DNA from: a virus
Virus record (IMG/VR): IMGVR_UViG_3300025677_000006
Coordinates: 1-64,000 of that record
Length of the DNA: 64,000 bases
Reading direction: 5' to 3' (one strand)
The notes beneath the pieces were generated by a model. The model saw nothing but the letters and a program-made list of their open reading frames with translations. It was not told where the DNA came from and ran no database searches. The position numbers and the translations under genes were made by a program. Every line of letters begins with the position of its first letter. The stretch's first letter is position 1. Positions 1 through 64,000 of this stretch are shown here, one piece after another.

Positions 1-2
1 AA

Positions 3-212
3 AAGGGGGGTGATAATGGTGATAATTATTTTAAAAATAATACTATTAACATTGATAATTACATGCACGGATTGAAGGACTGCCCGTATGGCGGGGGTAA
101 ACAGAATGGGAATTCAACTAATACCACAAAGGATGGGTATGTTTACTTCTACAAGGGCTTCGATACTGCAGATTGTATCGACTTCGTTTCAAGGGTGCTT
201 AATATACAATAA
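3..212 (+). CDS. C-terminal fragment (5' truncated by window edge) of a third paralog of the 852..2189 / 4521..6158 protein family
   Basis: The frame ending at TAA 210-212 translates to ...DCPYGGGKQNGNSTNTTKDGYVYFYKGFDTADCIDFVSRVLNIQ*. This aligns with the C-terminus of ORF 852..2189 (...ACPLNGGKLYGIPTNQPDSDFYFYKGLGESDCIKFVADVLNIK*). Confidence 0.5.
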   Translation, partial: KGGDNGDNYFKNNTINIDNYMHGLKDCPYGGGKQNGNSTNTTKDGYVYFYKGFDTADCIDFVSRVLNIQ

Positions 213-219
213 AAAAAAT

Positions 220-252
220 AACCCTTTCACAAAAACCGAAAGGGTTATTTTT
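220..252. terminator. Rho-independent terminator-like hairpin between convergent genes
   Basis: 9-bp stem AACCCTTTC / GAAAGGGTT with a 9-nt loop, followed by ATTTTTCA. It lies between the stop of the plus-strand paralog fragment and the stop of the minus-strand lipoprotein gene. Confidence 0.5.
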
Positions 253-270
253 CACGTATTTTATTGTTTA

Positions 271-771
271 TTATTGCTTTTTTAGTGTATATATCGCACC
301 AACAGTATTATAACTTTCATCTGGTTCAACCATTTTTATTTTCAATGTTTTTCTTGTTTTATCGTAAGACAGCACTTCAAATACTGTATTAGATCCTATG
401 GTTATTTTATTTTCGGTGTCATGTAATTTCAATTCCCAATTATTATTATTAATATTTTCACAATTAAAAAACCAATCACAATAAGCATCAAAGTATATAA
501 TATCGGTAGGTGGTGCTAATGTTGGTTTAATATTCAAATCAAAAATAATACTACCTTTTTTTTCTTCAGGTATTATAGTCGATGTGTAAAGTTCATCGCA
601 GTTGGTAATATCAGTGTTCATATACTCGGTGGATAGGTGCTGCCAATACCCCATAAGTTCATCAAGTTCAATGATGTGGTTGAACGTTGGGGTTGGTTCT
701 TCCTTTTCATCGCAAGCGGTATTAACCAATACCATTGCGAACATCATGATAATTAAGTTCAGTCTTTTCAT
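271..771 (-). CDS. Putative secreted lipoprotein (paralog of 3896..4411)
   Basis: N-terminal signal peptide MKRLNLIIMMFAMVLVNTAC with a Cys followed by an acidic stretch (CDEKEE). Shares the ELMGYW / EELIGYW motif with 3896..4411. Confidence 0.6.
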   Translation of the reverse strand: MKRLNLIIMMFAMVLVNTACDEKEEPTPTFNHIIELDELMGYWQHLSTEYMNTDITNCDELYTSTIIPEEKKGSIIFDLNIKPTLAPPTDIIYFDAYCDWFFNCENINNNNWELKLHDTENKITIGSNTVFEVLSYDKTRKTLKIKMVEPDESYNTVGAIYTLKKQ

Positions 772-851
772 AGTTTTCAGTATTTAAGTTTGATGTATAA
801 TACGATGGTATTTTAATAATGTTACAAAAAAATATAAAATTTTTATATTAA

Positions 852-2189
852 TTGTATTTATTGTATATGGAAAAAGAGGTTGAAATATTATTAGGAAAAT
901 TTAAACACGTTAAATCGGTTAATGTTGATAACGTTGATAAGATTCAACTAATTAATAGAGAGTCTGAATTAACCGAATATGATGTTTATAGTAACGTGAA
1001 CGCATCTGAAACATACGTAACTGAACGTGAAAGAAATGCAATTTATAGAATATATGGTAGAATTGATTATGTTTCAATGCTAAATGGTTTAAAACTTGAT
1101 TATAAATATACAACAGATTATTATGAATATAGAATTGATAATTCTAAAAACATTTTTAATTCATTTAAATTTTATGTAGTTAAACCATCTGATAAAGAAT
1201 ATGTTTCATTATATAGTAGTGATTTATCAATAAAAAAATATATTAGAAAATTTGAAGTAATCGCAACACCAAACAATATTGATATATATCCTGCAGGTTT
1301 TACAAATAATATTTTTGGTAAGCAAGTTTATGCGTTTAATGTTAATATTGACATTGATGTTAGAGAAATGTATGATTATTTAGGATTTCCATTAACTGAA
1401 TTATATTTAATGCCTTGTTATATTAAAAAAAGTAACGGATTTAATACATCTGAAACTATTTCTGGTACAACATGGGAATCTAATGGTATTGAGAAAAAAA
1501 TGACATTACCATCGACATTTGATTTTAATTTTAATGTTGGTGACGTTGTTGAAACAAATACAAATCAAATTATTGGTGATTTGGTTTATTATAACGAAAA
1601 TGAATTTAAACAAAACATTAACAGTACTCAGACTTTATACATAAAAACATATCATAAAAATTCAGATAATCAAAATTCAGGTATTGTTTGGAAATATAAC
1701 CCACTAATACCACTTAGGTTGAGATATTTAAGTAATGATTTGAGTTATGTTAGTAGTGCTGAATTTGGTGGGTTAAGAATTAACACATGTTTTAGTTATG
1801 ATACAGAAATTAGCGGTGAAGTTCAATCGATTAATGATAATAGTTATCCAATTGCAGCAAATGATATCAATACCAAAAGATTTATACGACCCAATTTACA
1901 CTGGACTGATTTTATTGAAGTACCAGAAAACCATATTAAAAGTTTTAATAGTATAGAGAAAAAGGGATTTAAATATATTGATGATGTTTTTAATATCGAT
2001 GTTAATGAATTGGGTTATTATCGTAACGGTGTAAACTCACCATCATGGGGTGGTGTTGCTTGCCCATTAAATGGTGGAAAATTATATGGTATTCCCACAA
2101 ACCAACCCGACTCAGATTTTTATTTTTATAAAGGGTTGGGGGAATCTGATTGTATAAAATTTGTGGCAGATGTTCTTAACATTAAATGA
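852..2189 (+). CDS. Hypothetical protein, paralog family B (copy 1)
   Basis: 445-aa ORF. Shares conserved blocks with 4521..6158: EYDV, ERE..YR.YG, KNI.NSF.FY.VKP, ATPN...AGF, ELYL, VWKYNP.IP.RLRYLS.D. Confidence 0.6.
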   Translation: MYLLYMEKEVEILLGKFKHVKSVNVDNVDKIQLINRESELTEYDVYSNVNASETYVTERERNAIYRIYGRIDYVSMLNGLKLDYKYTTDYYEYRIDNSKNIFNSFKFYVVKPSDKEYVSLYSSDLSIKKYIRKFEVIATPNNIDIYPAGFTNNIFGKQVYAFNVNIDIDVREMYDYLGFPLTELYLMPCYIKKSNGFNTSETISGTTWESNGIEKKMTLPSTFDFNFNVGDVVETNTNQIIGDLVYYNENEFKQNINSTQTLYIKTYHKNSDNQNSGIVWKYNPLIPLRLRYLSNDLSYVSSAEFGGLRINTCFSYDTEISGEVQSINDNSYPIAANDINTKRFIRPNLHWTDFIEVPENHIKSFNSIEKKGFKYIDDVFNIDVNELGYYRNGVNSPSWGGVACPLNGGKLYGIPTNQPDSDFYFYKGLGESDCIKFVADVLNIK

Positions 2190-2382
2190 TTTTCTAAAAC
2201 ATTAATTATAATTTGTGTTTTTTTAACTCTTTTTGGTTCTTCAAAGATTTTCCAAAGACCATGTGAGGATTCAATATTCTTTGGTTAGGTTTTTATAATA
2301 TCATATTTGGTGGATTTTGGTACTAAAAAATATTCAATTCCATACAAATTAATTTCTTTATGTTTAATAATTATTTAAATTT

Positions 2383-3024
2383 TTATATTTTTTGTTTAAT
2401 TTTTTGAAAAGAAAGTGTTAATTCCTTTAAATCTTTTTCTATTAAATTACCAATTTCATTTTTACTTACTTCTGAAATTAAATCAGTTTCAATAATTGCA
2501 AATAATTTATGTTCAAACGAAAATAAACATAATCCACCATACCTATAGTCAATATTTTCAATGGGTATCCATTCTGAATTACCAATCTTGAAATGTGTGA
2601 AATTTTCAGAATGAAAAACAATTGAATTATCATTAAATTCATCCACTATATATTCAATCAAACAGTTTTTTTCAACAAAATAAAAATCGTTTTGGGGTTT
2701 GATTTCTGGATTAATTACATCCTTTTCATATATTGATGATGGTGCTGTGGGTATATTATTAAATTTAAAATGAAAAGTGTCTTTATTATCAAATAGTATA
2801 TTGTTTCTTATTCTTCCTATATACCTTGTAATTAAACATTTTTCAACATACGTGACGTATTTAAATTCTTCATCAATAGTAATTCTCCATTTAATGGCTA
2901 TTATTTTCTTTGGTTTTATGAGTTTTATTATAAAATTCTTAAAACAAAGGTAATAGTAATAACCATATCCACTTCTTAAATATGGTAATATTTTAACATT
3001 TATAAAATTTTTTATTCTTTTCAT
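2383..3024 (-). CDS. Hypothetical protein
   Basis: 213-aa ORF with no recognisable motifs. Confidence 0.4.
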   Translation of the reverse strand: MKRIKNFINVKILPYLRSGYGYYYYLCFKNFIIKLIKPKKIIAIKWRITIDEEFKYVTYVEKCLITRYIGRIRNNILFDNKDTFHFKFNNIPTAPSSIYEKDVINPEIKPQNDFYFVEKNCLIEYIVDEFNDNSIVFHSENFTHFKIGNSEWIPIENIDYRYGGLCLFSFEHKLFAIIETDLISEVSKNEIGNLIEKDLKELTLSFQKIKQKI

Positions 3025-3138
3025 TTTAATATTTTTTTATTTCAATTTCATCATCAATATCAAACATTAAATTAATATTATTAAGTAATATTTTTTATTT
3101 CAAATTTATTACTGCCAATAATAGGTATGTTAAATCCA

Positions 3139-3672
3139 TTAACTATTAATAGATTTAATATGTCTTATTGATATTAAATTTTCATCATCATTCAAATCTA
3201 AAAGTTTAAATATTTCAATGAAATCTTCTTGATTTAATGGTAATTCATATTTTTTTTCAAGTATAATTTCACACCTATTTTTCAATAATATTTTTTCGTT
3301 AAATTCATTCTTTGCAACTATTTCTTTTATATATTCATAAACATAACCAATTTTTCTTAATTTAACTTCTATGCCTTTCAACAAAGAATTTATTTGAGAA
3401 ATTTTATCGTTCTTTTCGTTGAAGTCTAAAATATTATAATCTATTCCACGTTCCATTTTATTGTATTTAAATGCGTTTAATTCAGCACACAACTTTAGTT
3501 TTTTGTTTATTAATTTTTTTCTTTTAATTTCTAACTCTTTAAAACTTAAATTTGATTCCATCAATCTACTAAGTTGTGGATTATTACTATGAATTTTTTT
3601 CTTTGATAGAAAACCAATAAATAATTTCCAAATATGTTGAAAATATAAAAATATTCTTATTATTATTTTCAT
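3139..3672 (-). CDS. Hypothetical protein (coiled-coil rich)
   Basis: 177-aa ORF, K/E-rich. Confidence 0.4.
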   Translation of the reverse strand: MKIIIRIFLYFQHIWKLFIGFLSKKKIHSNNPQLSRLMESNLSFKELEIKRKKLINKKLKLCAELNAFKYNKMERGIDYNILDFNEKNDKISQINSLLKGIEVKLRKIGYVYEYIKEIVAKNEFNEKILLKNRCEIILEKKYELPLNQEDFIEIFKLLDLNDDENLISIRHIKSINS

Positions 3673-3895
3673 AAAAATTTTTAAATTTTTGTAAATATTT
3701 ACAATGTTCTAATTTTATATTATTTTGTTTAAAATGAAACGTTAATAATTATATTTTTTAATAAATACTTTTCATTCTATAAAAAATCATAAATTTTTAT
3801 AATTCTACTAATTATAATTATATAAAGACTAAATTGAATAATCCAAACTCACCACTATTGATAGTAGTGGTGAGTTTGAACTTAATGCTAAACAT

Positions 3896-4411
3896 TTACA
3901 GTTTTTTCATTGTATAAATTGAATTAATAAAACTCATACTAGGTTTAGTTTTAGTTAATTCAAATTTCAGTATTTGTTCTTCTTTGTTGTATTCCAATAC
4001 TTGAAATAATACACGAATTTCAAGACTAAGATGGTCAGCAAAAATAATTTGATTTTTTTCAATATCTATAAAATAATAATTTTGACTACCCCAATTACCA
4101 CCACACATATCATGAAATAAACCATAGCCCCAAGGTACACCATTATCATCCGTCCAAGGATAGTCATTATTAAATTCAATTTCTAAAAGTATTGCACCTT
4201 TATCATTAAGCCACATAAGGAATTTAACATCATCACATTCCGTATATGTATTACCATCATATTCCCATTTAATTGTAGTCCAGTAACCAATTAGTTCTTC
4301 AAAACTAATAATGGGAATTGGTTTTGGTGGTTCGGGTTCAACGATTTCTTCTTTTTTACAACTGGTTGCTACAACTATTGCAATCATCATAAAATAAATT
4401 AGTTTTTTCAT
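3896..4411 (-). CDS. Putative secreted lipoprotein (paralog of 271..771)
   Basis: Signal peptide MKKLIYFMMIAIVVATSC followed by KKEEIVEPEPP. Conserved EELIGYW motif. A 13-bp inverted repeat (3844-3877) lies just downstream. Confidence 0.6.
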   Translation of the reverse strand: MKKLIYFMMIAIVVATSCKKEEIVEPEPPKPIPIISFEELIGYWTTIKWEYDGNTYTECDDVKFLMWLNDKGAILLEIEFNNDYPWTDDNGVPWGYGLFHDMCGGNWGSQNYYFIDIEKNQIIFADHLSLEIRVLFQVLEYNKEEQILKFELTKTKPSMSFINSIYTMKKL

Positions 4412-4520
4412 GGCTTTAAATATTTTTTTGTTAGTTTATTTAGTGATACGAAAATAGTAAAAAAATGTTACAAAATATTATATTATTTTAATAACTATTT
4501 ATATAAACAGAAAGTGTTTT

Positions 4521-6158
4521 ATGGATAAACAGGTAAAAATATTATTGGGTGATAAAAAAAATATAGATTCTACAAATACTGATTTGCATGATAATATATC
4601 ATTAACGAATGAAATATCTGAAATTGTTGAATATGATGTTCATAAAACTATTAGTTCTAGTGAACAATATATAAAAGAAAGAGAAAATAGTGATAATTAT
4701 AGATTTTATGGTAAATTTGAATGGATTTCGCTATTAAATAACCTCAAATTTGGTTATAATGAATTAAAGGATTTTTTTAAACCAAGTGAAAATAATTCTA
4801 AAAATATTTTAAATTCATTTGATTTTTATTTAGTTAAACCAGAATTAAATTTAGATGAAGTAGAAGAACAGCCAAAAATATTAATTGATGAAAATTTTGA
4901 TGATTGGGTAATATCAGAACCAACGGATTATCCAAGAGGATGGGATGTTATTGTTAAGGGAGATTCTTATATGTCACAAACATTAGCAAATCAAGCAGAA
5001 TTAATAGTACATCCTAGTGGTATGTTACAAAATGGTACGATTCAAATGACAAAAAACATAATAGAATCCTATGGTACTTTGGTTTTTAAAACTAAAACAA
5101 CTGTATATGGTAATGTTGAAAATGATAGTTTTAGGGTTTTATTAAAATTTGATGATGATAATTATAAAGATTTTAATGTTTCTCTTACAGAAGATGGTGA
5201 AAAAACATATACTTGTGATATTGACAATGAAAATCCTATACGTAAAATAGTTATTATAGTAAAAGGTAATTCCCTAAAAGTTTATTTAGACTATATAAAA
5301 ATTGAATTATACAATGATTCTCAAAATATTAAAAGAAAATTTAAAGTATTAGCAACGCCTAACGATTTTACTATTCATAATGCTGGTTTTTCAAAAAATG
5401 TATATAACGAACAAATTTATTATTGGGATATTGATAAAACAATTAAACTTTCTGATTTTGCAAAAGATGATGAATACCCAATAACTGAATTATATTTATA
5501 TGCTAAATATATAGAATCAAATAATGGTAATAATGATTCAGAATTGTTAAAATTTTGCACTTGGATGTATGATGAAGAAGATGATGAATATGAAATGAAA
5601 ATTTTAAACAGTAAATTATTATCAATTGGTGATTATGTTACTAATAATGAAAATGAATATATTTCTGATATTGTTAAATATGATAAAAAAAATTATAATC
5701 AAGAATTATTGTTAGAACAAAAATTCAATATATATACTTTTCATTATAATGAAGATAATTTAAAAATAAGATTAGTTTGGAAATATAATCCATTTATACC
5801 GATAAGATTAAGATATTTAAGCAGTGATGTTTATAGTATTAGTTCTAATGATAGTATATATGAAAATATTGAACAAATACCAAAACATGCAATTGATATT
5901 TTGAATAATAATACATATATTTGGAGAGAAATTTTACCAGAAGGTTATTTTGAACCATTAACGAATATTGGTGTAGACCATCCGTTTTTAAATGATAATC
6001 ATTATATTTTTACACCAACAATATTTTCAGTTACACCCGATTTAAATGATATTACAACAAAAAATATATTTGATGAACTTTGGTATACAAAAAACGGTGA
6101 AATTACTTCAATTAAACCAAAAAATAATTTAGATGATATTGGAAAACCATGCTTATAA
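4521..6158 (+). CDS. Hypothetical protein, paralog family B (copy 2, with ~130-aa insertion)
   Basis: 545 aa. Aligns with 852..2189 over N-terminal, central and C-terminal blocks. Has an extra segment of about 130 aa near residues 120-260. Confidence 0.6.
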   Translation: MDKQVKILLGDKKNIDSTNTDLHDNISLTNEISEIVEYDVHKTISSSEQYIKERENSDNYRFYGKFEWISLLNNLKFGYNELKDFFKPSENNSKNILNSFDFYLVKPELNLDEVEEQPKILIDENFDDWVISEPTDYPRGWDVIVKGDSYMSQTLANQAELIVHPSGMLQNGTIQMTKNIIESYGTLVFKTKTTVYGNVENDSFRVLLKFDDDNYKDFNVSLTEDGEKTYTCDIDNENPIRKIVIIVKGNSLKVYLDYIKIELYNDSQNIKRKFKVLATPNDFTIHNAGFSKNVYNEQIYYWDIDKTIKLSDFAKDDEYPITELYLYAKYIESNNGNNDSELLKFCTWMYDEEDDEYEMKILNSKLLSIGDYVTNNENEYISDIVKYDKKNYNQELLLEQKFNIYTFHYNEDNLKIRLVWKYNPFIPIRLRYLSSDVYSISSNDSIYENIEQIPKHAIDILNNNTYIWREILPEGYFEPLTNIGVDHPFLNDNHYIFTPTIFSVTPDLNDITTKNIFDELWYTKNGEITSIKPKNNLDDIGKPCL

Positions 6159-6964
6159 ATAAAAAAAGATTAAAATTTTCAGGAAAAGATTTAAATATAA
6201 ATTTTCAATTAAATTCTAAAAATGATATTATTATTAATTCATTGAATAATTTAGTTGAAAATGTAGGTAATTCTTTAATTAATCCAATTATTGATGAAGA
6301 AGTCTGTAGATTTAAAAAATCTAATGTTGGTGGTTCTCAAATATTTTATTTTTATTTCAAAGGTAAAACATCACACTACAACGAATTTCCTTTTGAAAAT
6401 AAAATGTTTGTGACATATAAAACAAAATTTATTCAAAATAGTTTTTTTATATTTGATTTTTATGATAGTTTTAATTCCAACACACAAAATAAAATTTTTA
6501 GAACATATTTCACAAAATTTATTGACTATGCTAATGATAATAAACCGAAATATATAATAACAACAACAAAAGATACACAACTATCTTTTTTTGATGTTCC
6601 AATATCATATATAAATAAACAAGAAAAAAACGAATTTGGTTGTTTTTTAAAGTTAAGTTTCTATAATGCAGAAACGGGTATTTTATCATTATTTTATAAT
6701 TATGCAAAATATAATAATCAGTTGATTAATAATACTGAAGAAATAATGTATTTTGATGTTATTTTTAATAAAAAAGAAAAAACATGGTACTTTAAACCAC
6801 AACCACCAATTTTATCTGAATTTAAAGCCTATGAATTACCAAAATCACAATATGTTGATAAAATTAATAATACATTTAATAAAACTAACTATATTCAACA
6901 AAAATATCCAGAAGGTGGGAATAAATTTAATCCTAATACTGGAACATATACTAATGAACAATAG
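6149..6964 (+). CDS. Hypothetical protein
   Basis: 271-aa ORF that overlaps the upstream gene end, suggesting translational coupling. Confidence 0.45.
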   Translation: MLINKKRLKFSGKDLNINFQLNSKNDIIINSLNNLVENVGNSLINPIIDEEVCRFKKSNVGGSQIFYFYFKGKTSHYNEFPFENKMFVTYKTKFIQNSFFIFDFYDSFNSNTQNKIFRTYFTKFIDYANDNKPKYIITTTKDTQLSFFDVPISYINKQEKNEFGCFLKLSFYNAETGILSLFYNYAKYNNQLINNTEEIMYFDVIFNKKEKTWYFKPQPPILSEFKAYELPKSQYVDKINNTFNKTNYIQQKYPEGGNKFNPNTGTYTNEQ

Positions 6965-6968
6965 TGTA

Positions 6969-7733
6969 TTATATAATTGTTGTTGTAAATCTTGGTTTTC
7001 TTGTGGTTTTTACAATTTCATAATCCTTTTCATCACGAATATAGCCCAATAGTTTTAATGTGTATTTAGAAACAAAATATCTATCACCATCAATATTTTC
7101 AATTGGGTTTGATTCAGTAAATCCTTCAAAAAGTAAAGGTAAAGGATTACCATTAATATGGATATAGTCTTGACGTGATGCAAAATTTCTTAACACCTGT
7201 TCATCATACTGATTAACATCAACACGATATTTGGTGAATAAAACAACTTCATATGTTAAATCAACATTAACGGGTTCTGGCATTTTAAATCTTAAATAGA
7301 TTACTTCTCCTTCATCAAGTATTGGAACATCCATATACTTAAATTTACGAAGTTGTGGCACTAAATATTTATTACCCAATCTAGTACCAATTTCTTTATT
7401 AATTCTTCTAATGGTTACATATGGTGTTGGTACGTTTTTATCATCGTCAACAAACTTCCAAGTTTTACTATATTCACCCCATCTGTCATTATCCAAATAG
7501 AATGTGGGAACTATTTTACCATCAATCACAATTTTAAGATTTTTTGAATTGATATGGTTAAATATACCCCTATCCATATCTTCTAAAAGAATTGTTCTTG
7601 GTAAATAATTCGTTTTAATATCGGTAGCATTCATCAATTCTTCAATTCTATCCATACCATATTTAAGGTATTCACTACCAATTTTTGGTGGTCGAATATC
7701 AAGTTTTGTTTTATTTTTTTTTGGAAGTGCCAT
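6969..7733 (-). CDS. Hypothetical protein (possibly structural)
   Basis: 254-aa ORF, no diagnostic motif. Confidence 0.45.
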   Translation of the reverse strand: MALPKKNKTKLDIRPPKIGSEYLKYGMDRIEELMNATDIKTNYLPRTILLEDMDRGIFNHINSKNLKIVIDGKIVPTFYLDNDRWGEYSKTWKFVDDDKNVPTPYVTIRRINKEIGTRLGNKYLVPQLRKFKYMDVPILDEGEVIYLRFKMPEPVNVDLTYEVVLFTKYRVDVNQYDEQVLRNFASRQDYIHINGNPLPLLFEGFTESNPIENIDGDRYFVSKYTLKLLGYIRDEKDYEIVKTTRKPRFTTTII

Positions 7734-7873
7734 TATTAGTTTTTTTTATAAATACTTATTTTTTTATTAATAATGGTTATATGTTTATTGGATTTATATA
7801 ATATTAATGTAAATTTTTTTGAAATTTTGTTTTTTATAAAATTAAAAATATCTTTGTATAAAAAAAATAAAAC

Positions 7874-8218
7874 ATGTTAGTTGAAAAAAAGGTACATATA
7901 GAAAATAATGAAATTGGATATGTTGATGCAATATATAATTCACAAAATATATTAAAAAGTACATATTTTCCCAAAAGTGAAAAACTTTATATTGTCTTTA
8001 ATAAAGGAAATACATATTCATATTTAAACATAACCCAAGAAATTTATGATGATTTTGAAAATGCAGAATCCCAAGGAAAATATTTTCATAGTAATATAAG
8101 AAATAATGAAAAATATCCAACATATAAAGAGTATAAACTATATCCCAATGAAATTGATGAAATAAAAAAAATAATTTCAGAATGGAAAAAAAATAATCAA
8201 ATTTTGGATGATGAATAA
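7874..8218 (+). CDS. KTSC-domain-like small protein
   Basis: Pattern ..YIVFNKGNTYSYLNITQEIYDDFENAESQGKYFHSNIR resembles the KTSC domain (V.F..G..Y.Y..V....Y..L..A.S.G.YF...I). Confidence 0.4.
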   Translation: MLVEKKVHIENNEIGYVDAIYNSQNILKSTYFPKSEKLYIVFNKGNTYSYLNITQEIYDDFENAESQGKYFHSNIRNNEKYPTYKEYKLYPNEIDEIKKIISEWKKNNQILDDE

Positions 8219-8513
8219 TATCACAATTGAACAATATGATAATTTATTTCTTTTAGTTAAGAAAATACTTGAATTTTATTCCGATGAAGAAAATTATAAA
8301 TTACCATCAAGTGATTCAAAATTTAAAGATAGAAAAATTATAATAGACAATGGTACACAAGCAAAATTTGCATTATCAAAGATAGATGAACTGATAAAGT
8401 TTAATGAAGATATTGATAATGAATATTTTGAACGTTTAAATAATGAAGATATTACTGAAAATAAAATAAATGAAATTTTTAATAATTTAGATAATTTAAC
8501 AAAAAATTTTTAA
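8208..8513 (+). CDS. Hypothetical protein
   Basis: 101-aa ORF. Confidence 0.35.
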   Translation: MMNNITIEQYDNLFLLVKKILEFYSDEENYKLPSSDSKFKDRKIIIDNGTQAKFALSKIDELIKFNEDIDNEYFERLNNEDITENKINEIFNNLDNLTKNF

Positions 8514-8532
8514 CTATTAAAATTATAAAGAA

Positions 8533-9762
8533 ATGGAAAGAAGAAATGAAAATCAAACAAAAATGAACGCTATGAAATCTCGTTCAATTATGATGATTAC
8601 ATCACTTGTTGTAATTTCTGCATTAATTCTTATTGCAATTTTTAAACTATTTGAAACAAACAATGCAGGATATTATCAAGTTAAACAATCATTAATTAGT
8701 GGTAAGTTGAGTGTTAGAAATACACCTGGTACTTATATGCAAAATTTTGGAAAAATTACTACATATCGAATTACTGATGATGTAATATTAAGTAAAGAAA
8801 AGGGTGATAAAAGTCTTACTAATAGAGAAATTAAACCTGAACGTGTACTATTTCCGAATGGTTATGCCGATATTGATTTTGTTGGTTTATATGAAATACC
8901 ATTAGTTCCAGAAATTCAAATTGAACTTCATATTAAATATGGTAATAATTCTAATCTTCAGTATATGATTAAACAACAAATTACGGAAGCATTAAAAAAT
9001 ACTGCCACATTAATGTCTGCTGAAGAAGCATATTCCAATAAACGTTCTGAATTTATTCGATTATCGAAAGAACAAGCATTATTTGGTTTATATGAATCTA
9101 AAGTAAGAAGTGAATTTATTACAAATTCAGCAGGTCAAAATCAAGAAATTAAACATTATAGTGTAAATAGAGATACTACAGGAAAACCTATAATAATGAA
9201 AGAATCGTTGCTTGGTAAATATGATATCACTTTACCACAATTTAATATTAAGGATATGGATTTTGATGATAAATTAATAGCATTAATTGATTCAAGAAAG
9301 GATGCACAAAAAGCACAACAAGATGCTATTACAGAAAAAGCCAAAGGTGAAACACGAATTGCTAAAGAAAAAGCAGACCAAGAAGTTGATAAAATTAAAC
9401 AAGTGACAATTGCACAGAAAGAAAAAGAAGTCGCAGAACTTAATGCAGAAAAAGCATATAAAGTAGCAATGTTTAAGGCAAAAGAAGCAGAAGAAGAACG
9501 TAAAGCATTAATTTCAAAGGGTCAAGGTGAAGCAGAAGCAGCAAGACTTAAGGTTTCCGCAGGACTTACACCACAAGAACGTGTTGAATGGGAATATAAA
9601 ACAAAAGTTGGTGTTGCAACTGAACTTGCTAAAATTAAAGTACCAACAATGATTATTGTGGGAAATGAAGGTAAAGGTGGTGCAAATCCAATGGATATGA
9701 TTGGTGTTAGCATGGGATTGGATGTTATGAAAAAGATGGAAGATTTGAATAAAAACAAATAA
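8533..9762 (+). CDS. SPFH/band-7 (prohibitin/HflK-like) membrane protein
   Basis: N-terminal transmembrane segment (IMMITSLVVISALILIAIF). It is followed by an SPFH-like core and a long Ala/Glu/Lys coiled coil (KAQQDAITEKAKGETRIAKEKADQEVDKIKQ...). Confidence 0.65.
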   Translation: MERRNENQTKMNAMKSRSIMMITSLVVISALILIAIFKLFETNNAGYYQVKQSLISGKLSVRNTPGTYMQNFGKITTYRITDDVILSKEKGDKSLTNREIKPERVLFPNGYADIDFVGLYEIPLVPEIQIELHIKYGNNSNLQYMIKQQITEALKNTATLMSAEEAYSNKRSEFIRLSKEQALFGLYESKVRSEFITNSAGQNQEIKHYSVNRDTTGKPIIMKESLLGKYDITLPQFNIKDMDFDDKLIALIDSRKDAQKAQQDAITEKAKGETRIAKEKADQEVDKIKQVTIAQKEKEVAELNAEKAYKVAMFKAKEAEEERKALISKGQGEAEAARLKVSAGLTPQERVEWEYKTKVGVATELAKIKVPTMIIVGNEGKGGANPMDMIGVSMGLDVMKKMEDLNKNK

Positions 9763-10008
9763 ACAAACAATAAAATAAGGGAAGTGAATAATTTTTTAAT
9801 ATTTAATTTAATAAAAAAAAAAATAAAGCCATGATAAGTTTAATTATTTTTGGAATTATAATTATTTTATTTGTTTATTATCTTATTGTAATAATAACAA
9901 TATTTCAAAGAAGTGAATTTTTTGAAAAAAATAATAATTTTATTAAGTCTTTTATTCCATTTAAAATGTTTTTTCTTAAAGGTTATAAAACAAAAGATAA
10001 ATAAAATT

Positions 10009-10482
10009 ATGAAAATTTTAATCAAATATCATAATCCTAATTGTAAAATTGAATCACATGGTAATTGGTTTGATTTAAAATCATCAATTGATATTGAATT
10101 AAATGAATTTGAACATGCATTAATACCATTGGGAGTATCAATGAAATTACCAAAATATTATCAGGGTAGTGTTGTTCCTAGAAGTGGAACTTTTTCTAAA
10201 TTCGGTGTAATTCAAGGAAATCATTACGGAGTGGTTGACGGTCCTGATAAACACACGGATGGTTATTCGGGTAATAACGATATTTGGAAATTTAGTGCTA
10301 TTGCATTAAGGTCAACAAAAATATCAACTGGTGATAGAATTTGTCAGTTTGAAATAAGACCTACAATGAAAGCACCTTGGTGGGCTAAACTTAAATGGAT
10401 TTTTGATAATAAAATTGAATTTATTGAAGTTGATAAATTAAATTCAAAAGATAGGGGTGGTTTTGGTAGTACGGGTAAATAA
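10009..10482 (+). CDS. dut: dUTPase-family protein (dUTPase / dCTP deaminase-like)
   Basis: Motifs VPRSGTFSKFG (the PRSG motif), a GVVDGPD...GYSG core, and GDRICQFEIRP. The upstream ATG at 9913 would add a hydrophobic leader, so the start at 10009 is preferred. Confidence 0.6.
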   Translation: MKILIKYHNPNCKIESHGNWFDLKSSIDIELNEFEHALIPLGVSMKLPKYYQGSVVPRSGTFSKFGVIQGNHYGVVDGPDKHTDGYSGNNDIWKFSAIALRSTKISTGDRICQFEIRPTMKAPWWAKLKWIFDNKIEFIEVDKLNSKDRGGFGSTGK

Positions 10483-10508
10483 AAACATAAAACAAAAAAA
10501 ATAAAAGC

Positions 10509-11579
10509 ATGAAACAATATATAAATTTAGTTAATAATATTTTAAAAAATGGTGTTGAAAAAGAAAGTGGTAGGGCTAATATGCCAAACACTTTAGAAAT
10601 TTCAAAAAGTTCTATAAAAATGGATTTGAAAAACGGATTTCCATTACTAACAACAAAAAAAATGTATTGGAAGGGTATTGTACATGAATTATTATGGTTT
10701 TTACGTGGTGATACCAATATTAAATATTTAGTTAATAATAATGTTAACATATGGAATGATGATGCCTATAGGTGGTATAATGATAAATATGTTAAATTAG
10801 GCGCACCTATAATATCTTTTGATGAATTTATTGATAATGTAAAAAGAGGAAAAAAAACAAAAGTTAATAACCCAAACCCAACTAAAGAACATCCATATGA
10901 AAGATATGTAACATATACATATGGTGATTTGGATAAAGTTTATGGTTATCAATGGAGAAATCAAAATGGTATTGACCAAGTTAAAGATGTTATTGATGGT
11001 TTAAAAAATAATCCATATAGTCGTTATCATATTATAAATGCTTGGAATAAATCTGATTTTAATAACATGGCATTACCACCTTGTCATTTACTTTATCATT
11101 TTATTGTAAGACCATTAACGAAAAAAGAACGCATTAAATATGCAGTAAAAGAATTAAAATTACCAAAAATGTTATTTGAAACAAATTTAGATTTATTGGA
11201 AACAAATAACATACCCAAATTTTATCTTGATTTAAACATGTATCAACGTTCATGTGATGTTGCGCTTGGTGTTCCATATAATTTAGCATCAATGAGTTTA
11301 TTATTAATGTTAATGGCAAAAGCATGTAATATGATTCCAAGTGTTGCTATATGGATTGGTGGATGTACACATATTTATCTTAATCATATTGAAAATATTA
11401 AAAATCAAACAAAAAGAAAGCCCTTTGAATTACCGAAAATGAAAATTAATAAAAATTTAAACACACTTGAAGATATAACAAATTTAACAATTGATGATTT
11501 TGAATTGGTAAATTATCAATCACATTCTAAAATAAATTTTGAATTGTTTGTTGGATTATCTAAAGACCAAAAAAAGTAA
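10509..11579 (+). CDS. thyA: Thymidylate synthase (ThyA family) with two insertions
   Basis: N-terminus MKQYINLVNNIL..GFPLLTTKKMYWKGIVHELLWFLRGDTNIKYL aligns with E. coli ThyA (MKQYLELMQKVL...[32 protein letters not shown]). Catalytic motifs ALPPCH and YQRSCDVALGVPYNLAS are present. The Asn in PYN indicates dUMP specificity. Insertions of about 60 aa and about 40 aa give 356 aa in total. Confidence 0.9.
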   Translation: MKQYINLVNNILKNGVEKESGRANMPNTLEISKSSIKMDLKNGFPLLTTKKMYWKGIVHELLWFLRGDTNIKYLVNNNVNIWNDDAYRWYNDKYVKLGAPIISFDEFIDNVKRGKKTKVNNPNPTKEHPYERYVTYTYGDLDKVYGYQWRNQNGIDQVKDVIDGLKNNPYSRYHIINAWNKSDFNNMALPPCHLLYHFIVRPLTKKERIKYAVKELKLPKMLFETNLDLLETNNIPKFYLDLNMYQRSCDVALGVPYNLASMSLLLMLMAKACNMIPSVAIWIGGCTHIYLNHIENIKNQTKRKPFELPKMKINKNLNTLEDITNLTIDDFELVNYQSHSKINFELFVGLSKDQKK

Positions 11580-11603
11580 TTAAAATTTGAATTAATTTAA
11601 TGA

Positions 11604-11861
11604 ATGACAATAATATGCATTATATTAATTATTTTATTAATATTAATAATTCTATTTCTTTCAATAGGATTATTTCTTTTTATAAAAAAAAGCATTTATT
11701 TATCTAATAAAGAAAAAGAATATATTAAATTTGTTATTGATATTTTCATTGAATTTGGTGATGATTTAGGTATTCAATCAGAAGACCAACACAAAATATT
11801 ATCAGAAGAATTGAATAAAATTAAGAATAAACATTTGTTAAATAATGGGGAAAAATTATAA
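11604..11861 (+). CDS. Small hydrophobic protein
   Basis: 85 aa, very hydrophobic N-terminus (IICIILIILLILIILFLSIGLFLFI). Confidence 0.3.
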   Translation: MTIICIILIILLILIILFLSIGLFLFIKKSIYLSNKEKEYIKFVIDIFIEFGDDLGIQSEDQHKILSEELNKIKNKHLLNNGEKL

Positions 11862-12447
11862 TGCGGTTGATGAATATTATAAAATTAATCATCAAAATGA
11901 ATTTATAATGTGTCATTATTTGAATAAAAACATGCCACTTTTTTTTGTTAAATGTGGTATTTTTTTTGAAATTCAATGTGAAAATCAATACAATAAAAAC
12001 GATATTATATTAATACAAATTAGTGGTGATAGAAAAAAGAAATTGATATGTGAATATGCCACAACACAAAAAGAATGGGATTATGAATTACCTAGAACAT
12101 ATTGGAAGGCACTAAATTTAATAGCAAGAAAAGATTACGGTAATAATTTTTCGTTATTTATTAAATCATCACCAACATTTAATAGTTTATTTGCAATAGA
12201 TTGTAGAGATAATTTTATTCAAAAAAATTTTAATCATATTGAAAAATTAAATCATTCGCTTTCTTTTGAAACGGATGATGATTTTTATAGAATATATTGG
12301 AATGATGTTGAAAAATATAAATATTGTGATGATAAAGAAAATAAAACATTAAAAAATGGTGAGATTTGTATTGTTGAGTTTAACGATTGGCAACCATTTT
12401 ATTCATTTATTTGGAGAAGATTTATAAAAAATAAAATTAAACTCTAA
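11845..12447 (+). CDS. Hypothetical protein
   Basis: 200-aa ORF. Confidence 0.4.
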   Translation: MGKNYNAVDEYYKINHQNEFIMCHYLNKNMPLFFVKCGIFFEIQCENQYNKNDIILIQISGDRKKKLICEYATTQKEWDYELPRTYWKALNLIARKDYGNNFSLFIKSSPTFNSLFAIDCRDNFIQKNFNHIEKLNHSLSFETDDDFYRIYWNDVEKYKYCDDKENKTLKNGEICIVEFNDWQPFYSFIWRRFIKNKIKL

Positions 12448-13000
12448 ATTCTCCATGTTCACCACCTTCGAATAATGCGACAACATCACTACGCACTGGA
12501 ACTGCCGTTACACGTTTCCAATATGGTTTAAATCCACCAATTGTTTTAGTTGTTTCATCGGTAACATTATTAGCATTTTCAACTTCATAAAATCTATTTT
12601 TTTCACCACTCATGTTATACATAACAATATCGCCCCTATCAATATCAATTTTTTTATCTTCCAATTCTTTTAAATAAACACCAAAAATCAAACTACCCGT
12701 ATCATCACGAACAATACCGCTTTGATTATTACCATAATATTCTTGCTTACTTTGTTCAACATTAACCATAACGGACAATCTTACTGGTGGTAAATATTTT
12801 TTATCTTTTGCTTTTGCTTGACCATAAAGGTCATGTGTTTTACTTTCAATAACATTTATTTTATATAGTATAATTTCTTGAGCATTATCTGTTTGTAAAT
12901 AATTTCTACCATACATAATATCCAAATCAAATGAATTATTGTTCATAAATAAACCCATTCGATTTGATTCTAGGTCAATAAATTGTTTTCTTTTTTTCAT
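12437..13000 (-). CDS. Hypothetical protein
   Basis: 187-aa ORF. Confidence 0.45.
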   Translation of the reverse strand: MKKRKQFIDLESNRMGLFMNNNSFDLDIMYGRNYLQTDNAQEIILYKINVIESKTHDLYGQAKAKDKKYLPPVRLSVMVNVEQSKQEYYGNNQSGIVRDDTGSLIFGVYLKELEDKKIDIDRGDIVMYNMSGEKNRFYEVENANNVTDETTKTIGGFKPYWKRVTAVPVRSDVVALFEGGEHGEFRV

Positions 13001-13228
13001 ATAAAAAAATATCTTTTATATAAATACAAATGATAAATATAAAAAATTTGGTGAAAACAATCCAATGAAAAATAGGGAAAATGTTATTAAAATGAAAAAA
13101 ACAAAAAAAGAAAGATATGGTAATGAGAATTATAATAATAGATAATTATTTATAAAAAAAAGTTTAGAAAAATAATGTCATCATTGAATTATTATCATAT
13201 TTATGATTGTGGAATATGAAATTCAAAC

Positions 13229-14350
13229 TTAAATTACAATAATAGGATATTGTAAAGGTTGAAAACCACGTTCCCTATTAACATTTTCTGCAATTTTCGC
13301 ACGTTCTTCCGTTAAATTAACCTGACTTATTTTATCCAATTGTTCAATAATAAATCTTTCAGTGTCTTCTTTAAGTTTTGTACCTTCTTCAAGTAAATGA
13401 CGATAATCCATTGTTAGTTGTTTTTCACTAACACCCAATTCACCACTATAAAATCCTCTAACACCACCAATAACAATTTTCACTTGAGCAATTAATAAAT
13501 TTCTTATTTGTTGTTGTGCAACATCATTCATATCTTCCCATTTTAATACTTTTGTTGGTGGGTCTGATGGTAATCTTACGACATCATCATTTTCTTCAAG
13601 ACATCTATCTCTATCTTTACCATTGTTTGTATCATAATACCAATACCATACTTTTCTACCAGCATAATGTTTTCCCCAACTATTTGCAATTTCATATCTA
13701 TCATTTGGTACTGGATATAAATGTAATAATTTTTCACCAGTTTCTAATCCTGTAATTCTATATGTTAAAATTGATTGTAATACTCTTTGTTTCATTCTAC
13801 GGTCTTGTGCTGCCAATAATGTTGAAAATGTTGGTTGAACATATAATGCAGGACGACCTAAATAAGACATACCCATTAATCCAGAACTCCAAGCATTTAA
13901 TGCAAATGGGTCTACTAGACCACCATCAATAATTGGTGGTGTTTCCCATAAAACTTCATTAACTTCACGACCTTTAGGTATTAAATAGTGTTGTGTGTTT
14001 TCTTCAGTTATAATAAAATCTCTTTTTAATTCCCAACCTTTTGCTCCTGGTGCATTTGTACCTAATCCCAATTGTTTAGAATAAGCATATGTAAAACTTT
14101 TCATATATGCATTGGATTTATGAGTAAATGCAGCCAAAAAATCACTATTTTCCCTATTTAATCCTTCCAAACTAACCCATTGTTGTTTAATTAACCAATT
14201 ATTAACTAACGAAGAATAATCTTCAATAACAATTTCAAGATATGAATCCATCATTTCATTAGTTATTTCAAAAGGTCTTAATGGATATCCTAAAACATGT
14301 TTAACTTTTAAATAAAGTTTATTTTTTTCTGTTGTTGATATAAGTGCCAT
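13229..14350 (-). CDS. Hypothetical protein (possibly virion structural)
   Basis: 373-aa ORF, no diagnostic motif. Confidence 0.5.
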   Translation of the reverse strand: MALISTTEKNKLYLKVKHVLGYPLRPFEITNEMMDSYLEIVIEDYSSLVNNWLIKQQWVSLEGLNRENSDFLAAFTHKSNAYMKSFTYAYSKQLGLGTNAPGAKGWELKRDFIITEENTQHYLIPKGREVNEVLWETPPIIDGGLVDPFALNAWSSGLMGMSYLGRPALYVQPTFSTLLAAQDRRMKQRVLQSILTYRITGLETGEKLLHLYPVPNDRYEIANSWGKHYAGRKVWYWYYDTNNGKDRDRCLEENDDVVRLPSDPPTKVLKWEDMNDVAQQQIRNLLIAQVKIVIGGVRGFYSGELGVSEKQLTMDYRHLLEEGTKLKEDTERFIIEQLDKISQVNLTEERAKIAENVNRERGFQPLQYPIIVI

Positions 14351-14394
14351 ATTTATAATTTAATAATTGGATTATTTAAATTTATTTCTTTAAT

Positions 14395-14402
14395 ATAAAT
14401 AC
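14395..14402 (+). promoter_or_regulatory. T4 late-promoter-like TATAAATA box upstream of 14450 gene
   Basis: Exact TATAAATA about 48 nt upstream of the ATG at 14450. Confidence 0.3.
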
Positions 14403-14449
14403 TAAAAATTGCTATAATTAGTTGTCTTATTAGAATTAATAATATATAT

Positions 14450-14938
14450 TTGCATTATATTATTTTTATTATGTTTAATATTGAATATGATATTACATTA
14501 AATGAAAATGGTAGACCTTGTGTGGATTTATCAAATGATTATGAAAATAATCCAGAAGATAGATTTTTTGCAATAGAATTAACAAGATATTTATTGGAAA
14601 AAATATATGTTGAAAAGAATGATAAGTTTTCTGAAAATGCAATTAAACACATGAATAATACTATTAAACTATTAGGACAAATAAGTGATGAAATTGCAAA
14701 AATTTTATGGAATAATATGAAAGATAAAGGAGATATTGCATTTTCTTTGAATTCAAATTATCACATACAGGTGGAAAATATTGAAGAATTGTATAATTTA
14801 GATATGAAATATATATATTATAACAATAAAATTTTTGAAAGAAAAGAAGGATTAACTGTTTTGGTTCTTAATGAAATGAAAACATATAAATTAAAAAATG
14901 GGATTTTAAACAATAATTGGATTTCTACAAATGATTAA
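14450..14938 (+). CDS. Hypothetical protein
   Basis: 162-aa ORF. Confidence 0.4.
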   Translation: MHYIIFIMFNIEYDITLNENGRPCVDLSNDYENNPEDRFFAIELTRYLLEKIYVEKNDKFSENAIKHMNNTIKLLGQISDEIAKILWNNMKDKGDIAFSLNSNYHIQVENIEELYNLDMKYIYYNNKIFERKEGLTVLVLNEMKTYKLKNGILNNNWISTND

Positions 14939-17900
14939 TAAACCAACAAAAGAACAAGAAAGAATATTTTTATTTACAAAAAAAAGACCTGAAAATATTT
15001 TAATAAAAGCATATGCTGGTACAGGTAAATGTCTTGGATATGATACACCAGTATTGATGTATGATGGAACAATAAAAAGGGTTCAAGATATAAAAATTGG
15101 TGATTTTTTAATGGGTGATGATTCATCGCCTCGTAAAGTATTGAATAAAAATATTGGATATGGTAAACTATATAAAATAAAAAATGAAATAGGATATTCT
15201 TGGGTTTGTAATGATGTTCATGTAATTACACATTACAATGAAATTTCTAAAATTTTGTTAGATACACCACTAAATGAACTCAAATATTCAAAAAAATGGA
15301 ATGGTTATTTAAAAAATATTAAATTAAAAAAATCCATTGTTGAATTTCAAGAAAATAAAACAGAAATAAATCCATATTTATTAGGATTATGGTTAGGATA
15401 TAATTTAAAAAATAATATAAAACAATTTTTATTTGTCGATTTTAGGTTAACAAGAAAAATAATAGAAAAATTGTTGGAGTTAAAAGATAATTCTTTTTTT
15501 GTTTTAAATAAAACAAGTGTTTGTTTAAATAAAAAATATGAAAAGGGTTTTTATTCCGATGATTTTCAAAAGTGTATTATTTTTAATATTGATAAAAACA
15601 AAAAGAATATTCATTTATCAATACCAGACAAATATCTAATAAATTCTATTGAAAATAGAAAAAAAATCTTGGCGGGTATTTTTGATGTTTATTATAATAA
15701 AAAAAACAGGACATCCAAACTAACAATAATTTCAAAAAGGAAAATAGTTAATTTGAAATTTTTATGTGAAAGTTTAGGTTTTATATATAAAGAGAAAAAG
15801 ATATTTTCTTTTCGAAATAACATTTTTTGGAAAATTGACATTAATGGAAATACTAGCATATTACCTTTAGTATATAAAAGAAAACAAAAAACAAATTACA
15901 ATAATTTATTTTCTTTTAAAATAAAAGAAAATATTATATCACAAGGTTTATATTTTGGATTTACTTTAAATGGTAATGGTAGATTTTTATTGGGTGATTT
16001 TACAATCACACACAATACTTCAACCATAGTTGATGCAGTAAAATTATTACCTAAAGATAAATCTATTATGTTTTTAGCGTTCAATAAACACATACAAGAA
16101 GAATTAAAAACAAAATTACCCGAATATGTTAGATGTTATACAACTTATGGTTTAGGTACGTCTGCAATTAAAAGAAAATATGGTGATAAAATACAATTCG
16201 ATGAATTTAAAATTGATAAAATAATACAATCAAAATCAAAAAATTGGAAATTAAACGATGAATTTGATGATAACGATGATATTTCTTTATATTTAAATAA
16301 TATAAAAAAAATGGTTAATTTATGTAGATTAACATTAACAACAAATTCAGAATTTATTCCAAATATTGCTGAAAAATATAATATACCAATTAAAGAAAAT
16401 AAAGATATTAAAAGAATATTAAAAATATTAGAAGAATCAACAATTGATAGAAAAAATTATGATTTTATTGATATGATATATTTACCAGCAATAGATAGTA
16501 GTATTTGGATGTTTCCTCAAGATTATATTTTTATTGATGAAGTTCAAGATTTAAATCGTTGTCAAATAAAAATTGTAGAAAAATTAATAAAAAAAGATAA
16601 AACTACTGGTAAATATATAGGTAGATTAATATCTGTTGGTGATTATTATCAATGTCAACCTAAAGGAACAAAAATATTAATGAATGATAATACAGAAAAG
16701 GATATTGAAAATTTAAATGTTGGTGATTTAATTATTTCTTACGATAGAAAAAGTAATTCCTTTATTAAAAGTAAAATTAACAATATTGGTTGTAGGTATT
16801 ATAATGGAAATTTAATAAAAATAATTTCAAGAGGATGTGAATCTAAATATACACCAGAACATAAATGTTTGGTTAAAATAAAAAAAACAAAACAATTACA
16901 ATTTGTATTGTGTTTGTTTGAATTGATGGATGAAACTCAACACATACGTATATTCACAATAAGAAATGAGATTGATTTTTTTAAAATTTTTAAGAATAAA
17001 AGTGATGTTAATAAAATTTGGATTTTAAAATCGTACTATTCTTTGTATTATGCATATAAAGATGCTAATTATTATTTAGCAAATAAAGATAAAATATTTA
17101 ATGATTTTAATAAAAATTCAAACTACCCGATATGGAATTCTAATTGGAATATGGATTATAATCAAAATTTTTTAGAAATATATGCAATTAATATTATTCC
17201 AGATTTAATGCAAATTTGCAGTTTAAATGCAAATTTGCACAACATTCAAAAAATATATGAATTAAAATATGAAAAATATTCTGGTTTAGTTTATTCTTTA
17301 GAAATTGATAAATACGAAACATATGTTGCTGATAATATATTAACACATAATTGTATATATGGATTTAATGCAGCAGATGAAAAAGCGTTTGAATGGTTTA
17401 GTAAATTCCCAAATACTAAAACACTACCATTATCAACGTCATTCAGATGTTCAAAAAATGTAATAAAAAAAGCACAAGAAATTGTACCTGATATAAAAGC
17501 ACTACCCAATGCACCTGATGGTATTGTAAGGGATGGTAATGTTTTAAAAGAAGCAGAAAGTGGTGATTTTGTTTTATGTAGAACAACAATACCATTAATT
17601 AAATTATTTTTTGAATTTTTAGAACAAGAAAAAAAAGCAATTGTGAAAGGTTCTGATATTGGTGTTCAGTTAATTGAATTAATTGGTGATATTAAATCTA
17701 TTGACAATTTAATTCTTTTTTGGGATAGAGAATTAATTAAATATAGAAAAGAATTAAAAAAGGAAGGTATTTTAAACCCAAATGAACATAGTGGTTATGT
17801 TACATTAGAAGATAAAGTAACAACATTACTTTTTTTAGCAAAATTATCAAATAGTATTGTTGATTTAAAAAATAAAATTGGTTTAATTTTTAGTGATGAA

Positions 17901-18101
17901 ATTCAAGGAATTTGCTTAAGTACAATACATAAAATAAAGGGTCTTGAAGCAAATAGGGTCTTTATAATAAGACCAGATTTATTACCAATGAAAACAACAA
18001 AAAATTGGGAATTTTTACAAGAAAAAAATTTAGAATATGTTGCATATACAAGAGCAAAAAATGAATTAATCTTTGATAGAAATTGGACAGATATCTCTTA
18101 A
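14931..18101 (+). CDS. UvrD-type SF1 DNA helicase interrupted by two inteins
   Basis: Walker A reads AYAGTGK|C...HN|TSTIV. Motif III reads VGDYYQ|C...HN|CIYGFNAADE (compare UvrD GDDDQSIYGWRGA). C-terminal motifs are STIHKIKGLEANRVFII and YVAYTRAKNEL. Removing the two inserts leaves an extein of about 494 aa. Confidence 0.8.
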   Translation: MINKPTKEQERIFLFTKKRPENILIKAYAGTGKCLGYDTPVLMYDGTIKRVQDIKIGDFLMGDDSSPRKVLNKNIGYGKLYKIKNEIGYSWVCNDVHVITHYNEISKILLDTPLNELKYSKKWNGYLKNIKLKKSIVEFQENKTEINPYLLGLWLGYNLKNNIKQFLFVDFRLTRKIIEKLLELKDNSFFVLNKTSVCLNKKYEKGFYSDDFQKCIIFNIDKNKKNIHLSIPDKYLINSIENRKKILAGIFDVYYNKKNRTSKLTIISKRKIVNLKFLCESLGFIYKEKKIFSFRNNIFWKIDINGNTSILPLVYKRKQKTNYNNLFSFKIKENIISQGLYFGFTLNGNGRFLLGDFTITHNTSTIVDAVKLLPKDKSIMFLAFNKHIQEELKTKLPEYVRCYTTYGLGTSAIKRKYGDKIQFDEFKIDKIIQSKSKNWKLNDEFDDNDDISLYLNNIKKMVNLCRLTLTTNSEFIPNIAEKYNIPIKENKDIKRILKILEESTIDRKNYDFIDMIYLPAIDSSIWMFPQDYIFIDEVQDLNRCQIKIVEKLIKKDKTTGKYIGRLISVGDYYQCQPKGTKILMNDNTEKDIENLNVGDLIISYDRKSNSFIKSKINNIGCRYYNGNLIKIISRGCESKYTPEHKCLVKIKKTKQLQFVLCLFELMDETQHIRIFTIRNEIDFFKIFKNKSDVNKIWILKSYYSLYYAYKDANYYLANKDKIFNDFNKNSNYPIWNSNWNMDYNQNFLEIYAINIIPDLMQICSLNANLHNIQKIYELKYEKYSGLVYSLEIDKYETYVADNILTHNCIYGFNAADEKAFEWFSKFPNTKTLPLSTSFRCSKNVIKKAQEIVPDIKALPNAPDGIVRDGNVLKEAESGDFVLCRTTIPLIKLFFEFLEQEKKAIVKGSDIGVQLIELIGDIKSIDNLILFWDRELIKYRKELKKEGILNPNEHSGYVTLEDKVTTLLFLAKLSNSIVDLKNKIGLIFSDEIQGICLSTIHKIKGLEANRVFIIRPDLLPMKTTKNWEFLQEKNLEYVAYTRAKNELIFDRNWTDIS
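15030..16016 (+). mobile_element. Intein 1 (~329 aa) inserted in helicase Walker A. Contains degenerate LAGLIDADG-like motifs.
   Basis: Starts with Cys right after GTGK and ends with HN before Thr(+1). Internal motifs YLLGLWLGYN and KILAGIFDVYY resemble LAGLIDADG, but with the acidic residues replaced. Confidence 0.7.
16653..17351 (+). mobile_element. Intein 2 (~233 aa) inserted in helicase motif III
   Basis: Starts CQPKG immediately after GDYYQ. Ends ILTHN, followed by Cys(+1) of CIYGF. Confidence 0.7.
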
Positions 18102-18113
18102 AATTTTAAATTT

Positions 18114-18386
18114 ATGGAATGGAAAGTAAATTTTGAAAAATATAGTGATAGAAGAATATTAGTTAAATTTAATCCCATAGAAAAAAATTTAACATTTATT
18201 GGTCAATATAAAATAAATAATAATTGGATAGATTTTTATAATGATGTCTTTTTATTAAATATAAATATTAACCAAATTGCTAATATTATGTATAAAATAC
18301 ATGAAAAATTAAATGAGTTGATTGATATTTATGAAAAATTATCGTTAGAATTGGAAAATTTTAAAACAATTGACTTTGTTGAATAA
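18114..18386 (+). CDS. Hypothetical protein
   Basis: 90-aa ORF. Confidence 0.35.
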   Translation: MEWKVNFEKYSDRRILVKFNPIEKNLTFIGQYKINNNWIDFYNDVFLLNININQIANIMYKIHEKLNELIDIYEKLSLELENFKTIDFVE

Positions 18387-18676
18387 TTTGTAACAATTTA
18401 AATTATTTATCGTATATTATAAAAATAATTAAATGATGGAAGAAACAAATAAAACCTTAAAAGAAGTATATAAGAATTCATCTGATGAAGTTAGAGAAAT
18501 TCTTAAAACTAATTGAATCTAATGTAAATGATATTAAAAATAAATTTCTTGAAATATTAAAAATATACTCTAAAAATATTATCTAAATGTTTATTATAAA
18601 GAGATATTAAATTATATTAGTTAAATTAATAATTTTTATAAGGTAAACCTGCTTATATATTCAAACCACTAATATT

Positions 18677-20134
18677 TTAATTTTTCCATAAATAACCATT
18701 TACTCTTTTTTCATTTTTACACCATCTTGATATTGTGGATTGATTAACATTTTCAAAAACACTCGCCTTTTTTGTTGATTCAAATTCAATAATTTCATTA
18801 GTTTTTAAATTAACTTTAAATACCTTTTTGCAAATTATTTCTTTTTGTTTTTCAGACAATCCAATTTGTTTTTTTGTTTTACTAATTTTTTGTTTAGTTT
18901 CTTCTGTATGGTTTTTACCTAACCAATATTTAGAAGAATTTTTACTTAAAATTAATTTATCTTGCTTTGTTTTTTTTCTACCGTATTTTTTTGCATCATT
19001 ACTACCTGCTTTTGAAATTCTTTTATTAATCCATTCTTTAGATTGTTTAATACCTAAATGAGAAATAGACATTTTATCTAAAGTTTCTTTTGTTGGTATT
19101 ATATTTTTACCACCACCTTCAATATTATAACCAAATTCTTTTTGGTTTGATTTATAATCACTAATATATTTAATTTCTTTATTGTTTAGTTCTTGAATTG
19201 TTTTTGCCGTATCAATTATTGTAAATTCAAAATTATCCCAACCATACTTATTGAATGCATTATTAATATAATCATTACCCAAACCATTTTTATATTCTAA
19301 TATTTTTTCATTTATTGAACGAATTGTTTGTCCAATATATAATTTGTTGTTTATTTTGTTTTTTATTTTATAAATAACGCCAATAATTTCATCATTTCTT
19401 TTAGGATATGGTAATATTAAATGATTTATAGATGTTTTATGTTTTTTATTATTTCTTGGTGTGTCTATAAAATAAAAATATCTATGTTTTCTATATTGTG
19501 GTAAAAATATTGCATTGGGATAGTGTTTTAAAATAACATTTTTTTTCATCGTACCCAATTTATTTCTAACCCATCTACTATATCTTAATTTACCATCAAT
19601 TAATACTGAAAATCTTTTTGTTTCTTTATTATTGGAATAATTACCAGACATAACACCAACATATAACCAATTTAATGATTGATAAATTGTTCCGATTTCA
19701 CCTGCTGCTGGGTCAACAGTTGCTGTTATTATTCTATATTTTGTATTATTTTTTAACCATTTACAAACCCTAGAAATAAAAAAAGATGCTGTATTTTTTG
19801 GTGTCCACCATAAACAAACACCCCTGCTTAATAATAAAATTTTATTTGTAAATCCATATTTATCCCAAACACCAGTATTTTCTGTATAATCATTACTAAA
19901 AACTAAAACACCACCTAGTTTTTGACCATTTTCTGTATTAAAATATATACCAAAACAATATTTAACAATATATGGCATTGTTTTTAACCATTCATATTCT
20001 ATTATAATTTTACTTGCAGTGTTTTTATCAATTAATTTAATTTCTGTATTATCTAAAGAAATGTTTTTATAATTAAAATCTAATATTTCTTCTTTTGATT
20101 TTTTTATTCTAATTTTATGTTGGTGTGCTTCCAT
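18677..20134 (-). CDS. GIY-YIG homing endonuclease-like protein fused to an N-terminal ~240-aa domain of unknown function, possibly a GNAT/Mom-like acyltransferase fold
   Basis: The C-terminal half has GIY-YIG (IIGVIYKIKNKINNKLYIGQT). It also has NUMOD3-like repeats (GKNHTEETKQKIS and similar) and a C-terminal HTH-like tail. The N-terminal half (..SRGVCLWW..ASFFISRVCKWL..ATVDPAAGEIGTIYQSLNWLYVG) has no Met before the GIY motif, so this is a single fused ORF. Confidence 0.65.
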   Translation of the reverse strand: MEAHQHKIRIKKSKEEILDFNYKNISLDNTEIKLIDKNTASKIIIEYEWLKTMPYIVKYCFGIYFNTENGQKLGGVLVFSNDYTENTGVWDKYGFTNKILLLSRGVCLWWTPKNTASFFISRVCKWLKNNTKYRIITATVDPAAGEIGTIYQSLNWLYVGVMSGNYSNNKETKRFSVLIDGKLRYSRWVRNKLGTMKKNVILKHYPNAIFLPQYRKHRYFYFIDTPRNNKKHKTSINHLILPYPKRNDEIIGVIYKIKNKINNKLYIGQTIRSINEKILEYKNGLGNDYINNAFNKYGWDNFEFTIIDTAKTIQELNNKEIKYISDYKSNQKEFGYNIEGGGKNIIPTKETLDKMSISHLGIKQSKEWINKRISKAGSNDAKKYGRKKTKQDKLILSKNSSKYWLGKNHTEETKQKISKTKKQIGLSEKQKEIICKKVFKVNLKTNEIIEFESTKKASVFENVNQSTISRWCKNEKRVNGYLWKN

Positions 20135-20170
20135 AGAAAAACATTTTTACAAAAATAGTATTATTTTGGA

Positions 20171-20204
20171 AATAAAAAAAGGGATGTGTTTAACATCCCC
20201 CTTT
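20171..20204 (-). terminator. Rho-independent terminator downstream of major capsid gene
   Basis: Hairpin GGGATGT-GTTTA-ACATCCC with a flanking A/T run (T-run on the minus strand). Confidence 0.5.
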
Positions 20205-20222
20205 AATAAAGTTAAGTACCTA

Positions 20223-21905
20223 CTAGGATAAATCACCAACACCAAATGTTGTTAATCCATCACATAAGATTTTACCATAGTAACGGTTTAGAACCATTTT
20301 CTTAGCATAACGTGTTAAAATACCACGAATTGGTGTAAAATCAAATGGATTATACATTACAGGTGTTAATTGCATAGGTATATATGGTGCATAAATATAG
20401 CCGGTTTCCAATATGCTAGTTCCTTTATGTCCAATAAGAACAGTATTAGGTGCTGAATATGGGTCACGGTAAACAACATAACGTCCACCTATTGTACCAA
20501 TTTTTTCAATACCCATATTATACTTATCTTGTTCAGGTGAAGCATTTGAAACGTGGAAATATTCTAAGTCATCAAAAACAGCAGAAACTTCAGGAGATAC
20601 AACTATCCATGATGCACCACCACGTAATGTTGACTTATTAATTTGTGCTGAAATTTGGTTAATTTTAGTAATTAACGTTTGATTCCAGTCTTTTTGTACA
20701 CCATAATAAGTATTAGTTCCTTTTCTTAATCCGTTATAATCCCAACGAGCAGTCCATGCAGCACCACGTCTTAAGTCACGTAATATTTCACGGTCAATTT
20801 CAGCAGCCATTTGTTCTGATAACAATGCAGTTAATTCTGCTTCAGCATCAATATTATGGAATGCAGAAACGTCTTGTGCTAATTCAGGTGTCCACATTGC
20901 TCTCATTTTACGAGTTTCAACACTTACAGTAACATAATCAAGAACGAATGTTACTTCTGCCATTCTTGAATCTTGTTCAAGGTCGCTATATGTTCTATAT
21001 GTTGCAGTATAAGTAGTTCCAGTTGGAATGGTTAATGCATGATAACCATCTTTACCAGGATATTGAACATCAAGTAAAACAACAATTTTACCATTTTTAT
21101 CCACAATACCCTGTCCATATTTTTGAACTTTTACGTTAAATGGTATTGGATTTCCACTTGCAATATTTTCACTTGTATAACCACTTGGTGCTGTAAAAGT
21201 TTTATTTGCTGTTACTTTTAATCCAGCAAGGAATGATTCGGTATCCATTGGTGCGCCAGCAGGACCTACCAATTTACCTGCATTATCAGTAGTAAATCCT
21301 GTGATTTCAAGAGTAACGAATTTATCTCCTGCTGTATAACCTTTAGCAGTTAAACCAGTAATTGATTTACTATCAATACTACCTTTTGATAAATCGAATA
21401 ATGAAGTACCTTCATCATTATATTCAGTTGCATAGAATGCATCGTATAATGAACGAGTTTCAAAATTAGTTGAACTTGTTGATGTTTTTTCAGCAGCATT
21501 TCCATATGCACCATCAGGTGATGTATGAATATTACCAAGTGTTGTTGTATGTGTACTATCTTGTACACGTGTACTAGCCTTTGGATTGATAAAATATAAT
21601 CTACCTAAAGGTAAGTTAAGTGCTTGTACTGAAACAATATCGTTTGCTAATAATTTTGCAAACACCCTACGAATAACAGGGAATGCAACTGTTTCAAATT
21701 GACCGCTTGATGTAGAATCAGAAGATTCTTTAAGCATATGAGATAATTGGTTTTCGAATAATTGAGCGCAATTTTCTTTAATATTGCCATCTAATCCTTC
21801 AAGTAATCCAATTTTTTCCCAACGGTTTGTCGTAATTTCTCTTTGTTCACGAAGTTGTTTAATACCAATGTTACCAACTTCGCCACTTTCCATTAAAAAT
21901 CCCAT
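20223..21905 (-). CDS. Major capsid protein, T4 gp23 family
   Basis: VIRRVFAKLLANDIVSVQALNLPLGRLYF matches T4 gp23 (MVRRAIPNLIAFDICGVQPMNSPTGQVFAL). The C-terminus YIYAPYIPMQLTPVMYNPFDFTPIRGILTRYAK matches gp23 (IYYAPYVALTPLRGSDPKNFQPVMGFKTRYG). The N-terminus has a NCAQLFENQ block as in gp23. Confidence 0.9.
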   Translation of the reverse strand: MGFLMESGEVGNIGIKQLREQREITTNRWEKIGLLEGLDGNIKENCAQLFENQLSHMLKESSDSTSSGQFETVAFPVIRRVFAKLLANDIVSVQALNLPLGRLYFINPKASTRVQDSTHTTTLGNIHTSPDGAYGNAAEKTSTSSTNFETRSLYDAFYATEYNDEGTSLFDLSKGSIDSKSITGLTAKGYTAGDKFVTLEITGFTTDNAGKLVGPAGAPMDTESFLAGLKVTANKTFTAPSGYTSENIASGNPIPFNVKVQKYGQGIVDKNGKIVVLLDVQYPGKDGYHALTIPTGTTYTATYRTYSDLEQDSRMAEVTFVLDYVTVSVETRKMRAMWTPELAQDVSAFHNIDAEAELTALLSEQMAAEIDREILRDLRRGAAWTARWDYNGLRKGTNTYYGVQKDWNQTLITKINQISAQINKSTLRGGASWIVVSPEVSAVFDDLEYFHVSNASPEQDKYNMGIEKIGTIGGRYVVYRDPYSAPNTVLIGHKGTSILETGYIYAPYIPMQLTPVMYNPFDFTPIRGILTRYAKKMVLNRYYGKILCDGLTTFGVGDLS

Positions 21906-21931
21906 TGTTTTAAATTTTTATTTATTTTTTG

Positions 21932-23503
21932 TTATTTTTTGCTTCCGTAATTAATCAACTTTTTAATTTTTTCGATATGTTGATTATTTTCATATGCAGT
22001 TTTTTCAACAACTTCGTCAAGTTTTTGCTTTGAAGACGATTGTATTGAAGCAGACACTTTCGTTTCAATGCTTTCAGTTAAAGTATTTGGTTTTTTTTGC
22101 ATTTCTACAAGTAATTCGTTATACTTTTTCTGTGACTCAGCAATATTATCAATTTTTTTAAAGTTGTTGATAATATTAATTTTATCATTTTGTGTAAGGG
22201 CAAGATTTTCGTTTACCAATAAGTTGTTGACGTGTGCTAAATTGGTATTAAATGTTGCCATTTCTTTCAATTGATTTCGATATTTTTCAAGTGCGGTTTT
22301 ATATTGTTCTAATAATTTGGATACGGTTTGTTTGTATTTTTTATTTTCATTTAATTTTTTTGTGAGTTTTTTATTCTCATTAATTAAACCATTAATCCTT
22401 CTTTCAGATTCCCTCATAGAAAAACGCATACGTTGAACATTTCCTTGTGTTTGATATTCTTTATCAGGAATATTTCCAGTTGTAGCCCTTTTATTGGGAT
22501 ATGACATTCCTAATGTTTCATCGATTTCATTATCAGCAAGTGCTGCATCGATATCATCATCAGTAATTTCAATTTCTTGAAGTTGATTATCTAATTCATC
22601 ATCAATTTCAATATCTTGAAGTTGATTATCTAATTCATCATCAATTTCAATATCTTGAAGTTCATCGTCTTCTTGAATATTAGAATCAAAATTTTGAATA
22701 ATTTCATCTAATTGATTACGCAATTCATATAGTTTATCATTCAAATTATTAGATGTTGGTTTGATTTCATTAGAATCTGAATTTTCTAATTCTTCATCAG
22801 AATTTAAGTCATCTAATTCTTCATCAGAATTTAAGTCATCTAATTCATCTTCAGAATTTAATGCATTAATTTCTTTTTCAATATCATTTAAACTAAATGT
22901 TTCGTCATCATCAATTTGAAATTCATCACTTTCATTTGCACATTCTAATGCATTACCCACTCGATTAACATCCAATTCTGTTATGTCAAATTCTTCCTTG
23001 ATGTTTTCTTTTTTTGGTGTTTTTTCTTTGAATGTATCACCATCTTTGCTTTTTTTAGTTGCAATATTTGGTGTATTAGATTCAACATCGCCCATAATTT
23101 CTTTATTTTTTTCTTCAGAAACGTTATTTTCGTTAACTTTTTTCTCATATGGGTTACTATCACCAACAGTATCAGTAATTTTTACATCTTCATCAACCAC
23201 TTTTTGTTTTTCTAATTCATCTGTGGTTTTTTTAACTTTTTTAGTTTCTTTTTCATTCTTTTTCATAACAGATTCTTCTTTTTGATTAATTTCATCATCT
23301 TCATCAGATTCTTTATTATCATCCATTTTTTTATAGGATTTTTTTGTTTTATTTTTATTTAATTCTTCATTTATAATTTCATTAAATCGTTTTGAATATT
23401 CTTCTTCTAATTTTTTATTCGCAACAATTTTAGCAGCATTCATGATTTCATCATAATCAGATAATGCTTCTTTAAGAATTGATGTTTTTTTTATATCACT
23501 CAT
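21932..23503 (-). CDS. Acidic prohead scaffold/core protein (gp22-like by position and composition)
   Basis: Highly acidic, with repeats DELDDLNSDEEL and IEIDDELDNQLQD. It sits between the protease-like gene and the capsid gene, as gp22 does in T4. Confidence 0.5.
   Translation of the reverse strand: MSDIKKTSILKEALSDYDEIMNAAKIVANKKLEEEYSKRFNEIINEELNKNKTKKSYKKMDDNKESDEDDEINQKEESVMKKNEKETKKVKKTTDELEKQKVVDEDVKITDTVGDSNPYEKKVNENNVSEEKNKEIMGDVESNTPNIATKKSKDGDTFKEKTPKKENIKEEFDITELDVNRVGNALECANESDEFQIDDDETFSLNDIEKEINALNSEDELDDLNSDEELDDLNSDEELENSDSNEIKPTSNNLNDKLYELRNQLDEIIQNFDSNIQEDDELQDIEIDDELDNQLQDIEIDDELDNQLQEIEITDDDIDAALADNEIDETLGMSYPNKRATTGNIPDKEYQTQGNVQRMRFSMRESERRINGLINENKKLTKKLNENKKYKQTVSKLLEQYKTALEKYRNQLKEMATFNTNLAHVNNLLVNENLALTQNDKINIINNFKKIDNIAESQKKYNELLVEMQKKPNTLTESIETKVSASIQSSSKQKLDEVVEKTAYENNQHIEKIKKLINYGSKK
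22568..22670. repeat. Tandem 39-nt repeat (~2.7 copies) encoding IEIDDELDNQLQD
   Basis: The unit aatttcaatatcttgaagttgattatctaattcatcatc recurs directly. Confidence 0.7.
22784..22862. repeat. Tandem 30-nt repeat (~2.6 copies) encoding LDDLNSDEE
   Basis: The unit tctaattcttcatcagaatttaagtca recurs directly. Confidence 0.7.
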
Positions 23504-23581
23504 AACAATAAAATATCAACCTAATAGTATAATTTTAATATAAATACAAACTAATTGATAAAAAGACGATTTTTACTTTAT

Positions 23582-24277
23582 TTAAAGTAAAAAATCATCT
23601 AATGTTTTTATTATTTTATTTTCGAATAGTTGTGGTTTTTTTTCAATCACATAAAATTCATTAAAATTTTTATCATCATGTCTTTTTGGAAATAAATATG
23701 CACCAGGGGTACTTGGTGTTGCCACCAAATCAAATCCAATTAATTCAAAATCATTTTGTACAATATTTTCACCATTTATTTCTTTTAAACTACCAACACC
23801 TCTACTAGATATACCCAATCTTATTTTATTTTGTAAATATAAAAGAATTTTATCACCAATAACAGAAACAATACCATATTTTAAAAAACCAGGACTTACT
23901 ATTAATTTTATTGTTCCATATAATATATTTTCGTTTTCACCAGAACCCCACCACATTTTTGTTAATAAATGGGATATATTTTGTAAAGAAATTATGCTAC
24001 TCTCAGGATGGTCTGCTTCTGAAACAGAACTATTGTTTTTTATTAATTCCTGATAAATTTCTACTTGTGGTACTAATACTTCTTTTGGATAAATCCTATC
24101 GTTTTTATTTTTAACTCCCCATTTTTGTAAAATACAATCAATTAAAATTGGTTCATTTGGGTTTATTTTAAAATCTTCATTTAGTATATTATTGTTTAAT
24201 TCGTGTGTTATAAATCCTGCATCATTTTCAATTAATATACCAAAACCAATATCACCTTTTCGTAATATTCTGCTCAT
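23582..24277 (-). CDS. Prohead core protease-like protein (gp21-like by position)
   Basis: 231 aa, located immediately upstream of the scaffold and capsid genes in gp21-gp22-gp23 order. Contains a GISSRGVGS serine motif. The assignment is by synteny more than by sequence. Confidence 0.45.
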   Translation of the reverse strand: MSRILRKGDIGFGILIENDAGFITHELNNNILNEDFKINPNEPILIDCILQKWGVKNKNDRIYPKEVLVPQVEIYQELIKNNSSVSEADHPESSIISLQNISHLLTKMWWGSGENENILYGTIKLIVSPGFLKYGIVSVIGDKILLYLQNKIRLGISSRGVGSLKEINGENIVQNDFELIGFDLVATPSTPGAYLFPKRHDDKNFNEFYVIEKKPQLFENKIIKTLDDFLL

Positions 24278-24465
24278 ATTATATATTTTATATAAATAGT
24301 TAAAATTAATGATTTGATTTAATGATTATATTATCCATTCTTTGAATAATATTTTTATCTTCATTAAGAAATAAACAATATTTCATTTTTTTTATAATAA
24401 GATTTATTGATTCATTTACTTCTTTAAATCTTTCTATTTTTTTCAAATCATTTTTTATTTTATAA

Positions 24466-24849
24466 TTATCCATTTATTTTTTCAATTATTTGGTCTAATT
24501 TTTTTAAAATTTCCTCATTACCAACCTTATCCATTTTATCGTATAAATCTAACACTATTGAAATACCATTTAAAACATGAAGTGTTTCTTTTTCTGATTC
24601 AAACCATTGTCGATTTCTTTCATCTTCACGTTTTAACATTTCAATTCTTATGTTTTCTAACGTAATTGATTGTTCTTTTCTAATTATATCTATTTTTGCA
24701 ATATGTTGTTGTTGTAATTGTTTATTTTCTTTTATTTTTTCTTGTAATTTTAAATATAAGAAAACTAACATAGTGATTATAAAAATCATCAAACCACCAA
24801 ATAGATAAAAAAACATATCATTATACCAATATATACCGTTTTGATTCAA
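24466..24849 (-). CDS. Small membrane protein with coiled coil
   Basis: Transmembrane segment FFYLFGGLMIFIITMLVFLYL. Confidence 0.4.
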   Translation of the reverse strand: MNQNGIYWYNDMFFYLFGGLMIFIITMLVFLYLKLQEKIKENKQLQQQHIAKIDIIRKEQSITLENIRIEMLKREDERNRQWFESEKETLHVLNGISIVLDLYDKMDKVGNEEILKKLDQIIEKING

Positions 24850-24928
24850 CTTTCTATTTTTAATAATAAATAGTTAAAACCCAATTAAAGTAAAATAAAA
24901 AAAAACAGTGTATTTATATTAAAATTTA

Positions 24929-25255
24929 TTGAAAATGAGTGATGGTACTAGTAATGTCATTTTAATTGACCCCAATACTTTTAACATTAACAATAGAATT
25001 GTTAATAGTATTCCACAATATCAAAATATGTATATTTTTAATGATAAAATTGAAATTAATCAAGAAATTCCTGAAAATGAATATAGTATGGAAGAAAATA
25101 TAAAAAACGATAATTTTTCAGAAATAGAATATATAGAAAATGAAACAATTGAAAAAGAAAATGAAATAATTGTCGAAAAACCAAAAAAATCCATTGCTGA
25201 TTTAAGTAAATCTGAATATAGACAATATTTAAGAACAGGTATAATTCCAGAATAA
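24929..25255 (+). CDS. Hypothetical protein
   Basis: 108-aa acidic ORF. Confidence 0.35.
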   Translation: MKMSDGTSNVILIDPNTFNINNRIVNSIPQYQNMYIFNDKIEINQEIPENEYSMEENIKNDNFSEIEYIENETIEKENEIIVEKPKKSIADLSKSEYRQYLRTGIIPE

Positions 25256-25316
25256 AAAAAGAGAATTAAAACTATTTATAAAAAAAATAAATTTGAATTA
25301 ATTAAATATATATGAT

Positions 25317-25805
25317 ATGGGTGATATGTTAATAAAAGTGCCAATGCAACACGAACCAAAAAGAAAAAATAGATATTTTGCTCATTTTGGTACTGATATT
25401 GGTATTGAAACTTGGGCAATTCGTAAATTTAAAAGACCTTCAATGAAAATAAATAAAATTGAAATACCATACATGAATGAACAGAATTATGTTGCGGGTA
25501 GATATACATGGGATTCGGTTAATGTTACTTTTCTTGACCCAATCGGTCCTTCTTCCTCACAAATTCTCATGGAATGGGTTCGTTTACATGCAGAATCCAT
25601 AACTGGTCGTATGGGTTATGCTGCTGGTTATAAAAAAACCATAACATTAGAATCGTTAGACCCAACGGGTATTGCTATTGAAAAATGGACACTTGAAGAT
25701 TGTCAAATTATTAGTATTGATTTTGGTGATAATGATTATAGTAGTGATGACCTAACTGAAATTTCATTAGAATTACAACCTTGGAGATGTATTCTTAATA
25801 TGTAA
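25317..25805 (+). CDS. Tail tube protein, T4 gp19-like
   Basis: IPYMNEQNYVAGRYTWDSVNVTFLD matches gp19 (IPVGFMNRKINVAGDRTFDDWTVTVMND). The C-terminus ISLELQPW matches gp19 (VTLALDYWE). Size is 162 aa against 163 aa for gp19. Confidence 0.7.
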   Translation: MGDMLIKVPMQHEPKRKNRYFAHFGTDIGIETWAIRKFKRPSMKINKIEIPYMNEQNYVAGRYTWDSVNVTFLDPIGPSSSQILMEWVRLHAESITGRMGYAAGYKKTITLESLDPTGIAIEKWTLEDCQIISIDFGDNDYSSDDLTEISLELQPWRCILNM

Positions 25806-25825
25806 ATATTATTTATTCTTAAGTT

Positions 25826-25866
25826 TAAAAGCAATTATATTTAATTATATAATTGCTTTTTTTAAT
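25826..25866. terminator. Bidirectional terminator hairpin
   Basis: AAAA-GCAATTATA-loop-TATAATTGC-TTTTTTT between convergent genes. Confidence 0.55.
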
Positions 25867-26773
25867 TAATAACAATATTTTTTTGAAGCATTGGTTCAAA
25901 TTGTAGTTCTTCCAACATTCTAATTATTTCTGTTTTTTCTGCTGGTAATGCAGAATATCCATGAATATGATTAATTAAAACATTTCTAAATATTTCTAAA
26001 ATTTCTAATAACACATCACCACGAACTAAAGGATGTGTATTATCAAATATTCTTTTTCTATCTTCAAATTTTAATTTTGTTGTTTTTAAATTTGGATTAC
26101 CATCATGTGAAATTAAAGCAATTTTATCACTGGTCATGATAATATTACTTTGATATTCATCTTTTTTTTCTATATTTGGTTCAAAAACTAAACTAATTTG
26201 TGCTGGATTTTTTATGTTTAATTTTAAAGGATTATCATTTTCATGTTTTCCTGCACGTATATGAACTTCATTTAATCTTAATATAACATCAGTATTAACA
26301 CGACCAATAATTGCAACATCTGTTTTTGTAGGGTAAATACCTTCAGCATCTGGATATGTAGATGGTGCTTTTTCAGGTGCTAATCCCATTTCTTTATCAA
26401 TATTAGACCTTGCACTAAAAATATAATCACCACCAATTTTATGTGGTTGTGATATAATACTACCTAACCAAAATCTACCTTTTTGATTAAAACTAATATC
26501 TTCAATGAATACCCTAACCGTTTCATTAATTTTTGGATATACATGAAAAAATTTTGGTAATAAGGGATAACACCACGATAAATTTTCAGGATTATCTTTA
26601 TCTATTTGACTATCTAAATCTGGAATATATACTTTAATTCTCATACCATCAGTCTTATCATCAATATCTAAAACAGTACCATAAAAAATTGTTCTTTGTG
26701 GTACTATTGTAGATGGTGATTTTCTTAATGGATTACTAGTATGTGTTATTTTATTTATATAACTATCTAACAT
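25862..26773 (-). CDS. Baseplate central spike / gpV-gp5 N-terminal OB-fold family protein
   Basis: FYGTVLDIDDKTDGMRIKVYIPDLD...SWCYPL..VYPKINETVRVFIEDISFNQKGRFWLGSI fits the gpV/VgrG/gp5 OB-fold signature. Confidence 0.55.
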   Translation of the reverse strand: MLDSYINKITHTSNPLRKSPSTIVPQRTIFYGTVLDIDDKTDGMRIKVYIPDLDSQIDKDNPENLSWCYPLLPKFFHVYPKINETVRVFIEDISFNQKGRFWLGSIISQPHKIGGDYIFSARSNIDKEMGLAPEKAPSTYPDAEGIYPTKTDVAIIGRVNTDVILRLNEVHIRAGKHENDNPLKLNIKNPAQISLVFEPNIEKKDEYQSNIIMTSDKIALISHDGNPNLKTTKLKFEDRKRIFDNTHPLVRGDVLLEILEIFRNVLINHIHGYSALPAEKTEIIRMLEELQFEPMLQKNIVIN

Positions 26774-26777
26774 ATTA

Positions 26778-26981
26778 TTATCTTTTATCTAATTCTTCGT
26801 GTATTAAACTATTTAATGTTTTTAAATCTTCTAAAATTTTTAAATTTTCGTTTATTTTATTTTGTAATTCTTCAACCGTCAATAAATCTTTAATAATTTC
26901 TTGTTTAAGTGATTCGTGTTCACTTCTAATATCATTACTATATTTTAGTAATTCTATTTGTGTATAATCTGTTAAATCCAT
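26778..26981 (-). CDS. Small coiled-coil protein
   Basis: 67-aa ORF. Confidence 0.35.
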   Translation of the reverse strand: MDLTDYTQIELLKYSNDIRSEHESLKQEIIKDLLTVEELQNKINENLKILEDLKTLNSLIHEELDKR

Positions 26982-26985
26982 ATTT

Positions 26986-27393
26986 TTATTGTATTATACC
27001 ATATCCTTTTGTTATCGTAATTGTTGAACCATATACTGAAACAGGACCTGCTGGTGATATTCCCGCAGCAGATAATGTTATTCCTGGTGGTATAGCAACA
27101 CTAATAATTGCATCAGTTTGAAGTGCTTTAATTATTTCTTCAACTCTAATTTTTTCCATAATTTCATCAGGATTTGCATTGCCATTTGGTAATACACCAA
27201 TTGGTAATCCTGCTTCACTTTTTCTTTTAATAATTTCATGTGCAATTTTACTTGCAGATAAACCACCACGTTGTGGAACACCAACCAAAATTAATGGTGT
27301 TGGTATTGGTGGTGGACTTCCAATTGATGATAATTTTAAAATTTTAGTAAAACCACCAATAATAGAATCAATATTGGTATAATCAATATTCAT
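26986..27393 (-). CDS. Gly/Pro-rich small protein (possible baseplate/spike-tip component)
   Basis: 135 aa with PxG-rich segments, adjacent to the spike gene. Confidence 0.35.
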   Translation of the reverse strand: MNIDYTNIDSIIGGFTKILKLSSIGSPPPIPTPLILVGVPQRGGLSASKIAHEIIKRKSEAGLPIGVLPNGNANPDEIMEKIRVEEIIKALQTDAIISVAIPPGITLSAAGISPAGPVSVYGSTITITKGYGIIQ

Positions 27394-27571
27394 TATATTT
27401 ATTTTAATGTTTTTAATTTTTTTACATTAACCCATTTCCAACCCAATATTAATCTTGTTAATATTTTTCTAACTAAATTAGGTTTAGAAGTTGTAGCCAT
27501 TTGTGTACCATTAACATTACCATCAATTAAATACACACCAACTATTTGTTTATTAACTTTTTGGTCTATAA

Positions 27572-28909
27572 TCATAATATTTTAGATTTTATTGTTGAAA
27601 CTAATGACATAAGACTATTTTCCCAAGATTCTAATCTTTCTTTCATTCGTTCTTTTATTTCTGGTTTAATTAATTTAACTAAATATTTAACAACTAAAGC
27701 AAAAATAAATGCACCTACAATAAGCATAATTTCTTTTTTCATACAAAAAATAATTCTTTTCCATTTTTTTAAATCATCTTTTGCTTTTTCTAACATAACT
27801 TCACCATTATTAACAATAGCACTATATATTGCCATTAACATTCTTACTTGTGGTGCTGTTGTAACTGCTTCTAATAATTTAAGAATAATTGTTTTTATAA
27901 ATTTAACAAAAAAACCGTCCTTAAAACTTCTTTTATCGGAATCATCAGAAGTATTTATGCTATTTTCCATTATATCACTAACAATATTACCAACTTCATT
28001 AGGATTTTTATTAGAATCATTTATATCCACCATCATTTTTTGTAATGATTCCATTGGTAATTCACCATAATATACTTCGTATTCAATTTCTTCAGGTATA
28101 AAACCTTGAACTATTTTACAATTAATATCATAAGTTACTAAACCATTAGAAATTTGTTCCGCTTCTAAATCTAAATCAGGATAATTTTCTATATTAACAT
28201 CATATGGATTATCTTCATCATTTAAAACATTTTCTAATATTTTTTCAGTTAAAAGTTCATCTAAAACCTCTTCTTTTGTTTTATTTTGTGATTTAGATAA
28301 TGTTCCAAATAATTTATCCATTGCATTGCCAACAATTTCATCTGAATTTATTATATTTGTATTATCAATAAAATTATTAAAATAATCACCAACATTTACA
28401 TCTATAGGCTTTAATAAAAAACTATCATTATCAGGATTATAATTTACTAATGTATTGTGACAAGGAATATTTGAACTTGGATTATTAATGGCATTTCTTA
28501 ACATTCTATCACCATTATTATTCGAATCACCATACAATAAATTTCCACCCTTTTCTTCATCTGTTGGCAATACTTTTAATTTTTTTTTACTATCGAGAGT
28601 TTTTACCTTAACATTTACATCAAATTCTGGTAATGAGTTATCGGCATTTGATTGAACAAATTGTTTTTTTAATCCACTTTTTAATTGAGATTCTGAATTA
28701 TTTAATATATCAACAAGAAAAGAACCAATTAAAAATTTTAATGCTTCAGTTCCTGCAATTGCTTTTAATACATCCAACATAAATGAAATAGAATCTTTAG
28801 AATTATTAACAGAAGAATAACTATCTTTTACTTCTGGTTTATTTCCAGATTTAGAAGAAAATGCTTTAATGTCTGAAAAGACATTTCTTTTATTGTTAAT
28901 TCTACTCAT
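27572..28909 (-). CDS. Hypothetical protein with C-terminal transmembrane anchor
   Basis: 445 aa, transmembrane segment IMLIVGAFIFALVVKYLV near the C-terminus. Confidence 0.45.
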   Translation of the reverse strand: MSRINNKRNVFSDIKAFSSKSGNKPEVKDSYSSVNNSKDSISFMLDVLKAIAGTEALKFLIGSFLVDILNNSESQLKSGLKKQFVQSNADNSLPEFDVNVKVKTLDSKKKLKVLPTDEEKGGNLLYGDSNNNGDRMLRNAINNPSSNIPCHNTLVNYNPDNDSFLLKPIDVNVGDYFNNFIDNTNIINSDEIVGNAMDKLFGTLSKSQNKTKEEVLDELLTEKILENVLNDEDNPYDVNIENYPDLDLEAEQISNGLVTYDINCKIVQGFIPEEIEYEVYYGELPMESLQKMMVDINDSNKNPNEVGNIVSDIMENSINTSDDSDKRSFKDGFFVKFIKTIILKLLEAVTTAPQVRMLMAIYSAIVNNGEVMLEKAKDDLKKWKRIIFCMKKEIMLIVGAFIFALVVKYLVKLIKPEIKERMKERLESWENSLMSLVSTIKSKIL

Positions 28910-29282
28910 TACTTTCTTTTCTTTTACGTTCTATTTCTTTTGCAACAAATGATAATAATTCATTTCTTCTTGCATCAGTAACATCACCCTTTTCTTCATC
29001 ATCAGAAGATGTTTTTTCGGTTTTTTTCTCAAAAACAACTTCTTTAAGATATTTAAGTAACATTATTTTTTGGTCTTGATTTTTTGCTTCAGCAGCAATA
29101 AGTTTAACAATTTGGTCACCAATAGCAGCAACTTCTCCATTGTCTTTTACTTTTAATTCCCATTTAGTAAATAATCTAGTGATTTTTGCTTTAATATTAT
29201 GGGATTCATTATATATTTCTTGAAGTAGTTTATTAACACTTTCTTCATCAAATTTTAATTCTTTACGTTTAGGTCTTGCCAT
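28902..29282 (-). CDS. Hypothetical protein
   Basis: 126-aa charged ORF. Confidence 0.4.
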   Translation of the reverse strand: MARPKRKELKFDEESVNKLLQEIYNESHNIKAKITRLFTKWELKVKDNGEVAAIGDQIVKLIAAEAKNQDQKIMLLKYLKEVVFEKKTEKTSSDDEEKGDVTDARRNELLSFVAKEIERKRKESNE

Positions 29283-29326
29283 AATTATTAGTTTTAGTAC
29301 ATATAAATAGTAATAATTAAAATTTA

Positions 29327-30187
29327 TTAATCATCATATATTTCTTTTTTTTCAAAAAAATAAATATCTTTAAATGGTTTTATTCCCATTCTTATTTCTT
29401 TTGTGTTTAATCCTGTTTGTTCTTTTAAAAATAATAGAATTTTATTTTTTGTAAATTTATTTGTTATTTTTTTATTATAATTACCTTCTGGTGTTTCTTC
29501 CATAAATAATTCTTGCCAATTTGATAAAATATTTATTATAGCATCCCCAACAATAATTTCATTTTTTTTTAAATTTTTATCGTTTTCTAATTTATTTTGA
29601 ATTTTTTTTATAATATTATTAATTAATATTTCTAATTTATTAAGATAATCAATATCCATTTCATAAATATAGTCATTTTCTTTATTAATTTCTTCTATAT
29701 ATTCATCGTAGCATAAATTAACCATCTTATCGTTATATGTTTTTTTACTATGGTCTTTATAGTAATTACGAACAATTGTTTGACAATAACTATATGCTTT
29801 AGAACAGAAAATTCTATATTTAATATTTTCATTATTATTTTTTAACGAAAGTAATTTTTCATCAGCATTTTTTTTATATAAGAATCTATAACCATCACCC
29901 AATTTAATCCATTTTTCATCATGATAAAATTCAATAATATATGGTTTATATTTAACCATTTGGTCAATCATATGGCTAAGAGCATTTGATTCAATTTCTT
30001 CCATTTCATAATTACCAATATGTATTGGATATCTTCTTAATATTGACTGTATCATTTTTCTAAATGGTTCTATTAAAATCTCATTATAAATTCTATTTTT
30101 TTCTTCTTTAGAATTTGATTTAATATAATTTATAACAGCCCTTTCTTCTTTTTCACCAAAATATTGATTAGTTTCTTCTTTTTCCAT
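29327..30187 (-). CDS. Hypothetical protein. Weak resemblance to T4 gp55-type late sigma factor.
   Basis: The N-terminal region (INYIKSN...IYNEILIEPFRKMIQSILRRY...ESNALSHMIDQMVKYKP) is loosely gp55-like. This is not secure. Confidence 0.25.
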   Translation of the reverse strand: MEKEETNQYFGEKEERAVINYIKSNSKEEKNRIYNEILIEPFRKMIQSILRRYPIHIGNYEMEEIESNALSHMIDQMVKYKPYIIEFYHDEKWIKLGDGYRFLYKKNADEKLLSLKNNNENIKYRIFCSKAYSYCQTIVRNYYKDHSKKTYNDKMVNLCYDEYIEEINKENDYIYEMDIDYLNKLEILINNIIKKIQNKLENDKNLKKNEIIVGDAIINILSNWQELFMEETPEGNYNKKITNKFTKNKILLFLKEQTGLNTKEIRMGIKPFKDIYFFEKKEIYDD

Positions 30188-30287
30188 TCAATAAAAAACA
30201 TTAAAAATAATATGATATTTTCACATATTTTTCATATTCATTTTTTATTATATATTTATATTTAAATAAATTTATAAATAAAAATGT

Positions 30288-31109
30288 TTATTTTTCTTGA
30301 AGTTTACTTATATCAATTTCTCTATCTGTAGTGAAATTAGACTCTTTAAACGCAGTTTCAAACCAAAATTTTCGTTCATCCATTGGCATATTTTTTAAAT
30401 ATCCATCAAATAAACTACCTTCACGATTAATTAAATGTCTATATCCGATTTTTGGTATTGCAAATATTTTAGATGCATTATTTAATGCTCTAAGAATAAA
30501 TTCATACATAAAAGTTAGTTTTATGTTTCTTTTATATCTACCCAAATTAATAAATTCAGATTTTTTTATTGCAGCACCACTTAATTTAAAATCAGTATAT
30601 TGTTTTATTGAATTTAAATTCAAATATCCCAATTCACCATTTTCACCAACAAATTGTTGTGACCAAACCATTTCATTAGTTAATTTAATACCTTTATTTT
30701 CATTTGTTACTTCAATCATCATTATTAAAAAAATATCAATGTTGGGATATGCTTTTACATATTCATTAATATTTTTTAAATACGTTAACCCCAATTCGTC
30801 ATCAAATTCAAGAACAGTAAAATAATCAGTATTAACACTATCAACAGCAAGATTTACCTGAGATTGATAATCAGTATTTCCATTATTTTTTATTAGTTTA
30901 AAATTATAATTAAAATATTTTTCTTTAATAAAATTATTAATTTCATTTTCTATTGTTGATGAATAAACAATTAAAACGTCTGGTTTTTCAACTTCTTGTT
31001 GATTTATAATTGATTCAATCGCTTTATTTAAATATGTTGAAATATTATCATTAAATTCATGTATTGGAATTATTATTGATGTACTATTCATTTTCTTTAG
31101 TATTTTCAT
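30288..31109 (-). CDS. Glycosyltransferase, GT-A (family 2-like)
   Basis: SIIIPIHEF..AIESIINQ......VLIVYSST, then TVLEFDDEL (a DxD-like motif). Confidence 0.5.
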   Translation of the reverse strand: MKILKKMNSTSIIIPIHEFNDNISTYLNKAIESIINQQEVEKPDVLIVYSSTIENEINNFIKEKYFNYNFKLIKNNGNTDYQSQVNLAVDSVNTDYFTVLEFDDELGLTYLKNINEYVKAYPNIDIFLIMMIEVTNENKGIKLTNEMVWSQQFVGENGELGYLNLNSIKQYTDFKLSGAAIKKSEFINLGRYKRNIKLTFMYEFILRALNNASKIFAIPKIGYRHLINREGSLFDGYLKNMPMDERKFWFETAFKESNFTTDREIDISKLQEK

Positions 31110-32262
31110 TATTGTTATTTTTATTAGATTCTAATGCGGATTTAAATAAATTAATTCTTTCGTTTACATATCCACTATAAATCTCAACCAATTCTTTTTC
31201 AGAATTATCTTGATTGTATTTTGATGCAATCTTATCCATATTATCATAAATTTCTTTAGATATATTATCATCTAAAAATTTGACTAATGTATCTGCAATT
31301 AAAATTGGTAAATCATAATAATTATTAGTCCAAACGCCACAATTATCAATTGCTTTTATTGGTTTATCACCATCTTCACTTCTTTCAACCATATATTCAG
31401 GAATAATATCTGGTTTTAAACAAATAGGAACAACGCCTGATTTCATACATTCAAGAGGAAATGTACCAAAACTTGAGATTCTATCAATCCAAACAGCAGC
31501 AAAATTTTCACTCAATCTTTTTGCAAAATCAACCCTACGCATTTGTTGTGGTGGTTTACTTTTAGTTAACATTGGGTCAAAAGTAATCCAATTAAATTCA
31601 GGGTATTTAAGAAAAAACAATTTAACTAATTTACTAATTTCATTTGGATTTCTACCAATAATTGATACTACTGGTTTTTTTGGTCTTTCTGTTTTTTCAA
31701 AATAATCAGGAATTCCTATTGTATATGATTTAGTTTTATATTTTTTTCCAAAATATAATTCAATAAATTCCTCAAGTGTTTTTGAAGTAGTAATAATATT
31801 ATTAATACCAAACATTTCCCAATTTATACCTGGTATTAAACTATTTAACATATAATCAATAGATTGTAAAAATCCTATTCTTAAACAAGGTAAATTTTTA
31901 GTATGTTCCATGATATTTGAATAAACTTCAGGAATTATCATAATATCTTCAGGACCGACACTTAATTTATTATTTTCATCCATTGATAAATGTTTAATAT
32001 CGGTTAATTCACTCTCAATCCAATTAGGTTTTACATAATCATTTTTTTCTGTGAATATAATTACATCATATCCCATTCTTTTTACAACAGTGGCATGAAA
32101 ATATAACTCATATATACTTGCTACTGGTGATTGTGATTCGGGTATACAAAAAATAAATTTAGATTTTTTATTTTCTAAATTATTTAAAGAAATTTTAATT
32201 TTTTCAAATTTTTCTTTTTCAACATCTTCAATTGATTTTTCAATATTTTTATCCATTTTCAT
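31084..32262 (-). CDS. Glycosyltransferase, GT-B (GT1/GT4-like) fold
   Basis: C-terminal FGTFPLECMKSGVVPICLKPD resembles the GT4 E..G-P-nucleotide-binding region. Confidence 0.4.
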   Translation of the reverse strand: MKMDKNIEKSIEDVEKEKFEKIKISLNNLENKKSKFIFCIPESQSPVASIYELYFHATVVKRMGYDVIIFTEKNDYVKPNWIESELTDIKHLSMDENNKLSVGPEDIMIIPEVYSNIMEHTKNLPCLRIGFLQSIDYMLNSLIPGINWEMFGINNIITTSKTLEEFIELYFGKKYKTKSYTIGIPDYFEKTERPKKPVVSIIGRNPNEISKLVKLFFLKYPEFNWITFDPMLTKSKPPQQMRRVDFAKRLSENFAAVWIDRISSFGTFPLECMKSGVVPICLKPDIIPEYMVERSEDGDKPIKAIDNCGVWTNNYYDLPILIADTLVKFLDDNISKEIYDNMDKIASKYNQDNSEKELVEIYSGYVNERINLFKSALESNKNNNNENTKENE

Positions 32263-33001
32263 TTTTTTTATATTTTATTATTTTTTCAAAATCCTTATTT
32301 TCTATTAATTCTGCTATTTGTAAAATTTCCATTGAATATGAATTAAACTTTTCATTATATGGTCTTTTTACTTTTATTAGTTTTTTAAACCAAGGTGTTC
32401 CTAATTTTAATATTTCTGGGTCTGTTGTTATTAAAATATCAATATTATTCCACATTTCAATAGATTTTTTTACAAATCGAATGTTTTCAAATCTACTTTT
32501 AATTTTACTTAAAAAGAATAATGTGGGTGGTATACTAAATCTATTTTCAACAGAAAATAATGTAAAATTAACAGTATCACAATATTTATCATAAAATTTA
32601 TTAACATCAACATCCATATTTCTATACATCATCGGTGCTGAACCATGTATTTCAAATAAGTAATCTTCATACATGAATCTATTATAAACTTCTTTTGATG
32701 TTAATTTTATTTTATTCTCCTTTTTAAATAATAAAAAATCAGCAGGTGCTTCATTTTTATCATTCAATTGATATTCTAATGGACTTATATTTTCTGGAAT
32801 ATCTTCTGGCTCTTTAAGTTCTTTAATTATTTCTTCAACATCATTAAATTTATAATTATTAAAGAAATCATAAACATATTCCTGTTCTTTTGGAACACCA
32901 TCTAAACCAAATTCTTCAACATAATACTTATCAAATTGTAACCATTTCGCCCTTAATATTTCATCAATATCAATTCCAACATTTTTTTTATTTATTTTCA
33001 T
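32249..33001 (-). CDS. HAD-family 5'(3')-deoxyribonucleotidase-like protein
   Basis: N-terminal VGIDIDEIL (a DxDx motif), as in NT5C-type nucleotidases. Confidence 0.4.
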   Translation of the reverse strand: MKINKKNVGIDIDEILRAKWLQFDKYYVEEFGLDGVPKEQEYVYDFFNNYKFNDVEEIIKELKEPEDIPENISPLEYQLNDKNEAPADFLLFKKENKIKLTSKEVYNRFMYEDYLFEIHGSAPMMYRNMDVDVNKFYDKYCDTVNFTLFSVENRFSIPPTLFFLSKIKSRFENIRFVKKSIEMWNNIDILITTDPEILKLGTPWFKKLIKVKRPYNEKFNSYSMEILQIAELIENKDFEKIIKYKKNENG

Positions 33002-33266
33002 TTTCTAATTCATTTATTTGATAATTAAGTAAATTATTTAATTTTTTCATCATTTCATTATGTTCTTTAATTAATGCTTCTTCAGTAACATATCTCGGAT
33101 TAATACATTCAATTTTAGTATCAATTGTATTTGTTGGTATAACTATTATTTCACCTTCAAATCTTTCAGGTGTAATTTTTTTTGTAACTTTTTTTACAAA
33201 ATCTTCAATATCTGCTAATCTAATATTAGCAACACCAACATAAATAACTAAAATCATATTACTCAT
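32988..33266 (-). CDS. Hypothetical protein
   Basis: 92-aa ORF. Confidence 0.35.
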   Translation of the reverse strand: MSNMILVIYVGVANIRLADIEDFVKKVTKKITPERFEGEIIVIPTNTIDTKIECINPRYVTEEALIKEHNEMMKKLNNLLNYQINELENENK

Positions 33267-33390
33267 TTTTAATTAATATTTTTCTATATATATAATACGT
33301 TTTTTTTATAAAAATCTTGAAATTTTTATAATTTTATTTTTTTGTAGTATTTATAAAAAAAATAATGGTTATTTATAAAAATTTATAAAA

Positions 33391-34320
33391 ATGTCTGAAG
33401 AAAAAAATTTTTCTCAAAAAAAGGGTATTTCTGACCTTCTAAAAAAATATAGAAGTCAAAAAGATAATGTTGAAAATGAAAATACAAATCAAATCAACAT
33501 TCCAAAACCACAAGAAAATACACCTAATTTACAACAATTTAATCATGAAGAATTTGAAAAAGCCATGTCTAAAGAAACCGACCCAGATTTAATTACAACT
33601 TATGAAATTGTTAAATTACCATCTAAAGGTTTATTTTATAAAAATGGTCTTTCTGAAATAAATGTCGAATATATGACATCAAAAGATGAAGATTTATTAA
33701 CTACTTCATCATTAATTGAAAGTGGTGTTGTTTTAGACTTACTATTGAAAAGAAAAATAAAAACACCAAATGTTAATCCAGAAGATTTATTACCAGGTGA
33801 CCGTAATGCAATTTTACTGTTTTTACGTATAACAAGTTATGGTTCTGATTATACTGTTCAAGTAACTGACCCAAGAACAGGTGTTCCATTTAAAACAACA
33901 GTTGATTTAACAAAACTTAAATATAAAAAAATTGAAGAAAAACCAAACGATAATGGTTTGTTTAGTGTTGATTTACCAATGCGTAAAAAAAATGTACTTT
34001 TTAAACTATTAACTGTTGGTGAAGATACAAGAATATATAAAACTGCTGAATCTTTAAAAGAAGCAAAAAATGAAGAATTTAGTCAGTATTCTACCATGAG
34101 ATTAGTTGCAAGTATTGTATCAATAGATGGTAATACTAATAAAACATATATTAGTAAGTTTGTTGATGCAATGCCAGCATTGGATGCATACGCAATTCGT
34201 AAAAAAATGTTGGATGTTAGTCCTGATGTTGATATGGATTATGTCTTTACTGCTAAAGATGGATATACTTTCAATGCTAATTTAACAATTGGTTTAGATT
34301 TTTTTTTCCCAAGCATCTAG
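33391..34320 (+). CDS. Hypothetical protein upstream of tape-measure-like gene. Candidate tail assembly chaperone with -1 frameshift extension.
   Basis: 309-aa ORF ending just after a T9 run (34299-34307). The -1 frame stays open for a further 67 codons (PKHLAEDYKKMVNEEIY...KKRPRF) to a stop at 34509-34511. Confidence 0.5.
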   Translation: MSEEKNFSQKKGISDLLKKYRSQKDNVENENTNQINIPKPQENTPNLQQFNHEEFEKAMSKETDPDLITTYEIVKLPSKGLFYKNGLSEINVEYMTSKDEDLLTTSSLIESGVVLDLLLKRKIKTPNVNPEDLLPGDRNAILLFLRITSYGSDYTVQVTDPRTGVPFKTTVDLTKLKYKKIEEKPNDNGLFSVDLPMRKKNVLFKLLTVGEDTRIYKTAESLKEAKNEEFSQYSTMRLVASIVSIDGNTNKTYISKFVDAMPALDAYAIRKKMLDVSPDVDMDYVFTAKDGYTFNANLTIGLDFFFPSI

Positions 34321-34491
34321 CGGAAGATTATAAAAAAATGGTAAATGAAGAAATTTATGTTCTTACTAAACACGCTAAATTTCAAAGCGAATATATTGAA
34401 AATATACCCGTTTATCGAAGAAGATATTTTTTATATCTGTTTGAAAAAGAAATGGAAGAATTAAAAAAACTACAAGAAAAAGAAATCAAAA

Positions 34492-34530
34492 AAAGACCAA
34501 GATTTTAAAATTTTGGTCTTTTTTTATTTA
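34492..34530 (+). terminator. Rho-independent terminator
   Basis: AAAGACCAA-GATTTTAAAATT-TTGGTCTTT followed by TTTTATTT. Confidence 0.6.
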
Positions 34531-34596
34531 TAATAATCGTAATTTAAAATTTTATTAAAATTTACCAATAACTATTTATAGTAAAATATTATCACT

Positions 34597-37197
34597 ATGA
34601 GCAAAATGTCACCTGAAGAAGTTAGAAAAACATTTGAAGAATATCAAAAATTAAATAAAGAACTTCAAAAATCAAGAAAATCTTTAATTAATCTTGGTGA
34701 TTATGAACGTGCTAGAGCAATTACTGTTGAAATTATTGCAAATAATGAAAAAATTGTAAATCAATTAAAAAATAATACTAAAGGTTTAACAGACGAACAA
34801 TTAAAACAATACAATAAATTAATTGATATTCAAAAAGAATTAAATAACGAACTTGATAATGAATATAAAAGAAGAAAACATATTATAAGTTCATTAAAAC
34901 ATAGTTTTGATTTATTAGTAAGTGGTTATAAATATTTACAACAACAGGATAAAATCATAAAAAATACCATTCTTAATCTAGGAATGAGTGGGAACAAAGC
35001 AGAATTAATGCGAGGTTCTTTTGAAAGAAGTGCAATGTTTGTTGCTAGATTGGGTGGTAATCTTGAAGTTATTCAAACCATGATGACTGGATTTGCCGAT
35101 GAAACAGGTAGGTCACGTGCATTAACATCAGATATGGTTAAGGATATTACTGTTATTGGTAAAGGTACTGGTCTTGGAATTGAACAGGCAACTAAACTTT
35201 CAGCACAATTTGAAGCAATTGGTATTAATACAAAAGGTGCTTTAGATTATGTTCAGGGTGTTGTTGATACTTCTGAAAGAATGGGTGTTAATACCACAAA
35301 AGTATTAAAAAATATTACTGATAATTTTAAAAAACTACAAACCTTCCATTTTCAACAGGGTGTTAGAGGTTTTAGAGAAATGGCAGAATATGCTGAAAAA
35401 TTTAAAGTTGATATTTCCGATGCATTAAATTCTGCTGAAATTGCAAGAACACTTGAAGGGGCTATTGGTATGGTAGCAAATTTACAGGTAATGGGTGGTG
35501 AATTTGCTAAATTGGATATGTTTGAAACACTATATTTTGCACGTAATGACCCTGCTAAACTTCAAGCAAAAATTGGGGAAATGACAAAGGGTATTGTTAC
35601 ACTTCGTAAAAATAGTGAAGGTACTTTTGAAAAATTTATTAGTCCTGCTGACCGTGATAGGCTTGCTGCTGCTGGTAAAGCATTGGGTATTACTACGGAT
35701 AAAATGACAGAAATGGCATTAAGAGCATTTGATATCGGAAAAATGTCACAGGAATTATCTGGTATGGGTTTAACAAATGAACAAAAACAACTAATTGAAG
35801 GTGCTGCATTTTTTAATCAACAAACTGGTAAATTTCAAGTTCAACTTGGTGAAGATATGAAAAATATCAGTGAATTAACAATACAACAGGCTAAATCTTT
35901 TGCACAAGAACAAAAACTATTAAAAGACCGTGCAAAAGAAGCAATGACTTTTGATGAAACATTTAAAGCAACAATAGAAATGTTAAAAGCAGGATTATTA
36001 CCATTATTAAATAATATAAATAAAGCATTGTTATGGATAAGTAAGTATTCAGATAAATTATTTGAAGGAAAGGGTATTGTTATTGCTGCTACCACATTAT
36101 TTGCTGGTGCTAAATTATTTTTTCTTTCTTCAAAACTTCTTAATAGAGCATTTGATAATTACATATCATATAATAAATTAAGTTTTAGAAATTTAGCAGC
36201 AACTAATTCTGGTGGTCTTTCTAGTCTTTTTAGTAAAAGTGTTGGTATTGGTGATTCATTAACACCAACAACAGGAAAAGGAAGTAGTGGTTTAGCAGAT
36301 ATGAGAAGGGGTATTGGTGCTGGTGCTGAAGCAGAGGGTAGGGGTATTGGTGCTGGTGCTGAAGCAAAGGGTAGGGGTATTGGTGCTGGTGCTGAAGCAA
36401 AGGGTATTGGAATGAAAAGACTTGGTACTGGTGCAGGTATTGGTGCTGCTGCTTTAGGAATTGGTGGCGGTGTTGCACTTGCTGCTGTTGGTATTAGTAA
36501 ACTTGCCGATTCTATGAGCAAATTGGATGAAAAACAATTATCTGTTTTAAAAGGAATTGCCATGACATTAGCCATTTCGTTTCCTGCTGCTGCTCTTGGT
36601 ATTGCTATTGCAGGTGCTGCTGGTGCACTTGCTGCTCCAGGATTATATGCACTTAGTGTTGCTGCTTTAGGAATAGGTGCTGCTGTTGGTATTGCTGCTG
36701 TTGGAATAGGAATTATGGCAAAAGGAATTGGTGAAATGATTGAAAAAAGTAAAGGTGCTGGTGATGCAATGCTTAGTGTTGGACTTGGTGTTAAGGCATT
36801 ATCATTAGCAATGATGGGTTTTACAGCAGGTGCTTTAGGTTTGGGAGTATTTGCATTAACAATGAAAACAATAGCAAAACATGCCGATGCTGTTGAAAAG
36901 GTAGGTAATGCTTTTGGTAATATAAAAGCAGTAATGTCTGGAACAAAAGAAGATTTTGAAGCCGTTGAAAGTGCAGTTAAATTAATTTCAAGTGTGAATA
37001 CAAATAAAGGTAGTGTATTTGCTGAACTTGCAGCATTATTAAAAACACCTTTAAAAGTAGAATTTGAAAAAAATACAATACCTATTCAAACTGATGTAAC
37101 GCTTGAAGTTGATGGTGAAAAATTAATGAATAAATCATTTACGAATAGAATTGCTGTTCAAAAATCAAATGATGCTAAACTTGGTAAGGTAAATTAA
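34597..37197 (+). CDS. Tail tape-measure-like protein
   Basis: 866 aa. N-terminal coiled coil, a central Gly/Ala-rich hydrophobic block with several transmembrane-like segments, and a tandem GIGAGAEAKGR repeat. It lies downstream of the candidate frameshift gene. Confidence 0.5.
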   Translation: MSKMSPEEVRKTFEEYQKLNKELQKSRKSLINLGDYERARAITVEIIANNEKIVNQLKNNTKGLTDEQLKQYNKLIDIQKELNNELDNEYKRRKHIISSLKHSFDLLVSGYKYLQQQDKIIKNTILNLGMSGNKAELMRGSFERSAMFVARLGGNLEVIQTMMTGFADETGRSRALTSDMVKDITVIGKGTGLGIEQATKLSAQFEAIGINTKGALDYVQGVVDTSERMGVNTTKVLKNITDNFKKLQTFHFQQGVRGFREMAEYAEKFKVDISDALNSAEIARTLEGAIGMVANLQVMGGEFAKLDMFETLYFARNDPAKLQAKIGEMTKGIVTLRKNSEGTFEKFISPADRDRLAAAGKALGITTDKMTEMALRAFDIGKMSQELSGMGLTNEQKQLIEGAAFFNQQTGKFQVQLGEDMKNISELTIQQAKSFAQEQKLLKDRAKEAMTFDETFKATIEMLKAGLLPLLNNINKALLWISKYSDKLFEGKGIVIAATTLFAGAKLFFLSSKLLNRAFDNYISYNKLSFRNLAATNSGGLSSLFSKSVGIGDSLTPTTGKGSSGLADMRRGIGAGAEAEGRGIGAGAEAKGRGIGAGAEAKGIGMKRLGTGAGIGAAALGIGGGVALAAVGISKLADSMSKLDEKQLSVLKGIAMTLAISFPAAALGIAIAGAAGALAAPGLYALSVAALGIGAAVGIAAVGIGIMAKGIGEMIEKSKGAGDAMLSVGLGVKALSLAMMGFTAGALGLGVFALTMKTIAKHADAVEKVGNAFGNIKAVMSGTKEDFEAVESAVKLISSVNTNKGSVFAELAALLKTPLKVEFEKNTIPIQTDVTLEVDGEKLMNKSFTNRIAVQKSNDAKLGKVN
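36311..36409 (+). repeat. Tandem 33-nt repeat x3 (GIGAGAEA[E/K]GR) inside tape-measure-like gene
   Basis: ggtattggtgctggtgctgaagca[g/a]agggtagg repeated three times. The antisense translation gives the spurious PA-rich and QHQ ORFs. Confidence 0.8.
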
Positions 37198-37653
37198 AAA
37201 ATAATTTAATAAAAATAAAAACAATAAAAATTTGCAAATGTCAAAAATTTTTTATAACTTTGCCAAGATTTTTATTTTCAATGTAAAAACAATAAAAAGG
37301 TAATATTTATTTATTTCAAATAAAAGTAAATAAAAATTCTATTCAAAATCTTTTTTCGTTTCTACGAAACAAAATCAAAGTTATAATGTTTATAATTAAA
37401 TTCTACGAATTTAACAAAAAACTTAGATGAAGGGCATATTATATTCAAAAATTTAAAATTTTTTTCATTTAAAAAAATCTTACCATTATAATTCATAATT
37501 TAAAAATTAAAAATTATTAACACACCTCAATAAAGGAATTGGTTTAATTCAAAATTAAATTTTTCGAAAAAGAATATATTTTCCCAATGTAAAGATAATA
37601 CATATAAAACAATTTAACAAGTATTTATTAAAAATATATAGGATTATATACCA

Positions 37654-40600
37654 ATGGATATTAATTTACCTGAAAATAGTTCAAATTTAATAAGAAAAGA
37701 TTATATTATTTATAATGATATAAATTATACTCTTGAAGAATTTCTTAATGTAATTTTAAATTTAAATAATTTTGACAATAAAAATAATATCCATTATGGT
37801 GATGGTGTTTATACTTTTGATGAATTTATAAATTTTATATTATATAGAAATCTTAAAGAAAATAGATATAGTTTTGATTTAGATTATAAAGATTATGCTA
37901 CATCAAGTGCTGGAAATTTATTTAGATTTAATAATGATACTAAATTAGGTAATTTTGGAAATGCACTTCTTGATGTTATACCTCAATATAATTCATTAAA
38001 TTTATCAAATACTTTAATTGGTCGTGGAATTGATTTTGGATTATTTGGTAACATAACACCATTGGAAAGTATTGGTAGTGTTATGTTAGGTAAACAAATG
38101 ACATTTAATGCTGTATCACAAGCAGCACGTACTACTGCCGATTATCTACCAAGTATTAATATTCAAAATTTATTTACGAATGAACCAATTTTTAGTAAAC
38201 CTGCTGATTATAGTATTACTAAATTAAATATTACTGGTTTTGATTTTGTTGATAATTTATTATCACCATCATTTTATAAATCACAACGTATTGATAGTAA
38301 TTATGAACATATTATAAACGAAAATGAAATTGTTGATTATACAGGTAAAGGTCAATTAAATGAATTGTTTAGACAACTAAATTTTAATTTTTATAAATTT
38401 AATTCGTTATATGAATATCGTGTTAAATATAATATAAAAGGACAAAAAGATTTAATTGATGAATTGAAAGGAAAAAGATTTGATTTTTTTTATAATCCAT
38501 ATTCAATATTATATGGTTCTGATATGATTAAAACATATTCAGATAAATTACCTGAAACATATGCTGGTGCAGAAGAATATGTTTCAGATATTCATGATAT
38601 ATCATTTTTTTATGGTAAAACAACTAATCAAGAGTTAACAGAAATTCCTAAAGATTTTATAACTAATTATGATTCTGAAGATGATATTCAAAATAACTTA
38701 ATTTGGGGTAAGGATGGTGTTGGACAAATTGTACATTTTAATTTAGATAATTCAAGGGATAAATATACAAAAGAATTAATTAATAATAATATTGAAAATT
38801 TCAAAATTAAAAGAGGTTTACTTGAATATACTAAAAATTTATTAAACGTATCATCTGGTTTTTATGTTGATATGACCAAAAAAATATATAGAGATTTAAA
38901 TAAAAGAATATATGGATTTAATGGTTCTCCTGTATGGGAAAAAGAATTAACAAAATATTCATCAAAAAATTTTAAAGGTAGAAAAGAAGGTATTCGTCAG
39001 CATAATGCATTGGATAAATATGATAAATTTGTAAAGGCAATTAGGTTTGATGGTAATATAGCATATAATAAGAGTGGTAATAATAAAGATTCTGTAATAT
39101 ATAATTCAGTAATGCCAAAAATACATCCAATTAGAGATGATAAAGGAAATGTTGATAATAAAAACATGATGTTTAGCATTGAAAATCTTGCTGTTACTGC
39201 TGTTAAGGATGAATTAAATAATATTGGTTATATTGATGATGAAGATGGTTCTCAAATACCGATAAGTGAGGTAGGACCGTTCAACGGTCGTATTATGTGG
39301 TTTCCACCATACGGAATTGAACTTAATGAAACTTCAACAGCAAAATTTGACTCTACTGTTATGGTGGGTAGAAATGAACCAATATATACATATATGAATT
39401 CAGAAAGAAGTGCAACACTTTCTTTTGTTCTCCTTATTGACCATCCACCTCATTTAATTAACTATATGGGTGAAGAAGAATATAAAAAGAAAATTGCTAA
39501 TTTCTTTGCTTTTGGGGGTGATGATTATTATGAAGATAGTGTTAGTATTAGTGATTTAACAAAAAGAATTGAAGATATAAAACAAGAAATAGATAATATA
39601 AAAAAAGATAATTTAATTAATTCTGGTGAAATAGTTGCTGATGGATTAAATTTAGAAAATTTACCTTCAATTTATTTTCCAAATGATTATCCAAAAGAAG
39701 GTGGGGTTTCAAATGTTATTGATTATATATATAATAATAAATATGAAATAAGTAATAAAAATTCTACAATAGAGGGTGATGAAGGTAGTTCAGGATTAAA
39801 TGACAATATATATGTTTTAAGTGCAGATACATCACAATATAATGCAATTAATGAAAATTGTTTATTGAATAAGACATTAAAAGAAGTTTATGTTGATAAT
39901 AATAATAAAAAGGTTATTGGTATTAAACTTGAAGGTTATGCATCAAGACATGGTGATAATATAGTTGGTTATAATACAATTTTGGTTGAAAGAAGACTTG
40001 AAGCAGCAAAAATTTTTATTTTAAAAAGATTAAATGCATTATTTCCTAATAATGATTTTGTTGATGAAGATATTTTTATTGAAATAGTAAATAAAGGTTC
40101 TAATTATAGTGATGATGTAGATGATAAAAATATTAATGAAGTAAAAGGTGATAGAAGGGTTGAATTAAGTTTTGTTCATAATGGAAAAACAATATCTGAA
40201 GATGGTACTGTTAGTGACAATCAATATGAATTAGAAATAAAAGAATTAGAAAAAGAATTAGAAAATTTATATACAACATTATATAGAGCAAGAAATAGAA
40301 AGGATAATATATTTACAGAAAGAACAAAAGAAGATAAAGCGATTTTTGATAATTTTGAATCAATAAAAACGAATCATTATAAACCCATGTATCATTCTCA
40401 AACACCAGAGGATTTTCATAAAAGATTAACGTTTTTACAGCAATGTACTAGACAAGGTTCTTCAGTTAGAAATAGAAATATAAAAGATAAAGATAATTTA
40501 ACATCAAAAAATTCAGTTTTTGGTAAGCAACCAATATGTATTTTAAGGGTTGGTGATTTCTTTTATACAAAGGTAATTATTAATAATGTTACTGTTGATT

Positions 40601-40902
40601 ACAACGATACAACATGGGATATGAATCCTGAAGGATTTGGTATGCAACCAATGATTGCAAAGGTTACATTACAAATGAATGTATTGGGTGGTCAATCACT
40701 GTCAGGACCTATCGATGCACTTCAAAATGCTGTATCGTATAACTATTATGCCAATTCAACTTTTACTAATACAGGGATTTATAAAAAGGCAAGTAGAATT
40801 GCAAGGGAACAACAAGCATATTTTAAAGAAATAAAAAAGGATATTATTGATAATATGAAAAGTAGATATAACGAATTAAAAACAAATAATAATTTATCAT
40901 AA
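37654..40902 (+). CDS. Large virion-associated protein with OmpA-like peptidoglycan-binding motif
   Basis: 1082 aa. The segment GIKLEGYASRHGDNIVGYNTILVERRLEAAKIFILKRL fits the OmpA/MotB C-terminal consensus (G.TD..G....N..LS..RA..V...L). Confidence 0.45.
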   Translation: MDINLPENSSNLIRKDYIIYNDINYTLEEFLNVILNLNNFDNKNNIHYGDGVYTFDEFINFILYRNLKENRYSFDLDYKDYATSSAGNLFRFNNDTKLGNFGNALLDVIPQYNSLNLSNTLIGRGIDFGLFGNITPLESIGSVMLGKQMTFNAVSQAARTTADYLPSINIQNLFTNEPIFSKPADYSITKLNITGFDFVDNLLSPSFYKSQRIDSNYEHIINENEIVDYTGKGQLNELFRQLNFNFYKFNSLYEYRVKYNIKGQKDLIDELKGKRFDFFYNPYSILYGSDMIKTYSDKLPETYAGAEEYVSDIHDISFFYGKTTNQELTEIPKDFITNYDSEDDIQNNLIWGKDGVGQIVHFNLDNSRDKYTKELINNNIENFKIKRGLLEYTKNLLNVSSGFYVDMTKKIYRDLNKRIYGFNGSPVWEKELTKYSSKNFKGRKEGIRQHNALDKYDKFVKAIRFDGNIAYNKSGNNKDSVIYNSVMPKIHPIRDDKGNVDNKNMMFSIENLAVTAVKDELNNIGYIDDEDGSQIPISEVGPFNGRIMWFPPYGIELNETSTAKFDSTVMVGRNEPIYTYMNSERSATLSFVLLIDHPPHLINYMGEEEYKKKIANFFAFGGDDYYEDSVSISDLTKRIEDIKQEIDNIKKDNLINSGEIVADGLNLENLPSIYFPNDYPKEGGVSNVIDYIYNNKYEISNKNSTIEGDEGSSGLNDNIYVLSADTSQYNAINENCLLNKTLKEVYVDNNNKKVIGIKLEGYASRHGDNIVGYNTILVERRLEAAKIFILKRLNALFPNNDFVDEDIFIEIVNKGSNYSDDVDDKNINEVKGDRRVELSFVHNGKTISEDGTVSDNQYELEIKELEKELENLYTTLYRARNRKDNIFTERTKEDKAIFDNFESIKTNHYKPMYHSQTPEDFHKRLTFLQQCTRQGSSVRNRNIKDKDNLTSKNSVFGKQPICILRVGDFFYTKVIINNVTVDYNDTTWDMNPEGFGMQPMIAKVTLQMNVLGGQSLSGPIDALQNAVSYNYYANSTFTNTGIYKKASRIAREQQAYFKEIKKDIIDNMKSRYNELKTNNNLS

Positions 40903-40913
40903 ATTTTATTATT

Positions 40914-41234
40914 ATGCCAAAATTAGATTATAATAGATATGCCATATTAAAAAAGCCTGATGGTTCAATTGAACCCATGCCTTTTGTTGATTTACCTGTT
41001 AATACTAGTGATAAGTATATTTTTTGGAGTAGTGGTAGTGATAGGTTAGATAAATTATCACAAAAATATTATAATAATCCTTTTTACGATTTTTTAATAT
41101 TATATGCCAATAATGAATATACAAATGAATTTGATATTCCTGATAATGCATTGATTAGAATACCATTCCCATTAGAGAGGGCAATTTATGATTATGAATT
41201 AATTTTAAAAAATCATATGCAACAATTTATTTGA
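40914..41234 (+). CDS. Hypothetical protein
   Basis: 106-aa ORF. Confidence 0.4.
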   Translation: MPKLDYNRYAILKKPDGSIEPMPFVDLPVNTSDKYIFWSSGSDRLDKLSQKYYNNPFYDFLILYANNEYTNEFDIPDNALIRIPFPLERAIYDYELILKNHMQQFI

Positions 41235-41283
41235 TAATTTAATTTATTTATATTAATATTGCAAAATATTAAATTTTTTATAA

Positions 41284-43398
41284 ATGAAAAATAATATTGT
41301 TGTTGTTTTTTCATCCCATTTATCTGAAGAAGAAAATCAGAAATTTATTAAACATATTAACAATACCATTGGTAAAGTTAAACATGATGTAATTTGCTAT
41401 TCAAATTTTAATCAGTATAGTCTTACTGAAATTTATAATAAAGCGATTAAAGAACATTATAAAAAGGATTCTATATTTGTTGTTTGTCATAATGATATTA
41501 TTATAGGTACGAGAGATTGGGGTAAATTATTGCTTTTTAAATTTAATCAAACAAATTTTGATATTATTGGTGTTGCAGGTAGTACCTATTTACCTGAATC
41601 CTGTGTATGGTGGGAAGATAGAACAAAAATGGTTGGTATTGTTGACCATACGGATGGATATTCTATTTGGACAAGTGAATATTCTAAAGAAAAAAAGGGT
41701 GTGATTACACCAGTTGTTTTGGTTGATGGTCTTTTTATTTCTTTTAATCCCGATACGATTGTACATAGATTTGATGAAGAATTTAAAGGGTTTCATCTTT
41801 ATGATTTATCATTTTGTATTCCAAATTGGCTTGATGGTTGTAATATTGGTGTAACAACAGATATTAGAATATTACATAAATCAATTGGTGAAACAAATCA
41901 ACAATGGGATGAAAATAGAAAACAATTAGCGGAAAAATATTATGATGAATTACCAATAACAATATTACCAGAATATAATGATTTAATTGTTAATTTATTA
42001 ACAGAGCCAAAAGTAACAGTAATTATTCCAACAAAAAATAATTTAAAGTATATTAAAAATAATATTTATTCTTGGAATAATGTTGTTAATTATGATAATT
42101 ATGAAATAATTATTGCTGATACGGGTAGTGATGAAAGTGTAATTAAGGAATATGATTCATTTCTTTCAAATAAAATTAAATTAATAAAATATAATTATTA
42201 TAATTTTGCTAAAATAAATAATGATGTAGTAAAAAATCATACATCTAATGATACAGAATTAATACTATTTTGTAATGATGATATAAAATTATTAAATGAT
42301 AGTCTTAGTAGATGTATTGAAATTTATAATCAAAATAAAGATACTGTTGGTACTATTGGTATTAGATTACATTATGGGGATGGTAGTATTCAACATAATG
42401 GGATTTTAATGTATAAAGAAAATAATATTTTAAGACTTACACATAAAGATATTAGAAAAACTGAAAATTATTTTACTGGTATTAATTACGATTCATTGGG
42501 AAATACTGGTGGGTTTATGTTAATTAAAAAAGATTTATTTTTAAAATATGGTGGGTTTAATGAAAACTATATTGAATGTTTGGAAGATGTTGAATTAAAT
42601 ATTAAATGTAAATACGATGGATTAAAAAATATTACAGTTAGTGATGCTGTTGCAATTCATTATGAATCTATAAGTAGAAATAAAATTTTGGGTGGTAATG
42701 AAAGATTTATGGTTGATTATAATAGATTGATGAATTTTGTAAACGATTTTGAAAATAAAGAAAGAGAAATTAAAAGAAATAAAGAAAATAAAAATCCAAT
42801 TATTAATATTATAACAAGAACACACGATAGACCTAAACATTTTAAAATATGTAGAGATTCAATTTTAAATCAAACATATAAAAATATTAATCATATTGTT
42901 GGTAGTGATATTGATTGTGATTATTGTGATGATTATATTAAATTAGAATTACAAGAAGTTCAACCAAAACCAGATAATTTGGCATCATATCCTGCACCTT
43001 GGAATTTACACATAAATGTTTTACATAACTATGTAAAAGAAGGTTGGATTATGTATTTAGATGATGATGATATGTTTATTAATGAAAATTCTTTAAGTAT
43101 AATAGTGAATCATATTGAAAATGAAGATGAATTATTGCTTTGGAGAGTAAACATTAATGGAAGAATAGTTCCAGATGATAATGGTTTTGGAAAAATTATT
43201 GCAGGGAATATATCTGGTATTGGTTTTATGTTTCATTCGAAATATTTACCAATTGATTGGGTGTCTTGGAATTTTGGTGATTATAGGGCTATTAAACAAT
43301 TAGAAAATAAAAAATTAAAACAGAAATGGATTAACCAAGTGTTAACAAAAACACAAGGTGTTCCAAATTTAGGAAAAAAACCAAATGATTATGAATAG
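41284..43398 (+). CDS. Multi-domain glycosyltransferase (at least two or three GT-A-like modules)
   Basis: VTVIIPTKNNLKYIK......YEIIIADTGSDE (GT2 signature). A second block has INIITRTHDRPKHFKICRDSILNQTY. An N-terminal module starts IVVVFSSHLSEEE. Total 704 aa. Confidence 0.6.
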   Translation: MKNNIVVVFSSHLSEEENQKFIKHINNTIGKVKHDVICYSNFNQYSLTEIYNKAIKEHYKKDSIFVVCHNDIIIGTRDWGKLLLFKFNQTNFDIIGVAGSTYLPESCVWWEDRTKMVGIVDHTDGYSIWTSEYSKEKKGVITPVVLVDGLFISFNPDTIVHRFDEEFKGFHLYDLSFCIPNWLDGCNIGVTTDIRILHKSIGETNQQWDENRKQLAEKYYDELPITILPEYNDLIVNLLTEPKVTVIIPTKNNLKYIKNNIYSWNNVVNYDNYEIIIADTGSDESVIKEYDSFLSNKIKLIKYNYYNFAKINNDVVKNHTSNDTELILFCNDDIKLLNDSLSRCIEIYNQNKDTVGTIGIRLHYGDGSIQHNGILMYKENNILRLTHKDIRKTENYFTGINYDSLGNTGGFMLIKKDLFLKYGGFNENYIECLEDVELNIKCKYDGLKNITVSDAVAIHYESISRNKILGGNERFMVDYNRLMNFVNDFENKEREIKRNKENKNPIINIITRTHDRPKHFKICRDSILNQTYKNINHIVGSDIDCDYCDDYIKLELQEVQPKPDNLASYPAPWNLHINVLHNYVKEGWIMYLDDDDMFINENSLSIIVNHIENEDELLLWRVNINGRIVPDDNGFGKIIAGNISGIGFMFHSKYLPIDWVSWNFGDYRAIKQLENKKLKQKWINQVLTKTQGVPNLGKKPNDYE

Positions 43399-44104
43399 TA
43401 AAGTAGATATTTACATTGCATCATTATGGCGACAAGGTCATGCCGTTGTTGCAATTAATTCGCTAAGAAGTCAACCAGAATTTGGTACAGCAACAATTAC
43501 GTGTAATAATTGGACTGATGAGCAATGGGAATATATTAATAAAGAATTGGGCGATGATATGCGAATTAAATTATATAGGGGTAATAATGAAAAGGGTAGT
43601 AATGAAAAATTAAAATATATTGCTCATGGTAATAATTATTATATTGCGTTGGCTGATGATGATTTAATATATCCACACGATTATTTAGGTAAATTAATTA
43701 ATGGTTGTGAGAAATATAATGCACATGTTTCATTACATGGTGTTGTATTATTGAAAGGTATTATTAATAGTTATTATAGAGATAGAATTGTTTATAGGGC
43801 GTTAGGTACTGTTTTATTGGATCAAGAAGTCGATATTGTTAGTAATTGTGGTAGTTTATTTAAACGTAATTTTTATAATGATTTAGATAAATGGTATGAT
43901 TACTGTGGTAATGTATCAATGGATGATTTATATGTTAATTATTTTGCGAAAAAAAATGGGATAAAACGGTATGTTTTGTCACATGTTGAAGGGTATTTAA
44001 AACACAAAAAACAATATCCTGAAGATAATTATGTTTTTGATAAACACAAAAACGATGATAGTGTGCAAACTAATTTTATTAATAACGTATTTTTAAAGGT
44101 GTGA
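43385..44104 (+). CDS. Glycosyltransferase-like protein
   Basis: 239 aa with YIALADDDLIYP (a DxD-like motif). The ATGA overlap with the upstream gene suggests coupling. Confidence 0.4.
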   Translation: MIMNSKVDIYIASLWRQGHAVVAINSLRSQPEFGTATITCNNWTDEQWEYINKELGDDMRIKLYRGNNEKGSNEKLKYIAHGNNYYIALADDDLIYPHDYLGKLINGCEKYNAHVSLHGVVLLKGIINSYYRDRIVYRALGTVLLDQEVDIVSNCGSLFKRNFYNDLDKWYDYCGNVSMDDLYVNYFAKKNGIKRYVLSHVEGYLKHKKQYPEDNYVFDKHKNDDSVQTNFINNVFLKV

Positions 44105-44721
44105 TTGATAATAATAGTACTGATGGTACAACACAATGGTTAAAATCTATTGTAGTTGATGGATATTATAAAATAAAGCCAATTTTTTTAGATTATAATT
44201 CAGGTGATTTTGGTGGGACTAAATTGGGTTATGAAAATTTGGATGATGATTGTGTTTATACTATGCAATGGGATAATGATCGTCCACCAATAACAGAAAA
44301 TTTTTTGGATAAAATTGTGAATATAATGGATGCCTTTCGAAATATTGGTCAATTAATGTTAAAAAGAACGGGTGTTGGTAATATAATTCAACCAATAAAT
44401 ATTCAAGAATATAATGGTGTTTTTTTTGGTGATGTTAATACGGTAACTTGTGTTAATATACAGAGAAGAAAAGTAATTGATGATATTAATTATTGGGTTT
44501 GTGATGAATCTGTTTATTGGGATTTTATGATAAATCAAGAAATGCTTAAACGTGGTTATCAATTAAAAAAGTGTTTAAATGTAATTGTGTCGCATATTGA
44601 TGTGTTTCCAGAATTAAATTTTAATTTACAAAAATTAAAATTTCCAAATTATTTTAATAATAAAAGTAAGATTAACTACACCGAGATTGATTATAATTGT
44701 GATAATAATGAGAAAAAATAA
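44101..44721 (+). CDS. Hypothetical protein (GTG start overlapping upstream stop; begins VIDNNSTDGT)
   Basis: 206-aa ORF. The N-terminal DNNSTDGT resembles the GT2 DxGSTDGT motif, but no upstream partner is in frame. Confidence 0.35.
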   Translation: MIDNNSTDGTTQWLKSIVVDGYYKIKPIFLDYNSGDFGGTKLGYENLDDDCVYTMQWDNDRPPITENFLDKIVNIMDAFRNIGQLMLKRTGVGNIIQPINIQEYNGVFFGDVNTVTCVNIQRRKVIDDINYWVCDESVYWDFMINQEMLKRGYQLKKCLNVIVSHIDVFPELNFNLQKLKFPNYFNNKSKINYTEIDYNCDNNEKK

Positions 44722-45421
44722 AAACAATATTAAGAGAATAATAAAAAAAAGGATTAATATTATTAATTCTAATAATATTTTTATTGAAAATAATATTAAT
44801 GACAATAAAATATATATTAACCAAAAAAACATTAATGATAATTTAATAGTCAATGATGTTGATGTTAACAATATTAGTAATACATATGATTATGCTTATA
44901 TTTTTAATAACAAAAAACATAATACAGAATTAAAAACATTGGTGTTAATCTCAAATTATATGAGAATTGACATGTTGACTATGATATTAAATGAAATAAA
45001 AGAATATAATAATATTGATTATTATATATTTGATGATAGGTCAGATTATGTTTTGGATGATAATCGTTTTATTGTGAATAGTGAGCATAGAGGTAAACAT
45101 CAATATTGGAAAACATTTGATGAGATGTTTAAAATGTGTGAAAAATCGAATTATGATGTGTATTGTTTCATTCCAAATGATTTTTTAAATATTAATTTTA
45201 GTAGAATATTTAAATACGCATCATTATTGTCAGAGTATTATTATGTTTTTAATATTATTAATGATGGTAGGTTAGAATCGTGGACAGGAAAAAAATCATA
45301 TAAAATTTCAGATGATATTTATATATCATTTTTTACTGATTGTGGTTTTTTTACAAATAGAAAAACATTAGAAAAATTAAAATTTACAATATTTCCAATA
45401 AAAAAAAAAATGATAAAATGA
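44687..45421 (+). CDS. Hypothetical protein with low-complexity K/N/I-rich N-terminus
   Basis: 244-aa ORF. The C-terminal half has DYYIFDDRSDY (a DxD-like motif). Confidence 0.35.
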   Translation: MIIIVIIMRKNKNNIKRIIKKRINIINSNNIFIENNINDNKIYINQKNINDNLIVNDVDVNNISNTYDYAYIFNNKKHNTELKTLVLISNYMRIDMLTMILNEIKEYNNIDYYIFDDRSDYVLDDNRFIVNSEHRGKHQYWKTFDEMFKMCEKSNYDVYCFIPNDFLNINFSRIFKYASLLSEYYYVFNIINDGRLESWTGKKSYKISDDIYISFFTDCGFFTNRKTLEKLKFTIFPIKKKMIK

Positions 45422-45575
45422 GTTCAGGTGTTGGTAGACAATTGTCAATAAGATTGCGTGATTTAAAAATACCAATATTTACACCTATTAAAAGTTTTGC
45501 ATATCATGGTGACCATGAATCATTAATGAATCCTGAAGTTAGAAAAATTCATAAAATAATTTCATTATAAAAAGA

Positions 45576-46010
45576 ATGAATATGAAAAATAATGTTGTTA
45601 TAAAAAATTTTAAATATGATAATTTTCAATATTCATTTAAAGGAGTTGAAAATGAACATATTTTTAAACAAATACCTTGGTATGAACAAGAATTATTAGA
45701 ATATATTAGTAATTTAAATTTAAATGGTGTTTATGTTGATGTTGGTGGTAATATAGGAAATCATTCATTATTTTTTGCCAATCATTGTAATTCAACAAAA
45801 TTATATATATTTGAACCAGAAAATTTTTGTTTTAACATTTTAAATGAGAATTTATCAAAAAATTCAAAAAAACAATATGTTTTAAGAAATATTGCTTTAT
45901 GGAACAAAAAAGATGAATTAAATTTAATTAAATATGAAACATATCAAAATACTGGAATATCGAAAGTAATTGAAAAAAATAAAAACAATGACAATTTATT
46001 ATTTATAAAA
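45576..46010 (+). pseudogene. FkbM-family methyltransferase, N-terminal portion, interrupted by IS insertion
   Basis: VYVDVGGNIGNHSLFFANH is the FkbM SAM-binding motif. The reading frame runs into IS sequence after ...DNLLFIK. Confidence 0.6.
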
Positions 46011-46055
46011 CGGAGCGTAAAACCCACAAATCTTTAGTTTGTGGGATGTAAGCGA

Positions 46056-46469
46056 CTAGCCCTGATTGAGAATATACTCACGAATGGTATCAGGAGAAGC
46101 CTCACCAATTGAGCAAACGAAATAACCATCTGACCAAAAAGTGTGTTCTTTCCAAAAATGTTTAAATAAGAATGACCTGTGAGATGAACGCCAAATGTGA
46201 TAGGCAGATTCTTGTTTTAACTTACGAACTATTGAAGTAATGGATAAACTAGGAATGTAGCGAATAAGAAAGTGAATGTGGTCTAAATCAGATTCAAAGA
46301 CTTCAATTTCAAAATCTGAATTAGAAGTAATGTTTAAAAGAATAGAACGCATATCATCTTTTAACTGACCAACAAGCAACTTTTTACGGTACTTGCAGAC
46401 AAAAATAAGATGGCACTTGAGATAATGCTTTGAACGATTTGTAGAAATGTACTGTGATTTTTTAGACAT
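46056..46469 (-). CDS. tnpA: IS200-type HUH (Y1) transposase TnpA
   Basis: 137 aa with HIHFLI (the HuH motif) and a conserved Tyr region, typical of the IS200 TnpA family. Confidence 0.85.
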   Translation of the reverse strand: MSKKSQYISTNRSKHYLKCHLIFVCKYRKKLLVGQLKDDMRSILLNITSNSDFEIEVFESDLDHIHFLIRYIPSLSITSIVRKLKQESAYHIWRSSHRSFLFKHFWKEHTFWSDGYFVCSIGEASPDTIREYILNQG

Positions 46470-46559
46470 AACGAAGCAAGTTTTTGTGAAAGTTTTTACC
46501 CAAAGACGGAACTTTTACAAAACTTGCGTATTTAGTATAAATATAGTATATTTGTAAAC

Positions 46560-47750
46560 GTGAAAACAATATATAGGACATATCGCTTTGAATTAAGACC
46601 GACACAAGACCAAAAAGTGTTGCTGGATAAACACTTCGGGTGTGTTAGGTTCGTGTACAATTACTTTCTGAATGAGCGTAAAGAACAGTATCAGGCAAAC
46701 AAGAAGTCTGACAACTATTATGTTCAAGCAAAAACTTTGACTGAATTAAAAAAGCAAGAGGAAACTGCTTGGCTTAAAGAAGTAAACAGCCAAACCCTGC
46801 AATTTGCTTTAAGGTCTTTGGATACTGCATTCCTTAACTTCTTTCGTGGCAATGCCAAGTTTCCAAGATTTAAGTCTAAGAAAAGAAGGAATAGTTTCAC
46901 CGTACCACAACACACAAAATTAGAAGGTAGTAAAATTCACGTACCTAAATTCAAAGAAGGGATTAAATGTATTGTTCACCGTGAAATAAGGGGCGATGTT
47001 GGCAAAATGACCTTTACTAAAACACCGACTGGAAGATACTATGTTTCAATTTTAACCGAAGAACAATATCAACCAAAAGAAAAAACTGGTGCTGTATGTG
47101 GTGTGGATTTAGGTTTGAAAGATTTTGCCATTACTTCTGACGGCATCAAATTCAAGAATAACAGATATACCAAGAAATATGAAAGAGATTTAGCGAAAGC
47201 ACAAAAACATCTTTCTCGTAAGCAAAAAGGTAGCAATTCGTTTGAAAGACAAAAACGAAAAGTTGCCAAAATACACGAGAAAATATCCAACACAAGACAA
47301 GATGTATTGCATAAGGTATCGCATCAACTTGTTTCTGATTATGACATAATTGCTTTGGAAGACCTTAATGTAAAGGGAATGATGAGCAATAGAAAATTAT
47401 CAAAACACATTGCAGATGCAAGTTGGGGTACATTTGTGAGATTCTTGGAGTACAAAGCAGATTGGAACGATAAACAAGTTGTTAAAATCAATCGCTTTTA
47501 CCCCTCAAGCAAAACTTGTAATGTGTGTGGATGGATAAATCAAGATTTAAATCTTTCGGTTCGTGAATGGACTTGCAAAAATGGACATAAATTAGACCGT
47601 GATTTAAATGCAGCAAAGGTCATTCTGAAAGAAGGATTGAAAATAATATCGGGTGGGACGCTCGATAACACGGATGGAGATGGTGTAAGAAGTAGTAATA
47701 CTCAACTATCTGCGAAGTCCGAAGCCCATTTGTCTTTAGCAAATGGGTAG
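46560..47750 (+). CDS. tnpB: IS605 OrfB / TnpB RNA-guided nuclease family protein
   Basis: 396 aa. N-terminal YRFELRPT..Q, a RuvC-like core, and a C-terminal zinc finger CNVCGW...CKNGHKLDRDLNAA. Confidence 0.85.
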   Translation: MKTIYRTYRFELRPTQDQKVLLDKHFGCVRFVYNYFLNERKEQYQANKKSDNYYVQAKTLTELKKQEETAWLKEVNSQTLQFALRSLDTAFLNFFRGNAKFPRFKSKKRRNSFTVPQHTKLEGSKIHVPKFKEGIKCIVHREIRGDVGKMTFTKTPTGRYYVSILTEEQYQPKEKTGAVCGVDLGLKDFAITSDGIKFKNNRYTKKYERDLAKAQKHLSRKQKGSNSFERQKRKVAKIHEKISNTRQDVLHKVSHQLVSDYDIIALEDLNVKGMMSNRKLSKHIADASWGTFVRFLEYKADWNDKQVVKINRFYPSSKTCNVCGWINQDLNLSVREWTCKNGHKLDRDLNAAKVILKEGLKIISGGTLDNTDGDGVRSSNTQLSAKSEAHLSLANG

Positions 47751-48008
47751 TTCACAATTTCAAATACATTGGATGATGAAATTTCATTAAATGAAAATGT
47801 TGTGTTGATTAAAATAGATACTGAAGGTGCTGAAAGAAAAATACTTGATGGTGGTATAAATTTAATAAAAAACAAATTACCTGTTATTATTTGTGAAGCA
47901 GCAACAAGTGAAGAATTTAAAGAAATTGATGATTTTTTAAAACCTTTGGGATATAAAACACCCACAAGAAGATTTAATGCAACACCAACATATATTTGGG
48001 TTTGTTAA
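47751..48008 (+). pseudogene. FkbM-family methyltransferase, C-terminal portion (continuation after IS)
   Basis: TLDDEISLNENVVLIKIDTEGAERKILDGGINLI matches the FkbM C-terminal KIDvEGaE motif. It is in frame directly after the IS right end. Confidence 0.55.
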
Positions 48009-48038
48009 ACTATATTTATTATGTAAAAAAATAATATT

Positions 48039-48794
48039 ATGGATAAAGTATTAGTTATTGGTGATAGTTGTATTGATGAATTTCAATATGGTGTTTGTGA
48101 AAGAATTAGTCCTGAAGCACCAGTGCCTATTTTTAAGAGTTTGTATGGTGTTCAATCTAGTGGTATGGCAAGTAATGTTAAAAATAATTTAGAAGGTTTA
48201 GGTATTTCGTGTGATATAATTACAAATACTATGGTAAAACCACATAAATTAAGATTTGTTGATAAAAAAACAAATCAAATGTTACTTAGGGTTGATGGTT
48301 ATGATAGGATTGTTGAAAAAGCAGAAGAATATTTAGTTAATATTAATTTTAATGATTATGATGCTATTGTAATTTCAGATTATGATAAAGGTTTTCTTAC
48401 TGAAAATACTATAACAAATATAACAAATAAACACAAATTAGTTTTTTTAGATAGCAAAAAAAAGTTTGGAAAATGGGCAGATGGTATAGAATTCATAAAA
48501 GTTAATGAAAATGAGTTTAATAATAATTCAAAGTATTTAATTGATGATTTTAAGGGTGAATTAATTATTACCTTGGGGGATGAAGGTGCTAGACATAATG
48601 ATGTTTTATATCATGTTGAACAACAATATGCTATTATTAATTTAGCGGGTGCTGGTGATACTTTTTTTGCAGGTTTTGTGGCAAATTATTTAGAATTTGG
48701 AAATATTCCAAAAGCAATTAATTTTGCAAATAAATGTGCTTCTTGGGTTGTTTCCCAAAAAGGTGTTGGTGTTATAAATAAAAGTAATATATGA
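48039..48794 (+). CDS. hldA: D-glycero-beta-D-manno-heptose-7-phosphate kinase (HldE kinase domain / HldA-like, PfkB family)
   Basis: [29 protein letters not shown] aligns with E. coli HldE ([28 protein letters not shown]). Also has the GAGDTF PfkB motif. Confidence 0.8.
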   Translation: [251 protein letters not shown]

Positions 48795-49174
48795 TAAAAA
48801 TTTTAAACATAAATGATTTGGATTTTGAATCTATTGTTGAGAAAAAATGGGGTCGTGAAATAATACTACATAATGATGAAAATTATTGTGGTAAAATACT
48901 TCAATTTAAATCTGGTTCTAAATTTAGTATGCATTACCATTTAAAAAAAGAAGAAACCTTTTATGTAAATAAAGGAAAATTAATATTAAATTATATTGAT
49001 ACTAATGATGCTACTGAATATTCAAGAGAACTTAATATTGGTGATGTTATTCATATTGAACAGGGTGACCCACATCAAATAATAGCATTGGAAGATAGTG
49101 AAATTATTGAAATATCAACACAACATTTTGATTTTGATAGTTATAGAATAAGAAAGGGTGATAGTCAATCATGA
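48791..49174 (+). CDS. Cupin-domain protein (possible sugar-nucleotide epimerase/isomerase)
   Basis: 127 aa. KWGREI...SMHYH...ETFYV..G is a cupin-like His cluster. It sits inside the heptose operon with ATGA overlaps on both sides. Confidence 0.45.
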   Translation: MIKILNINDLDFESIVEKKWGREIILHNDENYCGKILQFKSGSKFSMHYHLKKEETFYVNKGKLILNYIDTNDATEYSRELNIGDVIHIEQGDPHQIIALEDSEIIEISTQHFDFDSYRIRKGDSQS

Positions 49175-49461
49175 TAATTTATGTAGATATTGATAATACA
49201 ATATGTTATACGAATGGAAATGATTATGTTAATTCAATACCAAATTTTGAAAACATCAAAAAGGTAAATAAACTATATGATGATGGTAATATAATAATAT
49301 ATTGGACAGGAAGGGGTATGAAAAGTGGTTTAGATTGGACTAATTTAACAAAAAAACAACTATCTGATTGGGGTTGTAAATATAATGAATTAATAATGAA
49401 TAATAAACCAGCCTTTGATTTATTAATAGATGATAAGGCAATAAAAATTGATGAATTATGA
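49171..49461 (+). CDS. Minimal HAD-superfamily phosphatase (GmhB-like candidate)
   Basis: 96 aa carrying all four HAD motifs: DIDNT (I), IYWTGR (II), NNKP (III), LLIDDKA (IV). Confidence 0.5.
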   Translation: MIIYVDIDNTICYTNGNDYVNSIPNFENIKKVNKLYDDGNIIIYWTGRGMKSGLDWTNLTKKQLSDWGCKYNELIMNNKPAFDLLIDDKAIKIDEL

Positions 49462-49883
49462 GAGTTTGGGTAAATGGTTGTTTTGATATTCTTCATAGTG
49501 GTCATATTGATTTATTGTGGTTTGCAAAAAGATATGGTGTTACTAAAAAGAAACAAAATAAATTAAATAAACTATTTGTTGGTTTAGATAGTGATGAACG
49601 TATAAAAGAATTAAAAGGGGATAATCGTCCAATAAATGATTTAGAAACAAGAGTTAAAATAATGTCAAGTTTAAATATGGTTGATGTTGTTGCTATATTT
49701 AATACGGATGATGAATTAAAAAATTATATAAAGAACTTAAAAATTGATTGTATGGTTGTTGGTGATGAATATAAAAATAAAACAGTTATTGGTTCTGAGT
49801 ATTCAAAATATGGTGTTGTTTATTATCCAAAAACAAACGGAAAATCAACAACCGATATTATTAATAAAATAAAGAAATTATGA
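49458..49883 (+). CDS. hldC: D-glycero-beta-D-manno-heptose-1-phosphate adenylyltransferase (HldE domain II / HldC)
   Basis: [16 protein letters not shown]...[16 protein letters not shown].LETRV...GDEY...[10 protein letters not shown] aligns along its length with the E. coli HldE C-terminal domain ([50 protein letters not shown]). Confidence 0.85.
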   Translation: [141 protein letters not shown]

Positions 49884-50794
49884 TTGTAATTACTGGTGGT
49901 GATGGTTTTATTGGTAGAAATTTAGTGTTTGAATTTTCTATAACGAATAATAAATTACCAATTAAAATTCTTGATACTAAAAGAGAAAGTTTAAATGATA
50001 TTTATATTTGGTTAACAAATAATGCTAGTAGTATTAAAACTATTATTCATTTGGGTGCAATTACAGATACTACATTAGAAAATAGTGAACTTTTTTATGA
50101 ATATAATTTAGGTATGTCTATGTTTATTTGGAAACTATGTTCTAAATATGATATAACATTAATTTATGCTAGTTCTGCTGCAACGTATGGTGATGGTAGT
50201 TATGGTTTTGATGATAAATCGGATATTTGGAAATTAAAACCATTGAATTTATATGGTTGGTCAAAACATAATTTTGATTTATGGTCACAATTAGAACATA
50301 AATCACCTAAGAATTGGTATGGTTTGAAGTTTTTTAATGTGTATGGTAAATTTGAAGAATATAAACTTAGAATGTCTTCAATGATATATCAAATATATAA
50401 TCAAATTATTGATAATGGGTATGTAAAATTATTTAAATCAAACACATTTAATATTTTGGATGGTGAACAGAAAAGAGATTTTATTCATATTGATGATGTT
50501 GTAAATGTTATAATATTTTTAATAAATAGATTACCAAAATCAGGTATTTATAATGTTGGAACAGGAATTGCAAGGTCGTTTAATGATATTGCTAATATTA
50601 TTTTTCACAATTTAGGAATACCACCTAATATTAAGTATATTGATATTCCAGATAGTATATCAGATAAATATCAAAATTTTACAGAAGCAAAAATTGATAA
50701 ATTAAAAGAAATTGGTTATTCTATTAAATTTAAGAGTTTAGAATATGGAATTAGTGAATATTTAAAATATTTAAATTATTTAAAAAAATGGTAA
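49880..50794 (+). CDS. hldD: ADP-L-glycero-D-manno-heptose-6-epimerase (HldD/RfaD, SDR family)
   Basis: MIVITGGDGFIGRNL, YASSAATYG, KPLNLYGWSK (the YxxxK motif), FFNVYG, KRDFIHIDDV, NVGTG..RSF and YQNFTEAKIDKLKEIGY all match E. coli HldD. Confidence 0.85.
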   Translation: MIVITGGDGFIGRNLVFEFSITNNKLPIKILDTKRESLNDIYIWLTNNASSIKTIIHLGAITDTTLENSELFYEYNLGMSMFIWKLCSKYDITLIYASSAATYGDGSYGFDDKSDIWKLKPLNLYGWSKHNFDLWSQLEHKSPKNWYGLKFFNVYGKFEEYKLRMSSMIYQIYNQIIDNGYVKLFKSNTFNILDGEQKRDFIHIDDVVNVIIFLINRLPKSGIYNVGTGIARSFNDIANIIFHNLGIPPNIKYIDIPDSISDKYQNFTEAKIDKLKEIGYSIKFKSLEYGISEYLKYLNYLKKW

Positions 50795-51429
50795 AGATTG
50801 GTAATATTATTTATGAAGATGAATTGGTAAATCATATTATGGTTGATTATGTTAACTACATAAAAGAACCAATTGAATATTCAATTATTGATAAATCTTT
50901 ACCAACATTATACGTTGGATGGAATTTTATGAAATCAACAAATCAAGATAATGAAATTATACAAAATGCCGATATTCTAAAAAAGAAAATAATAACCAAT
51001 GAACTGTATTGGGAATTTTCTTTTAATGAGAATAAATCATCACACATTAAAGGTATTGAGAAATTTATAAATTTATTACCAGAATTTTATTTTTCACCAA
51101 AATATATGTATGTTGATTTAGACCCTGTTTTTTTCCATTTAAGAAATGTTGAAGATTTAATGGATGTATTACCAAAAACAATAGATTTGTTTTATCAGTA
51201 TAAAGATGAAATAATTTATGTATTATTTGATAATAAAATATGGGGTATTAATTTAAATATTTATAAGTTTTTTCAATTTGATGTTGAATTATTAAATACT
51301 TCTATTTCTAATAGATGTTATAAGTATGGTTATTATGATGTTGATGGTGAAATTTATAATAAATATAAAAAACTACTTCCTGATTTTACCAAATTAAAAA
51401 GATATATAGTTACAATATTATCAAAATGA
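50788..51429 (+). CDS. Hypothetical protein (last gene of heptose operon by overlap)
   Basis: 213 aa. Overlaps hldD by 7 nt. Confidence 0.4.
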   Translation: MVKIGNIIYEDELVNHIMVDYVNYIKEPIEYSIIDKSLPTLYVGWNFMKSTNQDNEIIQNADILKKKIITNELYWEFSFNENKSSHIKGIEKFINLLPEFYFSPKYMYVDLDPVFFHLRNVEDLMDVLPKTIDLFYQYKDEIIYVLFDNKIWGINLNIYKFFQFDVELLNTSISNRCYKYGYYDVDGEIYNKYKKLLPDFTKLKRYIVTILSK

Positions 51430-51655
51430 ATGTTAAGTAGTATTTATAATAAATAAATTATAATTGCTATGGAAAATAAAATTGATAAAGTAATTGACGA
51501 TTTTATTGATAATGAAAATCAAGAAACCCAAAATAAAGAATTTAATAAAAGGGTTATAAAAAAAAGTGATAATTCTATTATTGAACGTCTTGATAAAATC
51601 ATTATTGCAGAAAATGGTAAACAATTACTAAGAGAGGTTTATTAATAACATTCAT

Positions 51656-52360
51656 ATGAAAAAAAATATTAGTTTAAATCCAATAGATAAGCATTTGGAT
51701 AGAATAAAATATGTTGTAGATTATAAAATTAACGAATCTGCTAGATATATACCAATTAGTAATTTAGATGAATTTGACGAAATTCCAAATACTAATGAAG
51801 CGGATGATGTTGTAAATGATGATAATTTAGAAAAAAAACCAAAAATTAATAATCCTGAAAAACAAGAGGATGATACTGGTGGAGTTCCAGCAGAAACGCC
51901 AATACCTTCATTTGATGCAGAAAATCCCAATGAAAATCCAAATAATGAATTAAATAATGAACCTGTAAATGAACCTCAAGAAAATGTTGATAATATTCAA
52001 AATGATATTATTAGACATAATATTGAAGCCATGAAAACTATTCATAGTGAATTGGAAAATCTTAACAATATGGTTCAATCGTTAAATTCAAAATTGGATG
52101 TTTTAAATTCTGATGTGGAAGAAGTTCGTGAACCATCAACCGTTGAAAAATTAACATCAAGAAAAAATGTTAGTTATCCATATTATTTTAATTTAAACGA
52201 TATGTGGAGTAATAATTGGTTTAATAATAAATATAATACTGGTGATAATATGGAAAATGGTGTTAGAGAATTACCTGATGGTACTTTTATTGCAGATTTT
52301 GATGATTTACCACAAAAATCAAGAATTGATATAAAAAATAGTTTTACTGAAATTGATTAG
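51656..52360 (+). CDS. Hypothetical acidic protein
   Basis: 234 aa with an N/E/P-rich low-complexity region. Confidence 0.35.
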   Translation: MKKNISLNPIDKHLDRIKYVVDYKINESARYIPISNLDEFDEIPNTNEADDVVNDDNLEKKPKINNPEKQEDDTGGVPAETPIPSFDAENPNENPNNELNNEPVNEPQENVDNIQNDIIRHNIEAMKTIHSELENLNNMVQSLNSKLDVLNSDVEEVREPSTVEKLTSRKNVSYPYYFNLNDMWSNNWFNNKYNTGDNMENGVRELPDGTFIADFDDLPQKSRIDIKNSFTEID

Positions 52361-52809
52361 TGATGGTGTTAAAAGGAAATCAACATAGTAAAGAAAGATT
52401 TTTTGATTTATTTAAAAAAGTTAATTATATTAATGAATCTAAATTATCACCAGAAAAAAAAATGAAAATCCTTAATGATTTTGTGAATTTTGTTGGAAAT
52501 AAATTGGATATTATGGATAATTTACCAAATATAAAAATATCTAATGATGATTTTGCAGCAAAAAAAATGAAATCATTTGGTAAATATACACCAGATTTAA
52601 AAGAAATTGTTGTTGTAATGGTAAATAGAAATTTGGCAGATGTTTTAAGAACATTAGCACATGAAATAGTCCATCATAAACAGAATTTAGAAAATAAATT
52701 AGATGTTAATTCAAATGATGATGGTAGTGATATTGAAAATGAAGCCAATGCATTAGCAGCAGTTTTTATGAGAGAATATGGTAAAAATAATCCTATAATA
52801 TTTGAATAA
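52360..52809 (+). CDS. Small HExxH-motif protein (possible zinc metallopeptidase-like)
   Basis: LAHEIVHH motif in a 149-aa ORF. Confidence 0.35.
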   Translation: MMVLKGNQHSKERFFDLFKKVNYINESKLSPEKKMKILNDFVNFVGNKLDIMDNLPNIKISNDDFAAKKMKSFGKYTPDLKEIVVVMVNRNLADVLRTLAHEIVHHKQNLENKLDVNSNDDGSDIENEANALAAVFMREYGKNNPIIFE

Positions 52810-52811
52810 TT

Positions 52812-54887
52812 ATGAGAGTTTTTAGTCCAATTGGTAGTAAAGAAAGATTATTTGAAATGCTTCAAAGAGTAAATAAAATTACTTTAAATGAGGAAAATAT
52901 AATAAATAATCCAATAGAAAATTTAAAAATAGTATTCAATCAACTACTTAATGATGAAATTGAAATTAAAAGAATAACAAATGATATTGAATCAAATGAA
53001 TGTTATACAACAATTGATTGTTTAGGTGAAAATAATAGAGAAATTAATTTTGTTTTCAAAAGTGAATTTATTGAAAGGGAAACTGATGGTGTAATTGAAA
53101 TTGAAGATTCAAAATTAATTAATTTTTTTATGGGCAATGATGGTGATTCATTAAACATTGATGAAAACACACTAAAAGAATTTAATGATGATTATAATAC
53201 AGAAATTATTGATTTTATTTCTAATTATATTAATTTTGAAGATGATATGAAATCAAAGGTTGATGATTTGGATGAAGTTATTAAATTAATTGATAATATT
53301 CCATATAAAAGAAGTACAGAAGAATTACAAAATCATAAATCCTATGTTGATGAAAAACCAACAAATCCGAATCTTAGAGTAAACTCACCCGAATTAAATT
53401 CATATGTTACTGAAAATAATGATGATTTTGATGATGATTTTAATTATGATGATTTAGATGATGAAGATTTGGATGATGGATTAGATTATGATGATAATTT
53501 TGGAAATAATTTAAATAATGATATTGATTTTGATGATGATTCCAATTTAGTAAATAAATATAGTGATAAGGATGCAATGAAGTATAAAGATTTAGAAAAT
53601 GATTATGATGATGAAAACATATCTAATTTAGATTATGAAAATATGGAAAGTTCATCAGAAGATGATGAATTATATAATAAAGCATTTGATAATTTAATGA
53701 TGAAAAATAAAACACAAAAAAATCCAAATTATTTTCCGTCAAAATCTGAAGTTGAAAGAGAAGTAAATAGAATTTCTAATTTAAATAAAGAACCCGAAAA
53801 AAGAAAAAAAGGAATGAGAATGGCTAAAAATAAAACACGTGTATATCCATCATGGGCTGATAATTATTTAAGTGAAAATAAATTAAAAAACACAAATGTT
53901 GATTATATTGAATGGAAGTATTTTAATTCAACTAGTGATGAATTTAAAACGTTTTTAATAAAAAGAGCAGATAATATAATCACTAATAAATATGGTATTA
54001 ATAAATTCAAAATACCAAAAGAAAAATATCATAATTTGATAAGAGATTTAGTCGTTGTATTATTTAAAGAACATATAAGAAGTATGAATGAATCTGAAGA
54101 TGATGTCATTAAGAATGCTGAAGATAATGAAAATCTTAATATTGGTGATGTTGTTGAAGTAAATGGAATAGAAGGTACATTTCAAATAGGTGTTTTAGCA
54201 AGAGAAGGTAAACCTTTTATAATGCCTTTTGATATGAATACAAAAAAACCATATACAAGATTTAGAATATATCTATTTTCATTGAAAGATACTAACATGA
54301 AAAGAATTATGAGGTTTTCAGAAACTGATGGTGGTTTTATTATTGAATCAGAAGAAGAAATTGAAACAACTGAAAAAAATAATTTAGATATTGAAAATCT
54401 TGCAAAAAAAAGGGATGAAATCGGTGACCAAATTGAAGGTGGTCTTGGTGATGATAAGTCACCATTGGAATTTGACCCAGAACAAATTAAATTGGGAATG
54501 AAGGTTGAAATGGAACATACTAATGACCCTATGATTGCATTGGAAATAGCATTAGACCATTTAACTGAAGACCCTAAATATTATACTGTTAAAGAAGACC
54601 CAGAAATAAGCGCACAATTTAATGCAAGTAAGGAAGCAAGTGAATATGATAATGAAAAGGAATTGGTAGATGAATTGTTGGGTTATAAGCCAATAAATGT
54701 TGGTGATTTAACTGAAGAAATTGTTGGTTCTGATAATGCAAAATCGGTTGTGGGTGGTCAAAGTTCTGATAATAATGATGATGAAATAAAAAAATATCAG
54801 GAATATGAAAAGAAAGATTTTAATAGTTTAAGGGATGATGAAAAAGAAGAATTTTTTGAATTATGGAAAAAATATAGAGAAAAATAA
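52812..54887 (+). CDS. Hypothetical protein with strongly acidic D/N-rich central region
   Basis: 691-aa ORF. Confidence 0.4.
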   Translation: MRVFSPIGSKERLFEMLQRVNKITLNEENIINNPIENLKIVFNQLLNDEIEIKRITNDIESNECYTTIDCLGENNREINFVFKSEFIERETDGVIEIEDSKLINFFMGNDGDSLNIDENTLKEFNDDYNTEIIDFISNYINFEDDMKSKVDDLDEVIKLIDNIPYKRSTEELQNHKSYVDEKPTNPNLRVNSPELNSYVTENNDDFDDDFNYDDLDDEDLDDGLDYDDNFGNNLNNDIDFDDDSNLVNKYSDKDAMKYKDLENDYDDENISNLDYENMESSSEDDELYNKAFDNLMMKNKTQKNPNYFPSKSEVEREVNRISNLNKEPEKRKKGMRMAKNKTRVYPSWADNYLSENKLKNTNVDYIEWKYFNSTSDEFKTFLIKRADNIITNKYGINKFKIPKEKYHNLIRDLVVVLFKEHIRSMNESEDDVIKNAEDNENLNIGDVVEVNGIEGTFQIGVLAREGKPFIMPFDMNTKKPYTRFRIYLFSLKDTNMKRIMRFSETDGGFIIESEEEIETTEKNNLDIENLAKKRDEIGDQIEGGLGDDKSPLEFDPEQIKLGMKVEMEHTNDPMIALEIALDHLTEDPKYYTVKEDPEISAQFNASKEASEYDNEKELVDELLGYKPINVGDLTEEIVGSDNAKSVVGGQSSDNNDDEIKKYQEYEKKDFNSLRDDEKEEFFELWKKYREK

Positions 54888-54987
54888 ATTTAAATAATAT
54901 TTCTTTTTTGAAAAAGGACTACTTATTGTAGTCTTTTTTTGTTGTTGTTGAAAATATTACTATTTATATTAGAATAAATTTATCATT

Positions 54988-56403
54988 ATGAGTAGAATTA
55001 GAAGTTATTTTAAAAAGTCAAATACTTTAATAACAAATAATACAACAAATAATTCTCAAAATCCTGTTACCGAAATATCATATGGTACTTATGATGGTTG
55101 TGTTAGTAGATATATTTTTGATATTGATTTTTCTTTATTAAGAAAAAGAATAGAAAGGGGTATTATTATTCAAAACAATATTAAAAAACATATTTTACAC
55201 ATGACAAATACAATTGGTAGGGATTTAAAATATGTTGGAAAAAAATCATATTCGGAAATGATTGAAAGAGCAAGTAGTTTTGAATTGGAAGTTTTTAATC
55301 TTTCTGAAGATTGGGATGAAGGAAATGGTTATGATTTATTATATGATGATACATTTGCTGATAAATCATCAAAACATGCATCCAATTGGTTTAATAGAAA
55401 AACAAATTTATTTTGGAATGTAGATGGTGTTTATTCAACTGGTAATACTGAAATTATTGGAAATCAAAGATTTGAAAAGGGTAATGAAAATATTGAAATT
55501 GATATTACTGATTATGTAAACCAAAGATTATTTGAAAATGAATATAGTGGTAATACTGTTTTTAGTGGTGATTCTTTTGGTTTAGGGATTAAGTTTTTAG
55601 ACTTATATGAATCTTTGGAAACAGATTTTAGACATGCAGTTGCTTTTCATACAAATAAAACAAACACGTGGTATGAACCGTATGTTGAAACAATTTATGA
55701 TGATATCATATTAGATGATAGAAATTATTTTTATTTAGATAAAAAAAATAGATTATATTTATATACAAATTCTATTAGTATTTTAAATAATAATGAAATT
55801 ATTGTTAATCATGTAAATATATATGATAATAATAATAATTTTATTGAAACCATTAGTGGTGATTCAATTACGAATGTTGGTAATGGAATTTATTTTGTTG
55901 AATATAAAATAAATTCAAATGAATATCCTGATAGTGTTTTATTTGTAGATGAATGGAATTTAACAATGAATGGAGTTGAAAGTAATTATTATAGTAAATT
56001 TTATTTGATATCACCAGAAAAATATTTTATAATTAATGAAGAATCACAACTAAATTTAGAAAATTATCATTTTAATTTTTGGGGAATTAAAGAATCTGAA
56101 CAAATAAAATCTGGTGATATAAGGAAAATAAAAATATCGGTTAAAGAATTGTATACAAACCAAAACAATTTTATTCCATTAAATATTGAATATAGAGTAT
56201 ATATAAAAATTAGTGATGGATATGAAATTGATGTAATACCATTTACTAGTGTAAATAGAACCAAATTTGGATATTATTTTAATTTAGATACATCGTGGTT
56301 AATACCACAAGTTTATTATATTCAAATTAAGTTAAAATCGGGCGAATATTTTGATATAAAACAACCATTATCGTTTGAAATAGTAAATGATGGATTTTTT
56401 TAA
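54988..56403 (+). CDS. Hypothetical protein
   Basis: 471-aa ORF. Confidence 0.4.
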   Translation: MSRIRSYFKKSNTLITNNTTNNSQNPVTEISYGTYDGCVSRYIFDIDFSLLRKRIERGIIIQNNIKKHILHMTNTIGRDLKYVGKKSYSEMIERASSFELEVFNLSEDWDEGNGYDLLYDDTFADKSSKHASNWFNRKTNLFWNVDGVYSTGNTEIIGNQRFEKGNENIEIDITDYVNQRLFENEYSGNTVFSGDSFGLGIKFLDLYESLETDFRHAVAFHTNKTNTWYEPYVETIYDDIILDDRNYFYLDKKNRLYLYTNSISILNNNEIIVNHVNIYDNNNNFIETISGDSITNVGNGIYFVEYKINSNEYPDSVLFVDEWNLTMNGVESNYYSKFYLISPEKYFIINEESQLNLENYHFNFWGIKESEQIKSGDIRKIKISVKELYTNQNNFIPLNIEYRVYIKISDGYEIDVIPFTSVNRTKFGYYFNLDTSWLIPQVYYIQIKLKSGEYFDIKQPLSFEIVNDGFF

Positions 56404-56508
56404 TTATTAGTTGAATTTATTTGTATATTTGAAAAAACTGAAATATATTTGTATTGTAATTTAATTTTAATTGTAAAAATAATAACTGTAACTTAAAAAA
56501 CTGAAATT

Positions 56509-57765
56509 ATGAGTAATGTAACTGAAGGAAAATCACCACAAGGTGGTGATTTATCACAACTGAAAAAAATGTTTGCTGACTATCAAAAAAAACAATCACA
56601 AGCAAACAAAAAAACATCATCCCGTGAAAATATTCTTGCTAAGTATTTTGTGCCTAGAAATACGAAAGAAACGTTTAGAATATTACCACCAAAACAAGGT
56701 AGAAAACATATTGAAGAAGCCTATTTTCATGTTGTTACTACAAACATTGCGGGTGGTGTAAAAAAGCATGGTACAATTCTTTATTGTCCTGCACACAATG
56801 ACCCTAGAGTTCCAAAAATTGGTAGTGATGGTAAACCTATGTTAGACCAAAACAATAATCCAATTTTAGTTCCAGCACCATGTCCTCTATGTGCAAAGTA
56901 TAAAAAACTATTATCACAACAAGACCCATCATTAATTGGTGTTAAGAAAGAGGAAATGAATGATGTTCAAAAAAGAATAAAGGCAAAAAACGATGAAATA
57001 TATAAAGAAGCCATTAAATGGGAAGCAAAGAAATTTTATATAATTCGTGGTATTGATAAAGGTGCTGAAAAGGATGGTGTTAAATTTTGGAGATTTAAAC
57101 ACAATTATAAAAATCAAGGAACTCTTGATAAACTACTTCCAATTTTAGAAGATTATATGATGATGAATCAAGCAGATTTTTCAGACCCATATAATGGAAC
57201 TGATTTAAATATTATAATGACTGATAGTGAATTTAATGGTCGTGTTTATAAGGCAATATCAGCAATTACAGCAAGAGGAAAATCTAAATTATCACAAGAC
57301 CCTCTTGTGATGAAACAATGGCTTGATGATGATATTAGTTGGAGAGATGTTTTCTTACCAAAGAAAGCACCAAATATAACACCATTTGAATTTTTAGAAA
57401 TGGTTGTAAGTGGTACTAATCCATATTGGGATGATACTGATGCAAAAAATAAACGTTGGGTATTTCCAAATAGACCTGATTTGGAAGAATTAGCAAATAC
57501 ACGTAAAATGAATTTAGATTCAACTGAAGATGATAATTTTGAATATGCTTCTGATTTAGAGGATGTTGAATATCCACGTGTAACAATAAGCAATATAACC
57601 GAATCTGATGTTGGAACATATGATGATGATGCTACTGATTTAGGTAGTGATGTTATGGAAAATGAAGATGATTTGAATGAGAATGATTCAAATGATGATT
57701 CAGAAATAAGTGATTTTTCTGATTATGATATGGATTCTGATGATTATGATGATTTACCATTTTAA
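56509..57765 (+). CDS. Single-stranded DNA-binding protein, T4 gp32 family
   Basis: ETFRILPP matches gp32 (AVIRFLPS). A zinc-ligand cluster LYCPAHND...PAPCPLCAKY parallels the gp32 His/Cys3 site. KFWRFKHNYK matches gp32 (KVFKYRFGKK). The C-terminal tail is acidic. Confidence 0.7.
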   Translation: MSNVTEGKSPQGGDLSQLKKMFADYQKKQSQANKKTSSRENILAKYFVPRNTKETFRILPPKQGRKHIEEAYFHVVTTNIAGGVKKHGTILYCPAHNDPRVPKIGSDGKPMLDQNNNPILVPAPCPLCAKYKKLLSQQDPSLIGVKKEEMNDVQKRIKAKNDEIYKEAIKWEAKKFYIIRGIDKGAEKDGVKFWRFKHNYKNQGTLDKLLPILEDYMMMNQADFSDPYNGTDLNIIMTDSEFNGRVYKAISAITARGKSKLSQDPLVMKQWLDDDISWRDVFLPKKAPNITPFEFLEMVVSGTNPYWDDTDAKNKRWVFPNRPDLEELANTRKMNLDSTEDDNFEYASDLEDVEYPRVTISNITESDVGTYDDDATDLGSDVMENEDDLNENDSNDDSEISDFSDYDMDSDDYDDLPF

Positions 57766-57774
57766 TTTATTTTT

Positions 57775-57820
57775 AAATCCAATTGGTGTTGATTAAAATA
57801 CCAATTGGATTTTTTTTTAT
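57775..57820 (+). terminator. Strong rho-independent terminator
   Basis: 13-bp stem AAATCCAATTGGT / ACCAATTGGATTT with a 12-nt loop, followed by T9. Confidence 0.65.
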
Positions 57821-57845
57821 TTAATTTTAATAAAATTTATATATA

Positions 57846-58988
57846 ATGAAAAACGATTCTTTAAATTTAGATAGTGATGGTATTCAAGGAAATAAAAGAA
57901 AACCAACACCCAAAAAAACATTTTCTTTAGAGAACTTTAAGAAAAAGGCAAATGTTGAAGATGTACCCAATAAACCATTAGAATGGATTACTTTATCTTC
58001 AGGTTTTAAAAAAGCAACAGGTCTTCCTGGTGTAGCAAAGGGTTATGTTAATTTATTTCGTGGACATACAAATACAGGAAAGTCAACAGCAATTTGTGAA
58101 ACATTAGTTGAATCTCAAAAAATGGGAATTTTACCTATTCTAATAGATACAGAAAATAATATGGGTAAAGGTAATTATCGATTAAGTGAGTTGGGTTTTG
58201 ATTTTGATAATTATATAAGAGTGGATAATGATTATCTTTTGACTGAATTTGGAAAAAAACAAAATAAAAATAGAAATGAAGCATCAATTGAAGATTTAGC
58301 AAAATGTTTTTATTATTTTTTAGACATGCAAGAATCTGGTGAATTACCATACGATTTATTATTTGCAATTGATTCTATTGGTACATTAAATTGTATAAAA
58401 ACAATTGATGCAGCAGAAAAAGACGATACACAAAACAATATGTGGAATGCTGGTGCATATGAAAAATCTTTTATGTATTTGTTAAATAATATAATACCAA
58501 GTAGTAGAAAGGGTAATAGAAAATATACAAATACTGTAGCAGCAGTTCAAAAAATTTGGATTGATAATATGAATAAAGGTGTGGTAAAACATAAAGGTGG
58601 TGAAACTTGGTATTTAGGTTCTAGGTTAATATATCATTTTGGTGGAATTATTACACATGGAACTAAAGCAGCAGTTGCTGAGAGTAAAAAACGTGTTGTT
58701 TCATATGGTATTGATACAAAAATTGGTGTTGCAAAAAACCATATTGACGGTCCGTTGGGTGGTATATCAATGCAAGGTAGAATTGTTTCAACACCATTGG
58801 GTTTTGTACATCCTGATGATATTCCTGATTTCAAGAAAAAACATATTCTTTATTTTAGAAATCTTTTTGGTGATGATTCTATTAATGAAAATGATTTAGT
58901 TCTTTCAACAAAGAACATTGATGGGGAAGGAAAAATATCATTTGAAGATGATATTGTAGAACATATGGATTTTGAAGATGAAGATTAG
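57846..58988 (+). CDS. RecA/UvsX-family recombinase-like ATPase
   Basis: Walker A FRGHTNTGKSTAI. LLFAIDSIGTL matches the UvsX IDSLGNL Walker B region. Size is 380 aa against 391 aa for UvsX. Confidence 0.55.
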   Translation: MKNDSLNLDSDGIQGNKRKPTPKKTFSLENFKKKANVEDVPNKPLEWITLSSGFKKATGLPGVAKGYVNLFRGHTNTGKSTAICETLVESQKMGILPILIDTENNMGKGNYRLSELGFDFDNYIRVDNDYLLTEFGKKQNKNRNEASIEDLAKCFYYFLDMQESGELPYDLLFAIDSIGTLNCIKTIDAAEKDDTQNNMWNAGAYEKSFMYLLNNIIPSSRKGNRKYTNTVAAVQKIWIDNMNKGVVKHKGGETWYLGSRLIYHFGGIITHGTKAAVAESKKRVVSYGIDTKIGVAKNHIDGPLGGISMQGRIVSTPLGFVHPDDIPDFKKKHILYFRNLFGDDSINENDLVLSTKNIDGEGKISFEDDIVEHMDFEDED

Positions 58989-60015
58989 GACATTATTGGT
59001 TGATTCATCATACTTATTACAACGTTCATTTCACGGTGCAAGAGATACTTACACCGTGAAATTTGGACATATTGGTGGATTATATCAATTTTTAACAACT
59101 GTTCGTAAATTAATAAAAACACATAAAATTAATAAAGTTGTTTTAGTTTGGGATGGTGAAAATAGTGGAATATATAGACATAGAATTGATAGTAATTACA
59201 AATCGAATAGAAAAAACAAAGAATGGTATCGTAAAATTGAAATGAGTGATGTTGAAATAAAAAAAGAAAAAGAAAAAGAAGAATCAATATTAAAACAGAA
59301 AAAAAGAATACAAGCATATGCAGAAGAATTATTTTTAAGACAAATAGAAGTTGACGAAATAGAAGGTGATGATTTAATTGCAAAATATTGTATTGAATAT
59401 CATGATAAAGAAGAAATTTTATTATATTCAAATGACAAAGATTTTCTTCAATTATTAGATTTAAATATTTTAATTTTATTTCCAAATAAAGAACAACCAA
59501 TAAATAAAATTAATTATATTATGCACTTTAGTCATCATTATACAAATGCTTTAGTTTATAAAATAATTTGTGGCGATGCTTCAGATAATATAAAAGGTAT
59601 TGATGGATTGGGTGAAAAAAGTTTATTGAAATATTTTCCAGAATTAAAATTTAAAAAATTGACTGTTCGTGAAATTTGTATTAAAGCAAAAGAATTTAAT
59701 GAAAATAGATTAAAAGAAAATAAAAAACCAATAAAGGCATTGGATAATTTATTGAACAATGTGAATAGATTAAAAACAAATTATAAATTAGTTAATTTAA
59801 AAAATCCAATACTTAATGAAAAAGCAAAGGAAGAATTATTACAATTAGAAGTACCATTATCTCCAGAAAATAGGGGGAGTAAAAATTTGTATAATATGAT
59901 GATTGAAGATGATTTTTTAAGTGTTTATGGTAGCACTTTTCCTAATTACGTTGAACCGTTTTATACTGTAATTATGAATGAAAAAAAATTATTAACTGAA
60001 TATTATAAAAAATAA
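58972..60015 (+). CDS. RNase H / 5'-3' flap endonuclease (T4 rnh / FEN family)
   Basis: LLVDSSYLLQRSFHG (the vDG..l..Ra motif), VVLVWDG, LYSNDKDFLQLL, and GDASDNIKGIDGLGEKSLLKYF (helix-3-turn-helix motif). Confidence 0.8.
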   Translation: MKMKIRTLLVDSSYLLQRSFHGARDTYTVKFGHIGGLYQFLTTVRKLIKTHKINKVVLVWDGENSGIYRHRIDSNYKSNRKNKEWYRKIEMSDVEIKKEKEKEESILKQKKRIQAYAEELFLRQIEVDEIEGDDLIAKYCIEYHDKEEILLYSNDKDFLQLLDLNILILFPNKEQPINKINYIMHFSHHYTNALVYKIICGDASDNIKGIDGLGEKSLLKYFPELKFKKLTVREICIKAKEFNENRLKENKKPIKALDNLLNNVNRLKTNYKLVNLKNPILNEKAKEELLQLEVPLSPENRGSKNLYNMMIEDDFLSVYGSTFPNYVEPFYTVIMNEKKLLTEYYKK

Positions 60016-60083
60016 TATTTTTTTTGTTTATTATTAAAATATAATATATTTTTATACAATAAAACTTTTTAAATTATACGAAA

Positions 60084-60623
60084 ATGGAAGAAAAAGATGT
60101 TAATATTTTTAAATTTTCTTTATCACAGGGTGATATAATTTTATGTGAAAAAATTTTTGATGGAAATGTTTTTAGTCCGTATGTTAGATATTCAGTGGAT
60201 ATTAGAGATATTTTACCAAAAATAATAACAAGATTACAAAAACTATTATCCAAACAACAATATAGTCATATATATTATGTAGGTAAGGATAGTATTAATT
60301 CAGAAAATTTAACACATTATGATTTTTTAAATTATAATAATCATATAATTAATTCTTTTCCTAAAAAACAAAGAGAAGAATTAAAATATCAACCAAAACC
60401 AATCATTTTACATATTGAAGATAAAATCATAAAAGGTGTTGAATGTAAAATTGGGTTATATGTTAATGACAATCCAATTGTAGAAAGATTATTTTATGTT
60501 GATAGATTTAATCCTGATGTTCGATGGTCTGTTGATATTGTTGAATGTGTTGTTGATATTACAAATCAGATTTTCGAAAAAATGAAAATGTGTGATATTA
60601 TAAATATGCAATATTCTTATTAA
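60084..60623 (+). CDS. Hypothetical protein
   Basis: 179-aa ORF. Confidence 0.4.
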   Translation: MEEKDVNIFKFSLSQGDIILCEKIFDGNVFSPYVRYSVDIRDILPKIITRLQKLLSKQQYSHIYYVGKDSINSENLTHYDFLNYNNHIINSFPKKQREELKYQPKPIILHIEDKIIKGVECKIGLYVNDNPIVERLFYVDRFNPDVRWSVDIVECVVDITNQIFEKMKMCDIINMQYSY

Positions 60624-60642
60624 CAATAATTTTATATAAAAA

Positions 60643-62379
60643 ATGGATGGTGTTGTAGAAAATACATTTACAGCATATTTGGGATATGAATTTCAACAAA
60701 AATTAATGTGGCAATTATTGGTTGAACCAGAATTTGCAGAAAAAACAATTCTTAATTTAGAAATTGAATATTTTGATGACCCAATTTTAAAAAGATTGTT
60801 TATAATAATTTTAGAATTTTATAAAGAATTTGAAAAAGTTCCTAATCTTCAGAATAAAAGCATTTATCAAGCAATAAATACATATAAAACACCAAATAAT
60901 TCAATAGAAGAAGAATCGTTGTTTTCTATAATTAAACGTCTTGAATTATGGAATGAAAGGATTATTAATAAGCAAATGTTGTATGATGGGGATGTTATTA
61001 GAAAAAGTACAAACATTTTTATTAAACAACAAGAATATCGTAAATTATCAGATTATATTCATGAAAATGTAAAAACGGGTGATATTAAAAATAAATATGT
61101 TGTTGGTTTAATTGAAGAAAAAATAAGAACAATATCGTTGATTGATTCTGAAGATGATTCTGAAGAAGTTATTGAAGGAATTGATATTGCATTAAGAAAA
61201 GAATTTAGAAAAACAATACCAACTGGTGTTGGTGTAATTGATGCATTAAGTGGTGGTGGTTTGGGTAGGGGTGAAATTGGTTTAATTTTATCTCCATCGG
61301 GTGTTGGAAAAACAACCTTATTAACTGTTATTGCAAACACTGCATATGAAAATGAAAAAAACGTAGCACAAATAATATTTGAAGATACTAAAGACCAAAT
61401 AAAACGTAAACATTATACAATATGGGCTAAATCAGCATTGAGTAAATTGGATGATGAAGATGAAAACGAAAGAGTTAGTAATGTTGTATATGAAAAAGTA
61501 AAACAATTAAAAGGTAAGGGCAAGTTAGTTATTAAAAGATTTAGTCAAGATAATACAACAATATTAGATATTCGAAATTGGATGATTGGTTATGAAAAAA
61601 AATATGGTTTTAAATTTGATTTATTGGTTCTTGATTATCTTGATTGTTTAGAACCACACAAAAAAGCATACGATAGAAATGATGCAGAATTAATAATTGT
61701 AAAGGGATTTGAATCACTTGCTGGTGATTTAGATATTCCTGCTTGGTCTGCTATTCAAAGTAATCGTTCTGGTTTTGGTGCAGAATTTATAGAACCACAT
61801 CAATCAGGTGGTAATATAAAAAGAATTCAAAAATCACATTTTTTTATGAGTGTCGCTAAAACTGATGAACAAAAAGAAGCGCATTTAGCAAATATTTTTA
61901 TTATTAAAGCAAGATTTGCACAAGATGGTCAAAGATTTGAAGATTGTATTTTTAATAACGACACAATGCAAATTGTAATTGAAGATAGTAGATATAAATA
62001 TTCAAAAACATATAAAAATTTAAAACATTATAATGAAAAAGATAAAGAAACTTTTGATGAAAAGGCTAGTAAAATGTTAGAAGAAAAATCATCAACAATG
62101 AAAATACATGAAGCAATTTGCACTACAAATAATCTAAAAGAAAAAGAAGAATCTGATAGAATTAATGATTTATTGTTAAAAAACAGGGAAGAAACGAATG
62201 AAAATAAAGATGATGTAAATAATTTGGATGAAAAAGAAATAGAAAATAACTTAAATTTAGAATCGAATTCTAATAATTTAAAGGTAGATAATAAAATTTA
62301 TTTTGATAATAATGATGATGAAATAGAATCATTATTAGAAAAATTACGTAAAAATCAAGATGTTATAAAAAAAGAATGA
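60643..62379 (+). CDS. DnaB-family replicative DNA helicase (gp41-like)
   Basis: RecA-like core with Walker A GEIGLILSPSGVGKTTLL and Walker B LLVLDYLDCL. The C-terminal extension is acidic. Confidence 0.6.
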   Translation: MDGVVENTFTAYLGYEFQQKLMWQLLVEPEFAEKTILNLEIEYFDDPILKRLFIIILEFYKEFEKVPNLQNKSIYQAINTYKTPNNSIEEESLFSIIKRLELWNERIINKQMLYDGDVIRKSTNIFIKQQEYRKLSDYIHENVKTGDIKNKYVVGLIEEKIRTISLIDSEDDSEEVIEGIDIALRKEFRKTIPTGVGVIDALSGGGLGRGEIGLILSPSGVGKTTLLTVIANTAYENEKNVAQIIFEDTKDQIKRKHYTIWAKSALSKLDDEDENERVSNVVYEKVKQLKGKGKLVIKRFSQDNTTILDIRNWMIGYEKKYGFKFDLLVLDYLDCLEPHKKAYDRNDAELIIVKGFESLAGDLDIPAWSAIQSNRSGFGAEFIEPHQSGGNIKRIQKSHFFMSVAKTDEQKEAHLANIFIIKARFAQDGQRFEDCIFNNDTMQIVIEDSRYKYSKTYKNLKHYNEKDKETFDEKASKMLEEKSSTMKIHEAICTTNNLKEKEESDRINDLLLKNREETNENKDDVNNLDEKEIENNLNLESNSNNLKVDNKIYFDNNDDEIESLLEKLRKNQDVIKKE

Positions 62380-62543
62380 AAATTTTATTAAATTTTGTAA
62401 CATTTTATAAAAATTATCGTATTTATATCTACAAATAATATTTTTCTAAAAATTTGCATTTTAATTTTTTTTATTTATCTTTGCAGTGATTATTGAAGAT
62501 ATGTTCTTTTAAGATATGTAAACAGAAACTGGTTGTTAATACA

Positions 62544-62616
62544 GTACAATTAACTCAATGGATAGAGTGTTCATTCACAATATGAAATATTGTTGGTTCG
62601 ATTCCAACATTGTAAA
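62544..62616 (+). tRNA. tRNA (73 nt), anticodon unclear (loop TCACAAT, formally ACA)
   Basis: Canonical cloverleaf. Acceptor GTACAAT/ATTGTAA with a G1:A72 mismatch. D-arm ACTC-AATGGATA-GAGT. Anticodon stem TTCAT/ATGAA. T-arm GTTGG-TTCGATT-CCAAC. Confidence 0.5.
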
Positions 62617-62648
62617 AAAATAACAAACAAATTTTCTGTTTTTTGAAA

Positions 62649-62734
62649 TTGCGGTGTGGAGAAATGGTATCTCGCCTGCCTCATAAGCACGGAGTCCCTA
62701 TTGGGTTTAAATGGGTTCGATTCCCATCACCGCT
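62649..62734 (+). tRNA. Type II tRNA (86 nt, long variable arm), anticodon loop CTCATAA (CAT)
   Basis: Acceptor TGCGGTG/CACCGCT with a T1:T72 mismatch. D-arm GAGA-AATGGTA-TCTC. A 19-nt variable arm. T-arm ATGGG-TTCGATT-CCCAT. Confidence 0.5.
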
Positions 62735-62759
62735 ACAAAAAAACGTTCTTTATATAAAT

Positions 62760-62892
62760 GGGGAGTTAGCAAAATTAATACAAAAAATATTATACAATTA
62801 CTTATTTGATATAAGAACTAATAGTATTTACAGTTAGGAAAATGCAATTGTTTTGGATACAATGATTTGTAGGTTCGAGTCCTACACTCCCC
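62760..62892 (+). tRNA. tRNA-Pro(TGG)-like gene with ~68-nt AT-rich insertion between 5' acceptor/positions 8-9 and D/anticodon region
   Basis: The 3' part (62841-62892) is canonical. Anticodon stem ATTGT/ACAAT, loop TTTGGAT, T-arm GTAGG-TTCGAGT-CCTAC, 3' acceptor ACTCCCC. The perfectly matching 5' acceptor GGGGAGT+TA lies at 62760-62768. Confidence 0.35.
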
Positions 62893-62921
62893 GCAGTTTG
62901 GGAAAACTAGAAATGTTTACA

Positions 62922-63007
62922 GTAAATATCGGTTCGAATCCGATATTATCCTACCATAATGGATAATTAGCCGAATTGGTTTAGGCACAAGTAGTTTAAA
63001 CTTGCAA
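62922..63007 (+). ncRNA. tRNA-like element with permuted order (variable/T-arm/3' acceptor first, then 5' acceptor/D-arm/anticodon arm)
   Basis: T-arm ATCGG-TTCGAAT-CCGAT, then 3' acceptor ATTATCC (62927-62950), then a 9-nt spacer. Next come the exact complement GGATAAT+TA, D-arm GCC-GAATTGGTTTA-GGC, and stem-loop CAAGT-AGTTTAA-ACTTG (62960-63003). The previous T-loop is only 59 nt away, so a normal tRNA cannot fit. Confidence 0.3.
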
Positions 63008-63189
63008 AAAAAGAAAATATTTCTAAACTATTCCCTTTTTTATAGAAGAAGAACTGGATGTATTTTCAGTAATATGTGCAAATATATTTACAAAAAAATA
63101 TAACCAAGTTACTTCTTTTTTTTTGCTTTTTTTGTAACATTTTTTAAATACATTCGTAAAATATATTATAATTTTAAATTGGTTTAATT

Positions 63190-63582
63190 ATGGAAAATTT
63201 AGTTTTAACCCAAAAAATGTTGGGAACTATTAAACAAACTTTAATTGATGGTCTTACTGTTGCATCTGGTAGTAAGAGTAGTGCGACTTATTATCATAGT
63301 AGGGATGAACAGATTGTTGCAATTCGAAAAGAAATTAATAAAATGTATAAGATTTCAAAAGAATTGCCACTTTTAATTGCATGTCAGAAAGGTGTTACAG
63401 GAAAATTTATTTCTGAAGTATTATTAAATGAATTTAAAAATACTTCAAGGGGTGGTGCTTGTAATATTATAAGCCCAATTGATTGGTATGATAATGGTTT
63501 ATCTGATAAAGCAATTTTAATTGCTTTGAATAATTTAAATATTGATAATGGAATACCGGTTGCAAATATATTGTCGTTTTAA
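63190..63582 (+). CDS. Hypothetical protein
   Basis: 130-aa ORF. Confidence 0.4.
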   Translation: MENLVLTQKMLGTIKQTLIDGLTVASGSKSSATYYHSRDEQIVAIRKEINKMYKISKELPLLIACQKGVTGKFISEVLLNEFKNTSRGGACNIISPIDWYDNGLSDKAILIALNNLNIDNGIPVANILSF

Positions 63583-63644
63583 TACAATATATTTGTTGTT
63601 ATAAGTATGTATTATTTTTGTTTTACCTTATAAAATATTAGAAT

Positions 63645-63860
63645 ATGGAAATTAGTAATTATGATATACTTCACAAATCAATGTGGAACTCTTATGAAGA
63701 AATAAAAAAATCAAATTTTGAAATGGGTGGTATGGAAGATGATAAAAGAATTGAAATTTTAGAGTTTTATTTACTACCATATTTTATTAAGTACGAAGAA
63801 TTTGAAATAGCACAAGAATTGACAACACAAATAAATATAATTAAATCAAAACAAAAATAA
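63645..63860 (+). CDS. Hypothetical small protein
   Basis: 71-aa ORF. Confidence 0.3.
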   Translation: MEISNYDILHKSMWNSYEEIKKSNFEMGGMEDDKRIEILEFYLLPYFIKYEEFEIAQELTTQINIIKSKQK

Positions 63861-63877
63861 AATTACTTATAACGGCT

Positions 63878-63987
63878 GGGTGTATATGTAGTGTGAGATT
63901 TGAAATACTAACTTTCACTTAACTGATGAAACAAATTAAAAGAAATAACGTACAATAAACAGACGAACCTCACATTACGTATACACC
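63878..63987 (+). repeat. Long-range inverted repeat (19-nt arms, ~70-nt spacer) at the window end
   Basis: GGTGTATATGTAGTGTGAG ... CCTCACATTACGTATACACC. The two differing positions give G.U pairs only when the plus strand is read as RNA. Confidence 0.5.
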
Positions 63988-64000
63988 TTGTTATGTGTAG

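Follow-up and report, generated by a model that had tools for sequence, protein, structure and literature searches.

A 64,000-nt stretch of giant-phage DNA (the window) carries four canonical T-loops, only two of which lie in elements that can be recognized as complete tRNAs. What are the other two part of? The T-loop sequence GGTTCGANTCC occurs as an exact match at 62595, 62714, 62872, and 62931 in the window, always on the + strand, against a chance expectation of 0.04 matches. An earlier note, made from the sequence alone, had located the same four T-loops with an error of only 1–2 nt and had judged that only the first two could be drawn as standard cloverleaves. ARAGORN, which that note had proposed as a check, returned two tRNAs and not four ordinary ones. 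Together with Rfam, it detected 62544–62616 (48.5 bits) and 62650–62736 (47.5 bits) as the sole complete cloverleaves, in agreement with that judgement. The third T arm gave a partial Rfam tRNA match of 25.7 bits, which is under the 29-bit threshold, and the element around the fourth gave no Rfam tRNA detection in the window array. The minimum-free-energy (MFE) folds of the stretches that contain these two T-loops, here termed e3 and e4, recovered the helices described below.

The Array and Its Relatives

The locus is a conserved array of tRNA-shaped non-coding RNAs with one common stem, the "handle", and it is found across a large group of giant phages. At the nucleotide level, neither the array nor 18 kb of the window gave a match in the phage collection; relatives were reached through the flanking proteins, and the array is conserved in dozens of related jumbo-phage contigs. 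In the literature on permuted tRNAs in phages, tRNA mimics, and jumbo-phage non-coding RNAs, we found no description of this RNA family.

Positions 62520–63124 probably constitute an operon whose products are small structured RNAs and which forms a unit with the next gene downstream. A stretch at 62450..62486 on the + strand (TTTG ... TAtcTTTG), read from the sequence, resembles the −33/−7 promoter consensus of Bacteroidota, and the relative L108 has the equivalent TAtaTTTG at the corresponding site. This stretch may act as a promoter ahead of the RNA array.

Two RNAs Retain the tRNA Parts in Unusual Layouts

The third element, e3 (62760..62893, + strand), is a tRNA-shaped RNA in which the handle is inserted in the D loop, as indicated by covariation among 41 distinct homologues. 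Its 3′ acceptor strand ACTCCCC (62886–62892) matches GGGGAGT+TA (62760–62768), forming an acceptor stem between 62760–62766 and 62886–62892. The 5′ strand is located ≈67 nt farther upstream than in a normal tRNA, close to the ≈70 nt that had been claimed. Between the two strands are P2 (62785–62793 with 62821–62829) and, inside it, a P1-equivalent hairpin (62800–62815), followed by ACAGUUAGG at 62830–62838, an anticodon-like arm (62847–62863, loop UUUGGAU), and the T arm (62869–62885). The structure is 96.2% paired (slid controls, 46–54%), with compensatory changes in 21 of the 34 pairs. The e3 covariance model scores 136.3 bits in the window and has 79 strong matches overall, and the MFE fold agrees with the conserved structure.

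The earlier note had interpreted e3 as a tRNA-Pro(TGG) with an insertion or intron. The insertion outside the anticodon loop is real, but the TGG "anticodon" occurs in this window alone, the relatives have about 20 different loops, and the inserted segment is a conserved structured module rather than an intron of a tRNA-Pro. We also considered a mobile insertion flanked by the direct repeat AGTTAG[C/G]AAAAT (62764 and 62832), and rejected it: the repeat is specific to the window and not in the family consensus, and a change of CAGUAA to CAGUUA in the window e3 accounts for it. Separately, the e3 homologues show an alternative helix between a 5′ GAGAUAG and an internal CUAUCUC (92% paired, three compensatory pairs), which is incompatible with part of the acceptor and P2 and has been lost from the window.

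The fourth element, e4 (62900..63035, + strand; 36 distinct homologues, with covariation), is a permuted, YrlA-like tRNA mimic. It is closed by P1 (62900–62904 with 63031–63035) and P2 (62909–62918 with 63015–63024), with a CAGUAA junction. The body then follows in the order T arm (62928–62944), ATTATCC (62945–62951), a 9-nt loop (62952–62960), GGATAAT+TA (62961–62969), D arm (62970–62986), and anticodon-like hairpin (62988–63004, loop AGUUUAA), with an A-rich linker. The acceptor stem (62945–62951 with 62961–62967) is thereby capped by the 9-nt loop. This is the layout from which the earlier note had proposed a permuted element, and the proposal holds at those positions: the 3′ half precedes the 5′ half, and a spacer joins the two at the acceptor. 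The structure is 98.6% paired (slid controls, 36–55%), and 22 of its 35 pairs are compensatory, including all seven of the acceptor-like stem. P1 is 100% and P2 97% paired, with five compensatory pairs. The Levitt 15:48 tertiary pair covaries in all 36 sequences, as G:C in 33 and A:U in 3. The e4 covariance model scores 140.7 bits in the window, with 73 strong matches overall, and the MFE z-score is −3.2.

Because the e3 and e4 layouts are conserved with covariation in the relatives, they are far beyond chance. That e3 and e4 are tRNA genes in decay, remnants of tRNAs at integration (att) sites, or sequences that resemble T-loops by chance would fit the missing ARAGORN and Rfam calls, and A/T-rich helices arise easily in a genome with a G+C content of 24%. 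Against this, e3 and e4 are conserved over their full ≈135 nt, including the insertion, at 65–78% nucleotide identity in dozens of contigs, with compensatory changes in every helix, and the element was not found in 185,579 species genomes except for two short Bacteroidota-MAG contigs. The full-length identity, the covariation, and the strong covariance-model matches rule out decay, integration remnants, and chance, the first two of which had been offered as options in the earlier note.

The order T arm, 3′ acceptor-CCA, spacer, and 5′ acceptor is also that of two-piece tmRNAs, and a weak Rfam permuted-tmRNA match lies nearby (11.5 bits versus a 47-bit threshold). We nevertheless give a negligible chance to e3 or e4 being a tmRNA of the small or two-piece (permuted) kind, and consider this identity effectively ruled out: ARAGORN reports no tmRNA, the acceptors have G3:C70 (e3) and A3:U70 (e4) instead of G3:U70, the alignments show neither a conserved reading frame nor a resume codon, and ≈135 nt is too short for the pseudoknots.

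Four of the Five RNAs Share a Handle

The first RNA, tRNA-X (62520..62641, + strand), comprises the tRNA called at 48.5 bits by ARAGORN/Rfam and flanks that are kept in 28 relatives. Its P1 is formed by AAACAGA (62520–62526) and TCTGTTT (62635–62641), followed by AAC, and its P2 by TTGTTA (62533–62538) and TAACAA (62621–62626). The body (62544–62616) is entered through the junction AUACAG and has an A-rich linker on its 3′ side. Together with its flanks, tRNA-X is 96.4% paired in the alignment; P1 is 98.5% paired, and the window sequence itself shows a double compensatory change there. The anticodon is ACA, and the loop UCACAAU with C33 and the G1·A72 mismatch, both described previously, are confirmed by the ARAGORN/Rfam call. 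Position 1 of tRNA-X coincides with the G of the handle's conserved CAG junction.

The last RNA, e5 (63045..63124, + strand), consists of the handle only and is defined by an exact handle motif at 63052 and 37 aligned homologues. Its P1 is formed by GAAGAAGAAC and GUUACUUCUU, followed by P2, CAGUAA, a small variable insert, and a U run, which is likely the end of the RNA operon. AAC, GU..UU.CAG.A, and UCUUC are conserved in its alignment.

The handle, common to tRNA-X, e3, e4, and e5, thus comprises P1, in which far-apart segments on the 5′ and 3′ sides pair, an internal loop that always contains AAC, P2 with a conserved G·U pair, and a CAGUAA junction that faces an A/C-rich linker. The P1/AAC/P2/CAG layout is found around tRNA-X and in e5 as well. 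The motif AACN5RTRTTTWCAGTWA has three exact matches in the window, all within the array (0.09 expected), and the e4 covariance model detects the other modules weakly, at 27–44 bits. The point of attachment differs among the RNAs: the acceptor end in tRNA-X, the D loop in e3, and, with a loop-capped acceptor, the variable-loop position in e4. The 5′ and 3′ ends pair into the stem in tRNA-X, e4, and e5, and the stem of e3 is internal.

The handles might do no more than serve the processing or stability of a polycistronic transcript of tRNAs, as RNase III stems do for rRNAs, in which case the Ro60-like neighbor described below would represent conserved synteny without functional meaning. P1 and P2 do bracket tRNA-X, e4, and e5, the modules follow one another head to tail behind a single promoter-like site, and pairing of the 5′ and 3′ ends is a common protection of stable RNAs. 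However, AAC and CAGUAA are unpaired and yet most conserved, and the GGGAA/UUCCC of e4 P1 never varies. Moreover, a processing stem at the internal position of the e3 handle would split the molecule, and the handle-only RNAs are themselves conserved. We therefore regard this explanation as unlikely. Because the highest conservation falls on positions that either are unpaired (AAC, CAGUAA) or keep an invariant sequence inside helices, the handle appears to be recognized in a sequence-specific manner.

The Initiator-like tRNA-Met

The handle is absent from the second RNA, an initiator-like tRNA-Met(CAT) at 62650..62736 on the + strand, called by ARAGORN and Rfam. The calls bear out its description as a type II tRNA with CAT and a mismatched first pair: it has U1·U72, A11:U24 (D stem GAGA/TCTC), a CUCAUAA loop, and an extra long variable arm. 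U1·U72 and A11:U24 are universal in its ≈65 distinct relatives, which also keep TGCGGG...CCCGCT-AC and CAT, and the long variable arm is present in about one-quarter of them, the window included. The 1:72 mismatch, A11:U24, the CUCAUAA loop, and the overall similarity to E. coli tRNA-fMet resemble a bacterial initiator tRNA-fMet. In contrast to tRNA-fMet, the mismatch is U·U instead of C·A, the anticodon stem has only some of the three consecutive G:C pairs, and part of the phage family has the long variable arm. On this comparison, the U1·U72 mismatch is best read as the bacterial initiator-tRNA signature rather than a defect. The 1:72 mismatches that had been listed as non-canonical features are thus both present, but one is this signature and the other, in tRNA-X, reflects the CAG junction of the handle.

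Anticodon-like Loops and the Possibility of Working tRNAs

The anticodon is conserved in tRNA-Met alone, as CAT in all members. The anticodon-like loops of tRNA-X, e3, and e4 vary freely among the relatives; tRNA-X has 15 different anticodons, including TCA and TTA, on a single scaffold. In e4, the position 33 nucleotide is G in the window. Directly after the 3′ acceptor strand, 22 of the 36 e4 homologues have N-CCA, and two have a long spacer there, whereas approximately one-third of the e4 relatives cap the acceptor with a tri- or tetraloop and lack CCA. We looked for a bulge-helix-bulge in the closing structure of e4 and found 5 bp, an asymmetric 4/6-nt loop, and 10 bp instead.

These features bear on whether e3 and e4 are working, oddly built tRNA genes, e3 with a D-loop intron and e4 circularly permuted, whose transcripts would become decoding tRNAs through cutting at the handle base, ligation, and RNase P/CCA processing. 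Both contain the full set of cloverleaf parts: the loops are 7 nt long, the T and D loops are canonical, and the acceptor has 7 bp. T4-like phages often carry RNA ligases. The N-CCA of most e4 homologues is in keeping with such genes, the long spacer of two is as in permuted genes, the CAG|UAAAGGUA of e3 could act as A14-G15...G18G19 after excision, and tRNA-X molecules with TCA and TTA anticodons could be suppressors. On the other hand, U33 is not kept and the loops are unconstrained (AGUUUAA in the window, CGGUUAA and others elsewhere), many e4 acceptors are plain capped stems, and excision would leave e3 with a D stem of just 2 bp. The closing helices form no bulge-helix-bulge, no splicing endonuclease is known from bacteria, and the handle-only e5 would be senseless as an intron. 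In addition, the type I scaffolds that carry Leu, Ser, or Ala anticodons are devoid of the identity elements that mark tRNAs for these amino acids. Working tRNAs are therefore an improbable outcome for e3 and e4, and the earlier suggestion of a permuted gene of the archaeal or algal kind, spliced to a functional tRNA, is not supported, given the unconstrained loop and the capped, CCA-less relatives. Another option in the same note, tRNA-derived regulatory elements, fared well.

A Ro60-like Gene Downstream of the Array

Between the end of the array and the start codon (63190) of the next gene, on the same strand, lie 65 nt. Comparison with the intact gene in the twin contig L080 (2908–4554, 548 aa) assigns the first 123 codons to 63190..63557 (+ strand); after codon 123, the window departs from the intact gene, and the open reading frame as read stops at 63582. 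The AF2 model of the protein (pLDDT 91.1, pTM 0.89) shows a ring of helical repeats and, after it, a vWA domain that contains a MIDAS site. In Foldseek, its top 12 matches were all Ro60/Rsr/TROVE structures, including the Ro60 of phage phiLo, with full-length alignments, TM values up to 0.53, and E = 7e-7; the next match had E = 0.04. An earlier low-confidence model gave an equal ranking. The DxSxS and TDG MIDAS residues are invariant over 82 sequences with a mean column identity of 27%. At the sequence level, the protein (≈545 aa) had no match in Pfam, PHROGs, NCBIfam, or a phmmer search of the PDB, and neither 10 remote homologues nor profiles of 30 and 82 sequences matched Pfam TROVE or a solved Ro60. 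The family comprises 343 clusters at 50% identity and is not recognized by Pfam, NCBIfam, or Rfam. The predicted fold, at a moderate TM of ≈0.5, is the sole link to Ro60, and it suggests that the gene probably encodes a very divergent Ro60-like protein.

The array stands upstream of this gene, on the same strand, in ≈80 relatives and in the remote lineages L226, L231, and L232. Near the genes for remote homologues (24–27% identity) in L226, L229, L231, and LR756500.1, we found handle-plus-tRNA, e3-type, or e4-type RNAs on the same strand. An ARPP-1 gene adjoins in all three gene-called remote lineages (L226, L229, and L231; LR756500.1 is unannotated). L229 is an exception in that the RNAs follow ARPP-1 instead of preceding the Ro60-like gene. 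In the remote lineages, neither the RNA nor the protein is alignable by BLAST and the surrounding genes differ, yet the linkage persists, which also counts against synteny without functional meaning.

Comparison with Known Systems

We compared the array with the bacterial and phage YrlA RNAs and Ro60/Rsr (Chen et al. 2014, PMC4201824; structure preprint 10.1101/312249). Y RNA genes lie no more than 4 kb away from Ro60, in the same orientation, and their products imitate a tRNA in which the T arm comes first, the acceptor stem-loop second, and the D arm third. The permuted layout is already known from bacterial YrlA (PMC4201824). The phage array resembles YrlA in its position just upstream of a Ro60-type gene on the same strand, with several RNAs per locus; in the pairing of the 5′ and 3′ ends into a stem; in the body order of T arm, capped acceptor stem-loop, and D arm; and in the Levitt 15:48 covariation. 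In both systems, RNase P could open the 7-bp acceptor stem of some members and leave CCA at the new end, and one accompanying RNA is without the complete tRNA body, namely YrlB in the known system and e5 in the phage array.

The differences are also clear. In place of GNCGAAN0-1G, the presumed Ro60 contact in YrlA, the phage RNAs have the P1-AAC-P2-CAGUAA handle. The GNCGAAN0-1G motif was found in none of the 143 aligned RNAs (36 e4, 41 e3, 38 e5, and 28 tRNA-X modules) and nowhere in the window array; a bare CGAA occurs in about half of the aligned RNAs, unconserved. Rfam 15 listed tRNA alone, with no match to its Y-RNA families, down to E = 10 for the window array and E = 0.1 for five relatives. 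Unlike YrlA, e4 has a complete anticodon-like arm, and its closing helix occupies the variable-arm instead of the anticodon-stem position. A handle in the D loop and a handle on the ends of a whole tRNA are layouts undescribed for Y RNAs. The protein is not recognized by Pfam TROVE, and its partner gene is ARPP-1 and not rtcB/rtcA.

The Thermus phage phiLo encodes two Y-like RNAs (Yrl1 and Yrl2) upstream of its Ro60 gene (PMC12135203; PDB 9KOP, 9L5Y). This arrangement is similar to the one described here, and the phiLo structures are among the top matches of our phage protein, although at TM values of 0.35–0.39, weaker than those of the animal Ro60 structures (0.42–0.53). For the phiLo RNAs, however, the defining feature is a CGAA motif within a stem-bulge-stem, and no tRNA-like character is described; the phiLo protein is recognizable as TROVE.

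Circularly permuted tRNA genes of Cyanidioschyzon merolae and split or permuted tRNAs of archaea share with e4 the order of 3′ half (T arm, 3′ acceptor), spacer, and 5′ half (5′ acceptor, D arm, anticodon arm), and the paired transcript ends. They yield decoding tRNAs with kept anticodons through bulge-helix-bulge cleavage, ligation, and a circular intermediate, whereas e4 has a freely varying loop, many plain capped stems, no bulge-helix-bulge, and bacterial hosts.

The T4 rnaC/rnaD RNAs (species 1 and 2) are stable RNAs of 119–139 nt at the end of a T4-type phage tRNA cluster, and toward its 3′ end rnaC has a hairpin like that of an anticodon arm, then a canonical T arm (CCGGGTTCGAATCCCGG), and finally a strand resembling the 3′ side of an acceptor. 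Homology was rejected, as the e3 and e4 covariance models score ordinary T4 tRNAs alone (39–43 bits), and by eye the handle motif was not found in the rnaC/rnaD sequences; we retain the comparison as an analogy. T4 is not known to encode a Ro60-like protein.

Proposed Role

We propose that the locus is a divergent, YrlA-like phage Ro60/Y-RNA system, to which we assign a probability of roughly 70%. By analogy with Ro60/Y-RNA, and especially bacterial YrlA, the handle would be the docking site for the Ro60-like ring, and the tRNA-shaped body would present the tRNA elbow and L-shape to a second partner. Candidates for this partner include host PNPase, RNase P, the CCA-adding enzyme, another tRNA-binding factor, and a host defence that targets tRNA. 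The ARPP-1 enzyme may work together with the particle. Where the e4 caps read N-CCA, cleavage by RNase P probably opens them, which has been reported for the YrlA of M. smegmatis.

A bolder and rather doubtful extension is that the Ro60-like ring, ARPP-1, and the handle-tethered tRNA bodies form a new type of counter-defence or tRNA-management particle, with the handle grafted onto the tRNA fold at three permissive sites (acceptor end, D loop, and variable loop). The rapidly changing anticodon loops might serve as decoys or bait that keep pace with anticodon nucleases of the host or with other immunity directed at tRNA; or the particle might capture, repair, or gate real tRNAs, with ARPP-1 acting on a ribose or ADP-ribose mark on RNA.

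For annotation, the locus shows that odd tRNA fragments beside the tRNA genes of a phage can have a function as RNAs; the number of tRNAs and any "suppressor tRNA" assigned to such phages should be treated with caution. More broadly, Ro60/Y-RNA particles are conserved from bacteria to humans. The locus adds a large, previously unrecognized protein family and a new conserved partner gene, ARPP-1. It also provides a natural series, in which one handle and the tRNA fold are combined in three topologies, beside a handle-only RNA and a real initiator tRNA. This series distinguishes the conserved parts, namely the elbow, the acceptor-like helix, and the handle, from the unconserved anticodon, and it suggests that Y RNAs could have evolved from tRNAs through permutation.

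Two tRNAs and Two Conserved Structured RNAs

The T-loop sequence GGTTCGANTCC occurs in four copies in 64 kb (62595, 62714, 62872, and 62931), all on the + strand, against a chance expectation of 0.04. ARAGORN and Rfam called two tRNAs only, tRNA-X (62544–62616, +; anticodon ACA) and tRNA-Met (62650–62736, +; CAT), and not four ordinary ones, in line with the earlier note, which had drawn just these two as standard cloverleaves. In Rfam, the third T arm gave a partial, sub-threshold tRNA match and the fourth gave none. Re-reading the sequence bore out that note's base-level description: the 1:72 mismatches of both tRNAs, the displaced GGGGAGT+TA of the third element (e3, 62760–62893, +), and the order T arm, ATTATCC, 9 nt, GGATAAT+TA, D arm, and hairpin in the fourth (e4, 62900–63035, +).

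Relatives were gathered using the flanking helicase and the downstream ORF, yielding 150 loci on jumbo-phage contigs of up to 365 kb. The segments 62740–62895 and 62897–63037 each share 65–78% identity with dozens of these loci, and the supposed insertion of e3 lies inside the aligned conserved stretch. In the alignment of 41 distinct e3 homologues, 96.2% of cells were paired, with compensatory changes in 21 of 34 pairs (slid controls, 46–54%). The fold is a cloverleaf with an acceptor (99.7% paired), a T arm (100% paired), an anticodon-like arm, and a D loop holding a ~70–95-nt module composed of a 9-bp helix (P2) and a hairpin. For e4 (36 homologues), 98.6% of cells were paired and 22 of 35 pairs showed compensatory changes (slid controls, 36–55%), including covariation in 7/7 pairs of the acceptor-like stem. 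The order in e4 is P1, P2, CAGUAA, T arm, 3' acceptor strand, and capping loop, then 5' acceptor strand, UA, D arm, A, anticodon-like arm, A/C-rich linker, P2', and P1'. At its tertiary Levitt pair, 33 sequences have G15:C48 and three, the window among them, have A15:U48. Single-sequence folding of the window copies recovered both structures. The third and fourth elements are conserved structured RNAs.

Of 76 sources searched, 73 each gave one strong match to the e4 covariance model (109–174 bits); the e3 model gave 79 strong matches, often two or three per locus. Apart from tRNA, no Rfam family matched the window array or the five relatives scanned. The e4 signature was found in 76 viral contigs and, among 185,579 species represented by one genome each, was real only in two short Bacteroidota-binned contigs.

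Most e3 homologues can also form an alternative helix, in which 5' GAGAUAG (acceptor positions 4–7 plus UAG) pairs with an internal CUAUCUC just past P2' (window 62760–62811; alignment columns 14–20 with 46–52). This helix covaries, is incompatible with the acceptor and part of P2, and is degenerate in the window; it could represent a folding switch or a processing intermediate.

A Shared Handle Attached in Three Ways

All modules except tRNA-Met carry a common stem module, the handle, comprising P1 (a helix of distant segments), an invariant AAC, a second helix P2 (most often GUGUUU/AAAUAC, in which a G.U pair is conserved), an (A/U)CAGUAA junction, and, on the return strand, an A/C-rich linker. 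Three exact matches to the pattern AACN5RTRTTTWCAGTWA occur in the window, all within the array (expected, 0.09). In tRNA-X, the handle brackets the entire tRNA, with the consensus AAAAGGAAAC-UG-UUUGUUAU-UUCAGUAA|CAAU ... AUUGUU-UA-AAACAAC-AUAACAAA-CGAAAUA-UCCUUUU. The window P1 is doubly compensated (AAACAGA with UCUGUUU), and the odd G1.A72 takes its G from the CAG junction. In e3, the handle sits between nucleotides 13 and 14, with P1 closed as a hairpin, while in e4 it takes the variable-loop position and the acceptor is capped. These three attachment points are sites at which the tRNA fold is known to accept extra nucleotides. A fifth element (e5, 63045–63124, +; 37 aligned homologues) consists of the handle, a small variable hairpin, and a U run.

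Genome Setting and Host

The window belongs to a T4-type phage contig with 24% G+C, encoding the Gp23 major capsid protein (20223–21905) and, ahead of the RNA array region, UvsX-like, 5'-3' exonuclease, and DnaB-like proteins. The two MAG contigs, the source names on homologues (Draconibacterium and Porphyromonadaceae), a promoter-like site TTTG...TAnnTTTG (62450–62486), and the very low G+C suggest a Bacteroidota host, none being decisive.

Elsewhere, a 396-aa TnpB-type protein (46560–47750) has OrfB_IS605 and Cas12f1-like TNB domains; the local G+C peak at its gene (34% vs 24%) suggests a recently acquired IS200/IS605-type element. A 1056-aa UvrD-type helicase (14931–18101) contains two apparent intein/Hint insertions, a Hom_end-associated Hint (residues 34–87) and an intein splicing domain (583–807). 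The 14-mer TTTTGTAACATTTT occurs twice, just past the helicase gene ahead of the array (62394–62407) and directly ahead of the gene downstream of the array (63130–63143), where it is 93–96% conserved in several relatives; it may act as a promoter or regulatory site specific to the phage.

A Ro60-Like Gene Downstream of the Array

The 130-aa ORF at 63190–63582 is the truncated start of a longer gene: its homologues extend well beyond residue 123, and the ORF is intact, at 548 aa, in L080, a near-identical contig from IMG/VR. The window parts from L080 after 63557 (codon 123; L080 3275 onward) and from a 99.97% identical ENA contig after 63562; in the latter, the ORF is interrupted by a DNA methyltransferase gene, leaving parts of 137 aa and 438 aa.

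The family, which is highly conserved (65–72% identity within the clade) and forms 343 clusters at 50% identity, had no Pfam, NCBIfam, or PDB sequence match. A first model, built on a shallow alignment, was of poor quality (pLDDT 65.7), and its best 12 Foldseek matches were all Ro60/Rsr/TROVE. A second model from an 82-sequence alignment (pLDDT 91.1, pTM 0.89) gave exclusively Ro60, Rsr, and phiLo phage Ro60 among its best 12, with full-length alignments, TM values reaching 0.53, and E as low as 7e-7; the first match outside the 12 had E = 0.04 and TM below 0.2. The MIDAS residues DxSxS and (T)DG are invariant. Based on the predicted structure, we assign the protein as Ro60-like.

Three near-identical assemblies differ at the break point: L080 is intact, contigs L222–L225 insert a 266-aa N6/N4 DNA methyltransferase gene between the fragments (L222 3081 onward), and the window has its own sequence (63557–64000), with a 71-aa ORF (63646–63861) and a long inverted repeat, GGTGTATATGTAGTGTGAG ... 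CTCACATTACGTATACACC, at about 63880–63990. The site resembles an insertion hot spot for a mobile cassette or an intron-like element.

Linkage in Remote Lineages

Remote homologues of the Ro60-like protein (24–27% identity) were traced to contigs L226, L231, L229, and LR756500.1, the last an unannotated 462-kb uncultured phage. In L226, three handle modules immediately precede the gene, namely a tRNA(CAT) carrying C1.A72, a tRNA-like body whose loop is 6 nt long, and an RNA made of the handle only. Upstream in L231 are a handle-tRNA(TAA) and a permuted mimic clearly of the e4 type, its acceptor capped by UUCG; LR756500.1 has an e3-type RNA and a handle-tRNA(TAA) upstream. In L229, a handle-tRNA(GAA) and an RNA made of the handle only come right after the neighbouring gene. 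The handle pattern is kept as P1, (G)RAC-YUG/A, P2, and U(W)ACAG in otherwise unalignable sequences.

On the contigs with gene calls, which cover the window clade plus L226, L229, and L231, the Ro60-like gene is closely followed downstream by a gene with an ARPP-1 domain (PF20208). The two are adjacent in L222, L224, and L231, whereas one to three short ORFs separate them in L226 and L229. ARPP is predicted to be an enzyme that acts on ribose or ADP-ribose (PMC9503650).

The L080 ARPP-1 protein (4541–5665) weakly matches Tad5, a Thoeris inhibitor, and a Tad4-family gene comes next after ARPP-1 in L226; these surroundings hint at an anti-defence neighbourhood.

Constrained and Variable Features

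In about 65 distinct relatives, tRNA-Met keeps CAT, U1.U72, and A11:U24, and is an initiator-like tRNA. The scaffold of tRNA-X is constant, and its relatives display 15 anticodons, TCA and TTA included; C33 is peculiar to the window. The e3 loop is GUUGAAA in 19/41 homologues and takes about 20 other forms elsewhere, the TGG that underlay the earlier tRNA-Pro label being unique to the window. The e4 loops vary without keeping U33, and the cap is N-CCA plus 3–5 A/U in 22/36 sequences; in about a third it is a tri- or tetraloop, and in two a 19–21-nt spacer. Thus, selection acts on the elbow, helices, and handle, and not on decoding.

About a quarter of the tRNA-Met relatives (about 16/65), and the window copy (62650–62736), have a long variable arm of 10–16 extra nt, in several unrelated sequences, which is unusual for a Met/fMet tRNA. 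For tRNA-X, TCA occurs in at least five relatives and TTA in two, labelled SeC or Stop suppressors by gene finders; these may have arisen by drift, the loop being unconstrained, or may be genuine suppressors in recoded phages. The window ORFs read through normally under the standard code.

Comparison with Y RNAs

Y RNA genes share the strand of Ro60 and lie no more than about 4 kb from it, and the paired ends of the RNAs form the Ro60-binding stem; bacterial and phage Y RNAs contain a tRNA mimic in the order T arm, acceptor stem-loop, and D arm, with a covarying Levitt pair, and in M. smegmatis YrlA, RNase P opens the RNA and CCA is added (PMC4201824). In Thermus phage phiLo, two Y-like RNAs precede the Ro60 gene (PMC12135203). 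Because the array matches this scheme, we read array and gene, by analogy, as a divergent Ro60/Y-RNA system. Neither the anticodon-like arm of e4, the D-loop-inserted handle of e3, the handle on a full tRNA (tRNA-X), nor the ARPP-1 partner is described for Y RNAs. We therefore do not count the array as a YrlA member; it is a variant set apart from YrlA. Protein–RNA binding, processing, and the biological role of the array are inferred: the protein would dock on the handle stem, with the tRNA bodies as putative effector or bait modules.
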